A stretch of DNA of 55,633 bases from a virus (IMGVR_UViG_3300023109_000031:1-55633); one strand, 5' to 3'. Shown: positions 1 through 55,633, numbered from the stretch's first letter. Notes: a model not told the origin generated them from the letters alone. Program-made: numbers and translations.

Positions 1-958
1 GGAATGTTGTGGCATGCATAGATGTCGCATTCACTCGTTGAGTATATGCAGTGTTTGTCGTAATAGTATCTGTTGCTGTAATAGAATGTCCTGTGTACAT
101 ATTATAGTTGTACATCACGATGTTCTCGCCACCGATAGTTCCGGTATCACCAAAGACCGATAAGCTAGTTGCTGCAATATTAATATCAGGAGAAGACGTG
201 CTTGCTCGAGTTTCGGAAGACATCTTAAGATCGCCACTGCTCGAATACGTTTGATTGCCGTCGACCGTAAGACCCCAGTTTCCCTTTACAATTTCATTTC
301 TCCCATTTAATGTGGTATTTGTCATAACACCTTTTGTTGTTTGAGAGGCATTGCCAATAACATTTAAGTTATTGTTTCCATATACTTTTTTCCTACGATT
401 ACCTGTCACTGTTTCAATAATATCACCAGCAACTTCTACATTCATGTCACCATGTACTTTAAGAGTATAGTCACCAGATACATCTAGATTTAGATTACCG
501 TTATGCTGAATATCAGCATCTCCTTCGACAAGTAATTTGGAATCACCTTGAACGATAGTCACGTGATTATTTCGAGTAGCAACAAGAATAGTTCCATCGG
601 CTCTCATTTCTACTCCGGCACCAGATCTATGTCGAATGAGTATACGTTCACCCGCAGGTGTATCGTCAATTTCTATTACATGACCAGCCTTACTTTCATC
701 TACCTGATTTAATGGGTATTGAGAGTTAGGCATTCTCTTTAAGCCAAGGTTCATCTTTTGATTTGAACCACCGACATAAAGCTCATTACGCCGAACACCT
801 CTGGCCGCTTCGTTAATACCCGGTCCAAAGAAATATCTCGATCGAGGATATGTACCAGTTACATCGTGAAATCCTGCACGAAATATTCCGACACTATTTT
901 CTTTTGCAGTACCAAGGGTAGCTTCCCTTTGTTGGAGTTCGTCGTTTTCAGTACTCAT
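1..958 (-). CDS. gp5: Baseplate hub/spike protein, gp5 C-terminal part (partial, runs off window)
   Basis: Not in ORF track; manual translation from ATG 958: MSTENDELQQ...SQYPLNQVDESKAGHVIEIDDTPAGERILIRHRSGAGVEMRADGT, the T4 gp5 YP..GH..E.DDTP.GER segment, followed by V.G[DN]-type beta-helix repeats. Confidence 0.85.
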   Translation of the reverse strand, partial: MSTENDELQQREATLGTAKENSVGIFRAGFHDVTGTYPRSRYFFGPGINEAARGVRRNELYVGGSNQKMNLGLKRMPNSQYPLNQVDESKAGHVIEIDDTPAGERILIRHRSGAGVEMRADGTILVATRNNHVTIVQGDSKLLVEGDADIQHNGNLNLDVSGDYTLKVHGDMNVEVAGDIIETVTGNRRKKVYGNNNLNVIGNASQTTKGVMTNTTLNGRNEIVKGNWGLTVDGNQTYSSSGDLKMSSETRASTSSPDINIAATSLSVFGDTGTIGGENIVMYNYNMYTGHSITATDTITTNTAYTQRVNATSMHATTF

Positions 959-1575
959 GTTCTTACCCTTACCTGTGGTTGCCAGTGCGGCGGAGTATTC
1001 ACAAGCTCTACTCTACTCTTCGCCTTCTCTGAACCCAGAGTTGTATTTTGTTTTCCGAACTTATTAAAAACATAGTCTTCTACATCGAAGCCCGGATCTG
1101 TCTTTCCTTTATCGTCTGTATCTGCATGGCCAAAAGCTTGACCTCCCGGATAGACTTTATAGAAAGCTCTCATAAAATTATCAAATGATTTGAATTGATT
1201 CTCATTAATACTACCAGATCCTACCTTCTGATCTCGGTCTGGATCTCCTGACATACAATTATATCCTGCGACAAATGAGATACCTATCGAGAAATTGTTA
1301 TGGCCATTGGCCAGCGCATGTGCTCCAGCTCTTTCGAGTGGTCTACCTCGCTGCAGGCGGCCGTCCTTCCGAATGAGGTAATGGTAACCACATCCACTGA
1401 ACCCTCGCTGAGTATGCCAGCCGTGTACTTCTTCAGCACCAATATCCTGATTCAAAAAGGTACCGGTCCAGTGTACGACTATCTCGGTAATCTCACGGTT
1501 AGTTGCTCGAAGTTCTGCTTCAAGTTCTTCTTCGCTATTCACATAGCTGAATTCATATTTTTGTTTAGTTGCCAT
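955..1575 (-). CDS. N-acetylmuramoyl-L-alanine amidase (Amidase_2/PGRP, T7 lysozyme-like)
   Basis: IVVHWT, GYHYLI, GRPL..GAHA, SIGISF, GH.D..KTDPGFDV Zn-amidase motifs. Confidence 0.9.
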   Translation of the reverse strand: MATKQKYEFSYVNSEEELEAELRATNREITEIVVHWTGTFLNQDIGAEEVHGWHTQRGFSGCGYHYLIRKDGRLQRGRPLERAGAHALANGHNNFSIGISFVAGYNCMSGDPDRDQKVGSGSINENQFKSFDNFMRAFYKVYPGGQAFGHADTDDKGKTDPGFDVEDYVFNKFGKQNTTLGSEKAKSRVELVNTPPHWQPQVRVRT

Positions 1576-2181
1576 TTATCTAACTCTTTTAACTCCGCCG
1601 TCTTTTTTAGCTAACCATGCTTCAAACTTTACGTCTGGATATTCTTTTTGTAATGATAAAAATGCAGAGAGATTACTCTTTGCATCATCGAATAATCTTA
1701 TACGTTTATAAATTTTTTGATCTAGATATTTTCTAAAAATAACTATTTTATTATCAGCCGCTGACCCGGGTCCTAAGTTTCCAGATCTTTCAACATATAT
1801 CTTATCTATGTCAATTCCCTGTTGTCTGAATGTATCTAAGAATAGTTTCTTATTATCGAAGTTTGGTCTTGCTGTGACTATGATTACCTTACTACCAGCT
1901 TTTGTGGCGTTCTTAAGAATCGCTTTTACTTTATCAATCATTCTCGCAATCGGTGTAGAAGTTTTATTAAATATTTCTGCGTTAGTAAACTCACCAAAAT
2001 CAAACTCTTCTCCAGCTTTTTTCTTATAGACATTAAACTCTTGATTATTTAATTTTTTAATTGTTTTACCGTCTTTCACTACACCGACTTTAGCTTTAGT
2101 TATAAACATAGTTTCGTCAACGTCAAACATTGTCAAACCTTTGCCCGATGCTTCTACAAGAAATTCAGAAAATTTTATCAT
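1576..2181 (-). CDS. HAD-superfamily phosphatase (PNK-phosphatase/RNA-repair type) with capsid-targeting-like N-terminus
   Basis: FDVDET (DxDxT motif I), IVTAR (motif II), K, LFDD (motif IV); N-terminus MIKFSEFLVEA. Confidence 0.75.
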   Translation of the reverse strand: MIKFSEFLVEASGKGLTMFDVDETMFITKAKVGVVKDGKTIKKLNNQEFNVYKKKAGEEFDFGEFTNAEIFNKTSTPIARMIDKVKAILKNATKAGSKVIIVTARPNFDNKKLFLDTFRQQGIDIDKIYVERSGNLGPGSAADNKIVIFRKYLDQKIYKRIRLFDDAKSNLSAFLSLQKEYPDVKFEAWLAKKDGGVKRVR

Positions 2182-3122
2182 TGTCCTATATCCTGTCGCC
2201 CTTGAATATTTGTTTTCTCACCTTCCCACAATTGAGTCTGTGCATTGACCTGATTTACGATCGCAGAAGTTTCACCGAGTTCAGCAGTGAAGGAACTTTT
2301 TTGTAGGTTACCAGCAACCGAAGTATCGATCGCACGCACACGCCCTTCGATTTCCTCGAGCGGGAGACCCGATTTTTTAGCAACATCTGATATCGTGTCA
2401 GCGATACTATTCGGATCAAGAGAGGAGAGAGCTGTCAGCGCGCCCTTAATATCCAGATCATTAAAGGCTCCGCCCGTCATAGCGGATAACTCATTGATAG
2501 CGGTCTTGTCTACTTTCAGCGTAATGTTCTCCATAGTCACCGGAGTCAGGTCGCCCTGTTGAGCTTTAATCTTCCGCTTGACTTCGGCGAATGCTTCGTC
2601 AAGCTTCTCGCCCATCTTCTCGGCAGTATCGATTCCCGCACGGATAGCGGCCTTCGCCTCAGCCTGTAGATCGGGTGGGAGAATTTTTGTGAGAGCATCT
2701 GTTAATTCGGCAGGATCTTTTCCGCTGGCTTCCTGTAGACTGGCTTTCAGTGCACGTGGAGAACTCGCTCCGGCGAACTCTTTCAGGAATCCGTTACTCA
2801 CAGCAGATCCACTTCCTACGATTGCATCTAGACTTGTTTTATCAGAAGTCTCGACAGTCTCGGTCAGAGGTATTCCATCTATCTCTGATGTCAGAAAACA
2901 GATAGCATCTCCGGGAGCGATACCATCAGAGTCGGGATGATCTCGAGATACAGATACGGAACGGAACCCATTGCTGGTGGAAATCCCTAGCCCCACATCT
3001 GATGTGTTTAATGCCTTAAACCTTTGTTCTGCTTCTCTACTCGCAGTAGTCAATGATTCAAGGTCAGAGCTCTGTCTGATATTATCTAATTCATCTCTTA
3101 TTTGTTGTATTGTAATACTCAT
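2178..3122 (-). CDS. Hypothetical baseplate-region protein, largely helical
   Basis: 314-aa ORF with ATGA overlaps at both ends inside the gp5 region; no motif recognised. Confidence 0.6.
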   Translation of the reverse strand: MSITIQQIRDELDNIRQSSDLESLTTASREAEQRFKALNTSDVGLGISTSNGFRSVSVSRDHPDSDGIAPGDAICFLTSEIDGIPLTETVETSDKTSLDAIVGSGSAVSNGFLKEFAGASSPRALKASLQEASGKDPAELTDALTKILPPDLQAEAKAAIRAGIDTAEKMGEKLDEAFAEVKRKIKAQQGDLTPVTMENITLKVDKTAINELSAMTGGAFNDLDIKGALTALSSLDPNSIADTISDVAKKSGLPLEEIEGRVRAIDTSVAGNLQKSSFTAELGETSAIVNQVNAQTQLWEGEKTNIQGRQDIGQ

Positions 3123-3943
3123 GTAGCAAACCTTTCGAATACCTCTGATGCCAACGCCTCACGCTGGCTCGTACGAAGACCGAACTTTTTTAGATATTTA
3201 CTCTGAAAAACTTGAGTAGATTCTTTAATAGTCTGCGCACCGTATAGGAGACCCAAACCGAACACGGGATATGTTCTTAACTCATATACTATAAACTGTA
3301 GTTGTGTGTTTAATGCCTCATAGTCTAGACCGCGCTGACCTGAGAAGAACTTCAGATTAGCAAAACGGTTTCCGGCTGTTTCTGTGGTACCCCACCTAGC
3401 CACCCCATATTCTCCACCGACTAAAATACTTGGGTTTAATGCAGCTCCAGACTCTGCTGCTAGATTACCTATTATACCACATGTTTGTTCGGGAGTAAAC
3501 CCTATAGCATTAAAAAAGTTAAAGGCTTTCTCTGCTGGAGTAGCGCCGAAGAGAGAGGCTTGTGTTGTCTTTTCTGCTAGATTAATATCCGACCTACCCG
3601 TTAATACAGCGAGTTGTTGTGGTGATGGATCTTCTATACTATGGAACGATCCCAATACAAATGGTTGCTGGCTTTGCTTTCCGTCAAGAAAAAAACCTAC
3701 GACCTTAGCACCTAATTGTAATTGGGGCATCTTCCCTATACCTGATACACCACCCTCTGTAGAAGGCGTCAATACATTGGCCCAAGGTAGCTTGAGTGAC
3801 GGTATATCCTCCATTCGAGGGCTGTGGACACCGATGATTCTGACCTGTACTCTACCCAGCTGGAGTGGATCAGCCGTACTCGAGACGGTCCCTATGAACC
3901 ACCTATGGTCGTCCCCATAGTAATTGTTCTCTATAGTCCTCAT
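3119..3943 (-). CDS. gp5: gp5 N-terminal OB domain fused to phage tail lysozyme (Phage_lysozyme2-like)
   Basis: WFIGTV..DPLQLGRVQVRIIGVH...LPWA...VVGFFLDG..QQPFVLGS (gp5 OB); GIIGNLAAESG...GVARW...TQLQFIVYEL (tail lysozyme). Confidence 0.85.
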   Translation of the reverse strand: MRTIENNYYGDDHRWFIGTVSSTADPLQLGRVQVRIIGVHSPRMEDIPSLKLPWANVLTPSTEGGVSGIGKMPQLQLGAKVVGFFLDGKQSQQPFVLGSFHSIEDPSPQQLAVLTGRSDINLAEKTTQASLFGATPAEKAFNFFNAIGFTPEQTCGIIGNLAAESGAALNPSILVGGEYGVARWGTTETAGNRFANLKFFSGQRGLDYEALNTQLQFIVYELRTYPVFGLGLLYGAQTIKESTQVFQSKYLKKFGLRTSQREALASEVFERFAT

Positions 3944-5298
3944 GTTGTACCCTTACGATTAGCTAATTTGACTAGATTGGATATAGTCTCGTATCTAACC
4001 TGTTGATTTGTATTACGAATTAGGTGTCTTGTACTATGGATAAGGTACTTCCCTGATCGTTTAGCATCTGGTGTATTGTCCGCTGCGGTTCTACTGTCCG
4101 CCTTCGGAGCATTATCCATAAACTCTACATCAATAGACTGGCCGATAGACTGATACCCCTGTTGATTAGGAAAGAAGTTCCGCCCTGGAAGCATCACCGA
4201 GATCTCTGACTTCCTTAGAAACTGTCCCATACTATAGGAAATTGCTTTGGTCGAATGGTCAGCAGCATTAAGATCTTCGTGGTAGGAAGGTACATCGCTG
4301 TAGACGGCACTTGCTGAAATTTGAGTGACTTGCGTAGTACCGTATTCGTGCATCTTACCTCGGTGTATCTCGAAAAACCTATCATAGTTAGGAGTAGTTG
4401 TACCTGCAATGATGTTAGCCTGCGATGCTAGTTTATCGAATATTTGATCTACTCGATAGTCTATACCATTCACAGTAAAGTTATTAGTATCTACGAACTG
4501 ATACTTACCCGATATGCCACCATTATTAGCAATAGAAAGAGTATCTTCTGTATTTTTTTGTTGAAAAGAAGAGATATTGTAGGCTTGTTCGAGAAAGCTT
4601 TTGTTAGTATCGTTTGCAGATGCTTGATTGTACTTATATGTGTTGAAAGAAGACGATGGTGATTGAAGCATGTCCTGTAGACTATACATTCGAATGTTTC
4701 GATCGAATAGTGTACTGAAGGCGTAGAATGGTAGGCCGAGCTGACTTGTCGCTCTATCTGCGAGCCAGTGTATTGCTGTATAGGGTCTCCAATTCGGGAT
4801 GATGACTCTCATTGCTGATTGTCTTGTGTCTGACGAAAGGATAACTTTCCGTGGTGTATCGAACTGATCTGATAGAATCTTACTGATTATTTCTTGTATT
4901 GTACCGTCATAGCACTTATTTACGTTCGAAAGTACATCGACGAAGGCATCTTTGTCCACAAATGCGAGTCGTATGACCTCTGTCTGGTCATTTCCCTTGT
5001 TAGTTTCCTCTATTTTAGTCAATACAAAGGTTCTTTCGAAGGCTTTGAACGGCGAATTCGGACATACTAACTCGAGTTCGAGCTCCTCAGAGCCCTGAAA
5101 ATCTACTTGGCTGTATAGATTACCATCATCGAGTAGCGTGATTTCACCTGACAGTGATAACTTTTCGATTGATTCGAAGATCGAGATCTCAATAACAGAT
5201 GCTCGAATGTCGTGAATATAGAGACCCGAACGATTAGTACGAAGCACTGCTCGCTTGATCTGTATATCATATGGAGATACGGTACGTGTATCACTCAT
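3940..5298 (-). CDS. Baseplate hub protein (gp27-like)
   Basis: Position between gp53 and gp5; EISIFESI..LSGEITLLD N-terminus and SGKYLIHSTRHLI C-terminus typical of hub proteins. Confidence 0.65.
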   Translation of the reverse strand: MSDTRTVSPYDIQIKRAVLRTNRSGLYIHDIRASVIEISIFESIEKLSLSGEITLLDDGNLYSQVDFQGSEELELELVCPNSPFKAFERTFVLTKIEETNKGNDQTEVIRLAFVDKDAFVDVLSNVNKCYDGTIQEIISKILSDQFDTPRKVILSSDTRQSAMRVIIPNWRPYTAIHWLADRATSQLGLPFYAFSTLFDRNIRMYSLQDMLQSPSSSFNTYKYNQASANDTNKSFLEQAYNISSFQQKNTEDTLSIANNGGISGKYQFVDTNNFTVNGIDYRVDQIFDKLASQANIIAGTTTPNYDRFFEIHRGKMHEYGTTQVTQISASAVYSDVPSYHEDLNAADHSTKAISYSMGQFLRKSEISVMLPGRNFFPNQQGYQSIGQSIDVEFMDNAPKADSRTAADNTPDAKRSGKYLIHSTRHLIRNTNQQVRYETISNLVKLANRKGTT

Positions 5299-6023
5299 GA
5301 TTGCATAGCTTCCTGAAAGGCACGATAGACAGCTATGATGCTATCTGGTTTGATTATTTTGATTGCTCGTAAATCGTCGTTGACACGCTTGTATTCTTCG
5401 AAATATGTTACAGGTAACAGCTGTGCACCGGGAGCCTGTGCAGGATCTACATCGACATACTCCTGATCTGCATTCTCGTAGTGGTGTATTGAATTCCATT
5501 CTTCGATTGCACCGACTAGTGTTGCAATATCGAATCCTGTACCGTTGTCTGACCTGATGATCTCGTCATTCCTGAATTTTGCGGAATTTGTACGCTCTAC
5601 AATGATCTGTCCTAGGTCGAGTCTCCGTCGTATGATCTTTCCTATAGCACCAGTAGACTGACCTTCGACAATCTGACCGGGCTCGAATACCTGTGATAGC
5701 TGATCACGAGTTGTCAATGTGAAAAGGTTACGATCGGCCTTTGATTTCTTCTCTATCTCTCGTTGAGATAGTGGCCAACCCTGCTCTCGAATGTTATCGT
5801 TCATCATAAAGAATGTGAAATAGTAGTCAGCAGTTCCGTACAAAATCTTCGATACTTGATCTGGCCGATCACCGTCCTGTATATTATACTTGGTGTAGAA
5901 CGATACGTTATCCCGTACATCGTCGATTACTGATACATATGCACCAAGATTCTGTACAATAGTCGGTTCTTTCTGAGTCCCGAAGCGATAAAAGGTCTGT
6001 GGAAAATTATAAAAATACGACAT
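5295..6023 (-). CDS. gp53: Baseplate wedge subunit gp53
   Basis: MSYFYNFP start; YNIQDGDRPDQVSKILYG LysM-like segment; WPLS; IKIIKP. Confidence 0.85.
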   Translation of the reverse strand: MSYFYNFPQTFYRFGTQKEPTIVQNLGAYVSVIDDVRDNVSFYTKYNIQDGDRPDQVSKILYGTADYYFTFFMMNDNIREQGWPLSQREIEKKSKADRNLFTLTTRDQLSQVFEPGQIVEGQSTGAIGKIIRRRLDLGQIIVERTNSAKFRNDEIIRSDNGTGFDIATLVGAIEEWNSIHHYENADQEYVDVDPAQAPGAQLLPVTYFEEYKRVNDDLRAIKIIKPDSIIAVYRAFQEAMQS

Positions 6024-7159
6024 TAGTACCCCTTCGCAATCATTGCTTTATCAAGTGTTCTGATCTCTGTAAACGACATTTGTATATCTGTTTGTTGGAA
6101 TTGTCCATCTCTCATCAGTGTCATACCATTAGGATTATATGTAGTAGCAAAGGATGTAAGATAGCAGTCTTGTATACGAGTGGCGAGATGAGACTTTGGA
6201 TTCTTACGATCTCTTATCTTAATCTCGAATATGTTAGGAAAACGATAGCCAATAGGAATACCCGATGCTACTTCTTTGATAGCTTCTGGATACATTTCAT
6301 GTCTAAAAAACTTAATAATACGATTGATTTCGTCAGCCTCTCTATCAGATGTCGGTATCATACTAAAGGAAAAGCTGAATGTCCTCATCTGTACAGACTT
6401 GAATAGTGTCCTTGAATTAGGATTAGTAGTAGTTTTAAGTGCTGACTTGATAGCTCCACCTGCCGTATCACTAAGGCCCGATGCCAGTCTTACCGCAGCA
6501 AGTTCTGCTGTTTGCTGATTAGCATTGCCACCGAACATGTCAGTGAGAGATGATATACCAGAGCCTAAGCCTTCCATTAGCGCTTGTCCTGCACTTGCAC
6601 CGCTTTTCAATGCTGCTTCACCTACTGCACCCATAACACCGAGATCAACATTTTCAAAATCTAATCCATCAGATATGTTCAATCCGGCTGGTAGAAATAA
6701 GTCACACGATGTTCCGAAGTCAAATGATTGACTATTAGATGGAGCTGTTCTTGCAAAGGTATCACTTTGTTGTGCCTGACCTGCTCCTACTACTGGATCA
6801 CCTGTTGCTGTAACTGGCTCTCCTTGCTTACCTTCATTAACTTCTTTCGATTCTTTTTCTAATCGGGCAAGGCCTGCAATAGTAGCTCTTTTAGCTTCTT
6901 CACTGATCTCTGCAGGTTGCTGCGCTTTTACTGTAAAGCGAATAAAGGCGTCATAGTCATCCTGATTGTCAAGTGGAAACCGCAGCTTTTGTTTATTTTG
7001 GATATATGTTTCACTCGCCTGTGGCCCAAGGCCTGTACCAAGAATGCCTTCAATATAGCCTTTAGCATCACCGATTGCATTGTTGATTTCTCGCGAGACT
7101 CCGCCTTTTAAGCGCTGGTCTAAATTCTTTAAGTTTATGTCTGCCATTACGTTGTCCAA
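6023..7159 (-). CDS. gp48: Baseplate tail-tube cap gp48
   Basis: NPNSRTLFKSVQMRTFSFSFSMIPTSDREA, YRFPNIFEI, CYLTSFATTYNP, MSFTEI. Confidence 0.85.
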   Translation of the reverse strand: MDNVMADINLKNLDQRLKGGVSREINNAIGDAKGYIEGILGTGLGPQASETYIQNKQKLRFPLDNQDDYDAFIRFTVKAQQPAEISEEAKRATIAGLARLEKESKEVNEGKQGEPVTATGDPVVGAGQAQQSDTFARTAPSNSQSFDFGTSCDLFLPAGLNISDGLDFENVDLGVMGAVGEAALKSGASAGQALMEGLGSGISSLTDMFGGNANQQTAELAAVRLASGLSDTAGGAIKSALKTTTNPNSRTLFKSVQMRTFSFSFSMIPTSDREADEINRIIKFFRHEMYPEAIKEVASGIPIGYRFPNIFEIKIRDRKNPKSHLATRIQDCYLTSFATTYNPNGMTLMRDGQFQQTDIQMSFTEIRTLDKAMIAKGY

Positions 7160-7183
7160 TAAATAGCTTAAATTTCTTTTTGT

Positions 7184-7191
7184 TATTTATA
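7184..7191 (-). promoter_or_regulatory. T4 late promoter (gp55) for the gp48-gp5 operon
   Basis: TATAAATA; same box at 7679(+), 15880(-), 40076(-), 43260(-), 46020(-), 54810(+). Confidence 0.8.
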
Positions 7192-7200
7192 TGGTTTGAT

Positions 7201-7683
7201 GTGGCATATTCAGGTAAGTACGTAATTCAAAACAAATCTAAGTACAAAGGTGACCCTAATAAGGTGATCTATAGGTCGTTATGGGAAAAACATGCCTTTC
7301 AATGGTGTGATACTCACTCTGGTGTGCATTCGTGGTCTAGTGAAGAGGTGGTTATACCTTACTATTACGAGATTGATAAGAAATACCATCGATACTTTAT
7401 GGACCTTAAAATTACCATGAAAAATGGTAAAACTATCCTTGCAGAGATTAAACCTAAGAAACAGACCGAACCTCCAAGAGGTAAGAGGAAAACGAAGGGC
7501 TATATCAACGAGGCAATGACATATGTAAAGAATATGAATAAGTGGGAGGCTGCTGATTCCTATGCAAAGGATAGAGGCTGGTCTTTTCAGATCTGGACAG
7601 AAGATACATTACACGAAATGGGTATTATGAAAAAGAGAAAGCCTCTTGGCAAGAAACGCATAAAACCGCTAAAAAGGTTATAA
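7201..7683 (+). CDS. gp4: Head completion nuclease gp4
   Basis: Likely GTG start 7201 (MAYSGKY); KYKGDP..YRSLWE, WSSEEVVIPY, HRYFMD, EIKPKKQT, KWEAA. Confidence 0.92.
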   Translation: MAYSGKYVIQNKSKYKGDPNKVIYRSLWEKHAFQWCDTHSGVHSWSSEEVVIPYYYEIDKKYHRYFMDLKITMKNGKTILAEIKPKKQTEPPRGKRKTKGYINEAMTYVKNMNKWEAADSYAKDRGWSFQIWTEDTLHEMGIMKKRKPLGKKRIKPLKRL

Positions 7684-7686
7684 ATA
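7679..7686 (+). promoter_or_regulatory. T4 late promoter for gp2 to tape measure
   Basis: TATAAATA 5 nt before the gp2 ATG. Confidence 0.8.
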
Positions 7687-7691
7687 GCATT

Positions 7692-8276
7692 ATGTCAAAT
7701 CTATTTCAAAAATTAGGCTATGAAGCATTCAGAGCTGGTGTTACTCCAAGGACCAAAGAGTCTATGACTTGGTTCAGGCAAAAGTCACGTTCTATTAGAC
7801 GTGTCAACCGGCGAGAAATTATGAAAGAAGAGCCTATTCAATTGCGGAATACTTTCCGCCCAGGTAATATGTTTATGTTCTTTTACGATCCAAAGACAAA
7901 AGAGACATTGCCATATTACGATAAGTTCCCTTTGGTTATTGTTGTCGGCAAAGCACCGGGTGGATTCTATGGATTGAATCTACACTATATCACACCATTG
8001 TTGAGAGTAAAGCTATTAGACGCTTTGATGGATAATACAAGTGATAAAAGATATGACGAAAATACTCGCTTTAAGCTTAACTATGCTATGCTAAATCGTA
8101 CATCAAAGCTGAGATTCTATAAGCCTTGTTTCAAGCACTATCTCCTCGACCATGTACAATCTAGACTAGCACATGTACCAGCACCTGAATGGGAAATAGC
8201 AACGTTCTTACCGATGGCAAATTGGGTCGGTGCTCAAGGTGCAGCAGTTTACAAATTTTCTAAGGAAATGATCTAA
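7692..8276 (+). CDS. gp2: DNA end protector gp2
   Basis: MFFYDPKTKETLPYYDKFPL, GLNLHY, CFKHYL. Confidence 0.92.
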   Translation: MSNLFQKLGYEAFRAGVTPRTKESMTWFRQKSRSIRRVNRREIMKEEPIQLRNTFRPGNMFMFFYDPKTKETLPYYDKFPLVIVVGKAPGGFYGLNLHYITPLLRVKLLDALMDNTSDKRYDENTRFKLNYAMLNRTSKLRFYKPCFKHYLLDHVQSRLAHVPAPEWEIATFLPMANWVGAQGAAVYKFSKEMI

Positions 8277-8891
8277 ATGGCACTCAGTGTAGATACTTTT
8301 AAGTCAAACATTCGCCAGGGTATGGCGATGACAAATCTCTATAGGGTTATACTCCCTTCGCTCCCTGGCGCCAACTCTACACAGATAAATGCTTTGTGTA
8401 AGGCTGTTAGCATGCCGGGTAGACAAATACTTACAACTGATAGGCCTATGGGTATGAAGATGCAAAAGGTTGCATATGGCCATGCTGCAGAAGATGTTAA
8501 CTTAACATTCCACCTATTACAGGATTATGGAGTAAAGACATACTTCGATACGTGGCAAAAGCTGGCTATTAATCAAGAAGAACAGCGAGCAAACTATAAA
8601 AAAGAATATGCATACGATGTTATCGTACAGCAATTACGTAAGGATGCTATCATTGACTTGGGATTCAATGTTAACTTAGGCATTCTCGGCAGCTTTGGTG
8701 CAGATATTATTACACCCGACCAAGTAGCCTTTACGTGTATCCTTGAGGATGCATTCCCAACAACAGTAAATTCAATTGAATTTAGTAATGAAACTGATCA
8801 AATGGGTGAACTATCAGTTCAGCTATCTTATACAAACTGGAGAGAAAAAGAAGGCGGCCCGCTTTCTAAACTCCTTAACTTCCTGAGGTAA
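8277..8891 (+). CDS. gp54: Baseplate tail-tube initiator gp54 (tail-tube fold)
   Basis: LCKAVSMPGR, YFDTWQ, LEDAFPTTVNSIEFS, LSVQLSYTNW; synteny after gp2. Confidence 0.8.
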   Translation: MALSVDTFKSNIRQGMAMTNLYRVILPSLPGANSTQINALCKAVSMPGRQILTTDRPMGMKMQKVAYGHAAEDVNLTFHLLQDYGVKTYFDTWQKLAINQEEQRANYKKEYAYDVIVQQLRKDAIIDLGFNVNLGILGSFGADIITPDQVAFTCILEDAFPTTVNSIEFSNETDQMGELSVQLSYTNWREKEGGPLSKLLNFLR

Positions 8892-8894
8892 ATA

Positions 8895-9617
8895 ATGGCA
8901 CTACCAAAAATTAATATGGCACCTAAGTATACCATGACGATTCCATCTACGGGTGAAGACGTCATGTTCCGTCCTTTTCTTGTAAGAGAAGAGAAGGTGC
9001 TAATGATGGCTATGGAGACTGGCGATAGTAAGTCTTCTTTAACTGCTATCATTGACGTAATCAAAACATGTGTTGATTCTGACACAATTAACGAGAATAA
9101 TCTTACTGCATACGATGTAGAGTTTATGTTCCTACAACTACGCTCTAAAAGTGTCGGTGAGACAAGTAAAATTGGCCACAAGTGTGAGGCCTGTGAACAC
9201 GAGAATATTATTATAGTACCGCTAGGCGAAGTCAAAGTAATGCAAACTATCCCAGATATGTCTGATATTATTGAGCTTACACCGGAAATTTCTCTTAAAA
9301 TGAAATGGCCTACATACGGCGAACTAATGAATGCTGGTGTTGAACCAGAAAATATGAATAATTTAGACTCAGTGTTTAAGCTTCTTACTCGTTGTATCGA
9401 TAGCGTTATGACAAACGACGAATCAATGAAGCTTTCTGACGAATCTGAAGAAGAACAACAGAGTTTCTTAGAAAGTCTGAACGGTGATCAATTCACTAAA
9501 GTAAAAGAATACGTGCAAAACATTCCATCAGTTAAATATAAAGTAGATATTACCTGTGAAGGATGTGGCGCTGACATTAAATCAGAGATAACGGGAATTG
9601 CAAATTTTTTCTCATAG
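8895..9617 (+). CDS. gp26: Baseplate hub assembly protein gp26
   Basis: MALPKIN.PKY..IPSTG..FRPFLVREEK, DVEFMFLQLRSKSVGE, two CxxC, ends G..NFF. Confidence 0.9.
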   Translation: MALPKINMAPKYTMTIPSTGEDVMFRPFLVREEKVLMMAMETGDSKSSLTAIIDVIKTCVDSDTINENNLTAYDVEFMFLQLRSKSVGETSKIGHKCEACEHENIIIVPLGEVKVMQTIPDMSDIIELTPEISLKMKWPTYGELMNAGVEPENMNNLDSVFKLLTRCIDSVMTNDESMKLSDESEEEQQSFLESLNGDQFTKVKEYVQNIPSVKYKVDITCEGCGADIKSEITGIANFFS

Positions 9618-9646
9618 GCCTTTCTCATGATACACTAGGGAACCAT

Positions 9647-9802
9647 ATGCAGACAAACTTTCAACTGATGATCCATCATAACTATAGTTTGGCTGACTTA
9701 GATGGAATGATTCCTTGGGAACGAGAAGTATACGTATCGATGCTTCTTGATTGGTTGAAAGAAGAAAGGCAACGAGTAGAATCGCAGCGAAATAGGAAAT
9801 AA
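9647..9802 (+). CDS. gp51: Baseplate hub assembly catalyst gp51 (possibly the -1 frame extension of gp26)
   Basis: Below ORF cut-off; MQTNFQLMIHHNYSLADLDGMIPWEREVYVSMLL is the gp51 signature; frame is open back to 9605. Confidence 0.85.
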   Translation: MQTNFQLMIHHNYSLADLDGMIPWEREVYVSMLLDWLKEERQRVESQRNRK

Positions 9803-9803
9803 A

Positions 9804-11645
9804 ATGCCAAAAGCTACACCAGTATTTCAAGACATAAAAGCTACGCTTATTGAAGCTAATGAACAAAGGACTGTCACTAATGATCAGGTGATGGAACTTA
9901 ATCAAACGTTCAAAGACATGTATGACATGGAAAAGGGCGCTCAACTAGATGCATTGGAAGCTTCAAGAGAAGCTAGTGCTGCTATCGGTGGCCAACAGGC
10001 CGGATTGCAACAGGCTGCTCAAGGTCTAGCAGATGATACTGAAAAGAAATCTGGTGGCTTTTTAAGTAAACTATTAGGTGGTGGTCTAATGGTAGCTGCA
10101 GGTGCAGCTTTAGCCGCAGTTGTTGCCGGTATCTTGGCTATTATGAAGATGGACGTCGATGGCATTATCGCCAACGTAAAAAAGTTATTCACAATATCTG
10201 ATATGGCCGAAGGTGTCGGTGATGCTCTTAGCAAAGGCGGTAAGTTCTTTATAATTATGACTGCACTTGGTGCTGGCCTCATGGTATTTGGTGTAGGTAG
10301 TGCTGTTGCTGGTGCAGCTGATAAATTCATAGATATGGACGTTGAGTCTATCAAACAGTCTGTTTTACAGTTATTGTCTATTGGTCCTGCAGCAGAAAAA
10401 GATGGTAAGTCATTCATCGGTGAAGGTGCTAAGTTCTTAGTAGCAATGACTGGATTAGGACTGGGTCTTGCTGTATTTGGTGTAGGCTCTGCAATTGCCG
10501 GTATGTCTGACAAATTGTTAGATAAATTCAACGGCGATTTTGCAACAAGCATTAAAAACAATGTTCTAACATTATTGTCTATTGGAAGTGATGTTGAAGC
10601 AAAAGGTGGTTCCTTTATGGGTGATGGTGCTAAGTTCTTACTAGCAATGACAGGTATTGGCCTTGGACTTGCGGTGTTTGGTCTAGGTAGTGCTGTTGCT
10701 GGTATGTCTGATGCTCTCTTAACATATTTTAATAGTGACTTTGCAACAAGCATTAAAAACAATGTTTTGATACTATTATCCATTGGACCTGCTGTTGAAG
10801 AGTTAAGTGGCGGTACTTTCATAGGAGAAAGTGCTAAGTTCTTACTAGCAATGGTAGGTCTTTCGGCTGGTCTGGTTGCTTTTGCGGGTGGACAAGCATT
10901 TGCTGGAATTGTTGACTTCTTTGTAGGTGACCAAGCTACTAAAATGAAAAACAGTGTTATCACACTCATTAGTATTACTGACGGTATGGGTGATGATCCA
11001 GTTTACAAAGCTAATCAATTCAAAACATCGATGACCGTAATTGGTGAAGGATTAAGTAATTTCTCTGGTGGTAAATTTATGTCTGCATTGAAAGATGCAG
11101 GTACTGCTGTCCTTGGATTTTTTGGATTAGGTACTGAATCGCCATTTGATGCGATTATGGGTGTTGCTAGAAATGCTGATGCGCTAAATAAAGGCGCTGA
11201 TGCTGTTGAACGTCTGGCCTTTGCACTCGAAAAGATTGCTCCATTGAATTTTACAGGCAATGTTGCTGGTCAATTACAAGCTCTAGCAAAAGACTTAATG
11301 ATGGCTGTTGCTCCTCTTGAAATGGCTATCAATGGTGGCACACTTCCAAAGTCTCAGGCTGCTAGGCTTGGATTAGGTAGAAAAGATTATGTTTTCAAAG
11401 GATTGTCTAGTCCAGAGCTAAAAATAGACGAGGCTGTAACAACCGTCAATAAAGTAAGACAAATGATAAGTACTATGCTAGGTGAAGCACAGACTGATGT
11501 TGCTAATGCTAATTCCCAGTCAAGCGCTGCTGGTGGCGGAGGTAGTGTAACAACCAACAACATTTCTAATGGCGGTGCCTCTACGATGATTGTGCCTCAA
11601 TCGTCACCATTCAATATGAATGAAACAGCAACAATTTTAAGATAA
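9804..11645 (+). CDS. Tape-measure-like protein (gp29 position)
   Basis: 613 aa, Ala/Gly-rich with hydrophobic ~67-aa repeats; follows gp26/gp51. Confidence 0.7.
   Translation: MPKATPVFQDIKATLIEANEQRTVTNDQVMELNQTFKDMYDMEKGAQLDALEASREASAAIGGQQAGLQQAAQGLADDTEKKSGGFLSKLLGGGLMVAAGAALAAVVAGILAIMKMDVDGIIANVKKLFTISDMAEGVGDALSKGGKFFIIMTALGAGLMVFGVGSAVAGAADKFIDMDVESIKQSVLQLLSIGPAAEKDGKSFIGEGAKFLVAMTGLGLGLAVFGVGSAIAGMSDKLLDKFNGDFATSIKNNVLTLLSIGSDVEAKGGSFMGDGAKFLLAMTGIGLGLAVFGLGSAVAGMSDALLTYFNSDFATSIKNNVLILLSIGPAVEELSGGTFIGESAKFLLAMVGLSAGLVAFAGGQAFAGIVDFFVGDQATKMKNSVITLISITDGMGDDPVYKANQFKTSMTVIGEGLSNFSGGKFMSALKDAGTAVLGFFGLGTESPFDAIMGVARNADALNKGADAVERLAFALEKIAPLNFTGNVAGQLQALAKDLMMAVAPLEMAINGGTLPKSQAARLGLGRKDYVFKGLSSPELKIDEAVTTVNKVRQMISTMLGEAQTDVANANSQSSAAGGGGSVTTNNISNGGASTMIVPQSSPFNMNETATILR
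10230..10990 (+). repeat. Intragenic ~201-nt (67-aa) degenerate tandem repeats
   Basis: GCTAAGTTCTTA at 10428, 10629, 10833; TGCAACAAGCATTAAAAACAATGTT at 10541 and 10742; protein repeat GAKFL.AM.G.G.GLAVFG.GSA.AG. Confidence 0.85.
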
Positions 11646-11670
11646 AAGAAAAGGGAGCCGAAGCTCCCTA
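11645..11670. terminator. Intrinsic terminator between convergent tape-measure and gp32 units
   Basis: AGGGAGC-CGAA-GCTCCCT hairpin (UUCG loop on minus strand) followed by a T-run on the minus strand. Confidence 0.8.
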
Positions 11671-11776
11671 ATCCCCGAACATTCTAGCCTAAGCCGGAAT
11701 GCCGTTCTCCTTTGCGTTATTGCCAACTTTTGTCCGAATCTAATTCAGCGACTAGGCCCACGTGGGGTTGGTATAC

Positions 11777-12673
11777 CTATTCCTCATTAGCGAGCTTAGC
11801 GAAGTAAGACAGTGTGTCTTCCTCATCACCTGCTGACATTGCTGCCGCAGTGATTGGCTCACTTTTGATTTGAGGTTCAGGAGCAGGATCGTTAATGATT
11901 CTTTCCTGTTGAATTGTCGGTGTCCCTGCATTCGCTTCTTCACCAAGTACCCTCATAAGTTTAGCCTGAAGTTCAGAATAAGTCTTATAGTTTTTAGGAT
12001 CAGTGAATTCATTCAAATCGTGCATTTGATTATAGACAGCCTCGAGTTTATCGTCTTCGGCTAATTGCGATTGACTTGAGAACTCCGACTTATCATAGTT
12101 GCGATAACCTTCTACATTACGAATCTTCAATTTGAAGTCTGCACCTTCCCAAAGGTCGAAAGGATTCACTGGGGTTTCGTCTGCAAAGTCAGGTTGCATA
12201 ACATCCATGACTTTGTCAAAGATCTTCTTACCAAACTGGTAAAGGAAGACTTTACCCTCGTTTTGAGGGTTCGAAGGATCGCTTACTACATAGATATTAG
12301 ACACATAGTGAAGCCTACGCTTCTGGCTACGAGCCTTTTCTTTATCCGCATCATGACCAGTATTCCAAAGCTTGGAATTCAACTCACCAACTGGATCGTT
12401 TTGACCGATAGAAGTTAGTGACCGCTCGATATACCATTGGCCTGTTGGCCCTTTGAAACCGTGGTCCCAATACCGTACCCAAGGTAGTTCTGCACCTTCG
12501 ACGGCAGGCAGAAAACGTACAACAGCATAGCCATTACCGGCTTGGTCAACTGTAGGTTTCCAGAATCGTTCGTCGGCATAAGACTTTGTTTCTGTCTTAC
12601 CACCGGCTGCTTCAGCTGCTTGAATAAGCTTACTGATTTGATCTTTATTGCGTTTTAGATTTTCGAATGACAT
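11777..12673 (-). CDS. gp32: Single-stranded DNA-binding protein gp32
   Basis: DERFWKP..D.AGNGYAVVRFLP, HGFKGPTGQWYIE, FGKKIFDK, YRNYDKSEF, acidic tail SYFAKLA. Confidence 0.97.
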   Translation of the reverse strand: MSFENLKRNKDQISKLIQAAEAAGGKTETKSYADERFWKPTVDQAGNGYAVVRFLPAVEGAELPWVRYWDHGFKGPTGQWYIERSLTSIGQNDPVGELNSKLWNTGHDADKEKARSQKRRLHYVSNIYVVSDPSNPQNEGKVFLYQFGKKIFDKVMDVMQPDFADETPVNPFDLWEGADFKLKIRNVEGYRNYDKSEFSSQSQLAEDDKLEAVYNQMHDLNEFTDPKNYKTYSELQAKLMRVLGEEANAGTPTIQQERIINDPAPEPQIKSEPITAAAMSAGDEEDTLSYFAKLANEE

Positions 12674-12710
12674 ATATATTCTCCGTATGTGCTGAAATAT
12701 TAACTGTATT

Positions 12711-12751
12711 ATTATACCATATATTTGTACTAATGTACACCATTATTTATA
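12711..12751 (-). promoter_or_regulatory. Early and late promoters of gp32
   Basis: TGTACA(12734-39)-17-TATAAT(12711-16); TATAAATA 12744-51. Confidence 0.75.
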
Positions 12752-13001
12752 TTGCTTCTAAATCAATAGAATCACTTTCACGAGGTAACCAATTTAGGTT
12801 TTGAGCCTCTACCTCGATTTTACCCTTAATGACAGGAGAAACGAATTTACTCACGTCTTCAGGTTCGATACCATTATTTTCACAGACATGTAGTACTGCT
12901 TCCATATATGGTACCTTCAATTCAATAACCGCTTGTTCAACGATCTTTGAAAATTTCGCTTTTGTTAAGAAATTATTAGCATCTTCTTTGATGTCAGTCA
13001 T
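12747..13001 (-). CDS. gp33: Late-promoter transcription coactivator gp33
   Basis: FSKIVE..V...YMEAVLHVCENNGIEPE..K.IS..K.KIE.EA..LNWLP; start trimmed to MTDIKE. Confidence 0.88.
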   Translation of the reverse strand: MTDIKEDANNFLTKAKFSKIVEQAVIELKVPYMEAVLHVCENNGIEPEDVSKFVSPVIKGKIEVEAQNLNWLPRESDSIDLEAI

Positions 13002-13017
13002 TTTTTTCCTTTCATAC

Positions 13018-14172
13018 TCACTTATCAAACACTCTAAGAATAATAGTATCTTTATTGATACGACCATTAGCATCATATGCTTTAGTAGTTAGTGCCTTCC
13101 ATTCCTTGTCAATCTGATTAGGAGTTTTCTTAAGAGCGATTGGCAAGAATATATCAGGCTTTCTCAACGATTGAGACCTAGACAGTTTTATATCAAAGCC
13201 TTTAATGGTTGAACCACTAACTGTAAATCCAGTACTGCCTTCAACAGCGACTAGTTCAGTAAGCCTTTTATTCTTAACGTTAAAGGTAAGCAGGCGGACA
13301 GCGCCAATAACCAAGACTGGATTAATCGATACAATCTTGAAGTCGTTATCTTCTTTTTTGTATTGCATTCTTGCAACCTGCTTGTCGGCCGCTTTTGGTT
13401 TTGCTATTCTGACACTACGTTTAGCCTTACCTGAAAGCTTAATACGTTCAATGTCAGCAAGCATCTTTTCACATTCGGTTAACCGACGCTTAAGTTCGGT
13501 GCGAGTCAAATGTGAATAACCTTCTACGGCCTGTTCACAACGCTTATGATAAGCATCACCATAATCAAGCAACCACCCACTGATAATACCAGTGATCGCG
13601 GTGGTTGCTGAAGGAGGGAGAGCGTGTCGCTGGAAGGAAACATAAATGTCGAGCACTGCTTTCTCCCCTTCAATCCATTTATCTTCTAAGTCGTCTATGT
13701 CTGCAATGATAGTGCGAGCAATCTTTCGCTCAAGCTTCTGCATTGGAGACAGTGATATTACATTACCAGCTTCTGCAGCCTCTACTTTCTTTTCCGCAAG
13801 AATTTGATTACCGTCAGCAATCATAGCATCGCAGTATCTTTTTAGGCCAGCTTCATAGTCTGCATTAGACTTGCCTTCCCAAGCAAGCTGGCTTTTGTCC
13901 ATCTCACATAAAATCCAATATGCTGTAGCAACATAGTGAGACATTGAGCAAAACTTGTATTCAGGGTTTGCAAGGATAGCCTTAGTGTCATCTTTATTGT
14001 AAGCCTGCTTTATATAGCGCTTCATAATATCAGATGCTTCTTTCTTATCAATTTCCAAATGAAAATATGATAAGACTGCAGGACTAAATCCCTTTTCTAA
14101 AGGGGCTGCTCCAGCACCGGTACGTGCACGAGCTCTTACAGTTTTTTTACGGGTTCTCTTAGGTATTGCCAT
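13018..14172 (-). CDS. Conserved T4-like phage hypothetical protein
   Basis: 384-aa ORF; C-terminal LRKP...NGRINKDTIILRV; upstream of gp33. Confidence 0.7.
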   Translation of the reverse strand: MAIPKRTRKKTVRARARTGAGAAPLEKGFSPAVLSYFHLEIDKKEASDIMKRYIKQAYNKDDTKAILANPEYKFCSMSHYVATAYWILCEMDKSQLAWEGKSNADYEAGLKRYCDAMIADGNQILAEKKVEAAEAGNVISLSPMQKLERKIARTIIADIDDLEDKWIEGEKAVLDIYVSFQRHALPPSATTAITGIISGWLLDYGDAYHKRCEQAVEGYSHLTRTELKRRLTECEKMLADIERIKLSGKAKRSVRIAKPKAADKQVARMQYKKEDNDFKIVSINPVLVIGAVRLLTFNVKNKRLTELVAVEGSTGFTVSGSTIKGFDIKLSRSQSLRKPDIFLPIALKKTPNQIDKEWKALTTKAYDANGRINKDTIILRVFDK

Positions 14173-14357
14173 TATCTATCATTCCACTTAATTAGTTCAT
14201 CATCACCGTTAGAGTCTTTACGAGCCCTGAGGTATCCTTGGTCGATCAGAGTGTCAATGGTTGTCACAATAATCTTATTACGATCGTTGCGACCTAGAAG
14301 ATAAGTGCAATAACACACTATCCCAACTAATAACATTCCGATCAATGGAGTATCCAT
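14172..14357 (-). CDS. Small membrane protein
   Basis: N-terminal hydrophobic helix; TAATG overlaps. Confidence 0.6.
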   Translation of the reverse strand: MDTPLIGMLLVGIVCYCTYLLGRNDRNKIIVTTIDTLIDQGYLRARKDSNGDDELIKWNDR

Positions 14358-14647
14358 TAAGCTGACTTAAATGATTTGATACGATCGAGACGAAATGATC
14401 TCCAATCACCTTTACCTTCACTAGCTTCTAGATCCCATACAACAAGGATGTCTTTATTTTCAGGACGATTACGGTATTTACTGCGACTAAACGGTACGTT
14501 TTCATCAGCAGGTTGTACTGCATCTTTCCTAAGAGTACAAAGCATTTTACGATTAGATCCGTCTGCTTTAGTAAATTCAACTAAGCAATCACTTACAGTC
14601 AAAAGATTAGTACAATCTTCTTTCATTTTTACAAAATCTTTTTCCAT
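14357..14647 (-). CDS. WYL_2/DUF2693-like SH3-fold protein
   Basis: VEFTKADGS.RKMLCTL...VVWDLE...WRSFRLDRI. Confidence 0.75.
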   Translation of the reverse strand: MEKDFVKMKEDCTNLLTVSDCLVEFTKADGSNRKMLCTLRKDAVQPADENVPFSRSKYRNRPENKDILVVWDLEASEGKGDWRSFRLDRIKSFKSA

Positions 14648-14739
14648 TAGTATAGGCCTCCTGTGATAAAGTAGTAGTCAATCAGCGCAAAGGTTAATCC
14701 AAGCACCATTCCATAAAAGAGAATTTTATGTGTAGCCAT
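14647..14739 (-). CDS. 30-aa hydrophobic peptide
   Basis: MATHKILFYGMVLGLTFALIDYYFITGGLY, TAATG-coupled at both ends. Confidence 0.6.
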   Translation of the reverse strand: MATHKILFYGMVLGLTFALIDYYFITGGLY

Positions 14740-14996
14740 TAGTTCCAACCTTCCGTTGATTCGTAAGCAGTTTGATCGGCTAAGCGATCACCGTAATGTT
14801 CGGCAAGATATTTCTCACCATCAGTATAATGAATTTCAGAATCGTTGTCATACTTTGCAGTATTTACGATTTCGTCATCAGCATAATCGATGATTTTAAT
14901 CTTTGCACGACGATCGGCAACTTCTTTGATTAGTAAGTAACGATCTGTGTATTGTTCGTCAGTCATACCGACAACTTTTGATTTTAATAATTTCAT
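14739..14996 (-). CDS. Early hypothetical protein
   Basis: Directly behind early promoter with SD AAGGAAGG. Confidence 0.7.
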   Translation of the reverse strand: MKLLKSKVVGMTDEQYTDRYLLIKEVADRRAKIKIIDYADDEIVNTAKYDNDSEIHYTDGEKYLAEHYGDRLADQTAYESTEGWN

Positions 14997-15002
14997 GGTT
15001 AG

Positions 15003-15128
15003 TTTCCTTCCTTTTCCATTTTATAGTACTATTATACCACAGTTTTAACCAGTTGTACAGGAAAAAATGCATTTATTTGCATTTTTATTTTCAACAAAAT
15101 CAATGGCTTAGCAAAAAAGTTCAAATTA
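15003..15128 (-). promoter_or_regulatory. Early promoter module (long form) with IHF-like site
   Basis: TGTACA(15054-59)-17-TATAAT(15031-36) with TG extension; leader AAAATGGAAAAGGAAGG; AATCAATGGCTTA 15098-15110. Confidence 0.85.
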
Positions 15129-15560
15129 TTTTTTCCAGTTGTAGAAAATATGGCTACCAATTCTAGTAGTTTCTGACTTTTCACTAGCCCATGCTGGTGT
15201 AACATAGTCAGCATGATACCATAAAGCACCATTTACTTGATCAAATACTTGATTATTGAATACTCCCCATGCAACAGTAACTGATTGACGCCAAGCTTCC
15301 TCATCTTTAGGATCGTCTGACTTACCATCGCAATACCAGCTAAATTGGCAACGATGGCGTACTGGAATCTGTTTACTTGGGTCGTCCCATTGTGGTCGTG
15401 TAGGCCCTTGATAGATTACTTCGCATGGACTGTCAGGGTAATACTCTGACTCAACACGATTCATAACAACTTGAGTCACTGCAATTTGACCTGCCATCTC
15501 TTCACTACGAGCTTCATGGTAAACGTTTAGTGCTAAGCACATTATTGCTTCAGCTAACAT
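15126..15560 (-). CDS. Cell wall hydrolase (Hydrolase_2/SleB-like)
   Basis: CLALNVYHEARSE..GQIAV..V.MNRV, CQFSWYCDG, ALWYHADYV.P.W, IGSHIFY. Confidence 0.92.
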   Translation of the reverse strand: MLAEAIMCLALNVYHEARSEEMAGQIAVTQVVMNRVESEYYPDSPCEVIYQGPTRPQWDDPSKQIPVRHRCQFSWYCDGKSDDPKDEEAWRQSVTVAWGVFNNQVFDQVNGALWYHADYVTPAWASEKSETTRIGSHIFYNWKK

Positions 15561-15922
15561 TATCCTCTCCTCATTCTAGCTATTTCTTCGGCGGCTGCTT
15601 TTGAGCTGATAGGGACAGCATTGGATTTATGCATTTGTCCAATACCTTTGATAAGGGTTCCTGTGTATTGCTGTGCAGGCTTTTGTCGTGCGTCGCCGGA
15701 TACATTGTCCGACGTCTTGATTGTTGACCGGCCCTCTGCATAGTTTGGAATCTTGTTGCCACTGTCCTTAACCTTCCCTTTAATTTGATCAGGGTGTACA
15801 CCCCTATCCATAAGCCATTTATCATGCCGCGCTTGTGCTGCAGCATGACCGGGCTTACGATTGACCTTCCGCTTCTTGTTATTTATAGAAGACATGCCTC
15901 GCACGAGGTGCATGCCACTCAT
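15560..15922 (-). CDS. Conserved phage hypothetical protein
   Basis: YTGTLIKGIGQMHKSNAVP motif. Confidence 0.7.
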   Translation of the reverse strand: MSGMHLVRGMSSINNKKRKVNRKPGHAAAQARHDKWLMDRGVHPDQIKGKVKDSGNKIPNYAEGRSTIKTSDNVSGDARQKPAQQYTGTLIKGIGQMHKSNAVPISSKAAAEEIARMRRG

Positions 15923-16095
15923 TAAGAGTATTCCTTTATGCGGATTTGACCCATATCAACTTTTGTAAAGATAGTTTCAAGAAGTTTTTGGCGTGGGCTT
16001 GATGTTTGATTATTCAATAATGCAGTATACTCATTCTGGTATTCAGTGAGTTTTTCCATAGTCATTGAAGACATCATATGTTCAGCTTTTTTCAT
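15922..16095 (-). CDS. 57-aa early hypothetical protein
   Basis: MKKAEHMMSS...IRIKEYS, behind early promoter and SD; TAATG overlap with next gene. Confidence 0.65.
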   Translation of the reverse strand: MKKAEHMMSSMTMEKLTEYQNEYTALLNNQTSSPRQKLLETIFTKVDMGQIRIKEYS

Positions 16096-16100
16096 GGTAT

Positions 16101-16190
16101 AGTTTTCCTTCCTTTTCCATTGTATAGATCTATTCTACCATAAATAGAACCAATTGTACAGGAAAAAATGCATTTATTTGCACTTTTTTT
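16101..16190 (-). promoter_or_regulatory. Early promoter module
   Basis: TGTACA(16155-60)-17-TAGAAT(16132-37); same leader and TGCA elements. Confidence 0.8.
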
Positions 16191-16284
16191 TAATTAATAA
16201 TATATAGATCACTGCCACGTACAGATAAAGGTATAACCATATGGCTACCTTTCACGAATGCACACCACAGTGAATGGAGCTAAT

Positions 16285-16545
16285 ATGACTAACGATATGT
16301 TTGATTTCGGCTTTACAGCCATGGACGAGACGGAGTTAGAGGCCGTTCAACGGACTCAAGAGGCCGTAAATACCGCAGAACAGCAGCTAAATACAGCTCA
16401 AGAGCGGCTTGACACCCTATATAATGCCATTACGCCGCTCTTGAATAACCTAAAAGCCAACCCAGAGAAAGACTACATTTATTGGCCAAATCGGCTTAAA
16501 AAGGTAGAAGACTTTGAGAGTAAAATACAGGAAATTTATCGGTGA
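16285..16545 (+). CDS. Conserved small coiled-coil phage protein
   Basis: FDFGFTAMDE...PLLNNLKANPEKDYIYWPNR; SD GGAG before ATG 16285. Confidence 0.7.
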   Translation: MTNDMFDFGFTAMDETELEAVQRTQEAVNTAEQQLNTAQERLDTLYNAITPLLNNLKANPEKDYIYWPNRLKKVEDFESKIQEIYR

Positions 16546-17423
16546 AGACCGGATTTCGGTCTTCTTTTCAAGTCTGCCATAAGAAACTTACGGTTTGTTT
16601 TGTTAAGACCGGGATGATGGTTATTACCTGCTAATGTTAACCTTCGTCCTTGTGCGTCATATCGTACATCCCAAAAATGAACAACACTATCATTATATTT
16701 AACATAGTCTTTTGCGTGGTTCCATATGCCTTTTTGAAAACCTTCGGTCAAATCTAATTTTTCTCTTGTTGTAAATGAATGGTGAAGCTTTTTAGCTAAC
16801 GTGTCGTGACTTGGCCAGCTCATATGGTTAAGCCTTCGATCAACAAATCCAGAAGATCCTAAACATCTTTCCCACGCATCCTGACTTGTAAACTCGTCAA
16901 AACAAACATTACCTAAGCAACCTTTAACTTCTATGTAAGGGTTGAACATTAGCATTTCGTCTTCAGCAAAGCCAGCAGATGCTATGTATGCAATTCCATT
17001 AGATGCACACGAATAAGCTACTGCAGATGCATATGCATTTAGTTCGAGTGCGTCTACATCATCGTTTTTTAGAAATGCAATATAGCTTTTAATTGCATCG
17101 GCTTCATCACGGTGTAGAACTTTGTCCATATCTCTTAAATGAATGTTTGCATGTTCAGGCTTATCTTTAATAAACCATTTTCTACTACGAGATGTCCAAA
17201 CAATAAAAACATAATCTGATGGCTTCATCTCTTGGAATTTTTCTTTTACTTTCAAATAAGTCCAACTTGCAGCAGTGCCCGGATTACCGTGTACTTCTAA
17301 CTCGTCAACATTTAACATTTCTGCTAATTGTTGCTGATAAGGCGGTTTATAATCCGGGTGATCTCTATAGCCTTCGTGTGGTAACTCAGCATAGCTGTCA
17401 CCAAAAATCCATAATTTACTCAT
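16536..17423 (-). CDS. SGNH/GDSL-like hydrolase-fold protein
   Basis: LWIFGDSY block I, G.PG, NHMS..SH C-terminal His. Confidence 0.65.
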   Translation of the reverse strand: MSKLWIFGDSYAELPHEGYRDHPDYKPPYQQQLAEMLNVDELEVHGNPGTAASWTYLKVKEKFQEMKPSDYVFIVWTSRSRKWFIKDKPEHANIHLRDMDKVLHRDEADAIKSYIAFLKNDDVDALELNAYASAVAYSCASNGIAYIASAGFAEDEMLMFNPYIEVKGCLGNVCFDEFTSQDAWERCLGSSGFVDRRLNHMSWPSHDTLAKKLHHSFTTREKLDLTEGFQKGIWNHAKDYVKYNDSVVHFWDVRYDAQGRRLTLAGNNHHPGLNKTNRKFLMADLKRRPKSGLHR

Positions 17424-17424
17424 T

Positions 17425-17517
17425 CTAATCCTCGTAAATAAAAGGGTCGTTTTTACGGATTTTCTTTAATGCTTTCCGTAGCTTCCACCAACGCCTGAGT
17501 CTAAAAAATAATTTCAT
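17425..17517 (-). CDS. 30-aa basic peptide
   Basis: MKLFFRLRRWWKLRKALKKIRKNDPFIYED; abuts the next start codon. Confidence 0.55.
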   Translation of the reverse strand: MKLFFRLRRWWKLRKALKKIRKNDPFIYED

Positions 17518-17622
17518 ATAGTGTTCTTTCAAAAAAGTAAGGTCTTTCTTGAGGGCACCTTTATTTCCCGCCTAACTTATATATAGGTGTTAGGCCTAAC
17601 CACGTTTATACTCGTAACCTTT

Positions 17623-17696
17623 TGGACACTAGGGCCGGAATCGAACCGGCGTGACTGGAGTTGCAGTCCAGGGCATAACCATTCTGCCACCTAGTG
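17623..17696 (-). tRNA. tRNA-Cys(GCA)
   Basis: CACTAGG/CCTAGTG acceptor, CTGGA-CTGCAAC-TCCAG anticodon arm, GTTCGA T-loop, U73, encoded CCA. Confidence 0.93.
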
Positions 17697-17698
17697 AT

Positions 17699-17775
17699 TG
17701 GTCGGAGATGCTGGATTCGAACCAACGACCCTCTGCTCCCAAAGCAGATGCGCTACCAGCCTGCGCTAATCTCCG
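17699..17775 (-). tRNA. tRNA-Pro(TGG)
   Basis: CGGAGAT acceptor, TCTGC-TTTGGGA-GCAGA, GTTCGAAT, ACCA end. Confidence 0.95.
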
Positions 17776-17780
17776 TTAAT

Positions 17781-17857
17781 TGGCCTGCCCTGCAAGATTC
17801 GAACTTGCGACCCACAGCTTAGAAGGCTGTTGCTCTATCCAGCTGAGCTAAGGGCAG
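17781..17857 (-). tRNA. tRNA-Arg(TCT)
   Basis: CTGCCCT acceptor, ACAGC-CTTCTAA-GCTGT, GTTCGAAT, GCCA end. Confidence 0.95.
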
Positions 17858-17948
17858 ATTGTGTACATTCCGCAACTGCAGGAATGAACTCTGGAAAACA
17901 ATAAAACACAACTATAGTAATTGTGATACCTATCAAAAAATTAAACAT
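17835..17948 (-). CDS. 37-aa hydrophobic peptide whose stop lies inside tRNA-Arg
   Basis: MFNFLIGITITIVVFYCFPEFIPAVAECTQSALSSAG, SD GAAGGAAG. Confidence 0.45.
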   Translation of the reverse strand: MFNFLIGITITIVVFYCFPEFIPAVAECTQSALSSAG

Positions 17949-18157
17949 AATATACTTCCTTCAAAAGAGTGGGGCGGCGGTCACATCATCTATCCCTCTC
18001 GACCTGTTGGCCCGCCCCTTGAGAAGGATAGGGTACATTCTATTTAAGATTACGGTTCCCTGAGTCGTACCAGACTTGTAAACCTCTGAGACTGTCGATC
18101 TTATTAGTGATCTCCCTTATTCAGCCTCTCAATCTTTACCTTCGCTATGTCATAATA

Positions 18158-18255
18158 TTTACTTCCTTTTCCATTTTATAGTACTATTATACCATAGTTC
18201 TTGTCAAAAGTAAAGGAAAAAGTGCATTTTTATTTTCAACAAAATCAACCACTTA
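18158..18255 (-). promoter_or_regulatory. Early promoter module driving the ncRNA/tRNA unit
   Basis: TTTACT(18209-14)-17-TATAAT(18186-91); IHF-like AATCAACCACTTA 18243-55. Confidence 0.85.
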
Positions 18256-18492
18256 TGATTTTTTTCGATAATCTTTCACAGCACCCTTAACCAGTGTAGG
18301 ATATTTTCCTAAGTATGTACCTGCTCTAAGATCATCTTTTGTGACTAAATGTTTATGCATATGCTCAACACTGTCATAGTTTTGAAGGAGCCATTTACCA
18401 AGCTCATCAAACTCTGCGTCTGAAATAAGAGCATCATCTTCTACATAATAAGCATATGCACACATTAAGTATTTTGCAATAGGGTTCTTCAT
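18253..18492 (-). CDS. Stand-alone NAD-dependent DNA ligase subdomain Ia-like protein
   Basis: YAYYVEDDALISDAEFDEL resembles LigA YYV.D.P.I.DAEYD.L. Confidence 0.65.
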   Translation of the reverse strand: MKNPIAKYLMCAYAYYVEDDALISDAEFDELGKWLLQNYDSVEHMHKHLVTKDDLRAGTYLGKYPTLVKGAVKDYRKKS

Positions 18493-18671
18493 CCGCTTAC
18501 ATATATCTCATCTTTTGGTCTATACCATAATTTTTGATGGTAGAACTTAGCTAATAGCTCTTGTATTTCTTTTTGCCTCTCCTCTGTAGTTGCAGAGTAG
18601 GCAATAAGAGACATTTCTATTAAAGCTAGTTCTTTTACTGTTAGGTGGAAATCAGTGTTTGGTTTCCTCAT
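18489..18671 (-). CDS. Hypothetical protein
   Basis: ATGA-coupled 60-aa ORF. Confidence 0.6.
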   Translation of the reverse strand: MRKPNTDFHLTVKELALIEMSLIAYSATTEERQKEIQELLAKFYHQKLWYRPKDEIYVSG

Positions 18672-18850
18672 TTTTGACTCAACATATGTGCCATATCAAT
18701 TTCTAATGTTTTTACTTTTTCTTGCAATTCTTTAATAAGAGCTCTATTGCTGCGGTGATCTATTCCTGCTGCCTCATCAGCTTCTCTGGATTTTCTTAGC
18801 ATATAGTCGTAATATCTTTCTGACTGTTCTTTTCTAAGTACCTGTTCCAT
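18668..18850 (-). CDS. Hypothetical protein
   Basis: SD GGAGG; 60-aa coiled ORF. Confidence 0.6.
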   Translation of the reverse strand: MEQVLRKEQSERYYDYMLRKSREADEAAGIDHRSNRALIKELQEKVKTLEIDMAHMLSQK

Positions 18851-19194
18851 AGTTCCTCCTGTAATTTATATGCCTCTACTTCATATGGACGATCATAATA
18901 AGGTAACGTGTCTTCCATTAACTCGCTTCTCTCACACTGACGCAAGTGTACCATTTCGTGAAATAGCGCAGTGATGAGATCTGAAGTCTCTTGTCCGGTT
19001 TGAAGTTCGATGAAATGAGAGTCACCTTTTGTACCATACCAGTTACCGCAGACGTCTTCGTCTGTGTCACATAATGATATAGTAACGTCAAGGTTTTGTT
19101 TGCGTGGCATGAGTTCTTTTAGTCCGAACCAAAAAGCTAACTCTATACGAGCTCGCTCAATATGTGTGCCACCTTCTATATCCATCCAAATCAT
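18796..19194 (-). CDS. HExxH zinc metallopeptidase-like protein
   Basis: LFHEMVHLRQ...PYEVEAY; ATG 7 nt below the -10 box (19201-06), -35 TTTACA 19224-29. Confidence 0.75.
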   Translation of the reverse strand: MIWMDIEGGTHIERARIELAFWFGLKELMPRKQNLDVTISLCDTDEDVCGNWYGTKGDSHFIELQTGQETSDLITALFHEMVHLRQCERSELMEDTLPYYDRPYEVEAYKLQEELWNRYLEKNSQKDITTIC

Positions 19195-19233
19195 AGTACT
19201 ATTATACCATAGTTAGACGGAAATGTAAACCCC

Positions 19234-19827
19234 TTATTTTGGGGTAATAACTTCCACATTGTCTGGAAGATTAATCTTTGCTTCTTTGTGTTTATGGTAG
19301 ACAAAGAATTGTGTTTTCTTAAACTCATTGAATATGCCCTCCGTAATAGGCCGCCAGTTGTTGGCCAAGCGGAATGTATTTTCCGCATTACGATTTGAAG
19401 AGAGTACAAAGTCAGTAGTACTGATTAAGTTAAAATCAAAAATAGAATCAAATCCGTAAAGATGAATCTCATCGGCGTTTAATCTATTACATGCATAATG
19501 AGTAGCCATATGACCACAGTTAAAGTCTGTATAATTTTTAGCGTATTTAGGAAGATCTAAATAGAATTCTTTTACTTTCGGTGAGTGTTGCATATAAAAG
19601 GTTGGATTACCTTCCATGTACTTTTTAGGTCGTGCACCCATAACCCATTCAAGATTGGATAGATTTACACTACCTTCTTGAATAGCTCTACACATTTTGA
19701 AGTCTACAATACACGTCGCATATACGTTAGCAATTTCTCTTGGTGGTAGATTACACGTTAACTTGATACCTTTAGTTGGTTCGTAAAATCTATGCGAATC
19801 ACCGTTACCAATAATATGAACTTTCAT
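19234..19827 (-). CDS. Rossmann-like transferase (sialyltransferase/MptE-Maf-like)
   Basis: HIIGNGDS, CN, SG-like NCG, EIHLYGFD. Confidence 0.55.
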   Translation of the reverse strand: MKVHIIGNGDSHRFYEPTKGIKLTCNLPPREIANVYATCIVDFKMCRAIQEGSVNLSNLEWVMGARPKKYMEGNPTFYMQHSPKVKEFYLDLPKYAKNYTDFNCGHMATHYACNRLNADEIHLYGFDSIFDFNLISTTDFVLSSNRNAENTFRLANNWRPITEGIFNEFKKTQFFVYHKHKEAKINLPDNVEVITPK

Positions 19828-20495
19828 TAACTCATCAATTCCCTAATTTTATCTTTACCTTTTGCACCAGTCCAATGAACGCCTCTAATATCTTTTGGCA
19901 ATTTAATTCCATCTAAAAACATAAGCCTCATAAAATTAAACTTTTGTGGCGCATCTGTAATATATATTGCCTTTCGTAATGAGTCAAGCATACCATGAAG
20001 AACTTCTTGATCTCCTCTTACTGGCTTTTCAATACACATTTGAGCCCATTCTCGTAAGATAGGAGGTTTATCTCTGAATGCTACAATACCTGAATTATGC
20101 CATAGTTGTCCAGTTCTTTTTGACCAAGGTCTATCCTCTACCATAGTAAGTTTTTGAGGCTCGATATAGTTAAAGATTTCAGTCATATCACCTCTAACTT
20201 CAAAGTCAGTATCAATCCAACATACTTCTTTATATGGAGTTGCTAACATTGCGCCGGGTTTAAGAAACCAGCCTTCACCCATGTCTTTTTGCATCTGCCC
20301 TATAGAATGGAATTCTTTTGAGTCAACTGCCCATTCCATCATACTGTCAGTCATACCAAAGTCAGCAAGAGATATTTTTACGTCTGGATTATGCTTGCGA
20401 AATGTTTCGACAAACCACGGTAACATCCACTCAGTCTTTTCATCACACCCTGTCAAAAAGGCTCTATCAAAGTTGCTCAATTGTATATCCCTCAT
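19827..20495 (-). CDS. GT-A glycosyltransferase (GT8/nucleotide-diphospho-sugar transferase-like)
   Basis: WFLKP, WIDTD (DxD), NSGIV, GDQEVL, HWTG..GK. Confidence 0.8.
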   Translation of the reverse strand: MRDIQLSNFDRAFLTGCDEKTEWMLPWFVETFRKHNPDVKISLADFGMTDSMMEWAVDSKEFHSIGQMQKDMGEGWFLKPGAMLATPYKEVCWIDTDFEVRGDMTEIFNYIEPQKLTMVEDRPWSKRTGQLWHNSGIVAFRDKPPILREWAQMCIEKPVRGDQEVLHGMLDSLRKAIYITDAPQKFNFMRLMFLDGIKLPKDIRGVHWTGAKGKDKIRELMS

Positions 20496-21138
20496 TATAG
20501 TTGTGTTTAGCCTGACAACCTAATTCGTTTTGAATCGTAGTAAAGTAATCTTTAGCTTCATGCGTCCACGGATATAGTTCTTCTAAAAACGGAAAGTTAT
20601 CAAGGTTTAAGTATACATCAGTCGGAGCAGCTCCTCGTACCTGAGCATGATTAATTATTTGTCTTGCACCAGCAGGCTTAATTGCATATGCATGAGCACC
20701 TGGGAAATATCTTTTAGAAGTAAGTGGACCAGACCCTAAGACTTGTGGTATTCTAAAGCGGCCATAACTTGGCTTGCCCATAGACATCATTTGTTTGAAT
20801 CCCCACCCTGCTCTAATAGATTCAGGAATAGGATCTGTTTGTACAGCATCATGTTCATATATCATAATAGGCTGATTTAATTCAAGACATTTTTGCCACA
20901 AAGAAAAGTGAGAAAGAAAAGCTGCTGCACAATTTAGGTTACGAGAATACTTTTCATCAGTAAGAGCTTCAGTTTGTATAACCTTCTGTTCTTTTAATAG
21001 TTCTACTGGATTGTCTTTAGGAGTAAAGGCATGAAACTTTTCAATGATTTCGCCATGCTTTTCACCTGAAGCAATGCACCTATTTGCAGCTTCAACTGAT
21101 TTCTCATTATCCATTATTGTAATTACAAAAGATCTCAT
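20467..21138 (-). CDS. GT25-family glycosyltransferase
   Basis: AFLSHFSLW, IYEHDA, GAHAYAIKP.GA, PTD. Confidence 0.8.
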   Translation of the reverse strand: MRSFVITIMDNEKSVEAANRCIASGEKHGEIIEKFHAFTPKDNPVELLKEQKVIQTEALTDEKYSRNLNCAAAFLSHFSLWQKCLELNQPIMIYEHDAVQTDPIPESIRAGWGFKQMMSMGKPSYGRFRIPQVLGSGPLTSKRYFPGAHAYAIKPAGARQIINHAQVRGAAPTDVYLNLDNFPFLEELYPWTHEAKDYFTTIQNELGCQAKHNYNEGYTIEQL

Positions 21139-21836
21139 AGTGTTGTTGTAGAGCGCGTGCCCTGCACCTTCGTATGGTATGTTTTAGTCTGACCAATACC
21201 CTTAAAGTTTTGATAACATAAAAGAGCATCGTTTGGCCAAATACCGATGTTACTAATTAACTCCAAAGCTTCCTTAGCAAGATCTGGTTTAATTATATAT
21301 GCACTATTTCCTGCTAATCCTTGAGGAATGTCATAAGCATCAACTTTAGGTACATTACCAATATCGTATTTGAAATCTTGCACAATAGCGTGATAAACTT
21401 GAGATTTACGAGTTGCACCTCGTGGATCGTTGATTCCAACTAAGTTAAAGCCGGATTCAAGGATGTATTCTGGATCAAATTTTTTAGTTAAATCAAATAT
21501 CGCATCATGCTCCATAATAAGCATTGGCTCATTAGTGCTAGCGACTTCTTTCCATAACTTCCAATGAGAAAGAAAGCATGCAATACGTTTATTCGGATCC
21601 ATAGTTGGATATGCAGTTAACTTTAACCCTGTGGCAAAATCAATTCTTCCACCTTCAAGAGGATATGTCCATTGCAGCATGTTCTTATTCATAATGCTTG
21701 GTACTTCGTCAGGTGTTACTGCTTCAAATTGTTCAACGGTAAATGTATTTCCTATAGTCTTAGAAGATTCTTGACAGATCTCCGAAGCTTTAACAGAAGT
21801 ATCATTTCCAATTAGTGTAATAATTTTCGCTTTCAT
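21135..21836 (-). CDS. GT25-family glycosyltransferase
   Basis: ACFLSHWKLW, IMEHDA, GNSAYIIKP, WPND. Confidence 0.8.
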   Translation of the reverse strand: MKAKIITLIGNDTSVKASEICQESSKTIGNTFTVEQFEAVTPDEVPSIMNKNMLQWTYPLEGGRIDFATGLKLTAYPTMDPNKRIACFLSHWKLWKEVASTNEPMLIMEHDAIFDLTKKFDPEYILESGFNLVGINDPRGATRKSQVYHAIVQDFKYDIGNVPKVDAYDIPQGLAGNSAYIIKPDLAKEALELISNIGIWPNDALLCYQNFKGIGQTKTYHTKVQGTRSTTTL

Positions 21837-22450
21837 GATAACCTAATAATGTAACTGTCTGGTTGACCTGTCTTTGCGCGCAAGTCAAATCGCTCTATAG
21901 TCATACCTGACCGATCAAGTGCTTGTAGAAATTGTTCGTTCTTAAAAGCATTATAGTCTTTCAGGTTTCTTTGAATCCATGGATGACCTAATTCAGCTAG
22001 TGTCATTTTTTCTAATGGAAATACGTCTTCAATAATATATTGTCCACCTTCGGCAAGAAATGGCTTTAGATTATTAAAGGTAAGCATGTTAGCCTCTGGC
22101 GTATGTTTACCATCGTCGATAATAATATCAAACTTAGTACCACCAAATTTTTCATGCATTTGTGGAGCTACGGCAGCATTAGTAGAATCTGCTTTCATTA
22201 AATGTGCACGTTCATGACCATACGGTTCAATTTCATTCATACGAGTACGAGTAAAAATATCTAATCCATATATGTCTGCATTTGGAAAGTAATCCAAATG
22301 TGCTAGCATACTGTGGCCTTTCCATACACCTACTTCTAAAAGCTTTAGTGCATCTTCACGAATAGGCTCAAAGAACTTTTCATATACTGTATCGTACTTG
22401 TGCTTTGAAGATTTGTCTGCACCATACTTGTCAAATAGTTTACCTAGCAT
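21833..22450 (-). CDS. SAM-dependent (sugar O-)methyltransferase
   Basis: DK..H.Y, LLEVGVWKG, GLDI, FDIIIDDGKH, GGQYIIED. Confidence 0.85.
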   Translation of the reverse strand: MLGKLFDKYGADKSSKHKYDTVYEKFFEPIREDALKLLEVGVWKGHSMLAHLDYFPNADIYGLDIFTRTRMNEIEPYGHERAHLMKADSTNAAVAPQMHEKFGGTKFDIIIDDGKHTPEANMLTFNNLKPFLAEGGQYIIEDVFPLEKMTLAELGHPWIQRNLKDYNAFKNEQFLQALDRSGMTIERFDLRAKTGQPDSYIIRLS

Positions 22451-22458
22451 AATAGCTC

Positions 22459-22860
22459 CTACTTCTTAAAAGACAATGTATGTTGTCTTCCATCGTATTC
22501 AAATGTTATTGTGCTATGAGAATAAATTGTTGAAGCTTCTTCTTCATAACGAGTTTCTGTTCTACAGCTTGGGCCTGTATTCTTATTTCTTTCGGTATTT
22601 AACACACCGCCTAGAAAAGCTCCAATTGCTCCTCCGTTCTTTTCGCCTGGGATGTTATTACCAATAGCACCACCTACAATAGCACCTTCTAGAAAGTTAC
22701 TAATATCTGATTTATTATTGCCTGGGTGGCCACCTTTAGTACACACTTCAACTGTGTATGGCTGCTTCATGATCACTTCTTTATAGTGGTCTGTAATATT
22801 TTGTGCATTCGCTGATGTTGACAACAGAATAAGTGCTGTTGTGATAAGTAGTGTTTTCAT
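22459..22860 (-). CDS. Secreted glycine-zipper protein
   Basis: Signal peptide ending ANA; GAIVGGAIG...GAIGAFLGG. Confidence 0.7.
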   Translation of the reverse strand: MKTLLITTALILLSTSANAQNITDHYKEVIMKQPYTVEVCTKGGHPGNNKSDISNFLEGAIVGGAIGNNIPGEKNGGAIGAFLGGVLNTERNKNTGPSCRTETRYEEEASTIYSHSTITFEYDGRQHTLSFKK

Positions 22861-23549
22861 GATTTACTCCAATAATTTTTCTGTGCGCCGGTATCAAAAT
22901 CAAATCCCCAGTAGTCAATATCTGGTTTATACCAGTCTGCTACTATATCGATTGTCTGTTTATTATATAGGTCCTGATAAGAACCCTTATTTAGAGCTGT
23001 TACATTACGAGCTCTACTCATTCTAGGAAAGCCAAAGTATTTTTCTAAGTCTTCATTTAGATTTTCTGTACGTAGAATATCACACCTAACTTTGCCATTA
23101 TCGTCTACAACATGATCAAGAGCAGGATACCAACCTCTTACAGCTCTATGCCACATATAGTCTTCGTTTCCCCATTTGAATCTTTCCTCAAGAAATGCTT
23201 CGAACGAACTAACATCAGCATATGATGGATCAACCTTTCGCTCTACTTCAATTACTTTCTTTGCAAAAAAGTAACGACTAACCACCCTATCCCAAGGATT
23301 ACGAACAACAGCAAAGGCATCAAATTGCTGTCTGTAATTGACATTGAGGTCACGCCATCTTGCATGTTCTGCACCCAAATGATCATTAGTTTCTCTCATT
23401 TTCTGCTTTAGTCCACCTACATATTTTTCATTAATATGCTTATCAGGTGTATTTACGTGAATGCGATCGCCTAGTCCATGACGGATAGTCATACCAGCGT
23501 TCTTAGGAATGTGAACAAATATTTTACGTGACAAGTTTGATAAGCTCAT
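22857..23549 (-). CDS. Sulfotransferase family 2
   Basis: FVHIPKNAG (5'-PSB), FAVVRNPWDRVVSRY (3'-PB), Y..D...F.F. Confidence 0.88.
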   Translation of the reverse strand: MSLSNLSRKIFVHIPKNAGMTIRHGLGDRIHVNTPDKHINEKYVGGLKQKMRETNDHLGAEHARWRDLNVNYRQQFDAFAVVRNPWDRVVSRYFFAKKVIEVERKVDPSYADVSSFEAFLEERFKWGNEDYMWHRAVRGWYPALDHVVDDNGKVRCDILRTENLNEDLEKYFGFPRMSRARNVTALNKGSYQDLYNKQTIDIVADWYKPDIDYWGFDFDTGAQKNYWSKS

Positions 23550-24303
23550 TAAAATTCTCGCCTTTCTGAGGTAGTTTATCTTTTAAGAAAAAATGTACAA
23601 AGTGGCATTCTTTAACTTTGGTATTAGCCGTATATAGGCCATTCCATCGCCAGTCCATATTTTGGACTTTCATGTGCTGCTCTTTCACCCAGAAGTTTAG
23701 AAGAGTTTGATCTGTCGACCACTTCCAAGCTCCTTTACCATCAACAAAGTCTTTGAACTTATTTTGCTCAATAAACTGCTTCGGAGTCATACCCTTTAGA
23801 TATTTGCTAATGCTACTATTCATAAGCATTAAGCCCATATTGTAAAATTCAAATCCAAGGTTATTAGGTTTGAAATCAACGAACTGTTGAAGATCTCTAT
23901 ACTGCATTGCAGAGTAATTGCGAATCTTTTGTTTATACGCTTCAGTGATTGGCATTTCTCTTTCTGCCACTCCACCAAAGTCATACTCATCGCTAAATGA
24001 TTCGAAAATATTAGGAGCATCTGGTCTAATCCAAATGTCACTGTCTACAATAGCTATTTTATCGTATTGATCTAAGTAGCTAAATGCATTTTCTTTTTCG
24101 TAAATAGGAAGATAGCCTAACCTGTCCACAGCTTCCTTAGAACGGTTAGTTGAGAACGGGTCAGGCCTTATCATTAATTTAGGTACTGTCTGTACAATAT
24201 GATCAATGTCATATTTTTTACAGTATTTACTTACTGATTCGATACAGCCATTATATAGTTGTGAACCTTTTCCAACGTTCACTTGATAAATCATAGTTTT
24301 CAT
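23524..24303 (-). CDS. GT-A glycosyltransferase (GT8-like)
   Basis: IVDSDIWI..DAPNIF, YNMGLM, TDQTLLN, WN, FVHFF. Confidence 0.8.
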   Translation of the reverse strand: MKTMIYQVNVGKGSQLYNGCIESVSKYCKKYDIDHIVQTVPKLMIRPDPFSTNRSKEAVDRLGYLPIYEKENAFSYLDQYDKIAIVDSDIWIRPDAPNIFESFSDEYDFGGVAEREMPITEAYKQKIRNYSAMQYRDLQQFVDFKPNNLGFEFYNMGLMLMNSSISKYLKGMTPKQFIEQNKFKDFVDGKGAWKWSTDQTLLNFWVKEQHMKVQNMDWRWNGLYTANTKVKECHFVHFFLKDKLPQKGENFNELIKLVT

Positions 24304-24305
24304 AA

Positions 24306-24635
24306 TTACTTCTTCGTGGTAGAACTCATCCATGCCGCAGCACCGAAATAAGCACCGACTATACCAGCCTGTGCAATATAAAATAGACCTAGAAGATCAG
24401 CAAGTCCTGCGACTCTGCTGTCACTCATTAGTGGTGTAAATAGCACAACAGTAAAAATAAGCATAGAGACCATTGCGATCCATGCCATCTTTTTTTGTGC
24501 TTCTGCTTTTTCTTCTCTTAATTCTAGCTCAAGCATTTCTTTTGACTTTGTTAATTCGTCATCACTCACTATACCATCACCATCTAAATCATACTCATTA
24601 TACTTAGAGCCAGCTTGGAGTTTCTTAGAAACCAT
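24306..24635 (-). CDS. Two-TM membrane protein with EF-hand-like loop
   Basis: YDLDGDGIVSDDEL followed by two hydrophobic helices. Confidence 0.65.
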   Translation of the reverse strand: MVSKKLQAGSKYNEYDLDGDGIVSDDELTKSKEMLELELREEKAEAQKKMAWIAMVSMLIFTVVLFTPLMSDSRVAGLADLLGLFYIAQAGIVGAYFGAAAWMSSTTKK

Positions 24636-24658
24636 ATTCTCCTCCTTGGCTTGATATA

Positions 24659-25225
24659 CTATGTATACTGTTTGTAGACCTCAACTGCTTCAGGTAAAGC
24701 ACCAGCAAGAAGATATTCAATATAGTCATCTTTATCAGACTGGAATCTGATACCGATGCCACCATTGTCAATCCATCTTTTAATATTATCAGGCTTATCG
24801 TCGATAAGGATGTTTGGTGTACCTTTAATTTTACACCTAGCATACTTATGTTTGTTACTAGTAAAGATAAGATTTTCCATATCTTTTGGCATCCAGCCAC
24901 GATCTTGCAACCATACTCTTTTCCAATAAGCCGAGTTCATTGTATCGTTACGAAGAGGAGATGAACAAATACCCCAACCCATACCGGCTTGTTGAGCGAT
25001 AAGTTTAGTTTCTGAAACAATCGTATCTGAGATAGACTTTTCACCGTCCATAAACTCTGGCAACTGATTAAAGAAGTCAGTGTTATGTAAATCCATTAAG
25101 GATTTTTCTTTTTGAACGATTGATTTCCAATGGCCAGCGCCGCAGCTGTCGGCCCAAAAGCCGAAGAAGTCTGCGATAACGCCGTCCATGTCGAGATAAA
25201 TGTTAGCCACTATTTGTTTCTCCAA
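24659..25225 (-). CDS. 5'(3')-deoxyribonucleotidase (NT5C-type HAD)
   Basis: IYLDMDGVIADF, SSP, K..W, ILIDD, GGIGI. Confidence 0.85.
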   Translation of the reverse strand: MEKQIVANIYLDMDGVIADFFGFWADSCGAGHWKSIVQKEKSLMDLHNTDFFNQLPEFMDGEKSISDTIVSETKLIAQQAGMGWGICSSPLRNDTMNSAYWKRVWLQDRGWMPKDMENLIFTSNKHKYARCKIKGTPNILIDDKPDNIKRWIDNGGIGIRFQSDKDDYIEYLLAGALPEAVEVYKQYT

Positions 25226-25461
25226 GCTTGAATTGTTGATTCATAAGATGACGGTGAAAGCTTTTCCCATACATCCAATGGTGCCAGACCTTGCTGACGT
25301 AACTCTTTATAGTAATTTACAGTAACCTTATTTTGGATCAAGAATTTCTTGAACTTGGCTTTAGTAAATGGACCTTTTGAGTACTTAAATCGAGCCACAA
25401 TTTCACCATCATATCTTAGATATTCTGAGTCGTTTGTGAATTTTTCTTTATAATAAAACAT
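25210..25461 (-). CDS. Early hypothetical protein
   Basis: VARFKY.KGPFTKAKF; start trimmed to the SD-preceded ATG. Confidence 0.65.
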   Translation of the reverse strand: MFYYKEKFTNDSEYLRYDGEIVARFKYSKGPFTKAKFKKFLIQNKVTVNYYKELRQQGLAPLDVWEKLSPSSYESTIQAWRNK

Positions 25462-25464
25462 TGG

Positions 25465-25580
25465 GTTTCCTTCCTTTTCCATTTTATAGATCTATTATAC
25501 ACTATTTTTTATCAAAAGTAAAGGAAAAAGTGCAAAAAAGTTTGTAATGAAAACAAACACTTAGCAAAAAAGTTCAAATT
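25465..25580 (-). promoter_or_regulatory. Early promoter module (long form)
   Basis: TTTACT(25517-22)-17-TATAAT(25494-99); IHF-like AAACAAACACTTA 25551-63; GCAAAAAAGTTCAAATTA block. Confidence 0.85.
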
Positions 25581-25584
25581 AATT

Positions 25585-26448
25585 TTAGAGAACTAGACCT
25601 TGTTTTACCATATCCATAGGATGAACCTTATTAGTCCATTGGTTTGTGGTCCATTTATGGCCATCAAAGTCAAGCCAAGGGGACCAACCTACAACAAGTG
25701 CTGATCTGTTTTTGGAAGGATTAGAATTAAAATTCCATCTGTGAGGTCTGTACGTATTAAAGTGGTATGCAAAACCTTGCTCAAAGTACAGTTTATTGCC
25801 AGATTCAAACTCAATAAAATAATCATTGTCAAATGTAATAGGAATAAGCAATCTTGCGAGCATTTCATTAGGCTCATCTGTATGCCATATAAACTCTTTA
25901 TCGTTTTCTTTCAAAAGATGGCCTGCATCTCGACCTCGTATCATAGCTAATCTACCTTGAAACATAGGCCTTTTGATTATACCTAAGGCTGTAGCAATAG
26001 ATCTAAACTTTGCTACATCTGTTGGAACTCTCATTCCAAAATAATCGTCGTATGTATTGAATCCTTTGACTTCACCTTTAGTCTCTGTATAATCACGATT
26101 CCATACTAATTCTTTCCACTCTTCAGGTGTCATATCCTTTGAGCCACGAGGAGCACCAAATGCTTGAGCTCCTGCAGTTACTTTTAGTCTATAATCAGGA
26201 TTCCAATTAAGGCCTTGTCCTACATATAACGGGCTTCTATCCCATGAAGTTTTAGACCTTTGAATCTTACCATACCAACCAAAAGTACTCCATACTTGCT
26301 CTACGTCACTCTTAAGCTCATTCCAAGGTAAGTCTACTGGAATTTTAATGTATTCATCAGTGCATTCAGGCAACATTCTTTTAATGTCGTATTTGATTTT
26401 AAGTTGTTCTGATCTTGTTTTGGTGGGCAAGAAGTCGCTTTCGTTCAT
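25585..26448 (-). CDS. 2OG-Fe(II) oxygenase-like (Asp/Asn beta-hydroxylase type)
   Basis: WHTDE..RLLIPI, G.AYHFNT.RPH, RSALV. Confidence 0.7.
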   Translation of the reverse strand: MNESDFLPTKTRSEQLKIKYDIKRMLPECTDEYIKIPVDLPWNELKSDVEQVWSTFGWYGKIQRSKTSWDRSPLYVGQGLNWNPDYRLKVTAGAQAFGAPRGSKDMTPEEWKELVWNRDYTETKGEVKGFNTYDDYFGMRVPTDVAKFRSIATALGIIKRPMFQGRLAMIRGRDAGHLLKENDKEFIWHTDEPNEMLARLLIPITFDNDYFIEFESGNKLYFEQGFAYHFNTYRPHRWNFNSNPSKNRSALVVGWSPWLDFDGHKWTTNQWTNKVHPMDMVKQGLVL

Positions 26449-27134
26449 GGAAAAACTTTTCTCTTTCTATATTCTTCAATAGTATTAAGTAAAAGTGGCA
26501 CGTAATTATCGCGGTGTTCTTCAAAGATAAGAGGTTGCTCAAAGTCTACATCCATTACGACTACAGTATTAACAATAGGCATACCAGTTCGTTCTTCCCA
26601 CATGATTGCATAAGCAGCCATTTGAGCAAAGTAGTTTGAAATATGTTCTTTCTTCTTAATTCGTTTAGATGTCTTAAAGTCGATGATAGAAGGAACACCT
26701 TTCCATTCTGCTACACAATCAACTCGACCAGCTAAGCCTAAATGAGCAGAATACAATGGAACTTCAAGTCCAAAGATCGTACCTACATTATCATCTAAAT
26801 GCGGCTTTAGATTTGAAAGCGATTGTTGAATATGTGGAAGATATTCGGTAGTGTCTTCATTAAGTAAATATTTCTCTACAGCACTATGTACAGCAGAGCC
26901 GCGATTAGAAGCTCTAGTGCTAACTTGATTCGCGACATCCTCACCAACTCTAGCTCGCCATTTGCGTATTGCTTCTTCTGAGAGGATAGAAAGTACTGTC
27001 GTGATGCTAGGGTAACGATCTCCGGTTGGTGTGATATACGTTCTTCCAGTTTTCTTAGTATCAGCAACAAGATCAGAATATCCTAAGTCAACGTGTTCAT
27101 GAATAAATTGTTTAGTCAAGTGCTTCCCATCCAA
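26445..27134 (-). CDS. PD-(D/E)xK exonuclease (Cas4/lambda-exo-like)
   Basis: YPSITTVL, RGSAVH, E.PLYS, AGRVDCV, IIDFKTS, QMAAYA. Confidence 0.88.
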   Translation of the reverse strand: MDGKHLTKQFIHEHVDLGYSDLVADTKKTGRTYITPTGDRYPSITTVLSILSEEAIRKWRARVGEDVANQVSTRASNRGSAVHSAVEKYLLNEDTTEYLPHIQQSLSNLKPHLDDNVGTIFGLEVPLYSAHLGLAGRVDCVAEWKGVPSIIDFKTSKRIKKKEHISNYFAQMAAYAIMWEERTGMPIVNTVVVMDVDFEQPLIFEEHRDNYVPLLLNTIEEYRKRKVFP

Positions 27135-27483
27135 TACGATCTTTTAATTCTTCGGTGTCAAATATAACAACACCTGTTCCACCCGCAATAATACAAGTAA
27201 AGCCAGACTTTTGAACTTCTACAATTGCAACTTGTTGTTCTGCTTGGTCAAACATAACATAATAATTTACTTCAAACTTTGTTCCGTCTTGCAAAAAAGA
27301 ATTGCCTGGGAATCCCATTAAAGGTAGCATATTGTCGTTTTTTAATTCCTGCCACGCTCGCATATTACCTTCAGCCGGCGCACAAAGAACCGGCTTACCA
27401 AAGAAATTAGTTGGCATCTCAGCGTGTACTGGCGTACACATTGCGAGAGTATAAAATAATAATGTGGCGAAGATAAATTTCAT
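27112..27483 (-). CDS. Secreted hypothetical protein
   Basis: Signal peptide; KPVLC...TCIIAGG. Confidence 0.6.
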   Translation of the reverse strand: MKFIFATLLFYTLAMCTPVHAEMPTNFFGKPVLCAPAEGNMRAWQELKNDNMLPLMGFPGNSFLQDGTKFEVNYYVMFDQAEQQVAIVEVQKSGFTCIIAGGTGVVIFDTEELKDRIGWEALD

Positions 27484-28004
27484 AGCAACTTAGCCTCTTC
27501 TGTTGTTTCGTTAACGCGTCTGGTCCAACCTTTACCAAATGTTTCGAAAATCTCAAGACTTTCGTAATAGCTTTGTCTACCCGATTGGTAGCATTCAATT
27601 GTACCGATAAGACCTTCACTATCAATAAACTTGTCAAGTGCTGCTAGTGTGTTTGGACCAATACCACCGTCAGGAGTAGTACCAATTATTTGTTGTAAAG
27701 CCTTTGCTGCACGACCTGTACCAGCATTAACTCCAAAGTCAAATACACATAGATCTAAACCGCTTGGTAGATCATCACCTTTAACTCTATCCCAATAGTT
27801 TTTCTTGTAAATAGGTGCTACGTCATCAACGGTCAAATCTTTCATATTTTTTTGATGAAGGTCGCCTTTCATGCACCATTCCTGATAAACTCTTTGTGTT
27901 ACACCTAGGTTTGTTTCACCACCTGGGTCTTTAGGGTGATTAACATAACCACCTTCATGATGGAGAATTAGCTCTAAGCATTTTTCCCAATTCTGTTCTG
28001 CCAT
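27480..28004 (-). CDS. GH108 lysozyme (endolysin) with PG-binding domain
   Basis: HEGGYVNHPKDPGGETNLG, FDFGVNAG, DGGIGPNT, FGKGWTRR. Confidence 0.93.
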   Translation of the reverse strand: MAEQNWEKCLELILHHEGGYVNHPKDPGGETNLGVTQRVYQEWCMKGDLHQKNMKDLTVDDVAPIYKKNYWDRVKGDDLPSGLDLCVFDFGVNAGTGRAAKALQQIIGTTPDGGIGPNTLAALDKFIDSEGLIGTIECYQSGRQSYYESLEIFETFGKGWTRRVNETTEEAKLL

Positions 28005-28735
28005 TATTCTATTCCTAACATTTCTTTTGTCATTATGTAATCTCTAACGAAGTCCGATCGTACAATATCTTCCCAGCCGAAATTAACTGTTGTAAAGTCT
28101 TTTAATTGATCTGTGATGTTCAAAAACTTAGTAATACCGATCTTTTCATCGTCGTACTTAAAATCGGTTTGTCTATAATCACCACAGAAAATGATACGAC
28201 AATTGTTACCTACACGAGTAATGATAGAGTCAAGCTCGTGAAAGTTTAAGTTTTGCATTTCATCTACAATAATGACTGAGTTGTCGTATGTCATACCTCG
28301 AATAAATGAGGTAGATTCAAACTTAAGAGTTTTGCTATTGACTAACTTATTGAACGCTGCATTATCACCTAACACCTCTGCCATAATAGATTTATATGGC
28401 GCTGCAAAAGCATCTTTCTTTTCTTCGGCTGATCCGGGTAAGAATCCCATGTCTCTTACTGGTACAACAGATCTAACAATAACGACCTGATGGAATTCTT
28501 TTTCAAGGACCGCTTCAAGAGCAAGATAACAGGCTAAAAATGTTTTACCTGTACCGGCTGATCCACTTAAAACTAAGTGATCGCCATCGTCCCAAGCTTT
28601 CATAACTTTTTCTTGATTTTCGGTGATAGCTTCAATTTCAAACATATCGCTGAGCTTGACTGTCGCACCAGCGTTAGTTCCTCTACCTGCACGATCTTTC
28701 ATGCTATTATACTTTGATGTTGTTTCCAAGTCCAC
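28004..28735 (-). CDS. phoH: PhoH-family ATPase
   Basis: GSAGTGKT, MGFLPG, SFIRG.T, IVDEMQN, ITRVG, GDYRQTD, DIVRS. Confidence 0.95.
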   Translation of the reverse strand: MDLETTSKYNSMKDRAGRGTNAGATVKLSDMFEIEAITENQEKVMKAWDDGDHLVLSGSAGTGKTFLACYLALEAVLEKEFHQVVIVRSVVPVRDMGFLPGSAEEKKDAFAAPYKSIMAEVLGDNAAFNKLVNSKTLKFESTSFIRGMTYDNSVIIVDEMQNLNFHELDSIITRVGNNCRIIFCGDYRQTDFKYDDEKIGITKFLNITDQLKDFTTVNFGWEDIVRSDFVRDYIMTKEMLGIE

Positions 28736-28937
28736 TATTCTTCTTCATATTTTTCAAATGATTTTGCCATTCTTCTCCAGCACTACGCAAATTGCTACCT
28801 GTGCCACTAATAAAACCGATTGGCTTTAATACGCGAGTGAGCTTATACTCTTCGCACATTTCTTGCAATTCATTCCAAGAACAAGTTACTTCCCATTCTT
28901 CTTCGCCGTCTTCTTTACGAACCGTGTAGTTTGGCAT
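28707..28937 (-). CDS. Small conserved protein upstream of phoH (FmdB-like start)
   Basis: MPNYTVR..DG E.W. Confidence 0.55.
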   Translation of the reverse strand: MPNYTVRKEDGEEEWEVTCSWNELQEMCEEYKLTRVLKPIGFISGTGSNLRSAGEEWQNHLKNMKKNSGLGNNIKV

Positions 28938-29613
28938 ATGTGTCTTTCCAATCCTTAACTATAATAGAATCTGAACCAACTCTATCTTTAATGGCCTGTG
29001 CAAGCGGAAAATCATTGCCGCCGGGTTGCATCATATCACCATAAAATGTGATTGGGCCTTCTAAAAAAGACGCAATTTGAGCTTTGTCGTCAGTTACTCT
29101 CATAATATCTATACCCGTAGCACCTGCAACCTGAGCTCTGATGCCTGAGCTAACAAATTTTTGGTTAAACAGCATTGCAATTGATCGTCTTTCCTGATTA
29201 ACTTCATCAAAGTCTTCATATGCTTTTCTTTGTTCCATATTTGCCCCACGACCAACCACTGAAAAGTTAGTAAGCCCAGGTCTGATCTCAATATGCTGTC
29301 CTGTGCGATCTGGGAAAGGTGATAGGTGAATATATGGCTCAAGGAACTCGATGCACACAGCAGGGAGTTTCCAATCAGATTCCCTTACAACCTGTCCTTT
29401 ATGCCATACACTATTACCTGCACAACAATAAACCTGTTCAGCTGAATGTAAGATGTTTCCTGGGACTTGTTCAGCCGTTTTAGGATAGTCTGAACCAGTA
29501 GCTAAATAAACTTTCTTATCTTGCATCCAATTGTAGAAAAATCCAGCAAAATACTTATCCATTCGCTGACGACTAGGTGTAAGTGTTCCATCTACGTCAA
29601 ATATGTAGTTCAT
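28915..29613 (-). CDS. Phosphomannomutase, HAD IIB (eukaryote-type PMM-like)
   Basis: FDVDGTLTPSRQ, TGSD, IEIRPG..NFS.VGR, FYGD...GGNDFPL. Confidence 0.85.
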   Translation of the reverse strand: MNYIFDVDGTLTPSRQRMDKYFAGFFYNWMQDKKVYLATGSDYPKTAEQVPGNILHSAEQVYCCAGNSVWHKGQVVRESDWKLPAVCIEFLEPYIHLSPFPDRTGQHIEIRPGLTNFSVVGRGANMEQRKAYEDFDEVNQERRSIAMLFNQKFVSSGIRAQVAGATGIDIMRVTDDKAQIASFLEGPITFYGDMMQPGGNDFPLAQAIKDRVGSDSIIVKDWKDTYAKLHGS

Positions 29614-30176
29614 GCTGAAACCCTTTGAAACCAATCTGGTACATCACGTTTAGTCCATACCATATTGAATCGTGTCTGTTTAGTTTGATAGAATGCTTGA
29701 TACGCTTTAACTGGATCGCCAAGAGCAATACATTCTGGATTAGCTTTCATTGCAAGTTTGAATTCTGTCAACTCATTTTTATATGGCATGTTCACTGGCA
29801 TAATACTAAGGATGTCACGTAGAACTCTATCGGTTTTGTGTGTTTTATCATAGCGATACGTATACTCGTCGCATAGTGCAAGAAAGTGTTCGTAGTGCCA
29901 TTTGTAGTTTTCTGAAGATTCCATAGACCATACAGTACAAGGATGAGCAGTATGTACTGCATTATAGAGTGTGGTTTCGTAATGCCTGTTTTCCATACGC
30001 CAGTATTTGACCATAGTTTTACCAGATTTAGATGGACGTTTTTCCATAATACCATCAAGCATACGATGTGCTGTTGATAACATTTGGCCAGATTCGACAA
30101 TCATTTTTGGAACATGTTTGTCACACTGTAGTTGTGCTGCTTTGACCGGACAAGTGTCAAGGATAAAAAGATTCAT
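29610..30176 (-). CDS. Pyrimidine-dimer DNA glycosylase-like (DenV/Pyr_excise)
   Basis: MNLF.LD..P..AA...CDKHV.KM..E..QMLSTAH, HPCTVW, EYTYRY.K.H. Confidence 0.8.
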   Translation of the reverse strand: MNLFILDTCPVKAAQLQCDKHVPKMIVESGQMLSTAHRMLDGIMEKRPSKSGKTMVKYWRMENRHYETTLYNAVHTAHPCTVWSMESSENYKWHYEHFLALCDEYTYRYDKTHKTDRVLRDILSIMPVNMPYKNELTEFKLAMKANPECIALGDPVKAYQAFYQTKQTRFNMVWTKRDVPDWFQRVSA

Positions 30177-30182
30177 AGTAAT

Positions 30183-30234
30183 AAGCTCCCATAATTTATA
30201 GTATTATTATACCACTTTATGGGAGCTTTGTACA
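30183..30234 (-). promoter_or_regulatory. Early promoter embedded in a 12-bp inverted repeat that includes the RBS
   Basis: TGTACA(30229-34)-17-TATAAT(30206-11); arms 30183-94 and 30217-28. Confidence 0.8.
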
Positions 30235-30249
30235 CCGTTTTTTTCAGCT

Positions 30250-30408
30250 TTATGCAGTTAATGCGTTGTCAATTGCCTCCTCGATATACGCCTTCTTTTT
30301 AAGTATCTTTTGAGCTTTCTCTGTGCTTCCATTACGAGTTAGTTTCTTTGCGTAATGTTCGAGCTCTTTAATATCTCTTCTAAGTCGTTCAACCTGAATT
30401 TGTGGCAT
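30250..30408 (-). CDS. 52-aa basic helical protein
   Basis: MPQIQVERLRRDIKELEHY...NALTA; SD AAGGGA. Confidence 0.65.
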   Translation of the reverse strand: MPQIQVERLRRDIKELEHYAKKLTRNGSTEKAQKILKKKAYIEEAIDNALTA

Positions 30409-30426
30409 ATTTAGTCCCTTCGAAAG

Positions 30427-30463
30427 TAAAAACCGGCTTATGCAGCAATTGCCGCACGCCGGT
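30427..30463 (-). terminator. Bulged GC-rich hairpin plus T-run
   Basis: ACCGGC-GTGCGGC-AATT-GCTGCAT-AA-GCCGGT-TTTT. Confidence 0.6.
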
Positions 30464-30492
30464 CTCGAGTTAAAGTTGGAATTGATTTTGCA

Positions 30493-30909
30493 TTAATCTT
30501 GATCTTCAATTAAACCAGGGAAAGCCTCCTGTACGATAGGTTTTGAAATTCCATCTATTGGTTTTTTATTTGTCATATTAACCACGATCTCCGCGTCCTT
30601 TGGATGGACACCTTCTAGCAATCCGATATACAATTTTTCTCTTTTGAATTTTGGCATGTCAGGTCCATTTACAATGAAGTATTTGAACTTCTGATGTTCT
30701 CTTTGAAGAGAGGCTGGATGATTATGCTCTTGAGAAGCTTGATATGGCGGAGAGCCAACTGGCAAGTTCCATCTAATTTTTTCATCATAGGTTCCTCGAA
30801 GGATGTCCTTCAAAGCCCATGACTCGTTGGATTGTAAAAACTCGATTTTATCTGCTTTATGTCTTTTAGCAGATGTTTTTTCGAGCACTTCATGTATAGC
30901 TAAAGCCAT
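30493..30909 (-). CDS. Conserved T4-like protein following rnh (DUF6433-like)
   Basis: LP.G.PPY, KREK.YI.LLEGVHP.DAE, VQEAFP. Confidence 0.7.
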   Translation of the reverse strand: MALAIHEVLEKTSAKRHKADKIEFLQSNESWALKDILRGTYDEKIRWNLPVGSPPYQASQEHNHPASLQREHQKFKYFIVNGPDMPKFKREKLYIGLLEGVHPKDAEIVVNMTNKKPIDGISKPIVQEAFPGLIEDQD

Positions 30910-30910
30910 T

Positions 30911-31750
30911 CTATAAAAACTCCTGTACAACTTCAATCAAACGTTTGCACCGTTTTTCAACCAAGTAAGGAAAGACCTTACCTTTATTGTTCCAAGGATC
31001 TTGGTCCTCAAAGATATTTATAATTTCTTCGATCACAGGAGCCGGTGTTTCACGCAAATCTATAAGTTTTCTGTTACGCTGAATATTTCTGTAAACCTCT
31101 TCGCCAAGAGCTTTTTCATCCTCCATAAGGATAGCTTTCTTTTTAGCTGAAAGAGGGGTTTGCCTGCGGCCTTCGACAAATACATTATCGTCTGAAAGAA
31201 CATTTGGTACGCCATCACCTGCATCGCCAGTTAAAATCTTATGGAAAAGATTAACACGAGGGTTGTCTTCTTTTACAGGTTTTTTGACTAAAGGTGAGAA
31301 CTGTTTAACGTTATCATACCTTTGAAGCTGCTTGAAATCATGATCTGCAGACACTATCATAACTTCTTCATGCTTACCAAATTCTTGAGTATTTTCTACA
31401 AGGTGAGCAATTACATCGTCAGCCTCACAGCCCCAGACGTGCATTACTTTATATGGAAAGTTTTCTTTAATTTCTTCGCGAACTAGATTAGTGATACGAA
31501 ACACTTCATTCCAATCAATACTAGAACTATCACGTGATTTCTTACGGCTAGCTTTGTATTGAGGATAGACATCTTTACGCCAATTACCACCAGCATCAGC
31601 AACAACTACTACATCACCATATTCATTAAACTTTTGTTTGTACATACGAATAGTATTAAGAATCATGTGACGAATCATGTTCTCGTCAGCACCAATCTTT
31701 TGTGTCACTATATTGCCAATAGCAATACCATTATAGTCAATTAAAATCAT
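30911..31750 (-). CDS. rnh: T4-type RNase H (5'-3' exonuclease)
   Basis: MILID, WRK..YP.YKA.R, EADDVI, S.D.DFKQL, GD.GDGVPN, RNRKLIDL. Confidence 0.95.
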   Translation of the reverse strand: MILIDYNGIAIGNIVTQKIGADENMIRHMILNTIRMYKQKFNEYGDVVVVADAGGNWRKDVYPQYKASRKKSRDSSSIDWNEVFRITNLVREEIKENFPYKVMHVWGCEADDVIAHLVENTQEFGKHEEVMIVSADHDFKQLQRYDNVKQFSPLVKKPVKEDNPRVNLFHKILTGDAGDGVPNVLSDDNVFVEGRRQTPLSAKKKAILMEDEKALGEEVYRNIQRNRKLIDLRETPAPVIEEIINIFEDQDPWNNKGKVFPYLVEKRCKRLIEVVQEFL

Positions 31751-31971
31751 TATATAACTCGTTTATATGTTATTTTTGTGTGTGAAATATCAAGTTGGTC
31801 ACATAATTCCATAATGAAATGTTTGTTATGTGATGCGAATTCGCAGAGGTGGTTTCCACCGCCCGGTCCGTTTGTTTTGAATTTTGATAAAACGCATCCG
31901 TGGGTTGTTGCGAAAAGTTTGATTTCCGGTTTAGTTGAATTGTAATTGATGTCAGTTTCGATTTTATACAT
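31750..31971 (-). CDS. Early hypothetical protein
   Basis: NGPGGGN motif; behind early promoter. Confidence 0.65.
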   Translation of the reverse strand: MYKIETDINYNSTKPEIKLFATTHGCVLSKFKTNGPGGGNHLCEFASHNKHFIMELCDQLDISHTKITYKRVI

Positions 31972-31974
31972 TTG

Positions 31975-32050
31975 TTTCCTTTTCCATTTTATAGTACTAT
32001 TATACCACAGTTTTTATGAAAAGTAAACAACTAAATGCATTTAATTGCAT
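31975..32050 (-). promoter_or_regulatory. Early promoter module
   Basis: TTTACT(32022-27)-17-TATAAT(31999-32004); shared leader; TGCA pair. Confidence 0.85.
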
Positions 32051-32454
32051 TATTTTTTAATATGTTTTGAATGTATTTTACAACCAATAAACTCATTATA
32101 GTATTCATCTGACAATAAGACATCATATTCAAACTGTAACTTTGCTTCGTAATAGGAGCATTCACCTTTAGTTTCACAAAACTTTAAGATTTCTCGTTTG
32201 TAATTGTCAAGACCTTTTTCTTCGACGAGGTTTTTAACTGTAATGGAGGAGCCGTAGTATTTTCGCCAATCGGACTCAACACGAGTCTTGACCCTCCTTT
32301 TACGAGTTTTCGTGAGAGGTAGAGTTTTGGGTTTCCAGAAAAACTTTTTGCCAATGTATTTTTTACCAGTGTCTAGTTCTGTAATTATGTAGACGAAACC
32401 CTGGAATTGCTCTGGAGTTTCGTCGTATATTTTATCTTTGTATAACCATGTCAT
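32050..32454 (-). CDS. Free-standing GIY-YIG nuclease
   Basis: GFVYIIT...KKYIGKKFF, YYGSS, REIL, E, YYN. Confidence 0.85.
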   Translation of the reverse strand: MTWLYKDKIYDETPEQFQGFVYIITELDTGKKYIGKKFFWKPKTLPLTKTRKRRVKTRVESDWRKYYGSSITVKNLVEEKGLDNYKREILKFCETKGECSYYEAKLQFEYDVLLSDEYYNEFIGCKIHSKHIKK

Positions 32455-32468
32455 ACAATTATATATTA

Positions 32469-32564
32469 CTAGTCTTTGTGACCACCGAGATATTTAGGAG
32501 GTTTGTTCTTTGTCTCAATCTTTTCAACTAATTTTCTAAAGTATTCTCGGATCCACTTAATCAT
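32469..32564 (-). CDS. 31-aa peptide
   Basis: MIKWIREYFRKLVEKIETKNKPPKYLGGHKD; SD GAGG. Confidence 0.5.
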   Translation of the reverse strand: MIKWIREYFRKLVEKIETKNKPPKYLGGHKD

Positions 32565-32566
32565 AA

Positions 32567-32722
32567 CTAATCCTCTTCGTCACCAAAGTCTAGTTCTTCT
32601 TCAAGCATAGTAGGCGTAGCTCTTCTTCCACAACATGGACAAAAGAGTACATCGTCATCTGCCCTTACGACTGATTCTTCTTCGCATTCGTCGCACTCAA
32701 CTCGCCATTCCTTAAAGCTCAT
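32567..32722 (-). CDS. Small Zn-ribbon/rubredoxin-like protein
   Basis: CDECEE...FCPCCG, acidic tail; ATGA overlap with nrdB. Confidence 0.7.
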   Translation of the reverse strand: MSFKEWRVECDECEEESVVRADDDVLFCPCCGRRATPTMLEEELDFGDEED

Positions 32723-33690
32723 GCTACTAATGATTCCTCATCCCATCCCCAATCGTCGCCTTCCATTCCATTTACGGAATATTCAGTTACACGCTTTTCG
32801 AAGAAGTTATCATGAGAGGCACCATTAAGTACCCAATCTAACCAAGGTAGTGGATTATCCTTTACACCAAACTTTGGCTTCATACCAAGCTGTAGTAATC
32901 TACGATCTGCAATATGTCGAATGTATTGCTTTACTTCGTCTTTTGACAAGCCTTCGATTTCTACTCCACTTGAATACGCAAGATCAATAAATTTGTCTTC
33001 AAGGTTTACAGCTTGCTTTGCCATATTATAGATTTTAGACTTAAGTTCATCGTTTACAACTCTACCGCGTTCTTCACAGAATGTTCTAAACAACTTAGCA
33101 TTACCTTGTACATGCATTGTCTCATCACGGATTGACCACTCGACAATTGTACCCATACCTTTCATCTTACCGAACCGTTGAAAGTTCAATAACATTACAA
33201 AGGATGCAAACAGTGACATACCTTCGTTAAATACAGATTGAGCTAATGCCAAAGCTAAGCCAGTATGAGTGTTTGGATTGCCCTGCGACATAAACTCGAT
33301 TTTGTCAGCCATTTCTTTATATTCTAAAAAGGAATGGAACTCTTCATCTGGCAAACCAAGTGTATCGTTTAACAGTGCATATGCTCTTTGGTGTACACCT
33401 TCTCTTGTCGCAAAAGATGATAGCATATTACGGACTTCATTATTCTTAAATTTTGGAATTAATAACTCAAAATAGTTTTCACCAACTTGGACATCTGATT
33501 GAGTAAACAATCTAAGAACATGTGTAACAAATTCTTTTTCGCTATCCGTTAGCTTTATACGCCAATCCTGAACATCTTCTGATAATTCAGCTTCGTCTTC
33601 TACCCAATGAATTTCTTCATGCTTCTTTGTTAAATCCACTGCCCATGGATAGTTAAACGGCTTATATGTTTTTGATGTTTCTAATAGCAT
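32719..33690 (-). CDS. nrdB: Ribonucleotide reductase class Ia beta subunit
   Basis: FTQSD, EGVHQRAY, EGMSLFASF, WSIRDETMH, NFFEKRVTEY. Confidence 0.96.
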   Translation of the reverse strand: MLLETSKTYKPFNYPWAVDLTKKHEEIHWVEDEAELSEDVQDWRIKLTDSEKEFVTHVLRLFTQSDVQVGENYFELLIPKFKNNEVRNMLSSFATREGVHQRAYALLNDTLGLPDEEFHSFLEYKEMADKIEFMSQGNPNTHTGLALALAQSVFNEGMSLFASFVMLLNFQRFGKMKGMGTIVEWSIRDETMHVQGNAKLFRTFCEERGRVVNDELKSKIYNMAKQAVNLEDKFIDLAYSSGVEIEGLSKDEVKQYIRHIADRRLLQLGMKPKFGVKDNPLPWLDWVLNGASHDNFFEKRVTEYSVNGMEGDDWGWDEESLVA

Positions 33691-33692
33691 TT

Positions 33693-35675
33693 TTATCCCT
33701 CGCAAGCTACACATTCGTCTGATTCAAAATTCATAGGTTTATTAAAGAACTCCATAAGTTCATTATGGCCACCTACATAAGTGCCGCTGACGTAAATCTG
33801 AGGAACAGTGCGTACCTTCCTTCCAGTGACTTCAGCTGCTGTCTTTCCAATATCCTCAAGATTAATATAATCAAAAGGAATACCGCGCATTTCTAATTCT
33901 TCGGTTGCTGCTGCACAATACGGGCAACCCGGCTTACCATAGACGATGGTGCGATCATCATCTTGAAGCGCTATTCTTTCTACTTTATCAGAGACCGTTT
34001 CAGCTCTTTGTTTAGCTTCTGTCCGAAGATAATAAAGTCCTTTAAGTCCTTCTTTCCATGCTTTAACATGGACCTTATTGACATATGATTTCTGTGCTCC
34101 AGACGGGAAAAACAGGTTGACACTTTGTCCTTGACAAATGTACTTCTGTCTGTCTGCTGCATGTTGCACGACCCAGTTTTGATCGAGCTCGTCAGCTGTC
34201 TTAAAGATTGCCTTTTCTCCTTCGGTAAGCTCCGGTAAATGCTGAACAGAACCTTTTTTCGTAATGATTGAAGTCCATGTACTGTCATTATTAATACCAT
34301 ATCTTTCTAATACTTCCGTTAAGTATTTGTTTTTGACAAGGAAGCTTCCTGCTCTTGTTCTGTGAGTGTAGGCGTTTGCTTTAAGAGGCTCGATTGACGG
34401 TGATGTCGAGAGTATGACTCCTGAACTTGCGTTGGGAGCGATTGCCAAAAGGTGCGCATTCCGTACGCCGGTAGAATTGCCATCTAGGTATTCTCCTCTT
34501 TCATTTGCTAAAACACGAGTTTGACTTAGTGCTCTTGTTTTAATTGTTGAAAATACTACATCATTTATTTCTTGTGCTTTTTCTGATTCCCAAGCAACTC
34601 CATGTTTGTGGAGAAGTGAGTGGAACCCCATTGCGCCAAGTCCGATTGACCTTTCTCTTTCTGCAGAATACTTAGCTCTGGAAATAGCATCCGGTGCATG
34701 CTCAATGAAATATTCGAGAACATTATCAAGCATCGTGACAAGATCTTCGACAATAGTGGTATTCTTCCACTCATCGAAATACTCCAAATTAAGAGACGAC
34801 AAACAACAGACAGCAGTGCGGTCAGCAGATGTAGGAAGATGAATTTCGTTACATAAATTAGATCCATTTATTTTTAATCCTTTTTCTTTAAGCGCGGCAG
34901 GCAAACCTGCATTAGCCGTGTCAATAAAGTTCAGGTATGGTTCACCAGTTCTAAAGCGAACTTCAAGAATTCTTTGCCACAGCTTTCTTGCGTTAGTTGT
35001 ATCGGTAATCCGGTCATCTCCCGGATCTACTAAATTCCACTCTTCGCCTTTTACTACAGCCTGCATAAATGCATCGCTGATATTAATGGCATTATGTAAA
35101 TTAAGTGCTTTTCTTTGGACATCACCTGTAGGAATACGCATGTTAAGAAATTCTACGATATCCGGATGTGATATATCCATATATGCAGCATAAGACCCTT
35201 TACGAGTTTTACCTTGTCTATATGCAATCATGTCAGCATCAACTGTATGTAGAAACGGCAAAGGACCCGGTGCTTTATCTGACACTGTTCTCACATCAGA
35301 CCAATGGCCACCAACGCCACCACCAAATACAGACAACCAACGTAACTCAGAACTATGGCTAATTAGCCCTTCGAGTGTGTCTGGAACATAAGTTAAGAAA
35401 CACGAAATAGGCAAACCTTTGTCAGACTTAGTACCATTAGGTGCATTTGATAGAACTGGAGATGCAAACATAAACCACTTGTTTGACACGTAGTCATATA
35501 ATCTTTGAGCTAAATCTTTATCAAATTTACCTTCGAATGTTGACCACGCTTCTGCTGCACGAGCATATGCTTCTTGTGGCGATTTCTCATGATCTTTCAT
35601 GTAGAAGTCTTTAAGCATTCCAACAGCATAGCTTTCTAGCTTGCTATCTAATGCTTTATTTATTTTGATTTGCAT
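33693..35675 (-). CDS. nrdA: Ribonucleotide reductase alpha subunit with internal glutaredoxin domain
   Basis: ISCFL, GSNLCNEI, VCCLSS, AIAPNASS, CQGQSVN, GLYYLRT, then YGKPGCPYC..TVPQIY..YVGG, then ECVACEG; no ATP-cone. Confidence 0.95.
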   Translation of the reverse strand: MQIKINKALDSKLESYAVGMLKDFYMKDHEKSPQEAYARAAEAWSTFEGKFDKDLAQRLYDYVSNKWFMFASPVLSNAPNGTKSDKGLPISCFLTYVPDTLEGLISHSSELRWLSVFGGGVGGHWSDVRTVSDKAPGPLPFLHTVDADMIAYRQGKTRKGSYAAYMDISHPDIVEFLNMRIPTGDVQRKALNLHNAINISDAFMQAVVKGEEWNLVDPGDDRITDTTNARKLWQRILEVRFRTGEPYLNFIDTANAGLPAALKEKGLKINGSNLCNEIHLPTSADRTAVCCLSSLNLEYFDEWKNTTIVEDLVTMLDNVLEYFIEHAPDAISRAKYSAERERSIGLGAMGFHSLLHKHGVAWESEKAQEINDVVFSTIKTRALSQTRVLANERGEYLDGNSTGVRNAHLLAIAPNASSGVILSTSPSIEPLKANAYTHRTRAGSFLVKNKYLTEVLERYGINNDSTWTSIITKKGSVQHLPELTEGEKAIFKTADELDQNWVVQHAADRQKYICQGQSVNLFFPSGAQKSYVNKVHVKAWKEGLKGLYYLRTEAKQRAETVSDKVERIALQDDDRTIVYGKPGCPYCAAATEELEMRGIPFDYINLEDIGKTAAEVTGRKVRTVPQIYVSGTYVGGHNELMEFFNKPMNFESDECVACEG

Positions 35676-35744
35676 AAGCGTATAGACCTTTCACGCCACC
35701 GCAGAATTGCGATCGCAGTTTTATATTATTGATTTATATGTAGT

Positions 35745-35773
35745 ATTATATATCAGTTTACGGCTTTTGTAAA
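35745..35773 (-). promoter_or_regulatory. Early-type promoter of nrdAB
   Basis: TTTACA(35768-73)-17-TATAAT(35745-50). Confidence 0.7.
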
Positions 35774-35797
35774 CCATTAAATGCGGTTATTTCAGAC

Positions 35798-36325
35798 TTA
35801 TTTTAACAAAAAAATATTTTTATTTTCCGGTCTTGGCTTTGGCTCTCGTATGGCCTTAGCTTCTCCTAATCCAATTGACATTGAAAAAAGAGGTCGTTTC
35901 ACTGGTGCATTTTTCCAAATCTTATCAGTCTTTGGAAGCCAACAGGCTGTATATGATACATCTAATTCTTTTGATAAGCATAGTTGAGTTATAATAGTAG
36001 ACATCATTCCAATTTCAATCGATATAGTACTATCCCACGCAGGCTTAATTTTACCATCACCTCTAGGTTGTAGATCTTCTATTCGTTTATAAAATAGAAG
36101 AACATAAGGGGCTAATACCTGTTGATTGTGATAACAATCGTCTTTAGTTGCTTCATACAAAAAGTCTTTATTCTTACTTTTAGGCCCAAGAATATGAATA
36201 CAATAAGGCACTGAAGATTGCTTTGAAGGAACTAAATCATAAGCAGTAGATAGTATCTCATCAATTAACGATTGAGGAGGAATATAGTCAGTATAGCGAT
36301 TGTATTGAACGTTTCTTTTAAGCAC
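35798..36325 (-). CDS. Nitroreductase-fold protein
   Basis: PSKQ..PY..HILGP, APYVLLF, IEIGM, LDVSYTAC. Confidence 0.7.
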   Translation of the reverse strand: MLKRNVQYNRYTDYIPPQSLIDEILSTAYDLVPSKQSSVPYCIHILGPKSKNKDFLYEATKDDCYHNQQVLAPYVLLFYKRIEDLQPRGDGKIKPAWDSTISIEIGMMSTIITQLCLSKELDVSYTACWLPKTDKIWKNAPVKRPLFSMSIGLGEAKAIREPKPRPENKNIFLLK

Positions 36326-36779
36326 GTTTTCGAGCTTTTTCTACCGCCCGACTACCAAACCAAAATGAAATAATTGCTGCAAAGATTGCTTTCGTATCTT
36401 CATCCCACAGTAACTGAATTGCTTCAGCAAATTCTGTTCCTTTTTCAAGTGCTTCCATTAAGAGTACAATCTCAATTGTAGCAAATAGTCCAAAGAAAGC
36501 ATAAGTAATTACTGGCCGTACTGATTTTTGCAGACCCGAAATAATACCTACACCTTGGTTAATACTTACATCGTGTTGGATCAGCCGTTCGTGTTCTTTA
36601 TCGGCGCCCATTCTTTCATAGAACTGCATGTCCAGTTCAGCGCCTTCTTTTCTCATATCAGCCATAGCTCTCATTTTATTGAGCTCGTGCTTTCGATCCT
36701 CTTTTGATGCAAAGTGGTCCATAATTGCAGGTGCTGTAGAACTAGCAAAGCCTAACAATGACCCAATGATTGATAACAT
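36318..36779 (-). CDS. Membrane protein (3TM holin-like)
   Basis: SVRPVITY, IISFWFGSR, hydrophobic helices. Confidence 0.7.
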   Translation of the reverse strand: MLSIIGSLLGFASSTAPAIMDHFASKEDRKHELNKMRAMADMRKEGAELDMQFYERMGADKEHERLIQHDVSINQGVGIISGLQKSVRPVITYAFFGLFATIEIVLLMEALEKGTEFAEAIQLLWDEDTKAIFAAIISFWFGSRAVEKARKRA

Positions 36780-36782
36780 AAT

Positions 36783-37079
36783 TTAATCCTCTATATGATT
36801 GCGAAATCTTTTTAATAGTCGAGGTGAAGACTGATCTTTCAATCTACGATCTACCACGATTATCTCTTCTATTCCACTTTTATTCTTCTTTTTTCTGACT
36901 ACTACTGTAGATGAATCGTCTCCAGCGCCAACAACAGAACCGGTATTTGTAGCCGGAGCTTCTTCGCTTGCTGCTTGAGCTGACGCCATAGCTGCTGGTG
37001 TAGGTGCACCTTTTTCGCCTTTTTTACGCATTTTTTTTCCTGACTCTCTACGCTTTCGTATATTGTCCCATAGACTCAT
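36783..37079 (-). CDS. Hypothetical protein
   Basis: KKGEKGAPT, EEAPATN; operon-coupled. Confidence 0.6.
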   Translation of the reverse strand: MSLWDNIRKRRESGKKMRKKGEKGAPTPAAMASAQAASEEAPATNTGSVVGAGDDSSTVVVRKKKNKSGIEEIIVVDRRLKDQSSPRLLKRFRNHIED

Positions 37080-37663
37080 TTGTAAACCTCATTGACGGTA
37101 ACGTATAGTTTTTGATTTGTGTTTTTATGAGTGACTTCATAAATGTCAATACCATAGATTTCGCCGGCCGGAAAACAATCCGGGCTCACAATAATTTGGT
37201 CTTTAGCTCTCACCAATTCTTCAACTGTTGAGTTTACTACTTTGTTTTCTTTGATTCTGTATATGCCTGGGCCTAATTGACGATTATCAAGTAAGAACCA
37301 ATCGCTTTGTTCAAGCATAAAATCAAGAGTATTGATTTCAGATTTTTCTACAATTTTAGTTATTGAATCGTCGGATAGTTCTAGTTTCTCTTTGATAAGA
37401 AAAAGTGCAGCTGCATACGAAGCTAACCGCGAACCTCCGCCCGGAGCTTTAGCCATAATCTTTTTAATGTTAAAGACGAGTCTGTGGAAGGTTGTGAAGG
37501 CAGATTTTTTTTCTGTCGAGTCCATTTTAACAGACTTTTGACGTACGCCATCTTCATCGATAATACCTAGTTCGAATGCTTTTGTTTTGTTAAACGGTGT
37601 AATTAGTAACTTCAAAAATCTGAAGGTATAGACTAAATCACCTGCTCTTGACAACAAACCCAT
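37076..37663 (-). CDS. Conserved T4-like hypothetical protein
   Basis: YTFRFLKLL.TPF....AFELGIIDEDG, FHRLVFNIKK, YAAALFLIKE. Confidence 0.7.
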   Translation of the reverse strand: MGLLSRAGDLVYTFRFLKLLITPFNKTKAFELGIIDEDGVRQKSVKMDSTEKKSAFTTFHRLVFNIKKIMAKAPGGGSRLASYAAALFLIKEKLELSDDSITKIVEKSEINTLDFMLEQSDWFLLDNRQLGPGIYRIKENKVVNSTVEELVRAKDQIIVSPDCFPAGEIYGIDIYEVTHKNTNQKLYVTVNEVYK

Positions 37664-38022
37664 TAAATTTTCCTTAACCTATCTACGACATTATGGTCCA
37701 TCGCAATATTCGTAAATTCATCTTCTTTTAAGTATTTCAAGTATAGCAAAAATGGTTTCAATACAGGCCAATGTCTACCTTCCATTTTTAAGCCAAGAAT
37801 TTTAATCCCAGGCTCAATTCCAAATACATTACAGATCACTATAAGGTGATTCATAATTAATCTTTCAGGTAAGTAGCCAGATTCCAAATACTTATTGACT
37901 AACCTTTTAATATACTTGAAACGCTTTAAGTCCTCTTCGAACTCATCAGTACTAGCACCTGTTGGATTATAGTAGTGATGAGCTGCGAAGAGGTAAACGT
38001 TCTTTTCAGTAAGCTCTTTCAT
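37663..38022 (-). CDS. Conserved T4-like hypothetical protein
   Basis: Y.NP....EFEEDLKRFKYIKRL, ERLIMNH, NVFG. Confidence 0.7.
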   Translation of the reverse strand: MKELTEKNVYLFAAHHYYNPTGASTDEFEEDLKRFKYIKRLVNKYLESGYLPERLIMNHLIVICNVFGIEPGIKILGLKMEGRHWPVLKPFLLYLKYLKEDEFTNIAMDHNVVDRLRKI

Positions 38023-38059
38023 AATGTTCCTAATATAATAAGTCTCTTTAACTTATATA

Positions 38060-38398
38060 TTATTCTTCAATATGACCTTTTAATTCATCAATCAAATCTG
38101 TTTTTGAATGACGGCGGTCTAACTCGATACCGTGTTCACGACCGAGATTTTCAAGCTCACGCTTTGTCATGCTTTCCAGAAGAACTTCTTCTGTTTCCAT
38201 AACTTCTTCTACAAATTCAACTTCAGTTACTGGCGATTCTCTTAGCATTGTAGGCTTTGCTGCTGGAATACCTTCACCAAGATATTCAGCAATGTCTGCT
38301 TCACTAAGTTTTCTTGCTACCAATAACTCACCATTTTGTACCCAACCTTTAGAAGTTGGAGTGGCTCCTTTGGCCCAATTTGGAGGACTAATTGCCAT
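38060..38398 (-). CDS. Hypothetical protein with C-terminal Rho-N/HeH-like helix pair
   Basis: MTKRELENLGREHGIELDRRHSKTDLIDEL. Confidence 0.6.
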   Translation of the reverse strand: MAISPPNWAKGATPTSKGWVQNGELLVARKLSEADIAEYLGEGIPAAKPTMLRESPVTEVEFVEEVMETEEVLLESMTKRELENLGREHGIELDRRHSKTDLIDELKGHIEE

Positions 38399-38400
38399 GA

Positions 38401-39999
38401 TTATTCACCTTTCATTTGCATTAATGCTCGACGCATTCCATTTTGTACGCCTTCTTTTTGAGTCGGCTTATTTACGATTGCCTTATCACCTTTAGGATTA
38501 TCACCTGGGCGCTTTTTACCCGCTGGTCCTTTTCTACCTGCATCTGCTGCATCTTTATGACTTTTTTCTTCAGTGTCATTAACTTCTTTTTTATGCTTAG
38601 CAGCAAATTCTTTAGACTTAGGTGACTCTTTGTCCATGATTCCTTCAGGCTTTGTTGCACCTTTAGTTGCATCTTCACGGACTTCGTTAAACTTCTTCAT
38701 TTTCTTTTCAGGCTCTTTTTCTGCTGACACTGGCTTTGGCGCTGGTTTTTTATCTTTATTCTTAAATGCAGCAATATCAGCTTTAGCTGTTGCCAAACGA
38801 TCTTTATCAGCAGCTTTTTTCTTCATTTTACCAAGCTTCTTTTGTGCAGCATCTGCTCTACCAGAAGTGGAGAATCTATTGACAACCTTCTTACCCATTC
38901 TGCCAATGCCTCTTGCGATTGTACCAACAATCTCATCCATTTCTTTTCGCTCGATACGCTCAGCAAGATTGTCAAAATCTTCATCAGACATGTCTACAAG
39001 CTCATCAAAGGAATATGAGGAATATGATTCTTTTATTTTACCACCACCTAAATGATCGTCAACATACTTTTGTAATTTTTTAGGATCTGGATGAGTTAGA
39101 GTTACGTTATCTCCATCTGCACCTTTAGCGGTTGTCTTAACTTTCATACCAGCTTTTTTTGCGTGTTTATATCCTGTAAAATAATCGGTGTCGAATGTTG
39201 CTTCTTTCTTTAGTGATTCTTTTGTGATTTCTTTCATATCTTCGCAGTTGTATTTCTTACCTGCAAATACGAATGACTTTTCACCGGCATCTTTAGCTGC
39301 TTTTGCTGCAGCAATAAATCCGCGCTTTCCTTCTTCTACTTCATCTTCGTCAGAATCTTTAGAATCTGCATCAGCTGGATTTTCATCGTCAGCTTTAAGC
39401 TTCTTCTTTTTCATTTCTTTTTTTAGCTTAAATTCTTTGACATCAGCTGGATCACAATCACCTTCATGGACCTTGCCACAAGCTTCACAGACTTCTTCTG
39501 TGTCTTCTACCATTTGACCTTTTTGCATGATTTGCTTTCGAGCATCTTTATCGTAAATTTCTAAAGACTTCATATCAAACTTAGCTGCTTTTAGTTTAGC
39601 CATCAGATCTTTAAGATCTTTTGCACCCATATTACCATGCTGCTTTTTATCACCAACACGATAAGTAATTTCTTTTGCTTCAGTCTTTGACTCTTCTTTT
39701 TCATCGTCTTTAGCCATTGCTTTACCAATAGCTTTACGACGCTTATGCAAGAACTTATCGGATGCATCGACGTCACCGTCATTATCTACATCCTTATCTT
39801 TACGATCAGCAAATTTCTTTTTAGCAGCCTTTGGATCTACTTTATCCATGCCATCGCCGTCATCAGATTTGTCATTAGACGCATCTTCGTCAGCTTTTTT
39901 CATTAATTCTTTATGCTTTTCGTTTGACTCTTTATTTTTTTCAGTGACAACTTCTAAGTATGCAGCACTGATGTTTTTTAGATCTTCGGTATTCATCAT
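38401..39999 (-). CDS. K/D/E-rich putative internal head protein
   Basis: DKDVDNDGDVDASDKFLHKRRKAI; many (I/V/L)xE sites; late box at 40076. Confidence 0.65.
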   Translation of the reverse strand: MMNTEDLKNISAAYLEVVTEKNKESNEKHKELMKKADEDASNDKSDDGDGMDKVDPKAAKKKFADRKDKDVDNDGDVDASDKFLHKRRKAIGKAMAKDDEKEESKTEAKEITYRVGDKKQHGNMGAKDLKDLMAKLKAAKFDMKSLEIYDKDARKQIMQKGQMVEDTEEVCEACGKVHEGDCDPADVKEFKLKKEMKKKKLKADDENPADADSKDSDEDEVEEGKRGFIAAAKAAKDAGEKSFVFAGKKYNCEDMKEITKESLKKEATFDTDYFTGYKHAKKAGMKVKTTAKGADGDNVTLTHPDPKKLQKYVDDHLGGGKIKESYSSYSFDELVDMSDEDFDNLAERIERKEMDEIVGTIARGIGRMGKKVVNRFSTSGRADAAQKKLGKMKKKAADKDRLATAKADIAAFKNKDKKPAPKPVSAEKEPEKKMKKFNEVREDATKGATKPEGIMDKESPKSKEFAAKHKKEVNDTEEKSHKDAADAGRKGPAGKKRPGDNPKGDKAIVNKPTQKEGVQNGMRRALMQMKGE

Positions 40000-40013
40000 T
40001 GGCCTTCTCCTTT

Positions 40014-40286
40014 TTACATCCACATATGTGCTACATACGTGCCTACTGCAGCAACCACTGCTGCATATACAATTTTATTTATAAGGCTCACTGTTCGTGA
40101 GTTATCATCGACTTTTTTCTCAATATCGTCGAGTTTACTAGACAATTTATTAAGACGTTGATACATTTTGTTGTGGTCATCGTTCAAAGCGTTAATCTTT
40201 TCTTCTGCACGCGCCATAGCTATCATTGCATCGACAAGTTTATCAAGTTTCTTTTCAATTTTATCGAGTCTATTTTCTACGCTCAT
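40014..40286 (-). CDS. Coiled-coil protein with C-terminal TM helix
   Basis: RLDKIEKKLDKL..AMARAEEK; hydrophobic C-terminus. Confidence 0.65.
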   Translation of the reverse strand: MSVENRLDKIEKKLDKLVDAMIAMARAEEKINALNDDHNKMYQRLNKLSSKLDDIEKKVDDNSRTVSLINKIVYAAVVAAVGTYVAHMWM

Positions 40287-40290
40287 TTTA

Positions 40291-40608
40291 TTACCATTTC
40301 TCTTTATCAGCCCAGTATGCACCAGACATTTTACCTTTAGCAATATTTTTCCGATGACGAGCTTTGAACGATTTACGTTTAGCTTTCATGTTATCAGACT
40401 CTCCTTTTTTAGGATCTCCTGCTGTAGAAGCACCTTGCTCACCAAAGCGAATAGTTTTAATTTTGTCACCTTCTTTAGCCACAACTATGTGAGATTTAGT
40501 CGCGTGTGAAGGAGTTCTTTTAGGTTTATTGAAACCTTCAACTCCAGCCTTCTTGAGTCTAGGATCTTTTTCTTCTATAAAAGTCTTAAATTTATCCACC
40601 GAACTCAT
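40291..40608 (-). CDS. Putative internal virion protein
   Basis: N-term KFKTFIEE; IRFGEQG, RKSFKARH, SGAYWA. Confidence 0.65.
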   Translation of the reverse strand: MSSVDKFKTFIEEKDPRLKKAGVEGFNKPKRTPSHATKSHIVVAKEGDKIKTIRFGEQGASTAGDPKKGESDNMKAKRKSFKARHRKNIAKGKMSGAYWADKEKW

Positions 40609-40822
40609 GCCCCGCTACTCTCTTCATCTGCTTATCAAATTCAGATTGATCTGGCTTACTTTTGTAAAGTTTAATAGAAATCTCAGGTCTTTCTTTACCT
40701 TTGATTCTCCACTTATATCCGTCTTTTTTGTGGTCAGCATCAGTAGTCTTTACGACTCTGCGCTTGTAACCAGCTTCCCAAGTCTCAGATTTTTTTTCGG
40801 TAAAAGACTTGAAACCTAACAT
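40592..40822 (-). CDS. Putative internal virion protein
   Basis: N-term MLGFKSFTE. Confidence 0.6.
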   Translation of the reverse strand: MLGFKSFTEKKSETWEAGYKRRVVKTTDADHKKDGYKWRIKGKERPEISIKLYKSKPDQSEFDKQMKRVAGHEFGG

Positions 40823-41508
40823 TATTTCTCTGCGTCCTTATACATCTTAAGAGCTTTTACAAAGTTCTTATCTTTCATCATCCGCTTTGATTCAGGATGA
40901 TTAGGATTATCATGAGCCATCCGAATACTGTCATCGTCTACCTTTTTATCTTTTACAAATTTCATATATACTGACATTTTCTTTGAGTCAATTTCTCGTG
41001 CTTCATGAGTTTTGAATGACTCATATCCAGCTCTCATAGATTTTACCTTTTTACCCTTCTTAAATTTAGAAGAGTCACCTCTATCAAGCATACCAGCAAC
41101 GTCATCGCCGGGATCATCTTTACCGTGATAGCCTTGAGCTTTACCCGGCTTAAGCTTTTTAATCTTTCCACCTTTTTTCTTAAAGTCAGCAATGGCTTTA
41201 TCGTGAGCAGCCTTTTCTTTTGGTGACATAGCTTCTTCAATATCTTCGTTTTGACGTTTAAGAACTGCCATAACTTGTTTATGACCAGATAGACCTTTGC
41301 TAATCTTATCAATAGCTTTTACAGCACCAGTCATATTGCCACCTTTGTAACGTGGATCAGATGCGATACCAATAGCCATTTTGATTTCTTTTGGTGAGAA
41401 ACCTTCTTTGACTTCTTCAACTGGTACAGCTGTATCGCACTGTTGACAACATTCAGCTGTTCCGCAATTAACGTGTGCACTTTCTCTTATTTCTTGGAAC
41501 GTTTTCAT
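40822..41508 (-). CDS. Putative internal virion protein (multi-module)
   Basis: N-term MKTFQEIRE; CGTAECCQQC; AIGIASDPRYKGGNMTGA. Confidence 0.65.
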   Translation of the reverse strand: MKTFQEIRESAHVNCGTAECCQQCDTAVPVEEVKEGFSPKEIKMAIGIASDPRYKGGNMTGAVKAIDKISKGLSGHKQVMAVLKRQNEDIEEAMSPKEKAAHDKAIADFKKKGGKIKKLKPGKAQGYHGKDDPGDDVAGMLDRGDSSKFKKGKKVKSMRAGYESFKTHEAREIDSKKMSVYMKFVKDKKVDDDSIRMAHDNPNHPESKRMMKDKNFVKALKMYKDAEK

Positions 41509-41754
41509 TTATTTTACCTTTGCTGCTAAATCTTTATCAGCACCACCCCATGTGCCTTTAGATTTAGTTACGAATGAGTTAACACGAGCAAAGGCCCATT
41601 GTTGAGGTGTTGTCCCTGGACGATGACTTGTCTTCCAAGCTGCCATTCCACGATTATAAACTTTCTTTAGAATTCCTAGAGGCATACCAGACTTTTCAGC
41701 CTTATTCTTTAGTCCTTCATCTGATTCAGTGATATAATCTCTAAAGTTGACCAT
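41509..41754 (-). CDS. Putative internal virion protein (DUF5824-like)
   Basis: N-term MVNFRDYITE; VYNRGMAAW...RPG.TPQQWAFARVNSF. Confidence 0.7.
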   Translation of the reverse strand: MVNFRDYITESDEGLKNKAEKSGMPLGILKKVYNRGMAAWKTSHRPGTTPQQWAFARVNSFVTKSKGTWGGADKDLAAKVK

Positions 41755-42746
41755 TAGTCATCTCCAAACATTGCTTTGAATTTTTTAGTATGTTTACTTG
41801 TCTTTGTTTTTGCTTTAGCATCACCCGGAGCTGGCTTATATGCAGATGGATCGTCATCTGCTTTATCTGCATTCTTATCGAAATGAGCATCTCTTTTATC
41901 CTTTGTGGACTTAGAAATCTCTTCAATCTTTTCAACTGCATCTAACCATTTACGATAAACCTCACCGTTAGCTTCAACGATAAGGTAATTGGCGCCTAAG
42001 TGTTTAATTGTAGCAACAAGTCCAGATTCTTTAATAGCAACTGTATCACCTACAGAAAAAAGATCTTCATTAATAAATGCTTCTCTTACAGCAGAAACGG
42101 GTTCGAGTTGAACGTGGTGCTTAAATTGTTTTTCTTCTTTAAGACCCATGCCTTTACGAACAGCATTGTAAATATTTTTAGCATCAGCATTTTTAACTGC
42201 TTTAGGTAAACCTTGAGAGAATGTAGTAAAGTCATTATCGCTTGCTGCAGCTCTCATCTTTGATGCTGACATTCCAGACGTGCCTTCAGCGTCAGGATCT
42301 CGGTCACCTGCACTTGTAACTATAATTTTTTCAAAGTTAAAGAAACCATGACGGCCTTTTTTGCCGTTTACTGCATTTAAGCGAAGATCAAATTCTTTTA
42401 TTCTATCGGAGCCAACTACCATTACGCAGCTCTTGAATCCTTCGTCGTATATTGCACTAGCAACTTCCATAACATTACGAACAGTAGGACCACTCATAAC
42501 AATTGAGCGAGCATGCTTTGGAAATGCTTTTCTTGCAAACTTTACTTTTGCTTTATATGCTAAGGGATTCTTTTCTTTATCTTGAGATTGAGACAAGAAT
42601 ATACGATATGGATTTTTTCCAGCCTTTTTAGCTAAAGTAGTCAAAAGCTTTTCATGGCCAGTAGTAGGCGGATTCATTCTACCAAACGTAAAATAAACTG
42701 TCTTTTCTTCTTCTACCAAAAATTGACTAAATGAATTTATATTCAT
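41754..42746 (-). CDS. HIGH-superfamily nucleotidyltransferase (cytidyltransferase/NMNAT-like)
   Basis: FTFGRMNPPTTGHEKL, KNPL, VVGSDR, SAGDRDPD, MSASKMR; N-term SFSQFLVE. Confidence 0.85.
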   Translation of the reverse strand: MNINSFSQFLVEEEKTVYFTFGRMNPPTTGHEKLLTTLAKKAGKNPYRIFLSQSQDKEKNPLAYKAKVKFARKAFPKHARSIVMSGPTVRNVMEVASAIYDEGFKSCVMVVGSDRIKEFDLRLNAVNGKKGRHGFFNFEKIIVTSAGDRDPDAEGTSGMSASKMRAAASDNDFTTFSQGLPKAVKNADAKNIYNAVRKGMGLKEEKQFKHHVQLEPVSAVREAFINEDLFSVGDTVAIKESGLVATIKHLGANYLIVEANGEVYRKWLDAVEKIEEISKSTKDKRDAHFDKNADKADDDPSAYKPAPGDAKAKTKTSKHTKKFKAMFGDD

Positions 42747-43072
42747 CGTCTATCAGCTCTCCTCTTCGGTGCCAGATTCATTCTTGTGTGAACCTTAAGC
42801 ATACCTTGCCTCTGTTTAGCTTGGCGCTCAACAGACTTACGTTTAGCAAATCCTACACTGGATTTACTTTTTCCTTTTAATAATTTTTTATAAAGATCAG
42901 ATCTAGCTTGACGGCTAGCTCTTGATTTAATACGACTAGCACCTGCGCGCCTTCGCCCTTGCATCTTACGAGCTCTTGCAAGTTTGTGCTTATTTCTTTT
43001 CATTGAACGAGCTAAAGATTTGCGACCTACGGCAGTTAGCGCTTCAATAAAGAATTCCTTAAAACCAATCAT
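42743..43072 (-). CDS. Highly basic putative internal/core protein
   Basis: N-term MIGFKEFFIEAL; R/K-rich. Confidence 0.65.
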   Translation of the reverse strand: MIGFKEFFIEALTAVGRKSLARSMKRNKHKLARARKMQGRRRAGASRIKSRASRQARSDLYKKLLKGKSKSSVGFAKRKSVERQAKQRQGMLKVHTRMNLAPKRRADRR

Positions 43073-44295
43073 CGTCCCGGCTTATCCCATCCTTTTAATA
43101 TATCTGGTGAAAAGTTGTTATATGAAAATTCCATACGATCAACAATTTTCACCGCATCACCACCAAGTTGGTCAATGGCCACATAGCCTTCTTCGCCAGT
43201 AACCTTATAACCTTGCTTTGTCTTGACAAAAGTGTCAATATTTTTTAATTTATTAAGTCTATTTATAAGTTTTAGTTTAGCAAGAACGATGACTTTTTGT
43301 AATTCGAACATTTGAACTAAAGATTTTTTATTCTTTTTTGAAAAGAATAATAGCAAATCATCTCTAACTGCTTTTTGAGCAGATTTGCCTTTATCAGTTT
43401 TACGTTTGTCTATTTCTTTCTGAAATTTATCATTGATGAAACCAATGAGCTTATCCACGTGACTAGACGTATTGCCAATGACTTGGCCTTTTCGTACATA
43501 CGTGTTATTAAAGGTTTCAATCTTTTGAGCCAGATCACCATTCTTTTCAAGCTGTCGTAAAGTATTACCACTGATTGAGTTAAAAAGTTTCCCAGCTTGC
43601 GTAAGTAATTCATTGACTTCCTCCGTTTCTTTCTTGGACATTGTTGCTTTTGTCATATCACGTAACATTGCATCCTGTGACCATACCGAAGATATTTTTT
43701 TGAATTTGCTTGTATCTACACCATAAGAAGCTTTCATAGATTCAAATGTTTTGCCTTTATACGTGGTGTGCCATACAATTCCAATTTTTGCTTTCTTGAC
43801 TTGCTTGGCCATGTCCGAGCTAGCCGGAATAGCATAAACGATCGTATTAGGGTGGAAAGTAACATATTTTTCTCCCTCTATTTTTTTAGTAGTGACGTCG
43901 CCAGGGCCATAAAGAAAGTCACCTTGAATGACTCCTTTAATCCCTAAACCGGGTAATAGTCCTAAAGCAGCTTTAAGCTTATCAGCAAGATCCCCTGAAG
44001 TATCAGCATCCACATCAGCGTCTGATTTATACACTTTAGGATTGACGTTAAATATACCTTTTTTGGCAACAAAGAATTTATTATCACGTGGGTCGATGCC
44101 AGCAAAAATGGCAGGAGCACCATCCCACTTAACAGACACTTTTCCAGCATGTGAGCCTCCTAACATGTCTCTGAGAGAACGTAGCGCCATAATAGCTTGG
44201 CGTGTTCCATTCACTCCGCCATAAAGAACTTTGTCCTCGATGTGAGTCATGTGAGTATTTTTCTGTTCAGTAATAAAATTCTTAAAATTTTCCAT
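43069..44295 (-). CDS. DUF6267-like protein with ATP-dependent ligase (KxDG) motifs
   Basis: HMTHIED, SVKWDGAPA, VIQGDFLY, GEEGYVA, AVKIVDRMEFS; N-term MENFKNFITE. Confidence 0.75.
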   Translation of the reverse strand: MENFKNFITEQKNTHMTHIEDKVLYGGVNGTRQAIMALRSLRDMLGGSHAGKVSVKWDGAPAIFAGIDPRDNKFFVAKKGIFNVNPKVYKSDADVDADTSGDLADKLKAALGLLPGLGIKGVIQGDFLYGPGDVTTKKIEGEKYVTFHPNTIVYAIPASSDMAKQVKKAKIGIVWHTTYKGKTFESMKASYGVDTSKFKKISSVWSQDAMLRDMTKATMSKKETEEVNELLTQAGKLFNSISGNTLRQLEKNGDLAQKIETFNNTYVRKGQVIGNTSSHVDKLIGFINDKFQKEIDKRKTDKGKSAQKAVRDDLLLFFSKKNKKSLVQMFELQKVIVLAKLKLINRLNKLKNIDTFVKTKQGYKVTGEEGYVAIDQLGGDAVKIVDRMEFSYNNFSPDILKGWDKPGR

Positions 44296-44302
44296 TGTTT
44301 TA

Positions 44303-44331
44303 ATTATACCACATTCTTTATGAAAAGTAAA
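44303..44331 (-). promoter_or_regulatory. Early-type promoter giving a probably leaderless mRNA
   Basis: TTTACT(44326-31)-17-TATAAT(44303-08); ATG at 44295, no SD. Confidence 0.75.
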
Positions 44332-44354
44332 CCATTAAATGCATTATTGCGTAT

Positions 44355-44927
44355 TTATTTAAGAACAGTCGCTACTAAGTGTATTCTGTTCTTTTCACTA
44401 CCATTGAAGAAATTGTGGTATAACGTATTGTCTACCACGTAAGCAGTTCCATCAGCTGGCATATAATATGCACTATCTTCTACAATCATCTTATTGCCTC
44501 TATTAGTTACAATAGGAATATGTAGTCTTTTTTCTGGATCTCTATGCCATGATAAACATGAACGAGGTGGTTTCATTAAAAAACGAACTCTACCGATTTT
44601 CCAGTGTTTTTTCATTTCGTTATAAACCCACTCTGTATAAGTCCCAGAAAATTCTGGACAAATTTCAGTGTAAGCTTCTTCATCTACAAAGGGAAGTCTT
44701 TCTTCCTCATCAATATCATTCTCTGGATAAGTCCAATACTTGCCTCTAACATTACCACCAGTGACTGATAATGAGTCGCCGGGTTTTCTATTAATGCAAA
44801 TTGCATTGAAATCTATTTTAGTTTTATCGTCTGTAACGTGTTCATTAGTCTTTAAGAAATTATCGTAATCTGCTTCTAATCTTAAAACATCAATTGGAAA
44901 CTTATTGTATTCTATAATATGTGTCAT
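44355..44927 (-). CDS. 2OG-Fe(II) oxygenase-like (Asp/Asn beta-hydroxylase type)
   Basis: GRVRFL, SWHRDPEKRLHIPI.TN, DNTLYH..FNG...RIHLV. Confidence 0.8.
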   Translation of the reverse strand: MTHIIEYNKFPIDVLRLEADYDNFLKTNEHVTDDKTKIDFNAICINRKPGDSLSVTGGNVRGKYWTYPENDIDEEERLPFVDEEAYTEICPEFSGTYTEWVYNEMKKHWKIGRVRFLMKPPRSCLSWHRDPEKRLHIPIVTNRGNKMIVEDSAYYMPADGTAYVVDNTLYHNFFNGSEKNRIHLVATVLK

Positions 44928-46000
44928 ACCGTCTTAGGCTTTCTGTATTTGAAGTCACACATCAAACGATTTGGGTATCCATCTTTGCCCTGAGTATCTC
45001 TAAAGTTCAGAGAAAAGATATATTCTTTTGATGCGAATTGTACATTAACTCTTCTAGCTCTTCCATTTTTACCGCCGTATTCAAGAGTAAGTGCACCTTT
45101 TGGAGCGGCTAAAGCTTTAAGGTTACCTTTTTCTATTCTCTTTGAAATAATTCCTGCGGGTAATTTGTGAATGACATGATAGCCGAAGCCAATGCCAGAC
45201 ATTAGAAGGTGTGTCAATCCAGCTTTGTCGTATTTCGATACATTTATCTTTCCGCTTTGCTTGAAATCACCGTTGAAAATTGCAGAAAATCTAATAGGAT
45301 CTATTCCAAACAAGCCAAGAAGGCGTAAGCCGTCTTTGTTTTTGATGTCACCATCTTTAATTTCTTGTTTACTAAGAACCTTTGTAGTACCAACATTGAA
45401 AAAAGTAGTAGTTCCACCTAGTTTCAACGAAAGGTAAACGTCATCTTTGTCATTTTCTAATGTAATATCAGTAACACTCTTTCCTACATTCATGCCACTG
45501 CCTTTAGGATTAGCCAATTCTATTTTACCTGAATATTGAACTGGTCTCCTAGTATTTTCTCCACCTACAACCTTTGCATCAAATTTTCTACTTGATGATA
45601 AGTCGTATGTTTTATCTAAATCTAGAATAGCACGTAAAACTTTTGGATCACTTACTTCGCGACCAGCATACCAATCTTCGAGAGCGGTTGCGAATTGCGT
45701 TTCAAAAGCATTACCACGATTATTAGCACCGCGGTTTCCAGATGAGCCATTACCAAACTTTAGATTGAAAGTTGTAAGGCCTACTTTAGATTTAATAGAT
45801 TTTAGGTCGATATCGCCTTGCAATGCACGCGAAACATTAACCACTGATTTAGTACCAATGTCAATGTTAATTGGTGTGTCGATTTTACTAGCTAACATTT
45901 GATGTAAATTCATGGCTTGACTAACGTAGTCAGCTGGCCATTCTTTACCTAATTTGTCTTGTATTTCCTTAGAAGTCTTCGGAAAAAAATCATATGCCAT
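44924..46000 (-). CDS. PD-(D/E)xK restriction-endonuclease-like protein
   Basis: G.AFE; VTDITL...VYLSLKL; late box at 46020. Confidence 0.6.
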   Translation of the reverse strand: MAYDFFPKTSKEIQDKLGKEWPADYVSQAMNLHQMLASKIDTPINIDIGTKSVVNVSRALQGDIDLKSIKSKVGLTTFNLKFGNGSSGNRGANNRGNAFETQFATALEDWYAGREVSDPKVLRAILDLDKTYDLSSSRKFDAKVVGGENTRRPVQYSGKIELANPKGSGMNVGKSVTDITLENDKDDVYLSLKLGGTTTFFNVGTTKVLSKQEIKDGDIKNKDGLRLLGLFGIDPIRFSAIFNGDFKQSGKINVSKYDKAGLTHLLMSGIGFGYHVIHKLPAGIISKRIEKGNLKALAAPKGALTLEYGGKNGRARRVNVQFASKEYIFSLNFRDTQGKDGYPNRLMCDFKYRKPKTV

Positions 46001-46019
46001 TAGTATCTCCCTATTTCTC

Positions 46020-46027
46020 TATTTATA
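46020..46027 (-). promoter_or_regulatory. T4 late promoter heading the nuclease/ligase-like/internal-protein run
   Basis: TATAAATA directly after a terminator, followed by SD GGGAG. Confidence 0.8.
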
Positions 46028-46028
46028 T

Positions 46029-46059
46029 AAAAACATAAGGGCGCTTGCGCGCCCTTATG
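46029..46059 (-). terminator. Intrinsic terminator
   Basis: CATAAGGGCGC-GCAA-GCGCCCTTATG-TTTTT (11-bp stem, GNRA loop). Confidence 0.9.
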
Positions 46060-46091
46060 CCTCGTCGGAAGGTCGGAAGGAAGGAAGGAAA

Positions 46092-46412
46092 TTACCCCCG
46101 ACGATAGATGTAGACGTCTGCACATGATGCATTTTTAATACCGCCTACTATATTTCCGTGGTTATTAAAAGAAACTTCACCCACGGATGCTTTGGTGTAA
46201 TAACCACGAGGAGTTCTCATTTTCTTAAAAGGCTTACGACCTCTTAAGCAAACTCTCCATCGGTAGTCATCACCGCGTTCTTTGTTAAAATTGTTGAATG
46301 TTTTGACCATGTTCTTAACCATTGCAAGTTCAGCCATATCACCCGGTGATTTGAAGTCGAACCTCCCAATGAAGGAGGTTGACTCTCTGTCGTTTTTAAC
46401 CATGATACCCAT
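46092..46412 (-). CDS. Hypothetical protein
   Basis: RVCLRGR...ADVYIYRR; coupled to upstream gene. Confidence 0.65.
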   Translation of the reverse strand: MGIMVKNDRESTSFIGRFDFKSPGDMAELAMVKNMVKTFNNFNKERGDDYRWRVCLRGRKPFKKMRTPRGYYTKASVGEVSFNNHGNIVGGIKNASCADVYIYRRG

Positions 46413-47365
46413 TATGAAGACATCGCATATTCTACAGCTTTTTCTGCTGCTTTAACTTTACGAAGCTGATTACCACCAAACCACTGTGAGTAAAGGCGAG
46501 TATCATCACCACGACCTTGAACATGGTCAGTGATATAGGTAACACTGTTTAGTGCCTGCCACCATGAGCCTTCAGCATACTGAGAACCCGGCTGAGTTTC
46601 AACAATATCGTAAGCTGCTTTTGCTGCACGTGAAATAGTGTCCAAAGTATTGTACTTTGTGTCCACTACACCAGAAGTTCTTGGAAACACTTCATTCAAA
46701 TAGTCGATATAAGAATCAACATTGAAGCGCTTACTACCTAAGAACTGAGCCATTTCTTTGTACTTAGCAAACTTTTCGTGTGCAAGACCAAGAGTTTCTT
46801 TTACAGAATCTGCATTGAATTCTGTACGATGACCAAGCCTTACTGACTTTTCAGCATTAGCATTTAATGACATAGTCAATGTGTTGTTACACACTACACG
46901 AATAGGAGTAAACCTAACGTCAATTGACTTACCATATTGGTGCGGATTAGAGAATAACAAGTATGAGTCAACCTTGTCATCACCAAAGACATCAAATGAT
47001 TCTTTGATTTTAGCCAAAGCCCAAACCATTTGACCATCTCTAAGAGATCCGGCAGTATGCATTTCCATATCGCCTGATTGTACGAATTCAGAAAAGAATT
47101 CAAACGCTGTGTCATTTTGAACCGGATGCCAATTCTCACCGACATTAGTAAGAATACGACCGTCTGATTCGCGGACCAAAGATTTTTGACCGGTTGACAT
47201 TTTCTTGCCATTGAATTCAACATATGAATCCAGTTCACGAACTTTCCAGTCCAATCCAGCTTTTTGCTGCATTTGAGCAGGTGTAAGATCGTTCGATACT
47301 GGAACCCCTAGACCATGCCAAGGTAGTTTGCCAGCGTACGCCATTGTTTCAACTTGATGTGCCAT
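46412..47365 (-). CDS. DUF932 / LGT_TIGR03299-family protein
   Basis: MAH.VETMAYAG..PWHGLG, AGLDW.V, PVQN..AFEFF, TAGSL, TPIRVVCNNTL. Confidence 0.88.
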   Translation of the reverse strand: MAHQVETMAYAGKLPWHGLGVPVSNDLTPAQMQQKAGLDWKVRELDSYVEFNGKKMSTGQKSLVRESDGRILTNVGENWHPVQNDTAFEFFSEFVQSGDMEMHTAGSLRDGQMVWALAKIKESFDVFGDDKVDSYLLFSNPHQYGKSIDVRFTPIRVVCNNTLTMSLNANAEKSVRLGHRTEFNADSVKETLGLAHEKFAKYKEMAQFLGSKRFNVDSYIDYLNEVFPRTSGVVDTKYNTLDTISRAAKAAYDIVETQPGSQYAEGSWWQALNSVTYITDHVQGRGDDTRLYSQWFGGNQLRKVKAAEKAVEYAMSS

Positions 47366-47382
47366 AATATAATTCTCCCTTA

Positions 47383-47658
47383 TTAAGCAGATTTCAATAG
47401 TGATGCAGTGACATTCCATATGCCATCTGCCTTAGTTTTTACACGAATGTTCTTTTTAAGAACTTTGATAACCGTACCACTCATTGAGCCGCGCTTACCA
47501 TTCCATTTAACGCTTTGTCCTACAGTAAAGGACCTAGCAGCACGAGCAACTTTTAGGTTACGTGCATCGTTAAACATTTGAGCAATTTCTTGCATTTGTT
47601 CATCAGATGCTTCGACTAAGAACGCTTGTACTTTAGACATTTCAGATTTATTCAACAT
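47383..47658 (-). CDS. Early SH3-like small protein
   Basis: FTVGQSVKW.GKRG...GTVIKV..KN..V...WNV.ASLL. Confidence 0.65.
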   Translation of the reverse strand: MLNKSEMSKVQAFLVEASDEQMQEIAQMFNDARNLKVARAARSFTVGQSVKWNGKRGSMSGTVIKVLKKNIRVKTKADGIWNVTASLLKSA

Positions 47659-47659
47659 A

Positions 47660-47745
47660 GTTTTTACTTCCTTTTCCATTTTATAGATCTATTATACCAT
47701 AGTTCTTGTCAATTGTAAACCATTAAATGCAATTAAATGCATTTT
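47660..47745 (-). promoter_or_regulatory. Early promoter module
   Basis: TTTACA(47714-19)-17-TATAAT(47691-96); shared leader; TGCA pair. Confidence 0.85.
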
Positions 47746-47758
47746 TTTTCACTTTTTT

Positions 47759-47947
47759 TTATCCAAATTCTGGATGACCGAAATATTCGTGCATCTCAGA
47801 ATTGATTAGGTTATATTCCTCTAGTGCAGAGTCTTTCACCACAGGACCTAGGTCTTTTGACAAGGTTACGAATTCAGCCTTAGAAAGGTTGTAATTCTGT
47901 TGTGCGAATTCCTGTCCTGCATAGACAGCTTGTGACATTTTGCTCAT
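47759..47947 (-). CDS. Hypothetical protein
   Basis: SD GAGGAG, ATGA overlap. Confidence 0.6.
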   Translation of the reverse strand: MSKMSQAVYAGQEFAQQNYNLSKAEFVTLSKDLGPVVKDSALEEYNLINSEMHEYFGHPEFG

Positions 47948-48471
47948 AACATACTCCTCAGTTTTTCAAATTTAGCAATTTGCTTAGTGTAGAAAGCACT
48001 CATCTGATTTTCTAGTTCATCGAACCATTCATCGCGAGTACCTTTGAATTTTGATATTCCATCTTTGTAATTAGACAACTGAAGTTGACCAAGACCAAGA
48101 TTTTGTATCTTTAAGTGATCCCATGAAATACTTTCAATAAGACGATATTCCATATTGACCGGTTGTGCAGACATTCTGTCTACAGGATTAATTATGTAAT
48201 CTACAAACAAATAAGCGATTTCTTTATCTTTATTTTTCTTTAATCGATCTACCGAAATTAAATTCGGCATAGAAAATTCTCTAGAAAGATCTCTAGTTTT
48301 AACATCAATCAATACATCGTTTAATGACACATCCTCGATCGTTCTTACAGACTTAGGACGAATGCCACCTTTCTCAACGATCTGGTCAACGATATCGTTT
48401 TCAATCATATCTGCGATTGCTCGTTGACCAGCGCCGGAAGGAATATCGTAAATTTTATATTCAGCTAGCAT
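47944..48471 (-). CDS. PD-(D/E)xK nuclease-like protein
   Basis: R.IED....IDVKT...FSMPNLIS..RL; NLGLGQLQ. Confidence 0.6.
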   Translation of the reverse strand: MLAEYKIYDIPSGAGQRAIADMIENDIVDQIVEKGGIRPKSVRTIEDVSLNDVLIDVKTRDLSREFSMPNLISVDRLKKNKDKEIAYLFVDYIINPVDRMSAQPVNMEYRLIESISWDHLKIQNLGLGQLQLSNYKDGISKFKGTRDEWFDELENQMSAFYTKQIAKFEKLRSML

Positions 48472-48790
48472 TTTTCCATCCAAGACCAATTTTATCTAAA
48501 GCAACCACTGCGTTAATGCATGCTGCTGCAGCCGGATCGTATCCACCAATTTGCCATACTTTGTTAAGTTCAGCCGGTCCTTCAATTGTATAGTCATAAA
48601 TTGTAGATTGAACTTTTCTACCATCTTCTAATTCAAAGGTGATATTCCATTCAACTTGTGTTTTATCACAACGATCTACGATTGTAGGATAACCGAATGA
48701 CTTAATGATTTGATCAAAGTCAATTTCAAGAGTTCCCATCTTTGAAGAACCTGTAGCGTCAAAACGCTTATTTACTTGAGATAAAATCAT
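48461..48790 (-). CDS. Hypothetical early protein
   Basis: FG.PT...DK..VEW, TIYDY, WQIGG. Confidence 0.65.
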   Translation of the reverse strand: MILSQVNKRFDATGSSKMGTLEIDFDQIIKSFGYPTIVDRCDKTQVEWNITFELEDGRKVQSTIYDYTIEGPAELNKVWQIGGYDPAAAACINAVVALDKIGLGWKNAS

Positions 48791-48792
48791 AT

Positions 48793-49113
48793 TTAAGCTC
48801 CATAAGAATAGTGAATGTCAGAATCAAGTTCGTCAAAACCGAAGTCGGCTACAACATAAGCTTGACAATCTTCAGTACAAAGGATGTCTCCTACTGAAAT
48901 TGAATGCATTCTAGCAAGTCTTTTATATTTAGACTCAGGTCCAATGTTTCCAACTTCGAAAGCTTCATCCAAAGTATTGACAGCAAGTTCAGCAACAGGC
49001 TCATAATGCTCGATATTTTTTTGAATGTCAAATAGATCAGAACCATAGAACATAGGTAATGCTCCAGTCTTTTTCATGATTTCTTTCGACATTTGATATA
49101 CTGTAATGGTCAT
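48793..49113 (-). CDS. YodL-like early protein
   Basis: TVYQ, LDEAF...N, MHSISVGDIL, V...GF. Confidence 0.6.
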   Translation of the reverse strand: MTITVYQMSKEIMKKTGALPMFYGSDLFDIQKNIEHYEPVAELAVNTLDEAFEVGNIGPESKYKRLARMHSISVGDILCTEDCQAYVVADFGFDELDSDIHYSYGA

Positions 49114-49190
49114 AGTTTTTCCTTCCTTTTCCATTTTATAGATATATTATACCACATTTCTTTTCAATTGTAAAGGAAAAAATGCAGTTT
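49113..49190 (-). promoter_or_regulatory. Early promoter module
   Basis: TTTACA(49169-74)-17-TATAAT(49146-51); shared leader. Confidence 0.85.
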
Positions 49191-49203
49191 TTTTCACTTT
49201 TTT

Positions 49204-49476
49204 TTAATTAAATGCAATTAAACTTAATAAGAGACTGTTTAGTGCGAATCCGATCGCATTAGATACAATGTAAAGGGTATCTTTAGCATATATCGCTCTT
49301 ATCAAGAAGAGTACTAATCCAAGCCATATTAGAAGTATGAAGTTCAATGGCGGGAGATTAGTTGACAATCCCATAATGTATGAGATTGATGTCGGAGCCG
49401 TTGCACCGTGGATTAGAATCATTCCAACCCAACCGCAAGTTTCCGGGACATTTATATTTTTTATTTTTTTTATCAT
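49204..49476 (-). CDS. Small 3-TM membrane protein (PQ-loop/SemiSWEET-like)
   Basis: GWVGMILI..AT.P, three hydrophobic helices, D.LYIVSN. Confidence 0.55.
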   Translation of the reverse strand: MIKKIKNINVPETCGWVGMILIHGATAPTSISYIMGLSTNLPPLNFILLIWLGLVLFLIRAIYAKDTLYIVSNAIGFALNSLLLSLIAFN

Positions 49477-49479
49477 AAA

Positions 49480-49606
49480 ATTTCCTTCCTTTTTTATTTT
49501 ATAGTACTATTATACCACAGTTCTTGTCAAAAGTAAAGGAAAAAATGCAATTTAATGCAATTATAAACCTATAGATAACAATGGCTTAGCAAAAAAGTTC
49601 AAATTA
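49480..49606 (-). promoter_or_regulatory. Early promoter module (long form)
   Basis: TTTACT(49532-37)-17-TATAAT(49509-14); IHF-like TAACAATGGCTTA 49576-88; GCAAAAAAGTTCAAATTA block. Confidence 0.85.
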
Positions 49607-49607
49607 A

Positions 49608-50252
49608 ATGCAATTAATAGTTTCAAATCCACGGTATGGATCAACCCATATAACCGAACATGTCCATAGTAAACTAAGAACTCACTGCCGTGTGCACGAA
49701 TTCAAAGGAAGTAAGGAGTTACTATTAGATCCTCCTCTCTGGCGACGACACGCATATGAACGTGACATTGGTAAATGGTCTATTGAAGAAAAGATAAAGT
49801 TTATCGAGGATAAGAAAAAAGATGGAATTGATGTCTTATATAAGCTGCATGCTTTCCATTTGTTTCAGAACGATTGGCTATATGATTGGTTTAAGGAGTT
49901 CTATAAGAATGATGAAATCATAGTTCTTAAGAGAAAAGATCTTTGGAGAGCATTTCTTTCTATGACAGTACATTACCAAGGACATAGTAAATGGCAAAAA
50001 TATAGCCAAGAAGATGAAGAAAACTTTATATTCAAAAGCAAGAACTATAAGTTCTATTATGACAAGATGCTAATGGACAAGTTTTTTTACTATAAGGAGT
50101 GTATAGATAAAGTTGAAGGCAAAGTTATATACTTAGAAGATACACATATTTTCGACAATACAGAAATGAAATGGGATTTAGACTATCACACTTTTTTTAG
50201 CAATGATGATTTACTTGAGATGAGGGCAGATTTCTATGATAGAAGTAATTAA
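49608..50252 (+). CDS. Sulfotransferase-like (Stf0 type)
   Basis: SNPRYGST P-loop, ELL, IIVLKRKD....LS, IYLED. Confidence 0.65.
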   Translation: MQLIVSNPRYGSTHITEHVHSKLRTHCRVHEFKGSKELLLDPPLWRRHAYERDIGKWSIEEKIKFIEDKKKDGIDVLYKLHAFHLFQNDWLYDWFKEFYKNDEIIVLKRKDLWRAFLSMTVHYQGHSKWQKYSQEDEENFIFKSKNYKFYYDKMLMDKFFYYKECIDKVEGKVIYLEDTHIFDNTEMKWDLDYHTFFSNDDLLEMRADFYDRSN

Positions 50253-50886
50253 AGATTTTTATCCAGAAGGCAATCCAGAAGACTGGATTAAAAAGTTCGG
50301 TGATCCACAACCACAAGACTATTATGGCTCATTGGTTGTTGAAGTGACAACAGAAAACCCTACAAGAAGAGAAACACTTAGCGCCAAAAACGATCTACCT
50401 TGGCACCATGATAAAGGGTATCTTACAGACCCGCATAGTCATGTTGCAATCTATTGCGTTGAAGCTAAAAATGCTGGAGCAATCCAGTTTTGTGATATGG
50501 CTGCAGCATATGCAGATGCACCCGAGCATTTGAAAATACAAGAGCTATGTAAGAATAGTGTTAAATTGTTTTTTGAACAACACCCAGATCATCCGTGTAA
50601 TTTTGAATCTGCTGCTACAGAAAGACTTTACAAGAGATCTCATGCTTGGCATAACTTAATTCAAAACAATGAGTACTTTTTCTTCAGTGAAGCTTATACC
50701 GAGTCTGCTCAAAGAGAAGCACTTATAAAGCATTGCTATCAAGACAAATATATAACTACACACGAATATGAAACAGGTGATTTAATCATCTATGACAATT
50801 TGAGAACGTGTCATCGTAGAGATGGTACAGTAACTGGAACAAAAAAACTATTGAGGTTTGCACTAAACAATGTTATGTCATACTAA
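50236..50886 (+). CDS. TauD/TfdA-like dioxygenase
   Basis: LPWHHD, AIYC, FCDMAAAY, GDLIIYDN..TCHRR. Confidence 0.8.
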   Translation: MIEVIKDFYPEGNPEDWIKKFGDPQPQDYYGSLVVEVTTENPTRRETLSAKNDLPWHHDKGYLTDPHSHVAIYCVEAKNAGAIQFCDMAAAYADAPEHLKIQELCKNSVKLFFEQHPDHPCNFESAATERLYKRSHAWHNLIQNNEYFFFSEAYTESAQREALIKHCYQDKYITTHEYETGDLIIYDNLRTCHRRDGTVTGTKKLLRFALNNVMSY

Positions 50887-51388
50887 ATTTGATTTTGATT
50901 ATGAATTATTTCTAAAAGAATACTGGAACTTAAAAGAATATGAAAGAGATTATGCTCGTGGAGGCAAATCAATTTCTAATCTTCGCATGATACGCGATAA
51001 AGATAATAAATCTGAACATGCTAATGCGTTTGCTGACATGATAAAACACATGTTTAGTCTACCCGGCAAAGTTAGTTCTAGATTTATTTTTTTGAAAGCA
51101 AACACTAGCTTACCTGAACATACAGATTCAGATACACAATGTGCTATTAATTTTCTATTGTCAGGCGATGGATACAAACAAGCGCCTGTCATATTCAATG
51201 GTATAGAATACCACTACAAACAAGCGCTACTTAATACTCAAATTCCACACATGGTACACAATGGTCCAATGGATAGGATTCTTTTTAAGGTTTCTATTTT
51301 TGATATGCCTTACACCGAAGTCAAGAATCTTTTTGACTTAAAAGGTTATGTCCAGTCCAGACCACCCATTGGTAGTGTTCATCAATAA
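50870..51388 (+). CDS. 2OG-Fe(II) oxygenase-like
   Basis: LPEHTD....AINF, LLNTQIPHMV.N...RILF. Confidence 0.75.
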   Translation: MLCHTKFDFDYELFLKEYWNLKEYERDYARGGKSISNLRMIRDKDNKSEHANAFADMIKHMFSLPGKVSSRFIFLKANTSLPEHTDSDTQCAINFLLSGDGYKQAPVIFNGIEYHYKQALLNTQIPHMVHNGPMDRILFKVSIFDMPYTEVKNLFDLKGYVQSRPPIGSVHQ

Positions 51389-51851
51389 CATTATAACGAT
51401 TCTTAGAATCTATCTGCCAACCTTTTCCATGATTACGAATTCCTCTATGAATTTTTTTCATAATGACAGGAGTCTTATCTTCTCTTGACATGAAGAAATC
51501 GTGGATTCCAAACTTAATACCAAGATCTATTTGCTGATCAAGCATTTCGTATATTTCCGGCCTAAGTCCTTGAGAATGATTATAGTTCTCATGACCTAGG
51601 CCTTTGCTTTGAGGAGCTGGGAAATACAGTCTAGATAGAACTCTACCCATTCCGTTAAAAACTTTTCTTTCCTGTAATAAACTACAACCAACTGGCTTAT
51701 CATCTTTATAAATTATGCTATAAGCAAGATGCTCAGGTATTTTTTCATAATTACTTTTTAAGCGATTAGAAGAATGTTCTACTGCTTTTTTGAACAGATA
51801 GTCTAAATCACTATTTGTAGTGTGTGAAAAAGATGATGTCACATAATTCAT
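51321..51851 (-). CDS. GNAT-like protein
   Basis: PVGCSLL, GRVLSRLY, MLDQQI, FFMSRE. Confidence 0.45.
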   Translation of the reverse strand: MNYVTSSFSHTTNSDLDYLFKKAVEHSSNRLKSNYEKIPEHLAYSIIYKDDKPVGCSLLQERKVFNGMGRVLSRLYFPAPQSKGLGHENYNHSQGLRPEIYEMLDQQIDLGIKFGIHDFFMSREDKTPVIMKKIHRGIRNHGKGWQIDSKNRYNVIDEHYQWVVWTGHNLLSQKDS

Positions 51852-52356
51852 CGTGACTTAACCCTTTAATTGCGAGTTGTAATAAAACTCTTTTTGATTT
51901 TTTACGATTATCATACCTATGCTTTTCATGCATTACTGGCACTACGGCTTGTTCATATTCAACTCTACCTGATTCAAAATCAGTGTAAGACTTTCCTGTC
52001 AAAAATATATTAACTCTTGAAGCGTTTACACAAAACTTTTCAGGTCTAGTATCAATATGCCATTCGCAGTAATCACTTTCATCATAACCTACGTACCAAC
52101 ATTCATATTCGTAATCGGACAAATCATATGCTGCTAAGAATTTAAGAACTTCTTTATGGGCAATACCAGATTTAAGACGAACGACTGTGTTCTTAGAATA
52201 TCTAGCATATGATTCGTTTTCAACTAAATCGTAATAATGAGTTCCTGCAAGATAACGATGACCTAGCTTTTTGCTAATTCTTTTATCGTAATCTTCTAGT
52301 AAACCTTCACGATTAAAGTCGAAATCAAACGGCTTTGCGGGCGAGACGGAAGACAT
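51811..52356 (-). CDS. 2OG-Fe(II) oxygenase-like
   Basis: EWHID, RVNIFL, HEKHRYDN...RVLLQL. Confidence 0.65.
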   Translation of the reverse strand: MSSVSPAKPFDFDFNREGLLEDYDKRISKKLGHRYLAGTHYYDLVENESYARYSKNTVVRLKSGIAHKEVLKFLAAYDLSDYEYECWYVGYDESDYCEWHIDTRPEKFCVNASRVNIFLTGKSYTDFESGRVEYEQAVVPVMHEKHRYDNRKKSKRVLLQLAIKGLSHDELCDIIFFTHYK

Positions 52357-53176
52357 GTCTATAATCCATTGCTGTTCTGTAAAGAAGTCTATGACCTTTT
52401 ACAGCGTTACGTTTATGTAGGCTATGCCATTGGTCCATAAACAATAAATCTTCTGGCTCCCAATGGTGATGTGCAATATATTTTTCTTGAAACACATGTT
52501 TCATTAAGTATTCATACATTGTTTCCCAAGGTGTAGTATTACCAAACACTTCTTTGATATAATGATGAGACCAATAGATTCCAGGATCTCCATCGAAAGG
52601 ATGCCTGTAGATAATGTTTCGCTTAATGCCATCTTTATAGACACCACGATTTTCAAACATTTCTAATTCTTTATCATCTTCTTGTAAATCGTAAAAGGTT
52701 CCGCGTTCAAACTTATACATGGCTTCTATGTAGTCAACCTCTTCTTTAATTTCAAGAGGTAGATCTCTATAAGCTTGTCTCACATCGCAAAAGCTAGTTA
52801 CACTATCAGTGCCTTCATGTACACAATAAAGTGCTACACAGCTTTCTTTACCTTGGTCTCTACCATTTCCATTAGAATGCCAATCAAGTTCTAAGTCTGC
52901 AAAGATGCCAGTTTTTTCTCCTGATTCATCTCTTTCATTAGTAACTCTCATAAGTTGTGGATAGGATTCATCTGCAAAGAATTCAGCTTTACCTGTTTTA
53001 CGATCAACTGGCATACAAACTCGTCCAATTGCATCGTAAATTCTTACTAGATCTGATTTATCGCAGTTCTGCTTTTTCAGCAAAACAACATTATCTTGAT
53101 GAAGACATTTAGCCCAGCGAGTAATTTCTTCGCTCGACATATCTTTCAACATTATGTCGTGGTTTACTATTTCCAT
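52325..53176 (-). CDS. TauD/TfdA-like dioxygenase (atypical HxN)
   Basis: LDWHSNG, VALYC, TSFCD..AY.DLP, HP, HHW...DLLFMDQ...LHKR, RLLYR. Confidence 0.8.
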   Translation of the reverse strand: MEIVNHDIMLKDMSSEEITRWAKCLHQDNVVLLKKQNCDKSDLVRIYDAIGRVCMPVDRKTGKAEFFADESYPQLMRVTNERDESGEKTGIFADLELDWHSNGNGRDQGKESCVALYCVHEGTDSVTSFCDVRQAYRDLPLEIKEEVDYIEAMYKFERGTFYDLQEDDKELEMFENRGVYKDGIKRNIIYRHPFDGDPGIYWSHHYIKEVFGNTTPWETMYEYLMKHVFQEKYIAHHHWEPEDLLFMDQWHSLHKRNAVKGHRLLYRTAMDYRHVFRLARKAV

Positions 53177-54048
53177 TTTGTATCCTCATTTTGTGAGTAG
53201 TATTCAAAGAACGGTGCTATCTCATATTCGTCTGTTAGTATTCCTCTACGCTTACTACCAGAATCAGGGATGCCATCATCGTCCAAAGTCCAATCAGTTA
53301 TCTTACCGAGTAGACCATTAGGCAATTTGAATATACACGTATTTTTTTCGTTATAACCATTTACCTCAAAGTTAACATCAAACCAACCAAATGAATGTCG
53401 TAAAAGTCCAATCATTTCGTCTATTCTATATGTATATGTGTCAAGATAATTACCTACTTCACCTACAGATTTAACTCTAAGCATAATAGGATATTTTGTC
53501 ATTCTATACTTTTCAGCTAGCTCTATCATATAGTTAGCTAAAGGAACTAATGCGTGTGCATTATCTGGAATCAATATAAAGTTAACATGGGGAATGATTC
53601 TATTCTTAAAACAGTTTTCCAGCGCAGCAATCTTTTGCTTCGCGTATTTACCGTTATCAAGTAGTTTATACATCTCATCATCAAGTCCACCGTTCATGCT
53701 TAAGCCTAACATGTTGATACCGGCTTCTTTTAATTGCTTGACGTATTCTTCTTTTCTTAGTTTAAGACCATTAGTCAAAAGAGACGGACGATGTCCAGAC
53801 TCCCTTGCAATCTTAACTAACTCAAATAGATGAGGATTCATAGTAGGCTCAGCTCCTATAAATCTTATATCACATCTATTTGGTAATTTTTTTAGAGCCA
53901 CTTTCAATCTATTAGGATCAACGTCAATGTACTTATCATTATTAAGCATATCGCCTAAGTAACAATTAGCGCATTTCATTTGACACTTATACGTTGTTTG
54001 TACAGAAATAGTTTTGAACGTGTTATTTTCTGGCTGCAATGCTATCAT
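53167..54048 (-). CDS. Radical SAM enzyme (MoaA/PqqE-like core)
   Basis: TYKCQMKCANCY (CxxxCxxC), GAEPT, LTNG, LSMNG; no C-terminal SPASM cysteines seen. Confidence 0.88.
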   Translation of the reverse strand: MIALQPENNTFKTISVQTTYKCQMKCANCYLGDMLNNDKYIDVDPNRLKVALKKLPNRCDIRFIGAEPTMNPHLFELVKIARESGHRPSLLTNGLKLRKEEYVKQLKEAGINMLGLSMNGGLDDEMYKLLDNGKYAKQKIAALENCFKNRIIPHVNFILIPDNAHALVPLANYMIELAEKYRMTKYPIMLRVKSVGEVGNYLDTYTYRIDEMIGLLRHSFGWFDVNFEVNGYNEKNTCIFKLPNGLLGKITDWTLDDDGIPDSGSKRRGILTDEYEIAPFFEYYSQNEDTKWK

Positions 54049-54338
54049 TCATGCTCACCGCCGTTACCACGACCAAGGCCACCAAAGTATTGTGGTCTAT
54101 GCGTTGCCGCAGCAAATGTACCAACAGTAACTACGATTCCAGCAATAAACAAAATGTGTGCTACTGCACTTAATGCAAACACAGTAACACTACCAACACT
54201 CATTGAAAAAATAATACACCACATCCAAGCCAATATTTGCATGACGAGGTGTCTTGTCTGAAGATCTGGAATATTTCTTAATGGATTTCTACTATCGTCC
54301 ATTACTGAAGTCCAGCTATTTACTATAAATGTTCTCAC
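54045..54338 (-). CDS. Small membrane protein
   Basis: NPLR.IPD...RH.VMQ.LAWMW, two TM helices; SD AAAGGGG. Confidence 0.65.
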   Translation of the reverse strand: MRTFIVNSWTSVMDDSRNPLRNIPDLQTRHLVMQILAWMWCIIFSMSVGSVTVFALSAVAHILFIAGIVVTVGTFAAATHRPQYFGGLGRGNGGEHE

Positions 54339-54363
54339 GGGATAAACCCCTTTCTCAAATTAA

Positions 54364-54499
54364 GTTGCCGAGATTCTGTTTCGAGGCTCTCGGCGGGCCC
54401 AGTAGTTTATGCCGCGATGGCGTAATCTACAGGAGCAAAGTTATCGTTTGCATTTACTCTATTGAAGACTCCAACACCAGTCGATCCTATTTCGCCCCC
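54364..54499 (-). ncRNA. ssrA: Two-piece (permuted) tmRNA, coding piece; tag ANDNFAPVDYAIAA* at 54451-54407
   Basis: 5' GGGGGCGAAATAGGATCGAC; resume context TAAAT-GCA-AAC-GAT-AAC; 3' GGGCCCGCCGAGAGCCTCGAAACAGAATCTCGGC pseudoknot. Confidence 0.9.
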
Positions 54500-54500
54500 A

Positions 54501-54689
54501 TCATAAAGACACTGAATTCACTGGTTTACAGATATATTCAACTGTGTCCCAAGATCCATCAGCTGGCACTTCTACGTATTCTACAAGCATAGTTTCACAC
54601 TTTGCTTTTGTTTCAAACCATTGTACATCTTGTTCTAAGCAGGTCGAGCCTGAACAAACTGTTAATAGTATATGCCAAATTATTTCCAT
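54501..54689 (-). CDS. 62-aa four-Cys protein inside the tmRNA intervening segment (YebW/DUF1482-like pattern)
   Basis: SD AAGGA right after the CCA; W.ILLTVC...C....F.T...C...C.P; stop ends 1 nt before the coding piece. Confidence 0.7.
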   Translation of the reverse strand: MEIIWHILLTVCSGSTCLEQDVQWFETKAKCETMLVEYVEVPADGSWDTVEYICKPVNSVSL

Positions 54690-54704
54690 CGTTCAATGTC
54701 CTTA

Positions 54705-54764
54705 TGGTGGAGGCGCCGGGTACTGCCCCCGGGTCCTGTATATCTTCTAAACATCTTCAACTTT
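54705..54764 (-). ncRNA. ssrA: Two-piece tmRNA, acceptor piece
   Basis: GGACCCGGGGGCAGTACCCGGCGCCTCCACCA; CGCCTCC pairs with GGGGGCG giving G3:U70; 5' end approximate. Confidence 0.9.
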
Positions 54765-54799
54765 ATTTATATTATACCACAAGTAAAGCTACATGTAAA
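54764..54799 (-). promoter_or_regulatory. Overlapping early and late promoters for tmRNA
   Basis: TTTACA(54794-99)-17-TATAAT(54771-76) plus TATAAATA 54764-71. Confidence 0.75.
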
Positions 54800-54862
54800 G
54801 GCTTTTTTTTATAAATAGTGGCAGATATAGAAGAAAACTTCTTATTTAGAGGACAAACGCCT

Positions 54863-55423
54863 ATGCAAAAAGCTTTTATGATTGCCGGTTTATTTATTAT
54901 GGTCCTTGCGAGCTCGGCAATTGCACAAACGACAAGCAATGTTAATACTGACTCAAAGTCAAATTCCACTGTAAACACAGATGCGAATTCTAAAACCATT
55001 GTAATATCACCACCGCCTTCGGCTATTAGTCCTGGCGTTGGCTCATCATCATCTGATCTCTGTTTATCTGGAGTCTCAGGTGCTGTTCAGACTCAAATCC
55101 TTGGTGTATCTACTGGGGAAATGGTCCGCGATGAAAATTGCGAAAGATTAAAAATATCTAAAACACTATACGATATGGGCATGAAAGTTGCTGCAGTATC
55201 AGTTCTTTGTCAAGACTTTAGAGTATATGACGCAATGGAAATGGCAGGAACACCTTGTCCTTTCTTAGGCAAAATTGGCGAACAGGCTGCGGATGAGTGG
55301 AAAAAGAATCAAGGTAGGATTCCACCGTCAGAGAAAATAAAAGGAGCTGATGATGTTCAAGAAAGAAATGCAAAGATTGGCGCTGGTATTGGCGGCCTTG
55401 CTTTGCTCTTACTCTTACTCTAA
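54863..55423 (+). CDS. Secreted/membrane Cys-containing protein, late
   Basis: Signal peptide, PPPSAISP, DENCERLK, MGMKVAAVS.LCQD, GTPCP; TATAAATA 54810-17; SD GAGGA. Confidence 0.75.
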   Translation: MQKAFMIAGLFIMVLASSAIAQTTSNVNTDSKSNSTVNTDANSKTIVISPPPSAISPGVGSSSSDLCLSGVSGAVQTQILGVSTGEMVRDENCERLKISKTLYDMGMKVAAVSVLCQDFRVYDAMEMAGTPCPFLGKIGEQAADEWKKNQGRIPPSEKIKGADDVQERNAKIGAGIGGLALLLLLL

Positions 55424-55633
55424 CGCTCAGGTCTCAACCACCACTCCAATATGCTCAACAGATGGCACTACTAATCCGTTGAATAGTAGCGTTAATGGCA
55501 CGTGTCTTGATCCCGTAGATAACACTATTAAACCTATTGGTGATCAAGGCGACTTTGGAACAGGTGGTCATAACACCGGTAGTTCTCATAATCAGATGTA
55601 TCAAATGACAAACAAAATGACTGGTGCAGTTAC
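55353..55633 (+). CDS. Secreted protein, partial (runs off window)
   Basis: SD AAGGAG; MFKKEMQRLALVLAALLCSYSYSNAQ signal peptide; open to the window end. Confidence 0.6.
   Translation, partial: MFKKEMQRLALVLAALLCSYSYSNAQVSTTTPICSTDGTTNPLNSSVNGTCLDPVDNTIKPIGDQGDFGTGGHNTGSSHNQMYQMTNKMTGAV

Follow-up and report, generated by a model that had tools for sequence, protein, structure and literature searches.

A gene cluster with T4-type head-targeting leaders in a marine T4-like myophage encodes a predicted ligase-fold protein and a HIGH-type nucleotidyltransferase, both probably injected with the DNA

The window analysed in this work is a viral DNA stretch of 55,633 nt, in which ORF calling identified seven consecutive minus-strand ORFs between positions 40291 and 44295, at the place where the sequence-only reading had located a run of capsid-targeted proteins (Table 1). 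Neighbouring genes of this cluster abut or overlap by 1–17 bases and all seven products are basic, with pI values from 9.4 to 12.0. At the head of the block a T4-type late promoter box comes straight after a terminator-like hairpin, which speaks for the reading as capsid-internal proteins given below. The strong sigma-70-like promoter abutting the start of the DUF6267 gene, which counts against it, suggests early expression in addition to the late one; no Shine-Dalgarno sequence was visible.

Table 1. Genes carrying the leader and transcription signals of the cluster and its surroundings.
Feature	Position	Strand	Leader or sequence	Remarks
408-aa protein with predicted ligase fold	43069..44295	-	MENFKNFITE	Pfam DUF6267
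109-aa extremely basic protein	42743..43072	-	MIGFKEFFIE	pI 12.0; 37 Lys/Arg
330-aa HIGH-type nucleotidyltransferase	41754..42746	-	MNINSFSQFLVEEE	
81-aa DUF5824 protein	41509..41754	-	MVNFRDYITE	Pfam DUF5824, 2.2e-18
228-aa basic protein	40822..41508	-	MKTFQEIRE	pI 9.4
76-aa basic protein	40592..40822	-	MLGFKSFTE	pI 9.8
105-aa basic protein	40291..40608	-	MSSVDKFKTFIEE	phrog_7595
201-aa HAD-phosphatase-like protein	1576..2181	-	MIKFSEFLVE	outside cluster; DVDET (DxDxT) motif
GC-rich hairpin and T run	46029-46058	-		putative terminator; late promoter box directly after
T4-type late promoter box	46020-46027	-	TATAAATA	19 nt before ATG of the 358-aa gene heading the block
Second T4-type late promoter box	43260..43267	-	TATAAATA	within 3' part of DUF6267 gene, ~190 nt before next gene
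Sigma-70-like promoter	44303..44331	-	TTTACT, 17 nt, TG-TATAAT	ends 7 nt before DUF6267 ATG

In the seven leaders positions 4 and 7 are aromatic and position 8 is aliphatic, and Glu stands at position 9–10. All the consecutive F-x-x-(F/Y/I)-x(1,2)-E leaders announced by the sequence-only reading were present, with the first residues that it had written. In the T4 record NC_000866, ipII and ipIII start with MKTYQEFIAE and ipI with MKTFKEF. According to section 2.6 of PMC9026906, T4 genetics assigned a hydrophobic or aromatic residue at leader positions 4 and 7 to targeting and an aliphatic one at 8 with Glu at 10 to processing, and it is at these four positions that the cluster leaders match those of T4. 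The register is exactly that of T4 in four of the eight genes listed (those of DUF6267, the 109-aa basic protein, DUF5824 and the HAD-like protein), and also in the 105-aa protein (MDKFKTFIEE) if translation begins at the GTG of codon 4; of the remaining leaders, two fall short of the T4 length by one residue and one exceeds it by two. Across the whole window, 670 candidates that start with ATG and reach 40 aa or more, counting starts at internal ATGs, were scanned for the pattern ^M.{0,6}F..[FYI].{1,2}E. There were 15 matches, namely the seven cluster genes, the gene at 1576-2181 and seven further starts at internal ATGs or in short overlapping frames. This puts the background at about 1 in 100 per start, and seven in a row are far beyond chance. 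Furthermore, mean nucleotide identity over leader codons 2–10 was 0.50, with synonymous variation, so it is the peptide that is conserved and not a DNA repeat. Counting against the reading as capsid-internal proteins, internal [LI]-x-E sites were not depleted in the products (7 observed versus 6.7 expected); six occur in the transferase.

A comparison was made with C48C1, the nearest isolate, whose genome is complete. In its corresponding cluster, first-ATG leader matches were found at 57293, 61824, 63080, 64854, 66424 and 68091, and its transferase starts with GTG and carries the leader VIKNFSQYLLEEE; just two more first-ATG matches, which look like chance, were found elsewhere in this genome. 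The counterpart of the 109-aa basic protein starts with MLSFKQFVSE, and another C48C1 gene starts with MKKFTEIRE, similar to the leader of the 228-aa protein. C48C1 also encodes a gp21-type prohead protease (Peptidase_S77, E 1.2e-40), which was not found within the window, this being only about 30% of a genome.

Virion mass spectrometry detected homologues of the transferase in two cyanophages: T4-GC190 in S-SM1, as reported in PMC3037559, and gp154 in S-CREM2, with three unique peptides (PMC10665884, Table 3). Both share the leader (MKKFSAFLNE in SSM1_190 and MKNFSSFLTE in S-CREM2 gp154). The S-CREM2 authors themselves caution, in a passage of PMC10665884, that non-structural proteins, when abundant, may be purified along with virions. 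Taken with the leaders, these detections support capsid targeting of the cluster products well, though indirectly. The DUF6267 homologues of Syn1 and S-SM1 are without leader, and a census was made of 106 full-length DUF6267 representatives. Just ahead of the conserved domain start, 39 of the 106 showed a strict leader and 26 a relaxed one. The other 41 had no recognisable leader, 19 of them starting at the domain itself, where there is no room for it, and 22 having room but no motif; the job of this enzyme therefore does not always need packaging.

In the window's DUF6267 protein the leader is followed by the conserved domain start KNTHMTHIED, and residues 1–9 are disordered in the AF2 model. 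Motif I (Lys-x-Asp-Gly) is KWDG 56–59, and the candidates for motifs III, IIIa, IV and V (QGD 124–126, F147/Y154, EGYV 369–372 and VKIV 382–385) are conserved or invariant in the sequence alignment. This is the order in which the sequence-only reading had listed KWDG, QGD, EGYV and VKIV. Residues K56, D58, G59, G125, D126, E369, G370 and K383 are invariant in all 66 diverse homologues aligned. The model points to a nucleotidyltransferase domain fold, whose core is broken by a long helical insert (residues ~210–350), and its best structural matches are RNA ligases. Foldseek gave no match at E ≤ 0.001, and neither PDB sequences nor T4 Rnl1 and Rnl2 gave a significant match in profile searches. 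The ligase similarity is structural only. With hhalign only motifs IV–V of T4 Rnl1 were aligned (E 0.09), the stretch EGYVA...K falling, not significantly, on Rnl1 residues 223–241. The "ligase-like" description is backed by the fold and the invariant motif residues. Since an OB domain with motif VI is absent in the model, in which only ~25 residues lie beyond motif V, DUF6267 should not be classed among the classical DNA ligases. The closest known proteins are the ATP-dependent RNA ligases Naegleria NgrRnl (Rnl5), T4 Rnl2, T4 Rnl1, Trl1 and REL1. They share with DUF6267 the Lys-x-Asp-Gly, the Glu-Gly and the candidate motif V Lys, all invariant in this family, and differ from it in the lack of significant sequence similarity, in its ~140-residue helical insert between motifs IIIa and IV and in its having no known accessory domain.

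The transferase consists of a HIGH-type domain (~15–205), a small beta domain (~218–295) and a basic tail. It matched phrog_3041 (9.7e-75) and phrog_395 (2.3e-64), both annotated as cytidyltransferase, and scored 18.5 bits with Pfam CTP_transf_like, under the 21-bit cut-off that several homologues pass in precomputed annotation. It contains PPTTGH at 26–31, in which the (H/T)-x-G-H motif is TTGH 28–31, and SASKMR at 160–165, the second, ISST-like motif; T28, G30, H31, S160, K163 and R165 do not vary among 24 homologues. Its model (pLDDT 76.7) gave 46 PDB matches by Foldseek at E ≤ 0.001, the best being NMN and NaMN adenylyltransferases (TM 0.67–0.69; NMNAT 4yp6, E 9.9e-5, TM 0.67), with PPAT and NadD tied. 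Fold and motifs thus agree with the HIGH-type transferase proposed beforehand, with a predicted NMNAT/PPAT-like fold. The Rossmann-like fold and the T-x-G-H and S-x-S-K-x-R motifs are common to NMNAT, PPAT and NadD, from which the transferase differs in its extra beta domain, basic tail and head-targeting leader and in a Pfam score below the curated threshold.

Among the other products, neither the 109-aa nor the 228-aa basic protein belongs to any Pfam or PHROG family; the former is similar in size and charge to a T4 internal protein. The 105-aa protein matched phrog_7595 (1e-41) and, weakly, phrog_220 (minor head protein and DNA pilot, 9e-5). The HAD-like protein encoded outside the cluster matched phrog_415 (polynucleotide kinase, 1e-6), reached 21.1 bits with Acid_phosphat_B, under the 27-bit cut-off, and had as atlas neighbours viral clusters in which 10–19% of members carry Acid_phosphat_B. 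It showed no similarity to T4 PseT by BLASTP, and no PDB or cultured-phage match.

Several of these domains are fused in relatives. A P-loop kinase, matching Zeta_toxin and AAA_33, is joined to DUF6267 in P0122 and P0392-P0394, and HTVC008M has a P-loop kinase (gp129) with DUF6267 on one side and the transferase on the other. The 55.6-kb window itself showed no kinase. P0126, P0401 and P0403 combine DUF6267, transferase and DUF5824, the latter at the transferase C-terminus, as it also is in HTVC008M gp130. In P0414 DUF6267 is fused to an ADP-ribosyltransferase domain (E 6.8e-25), and the N-terminus of the metagenomic relative P0124, ahead of DUF6267, matches the phrog_7595 protein. A leader-like motif is kept at the junction in some fused forms, such as FTDFITE in P0122.

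We consider it reasonably probable that the phage, a marine T4-like myophage, encodes capsid-internal (ejection) proteins in this cluster as one operon. The N-terminal propeptide, of the T4 capsid-targeting-sequence type, would dock each product to the prohead scaffolding core, and a gp21-type prohead protease would cleave behind the Glu at position 9–13. The basic mature proteins would remain with the packaged DNA and then go into the host alongside it. As seven genes open with the T4 head-loading tag, the cargo probably includes two enzymes entering the host with the phage DNA, the ligase-fold nucleotidyltransferase and the NMNAT/PPAT-like one. Most likely this kit would heal and seal broken nucleic-acid ends, or supply a nucleotide cofactor for sealing, at infection and ahead of any phage gene expression; kinase fusions and the tagged HAD-phosphatase-like protein fit end-healing and sealing. 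Thus, of the injected repair or counter-defence kit put forward by the sequence-only reading, capsid targeting stood, through the leaders and the homologue in virions, and so did the two enzyme types, through fold and motifs; we infer the substrate class, which may be RNA ends, DNA nicks or an NAD-type cofactor. Beside the re-ligation of cleaved tRNA or rebuilding of NAD that this reading proposed as a purpose, the same data may also reflect the repair of nicks in the incoming DNA, the salvage of NAD or an ordinary role within the cell.

The last of these would make the products replication and repair enzymes of the infected cell, DUF6267 being the nick-sealing DNA ligase otherwise missing in the lineage, beside neighbouring replication genes; the leader would then be irrelevant to function or would only divert a minor fraction into heads. 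We regard this as unlikely. The cyanophage cluster does lie between gp41/mazG and gp61/nrdA, none of the product names read in the C48C1 feature tables is a DNA ligase, leader-less DUF6267 versions are common and a sigma-70-like early promoter precedes the gene. However, the leader is on all seven operon genes, including tiny basic proteins without enzymatic fold, a transferase homologue is present in virions, and DUF6267 lacks the OB domain and has RNA ligases as best matches. The ADP-ribosyltransferase fusion argues in the same direction, as Alt, the T4 ADP-ribosyltransferase, is described in PMC9026906 as a packaged and ejected head protein.

A packaged kit devoted to NAD-type cofactor rescue instead of strand joining seems rather less likely still. 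The transferase would restore NAD+ when host defences deplete it, with the relatives' P-loop kinase serving as a riboside kinase like NadR, and DUF6267 would use or regulate the NAD+ pool. The best Foldseek matches of the transferase, at E 1e-4, agree with this, as do the jumbo-phage pairs of HIGH transferase and P-loop kinase read as NAD salvage in PMC7824862 and the name NMNAT homologue given to the S-CREM2 protein in PMC10665884. Nevertheless, PPAT scores equal NMNAT scores, so the fold does not fix the substrate; the kinase is fused to DUF6267 and not to the transferase, it matches no riboside-kinase family, and the cluster showed neither a Nampt nor a Nudix partner. Very improbable, finally, is that the shared N-terminus signals no targeting and arose as a side effect of constraints on translation initiation, or of recombination between the starts of genes. 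The leader codons are AT-rich (AAA, TTT, GAA), of the type favoured at gene starts, and PMC3012670 discusses the conserved leader region of T-even phages together with the rapid turnover of their internal-protein genes. Against this, only eight gene starts of the window show the pattern, seven of them adjacent, the four key residues persist, by way of synonymous and conservative substitutions, despite the low nucleotide identity, and the motif also recurs inside fused proteins, at junctions that initiate no translation.

Capsid-internal proteins thus being the preferred reading, the nearest parallels are in T4. Its IPI, IPII and IPIII share with this cluster the leader of about ten residues, in which 4 and 7 are aromatic, 8 is aliphatic and 10 is Glu, the small basic products, the clustered and variable gene set, and a gp21-type protease in the lineage. 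T4 Pnkp and Rnl1, the tRNA repair pair, are produced after infection and are not known to be head proteins. The same kinds of components recur here, namely a protein with a ligase fold, a HAD-phosphatase-like one with the DxDxT motif and, among relatives, a P-loop kinase, but carrying head-targeting leaders, and the HAD protein is without direct similarity to PseT. In giant phages of the SPN3US/phiKZ group, many head-internal proteins, enzymes among them, are described as processed by the prohead protease; these proteins are unrelated to those of the present cluster, whose tag is the T4 one. The cleavage motif of giant-phage ejection proteins differs from the T4 type. T4 Alt is a packaged ADP-ribosyltransferase cleaved by gp21, an enzyme of the head which, according to PMC9026906, is ejected and acts before phage transcription, and one DUF6267 relative carries such a domain. 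The chemistry of the window's cluster is different, with ligase-fold and HIGH-type transferases and no ADP-ribosyltransferase. The tag is found here also on enzymes of 37–45 kDa, and the seven tagged genes form one tight operon, in both respects different from the T4 internal proteins. If the products are packaged, the cargo of this phage would, unlike the T4 internal proteins, include enzymes.

The seven genes of the cluster follow one another without gaps, adjacent ORFs abutting or sharing 1–17 bases. The N-termini that the sequence-only reading had quoted for them were reproduced exactly by the ORF listing, and its comparison with T4 was borne out by the T4 record, in which MKTYQEFIAE opens ipII and ipIII and MKTFKEF opens ipI. 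As described in section 2.6 of a review, residues 4 and 7 of this ten-residue tag serve targeting, and residues 8 and 10 processing by the prohead protease gp21 (PMC9026906). Four leaders of the window keep the exact T4 register (MENFKNFITE, MIGFKEFFIE, MVNFRDYITE and MIKFSEFLVE), and a fifth (MDKFKTFIEE) does so if its start is the GTG at codon 4. MKTFQEIRE and MLGFKSFTE are one residue short of that register, and one other leader is two residues long of it. When the whole window was scanned, the leader pattern matched 15 of 670 ATG-started candidates, namely the seven genes of the cluster, the genuine start of an eighth, HAD-like gene, and seven internal ATGs or short overlapping frames. Over codons 2–10 the leaders share just 50% nucleotide identity and their differences are partly synonymous; therefore, selection acts on the peptide. 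Avoidance of [LI]-x-E sites after the leader was also considered as an argument for exposure to the protease. The eight tagged proteins contained 7 such sites vs 6.7 expected from shuffles (0 vs 2.1 expected in the ligase-like protein, P 0.11, and six in the transferase) and, as there was no depletion, this argument was abandoned.

Coordinates of the tagged genes, their surroundings and related features in other phages
Feature	Position	Strand	Remark
Amidase	955-1575		adjoins HAD-like gene
HAD-like gene	1576-2181	-	eighth tagged gene, leader MIKFSEFLVE
gp5-like hub lysozyme	3119-3943		near HAD-like gene
540-aa protein	38401-40023	-	rich in Lys/Asp/Glu
90-aa coiled-coil protein	40014-40286	-	C-terminal hydrophobic helix
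TATAAATA box	40076-40083		at the 540-aa protein
Tagged cluster	40291-44295	-	seven genes, read from 44295 to 40291
DUF5824 gene	41509-41754	-	in cluster
Transferase	41754-42746	-	in cluster
DUF6267 (ligase-like)	43069-44295	-	in cluster, 408 aa
TATAAATA box	43260-43267		extra box
Sigma-70-like promoter	44303-44331	-	extended -10 (TG-TATAAT)
2OG-oxygenase-like gene	44355-44927	-	block head
358-aa protein	44924-46000	-	block head, phrog_8438
C48C1 transferase, as annotated	8688-10031 of L001 (C48C1 stretch; record 63514-64857)		OQ984149
Syn1 beta-domain gene	8730-9008 of L002 (Syn1 stretch)		phrog_4808

The window is a 55.6-kb piece, about 30% complete, of a T4-like marine myophage. It carries genes for the baseplate, the tail and ribonucleotide reductase as well as three tRNAs, and many of its genes lie on the minus strand. 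Among cultured phages its closest relative is C48C1 (Kyanoviridae, 156 kb), the DUF6267 proteins of both being 67.9% identical; a megablast search of the cluster against cultured phages gave zero matches. In the complete C48C1 genome the leader pattern occurs at the first-ATG starts 57293, 61824 (DUF6267), 63080, 64854, 66424 and 68091, and two extra matches of this class look like chance. This phage also encodes a protease of the gp21 type (Peptidase_S77, E 1.2e-40). The start annotated for its transferase looks truncated and placed too far into the gene; a GTG further upstream has an uninterrupted frame behind it, from this GTG the protein begins VIKNFSQYLLEEE, and with the reading VIKNFSQYLLEEEREVYFTFGRMNPP both the leader and the first strand are regained. 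A search for the prohead protease family in the phage of the window itself gave no match, but neither did its control genomes, and it was given no weight as to absence. For a census of DUF6267 leaders, those of the best 150 of 2552 representatives with a Met start and 380–430 aa were kept (112), and six more without the H-x-x-H anchor were removed. A strict leader was present in 39 of the remaining 106 and a relaxed one in 26, always immediately before the conserved domain; 19 start at the domain itself and 22 are motif-free despite having room for a leader. Some fused proteins retain a leader-like motif at the point where their parts join, such as FTDFITE in P0122 and FKDFLTE in P0131. The DUF6267 homologues of Syn1 and S-SM1 have no leader.

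The idea that cyanophages carry cytidylyltransferases in their virions is already published. As reported for purified S-SM1 virions, the putative cytidylyltransferase T4-GC190 was among the proteins detected (Sullivan et al., 2010; PMC3037559). By its GenBank label GC190 is SSM1_190, which starts with MKKFSAFLNE and has 39.8% identity with the transferase of the window. In S-CREM2, the cytidylyltransferase gp154 was listed with 3 unique peptides, together with gp155, gp156 and gp160 (PMC10665884, Table 3); gp154 starts with MKNFSSFLTE and shares 31.7% identity with the window protein. The authors of that paper proposed capsid carriage of such proteins as possible and warned of possible co-purification (PMC10665884). 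No DUF6267 gene was found beside the S-CREM2 transferase within a 12-kb stretch around it.

Upstream of the 358-aa gene, whose ATG is at 46000, lie in this order a GC-rich hairpin with a T-run, immediately after it TATAAATA, and then a GGGAG Shine-Dalgarno sequence. This gene, the 2OG-oxygenase-like gene and the seven tagged genes lie in that order on the same strand, and the terminator-like sites between the first of them and the cluster end are weak only and all within coding sequence. The late expression needed for head assembly is therefore plausible for the cluster. Early expression, besides late, is possible. The TATAAATA boxes are only mildly enriched (10 vs 5.45 expected; 10 reached in 3 of 100 shuffles). 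The strong sigma-70-like promoter stops 7 nt short of the DUF6267 ATG, which has no Shine-Dalgarno sequence, and a transcript from it would be leaderless or nearly so.

Regarding the flanking genes, the 358-aa protein belongs to no known family and has its own late promoter. In S-SM1 the order is 2OG oxygenase, an unnamed gene and DUF6267, and the gene immediately before DUF6267 in HTVC008M, gp126 (352 aa), is unnamed. On the other side, the true start of the 540-aa protein is probably the ATGATG at 39999, behind an AAGGAG Shine-Dalgarno sequence. Its DVDNDGD...SDKFLHKRRKAIGK stretch is present again in SSM1_191 of S-SM1, and HTVC008M gp133 also matches there; SSM1_191 is named 'cytidyltransferase' in GenBank, yet its N-terminal 60 residues hold no such motif. 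The 90-aa protein, with weak matches to the PHROG 'hemolysin' (phrog_937), is possibly holin- or XhlA-like, and genes with similar N-termini come after the cluster in C48C1, Syn1 and S-SM1.

The ligase-like protein matched Pfam DUF6267 (E 6.8e-102), a family with 2552 representative clusters at 50% identity (E <= 0.001) and 341 records in cultured phages, mostly cyanophages. Alignment of 66 diverse members showed H18, K56, D58, G59, P61, G66, F75, K79, G125, D126, N150, Y154, G172, H176, N264, K340, E369, G370, K383 and F390 to be invariant. Its AF2 model (pLDDT 93.6, pTM 0.90) falls below 50 at residues 1–9 only. As for the likeness to ligases claimed from the sequence, Foldseek against the PDB gave weak matches only (best E 0.082, none at E <= 0.001), but DNA ligases and T4 Rnl2 were among the top rows. 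The structural search rows were 5cot (8.0), 6n0t (7.8), 1xdn (7.6), 1s68 (7.4), 2hvq (7.2), 9r3w (7.0) and 9do4, T4 Rnl1 (6.8). A phmmer search of PDB sequences gave five matches, every one with E > 0.2 and zero of them ligases; the profile of the 66 sequences found no ligase, and hhalign returned E 0.38 against T4 Rnl2 and 0.09 against T4 Rnl1. Neighbours in the protein atlas were viral, nameless clusters. The HIGH-type transferase of the same reading was supported by its model (pLDDT 76.7), which matched NMNAT, PPAT and NadD at E ~1e-4 (TM 0.6–0.69), and by its invariant T-x-G-H and S-x-S-K-x-R motifs. This protein strongly matched 'cytidyltransferase' PHROGs, and Pfam CTP_transf_like below the cut-off only. 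The complex prediction of DUF6267 (11–408) with the transferase domain (13–210) scored 0.00 and was counted neither for nor against pairing. Residues 218–295 of the transferase, a small beta domain, form a separate gene in Syn1 with the leader-like start MRDFKKLRE; its annotation, 'ribonucleotide reductase alpha subunit', looks like a mislabel carried over.

DUF6267 also occurs in fusions with a Zeta_toxin/AAA_33-type P-loop kinase (P0122; P0392–P0394, one cluster with 344 members), with the transferase and DUF5824 (P0126, P0401, P0403), with the transferase in reversed order (P0188, P0202) and with an ADP-ribosyltransferase domain (P0414, E 6.8e-25). According to precomputed Pfam assignments of 111 long DUF6267 proteins, three contain kinase families, three the transferase plus DUF5824, four DUF5824 only and one the ADP-ribosyltransferase, and 100 have DUF6267 alone, although some of the latter, such as P0425, still hold a weak HIGH-type match. 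P0414, from a 150-kb metagenomic contig, bears the leader MNFLTFLTE on DUF6267 plus the ADP-ribosyltransferase exoenzyme domain, a fusion that recalls the packaged T4 enzyme Alt. In HTVC008M, DUF6267 is followed by a basic protein, then by a P-loop kinase and lastly by a transferase-DUF5824 protein; a search of the window for the kinases of P0122 and HTVC008M gp129 found none at E <= 1e-3. The eighth tagged protein (201 aa) is HAD-like, with a DVDET motif and a weak match to a 'polynucleotide kinase' PHROG. It had no match to T4 PseT, PDB sequences or cultured phages, and its atlas neighbours are viral clusters, in part annotated HAD IIIB. Its gene lies far from the cluster. One paper gives a ligase, a kinase and a HAD phosphatase as the usual components with which phages repair RNA ends, and interprets kinase plus HIGH-transferase pairs as NAD salvage (PMC7824862). 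The purpose of the fusions and the tagged HAD protein may be either of these.

The observation itself is real. On balance, we consider head-targeting the best explanation of the cluster, with moderate confidence in it as stated in full and higher confidence in targeting alone; the catalytic purpose of the tagged enzymes is a reasoned guess. A wider and rather doubtful proposal is that abundant marine T4-like phages pack their heads, via the T4-type tag, with a ready end-healing and sealing set, in which a kinase, a HAD phosphatase and an adenylyltransferase accompany a ligase belonging to a new family. This set would enter with the DNA and, ahead of any phage transcription, mend broken strands, which could be nicks that sunlight has left in the incoming genome or host tRNAs that anticodon nucleases have cut. 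DUF6267 would then add a sixth kind to the ATP-dependent RNA/DNA ligases and be the first ligase known to travel as virion cargo.

Literature searches covering few subscription journals found no ligase fold for DUF6267 nor any paper on it, no report of its kinase and ADP-ribosyltransferase fusions and no T4-type tag on cyanophage cytidylyltransferases or on the whole operon. The titles and abstracts listed for the capsid targeting sequence included no marine phage, and its combination with cyanophage gave a T4 review only. Nothing relevant was found on phage C48C1; a pelagimyophage paper (PMC7029224) contained none of the terms looked for, and PMC12801897 only mentions TagD, which is unrelated.

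Of the uncharacterised phage proteins in ocean metagenomes, DUF6267 and its partner transferase belong to the commoner ones, and two leads are now offered for them: a ligase fold for DUF6267, and the head interior as the location of the operon products, which would hence be first into the cell. If true, the T4 internal-protein idea would reach beyond small inhibitors to a kit of several enzymes for repair or cofactor supply, the recurrence of cytidylyltransferases in cyanophage virion proteomes would be accounted for, and the leader would be a portable tag of natural origin with which proteins could be loaded into the heads of marine phages.
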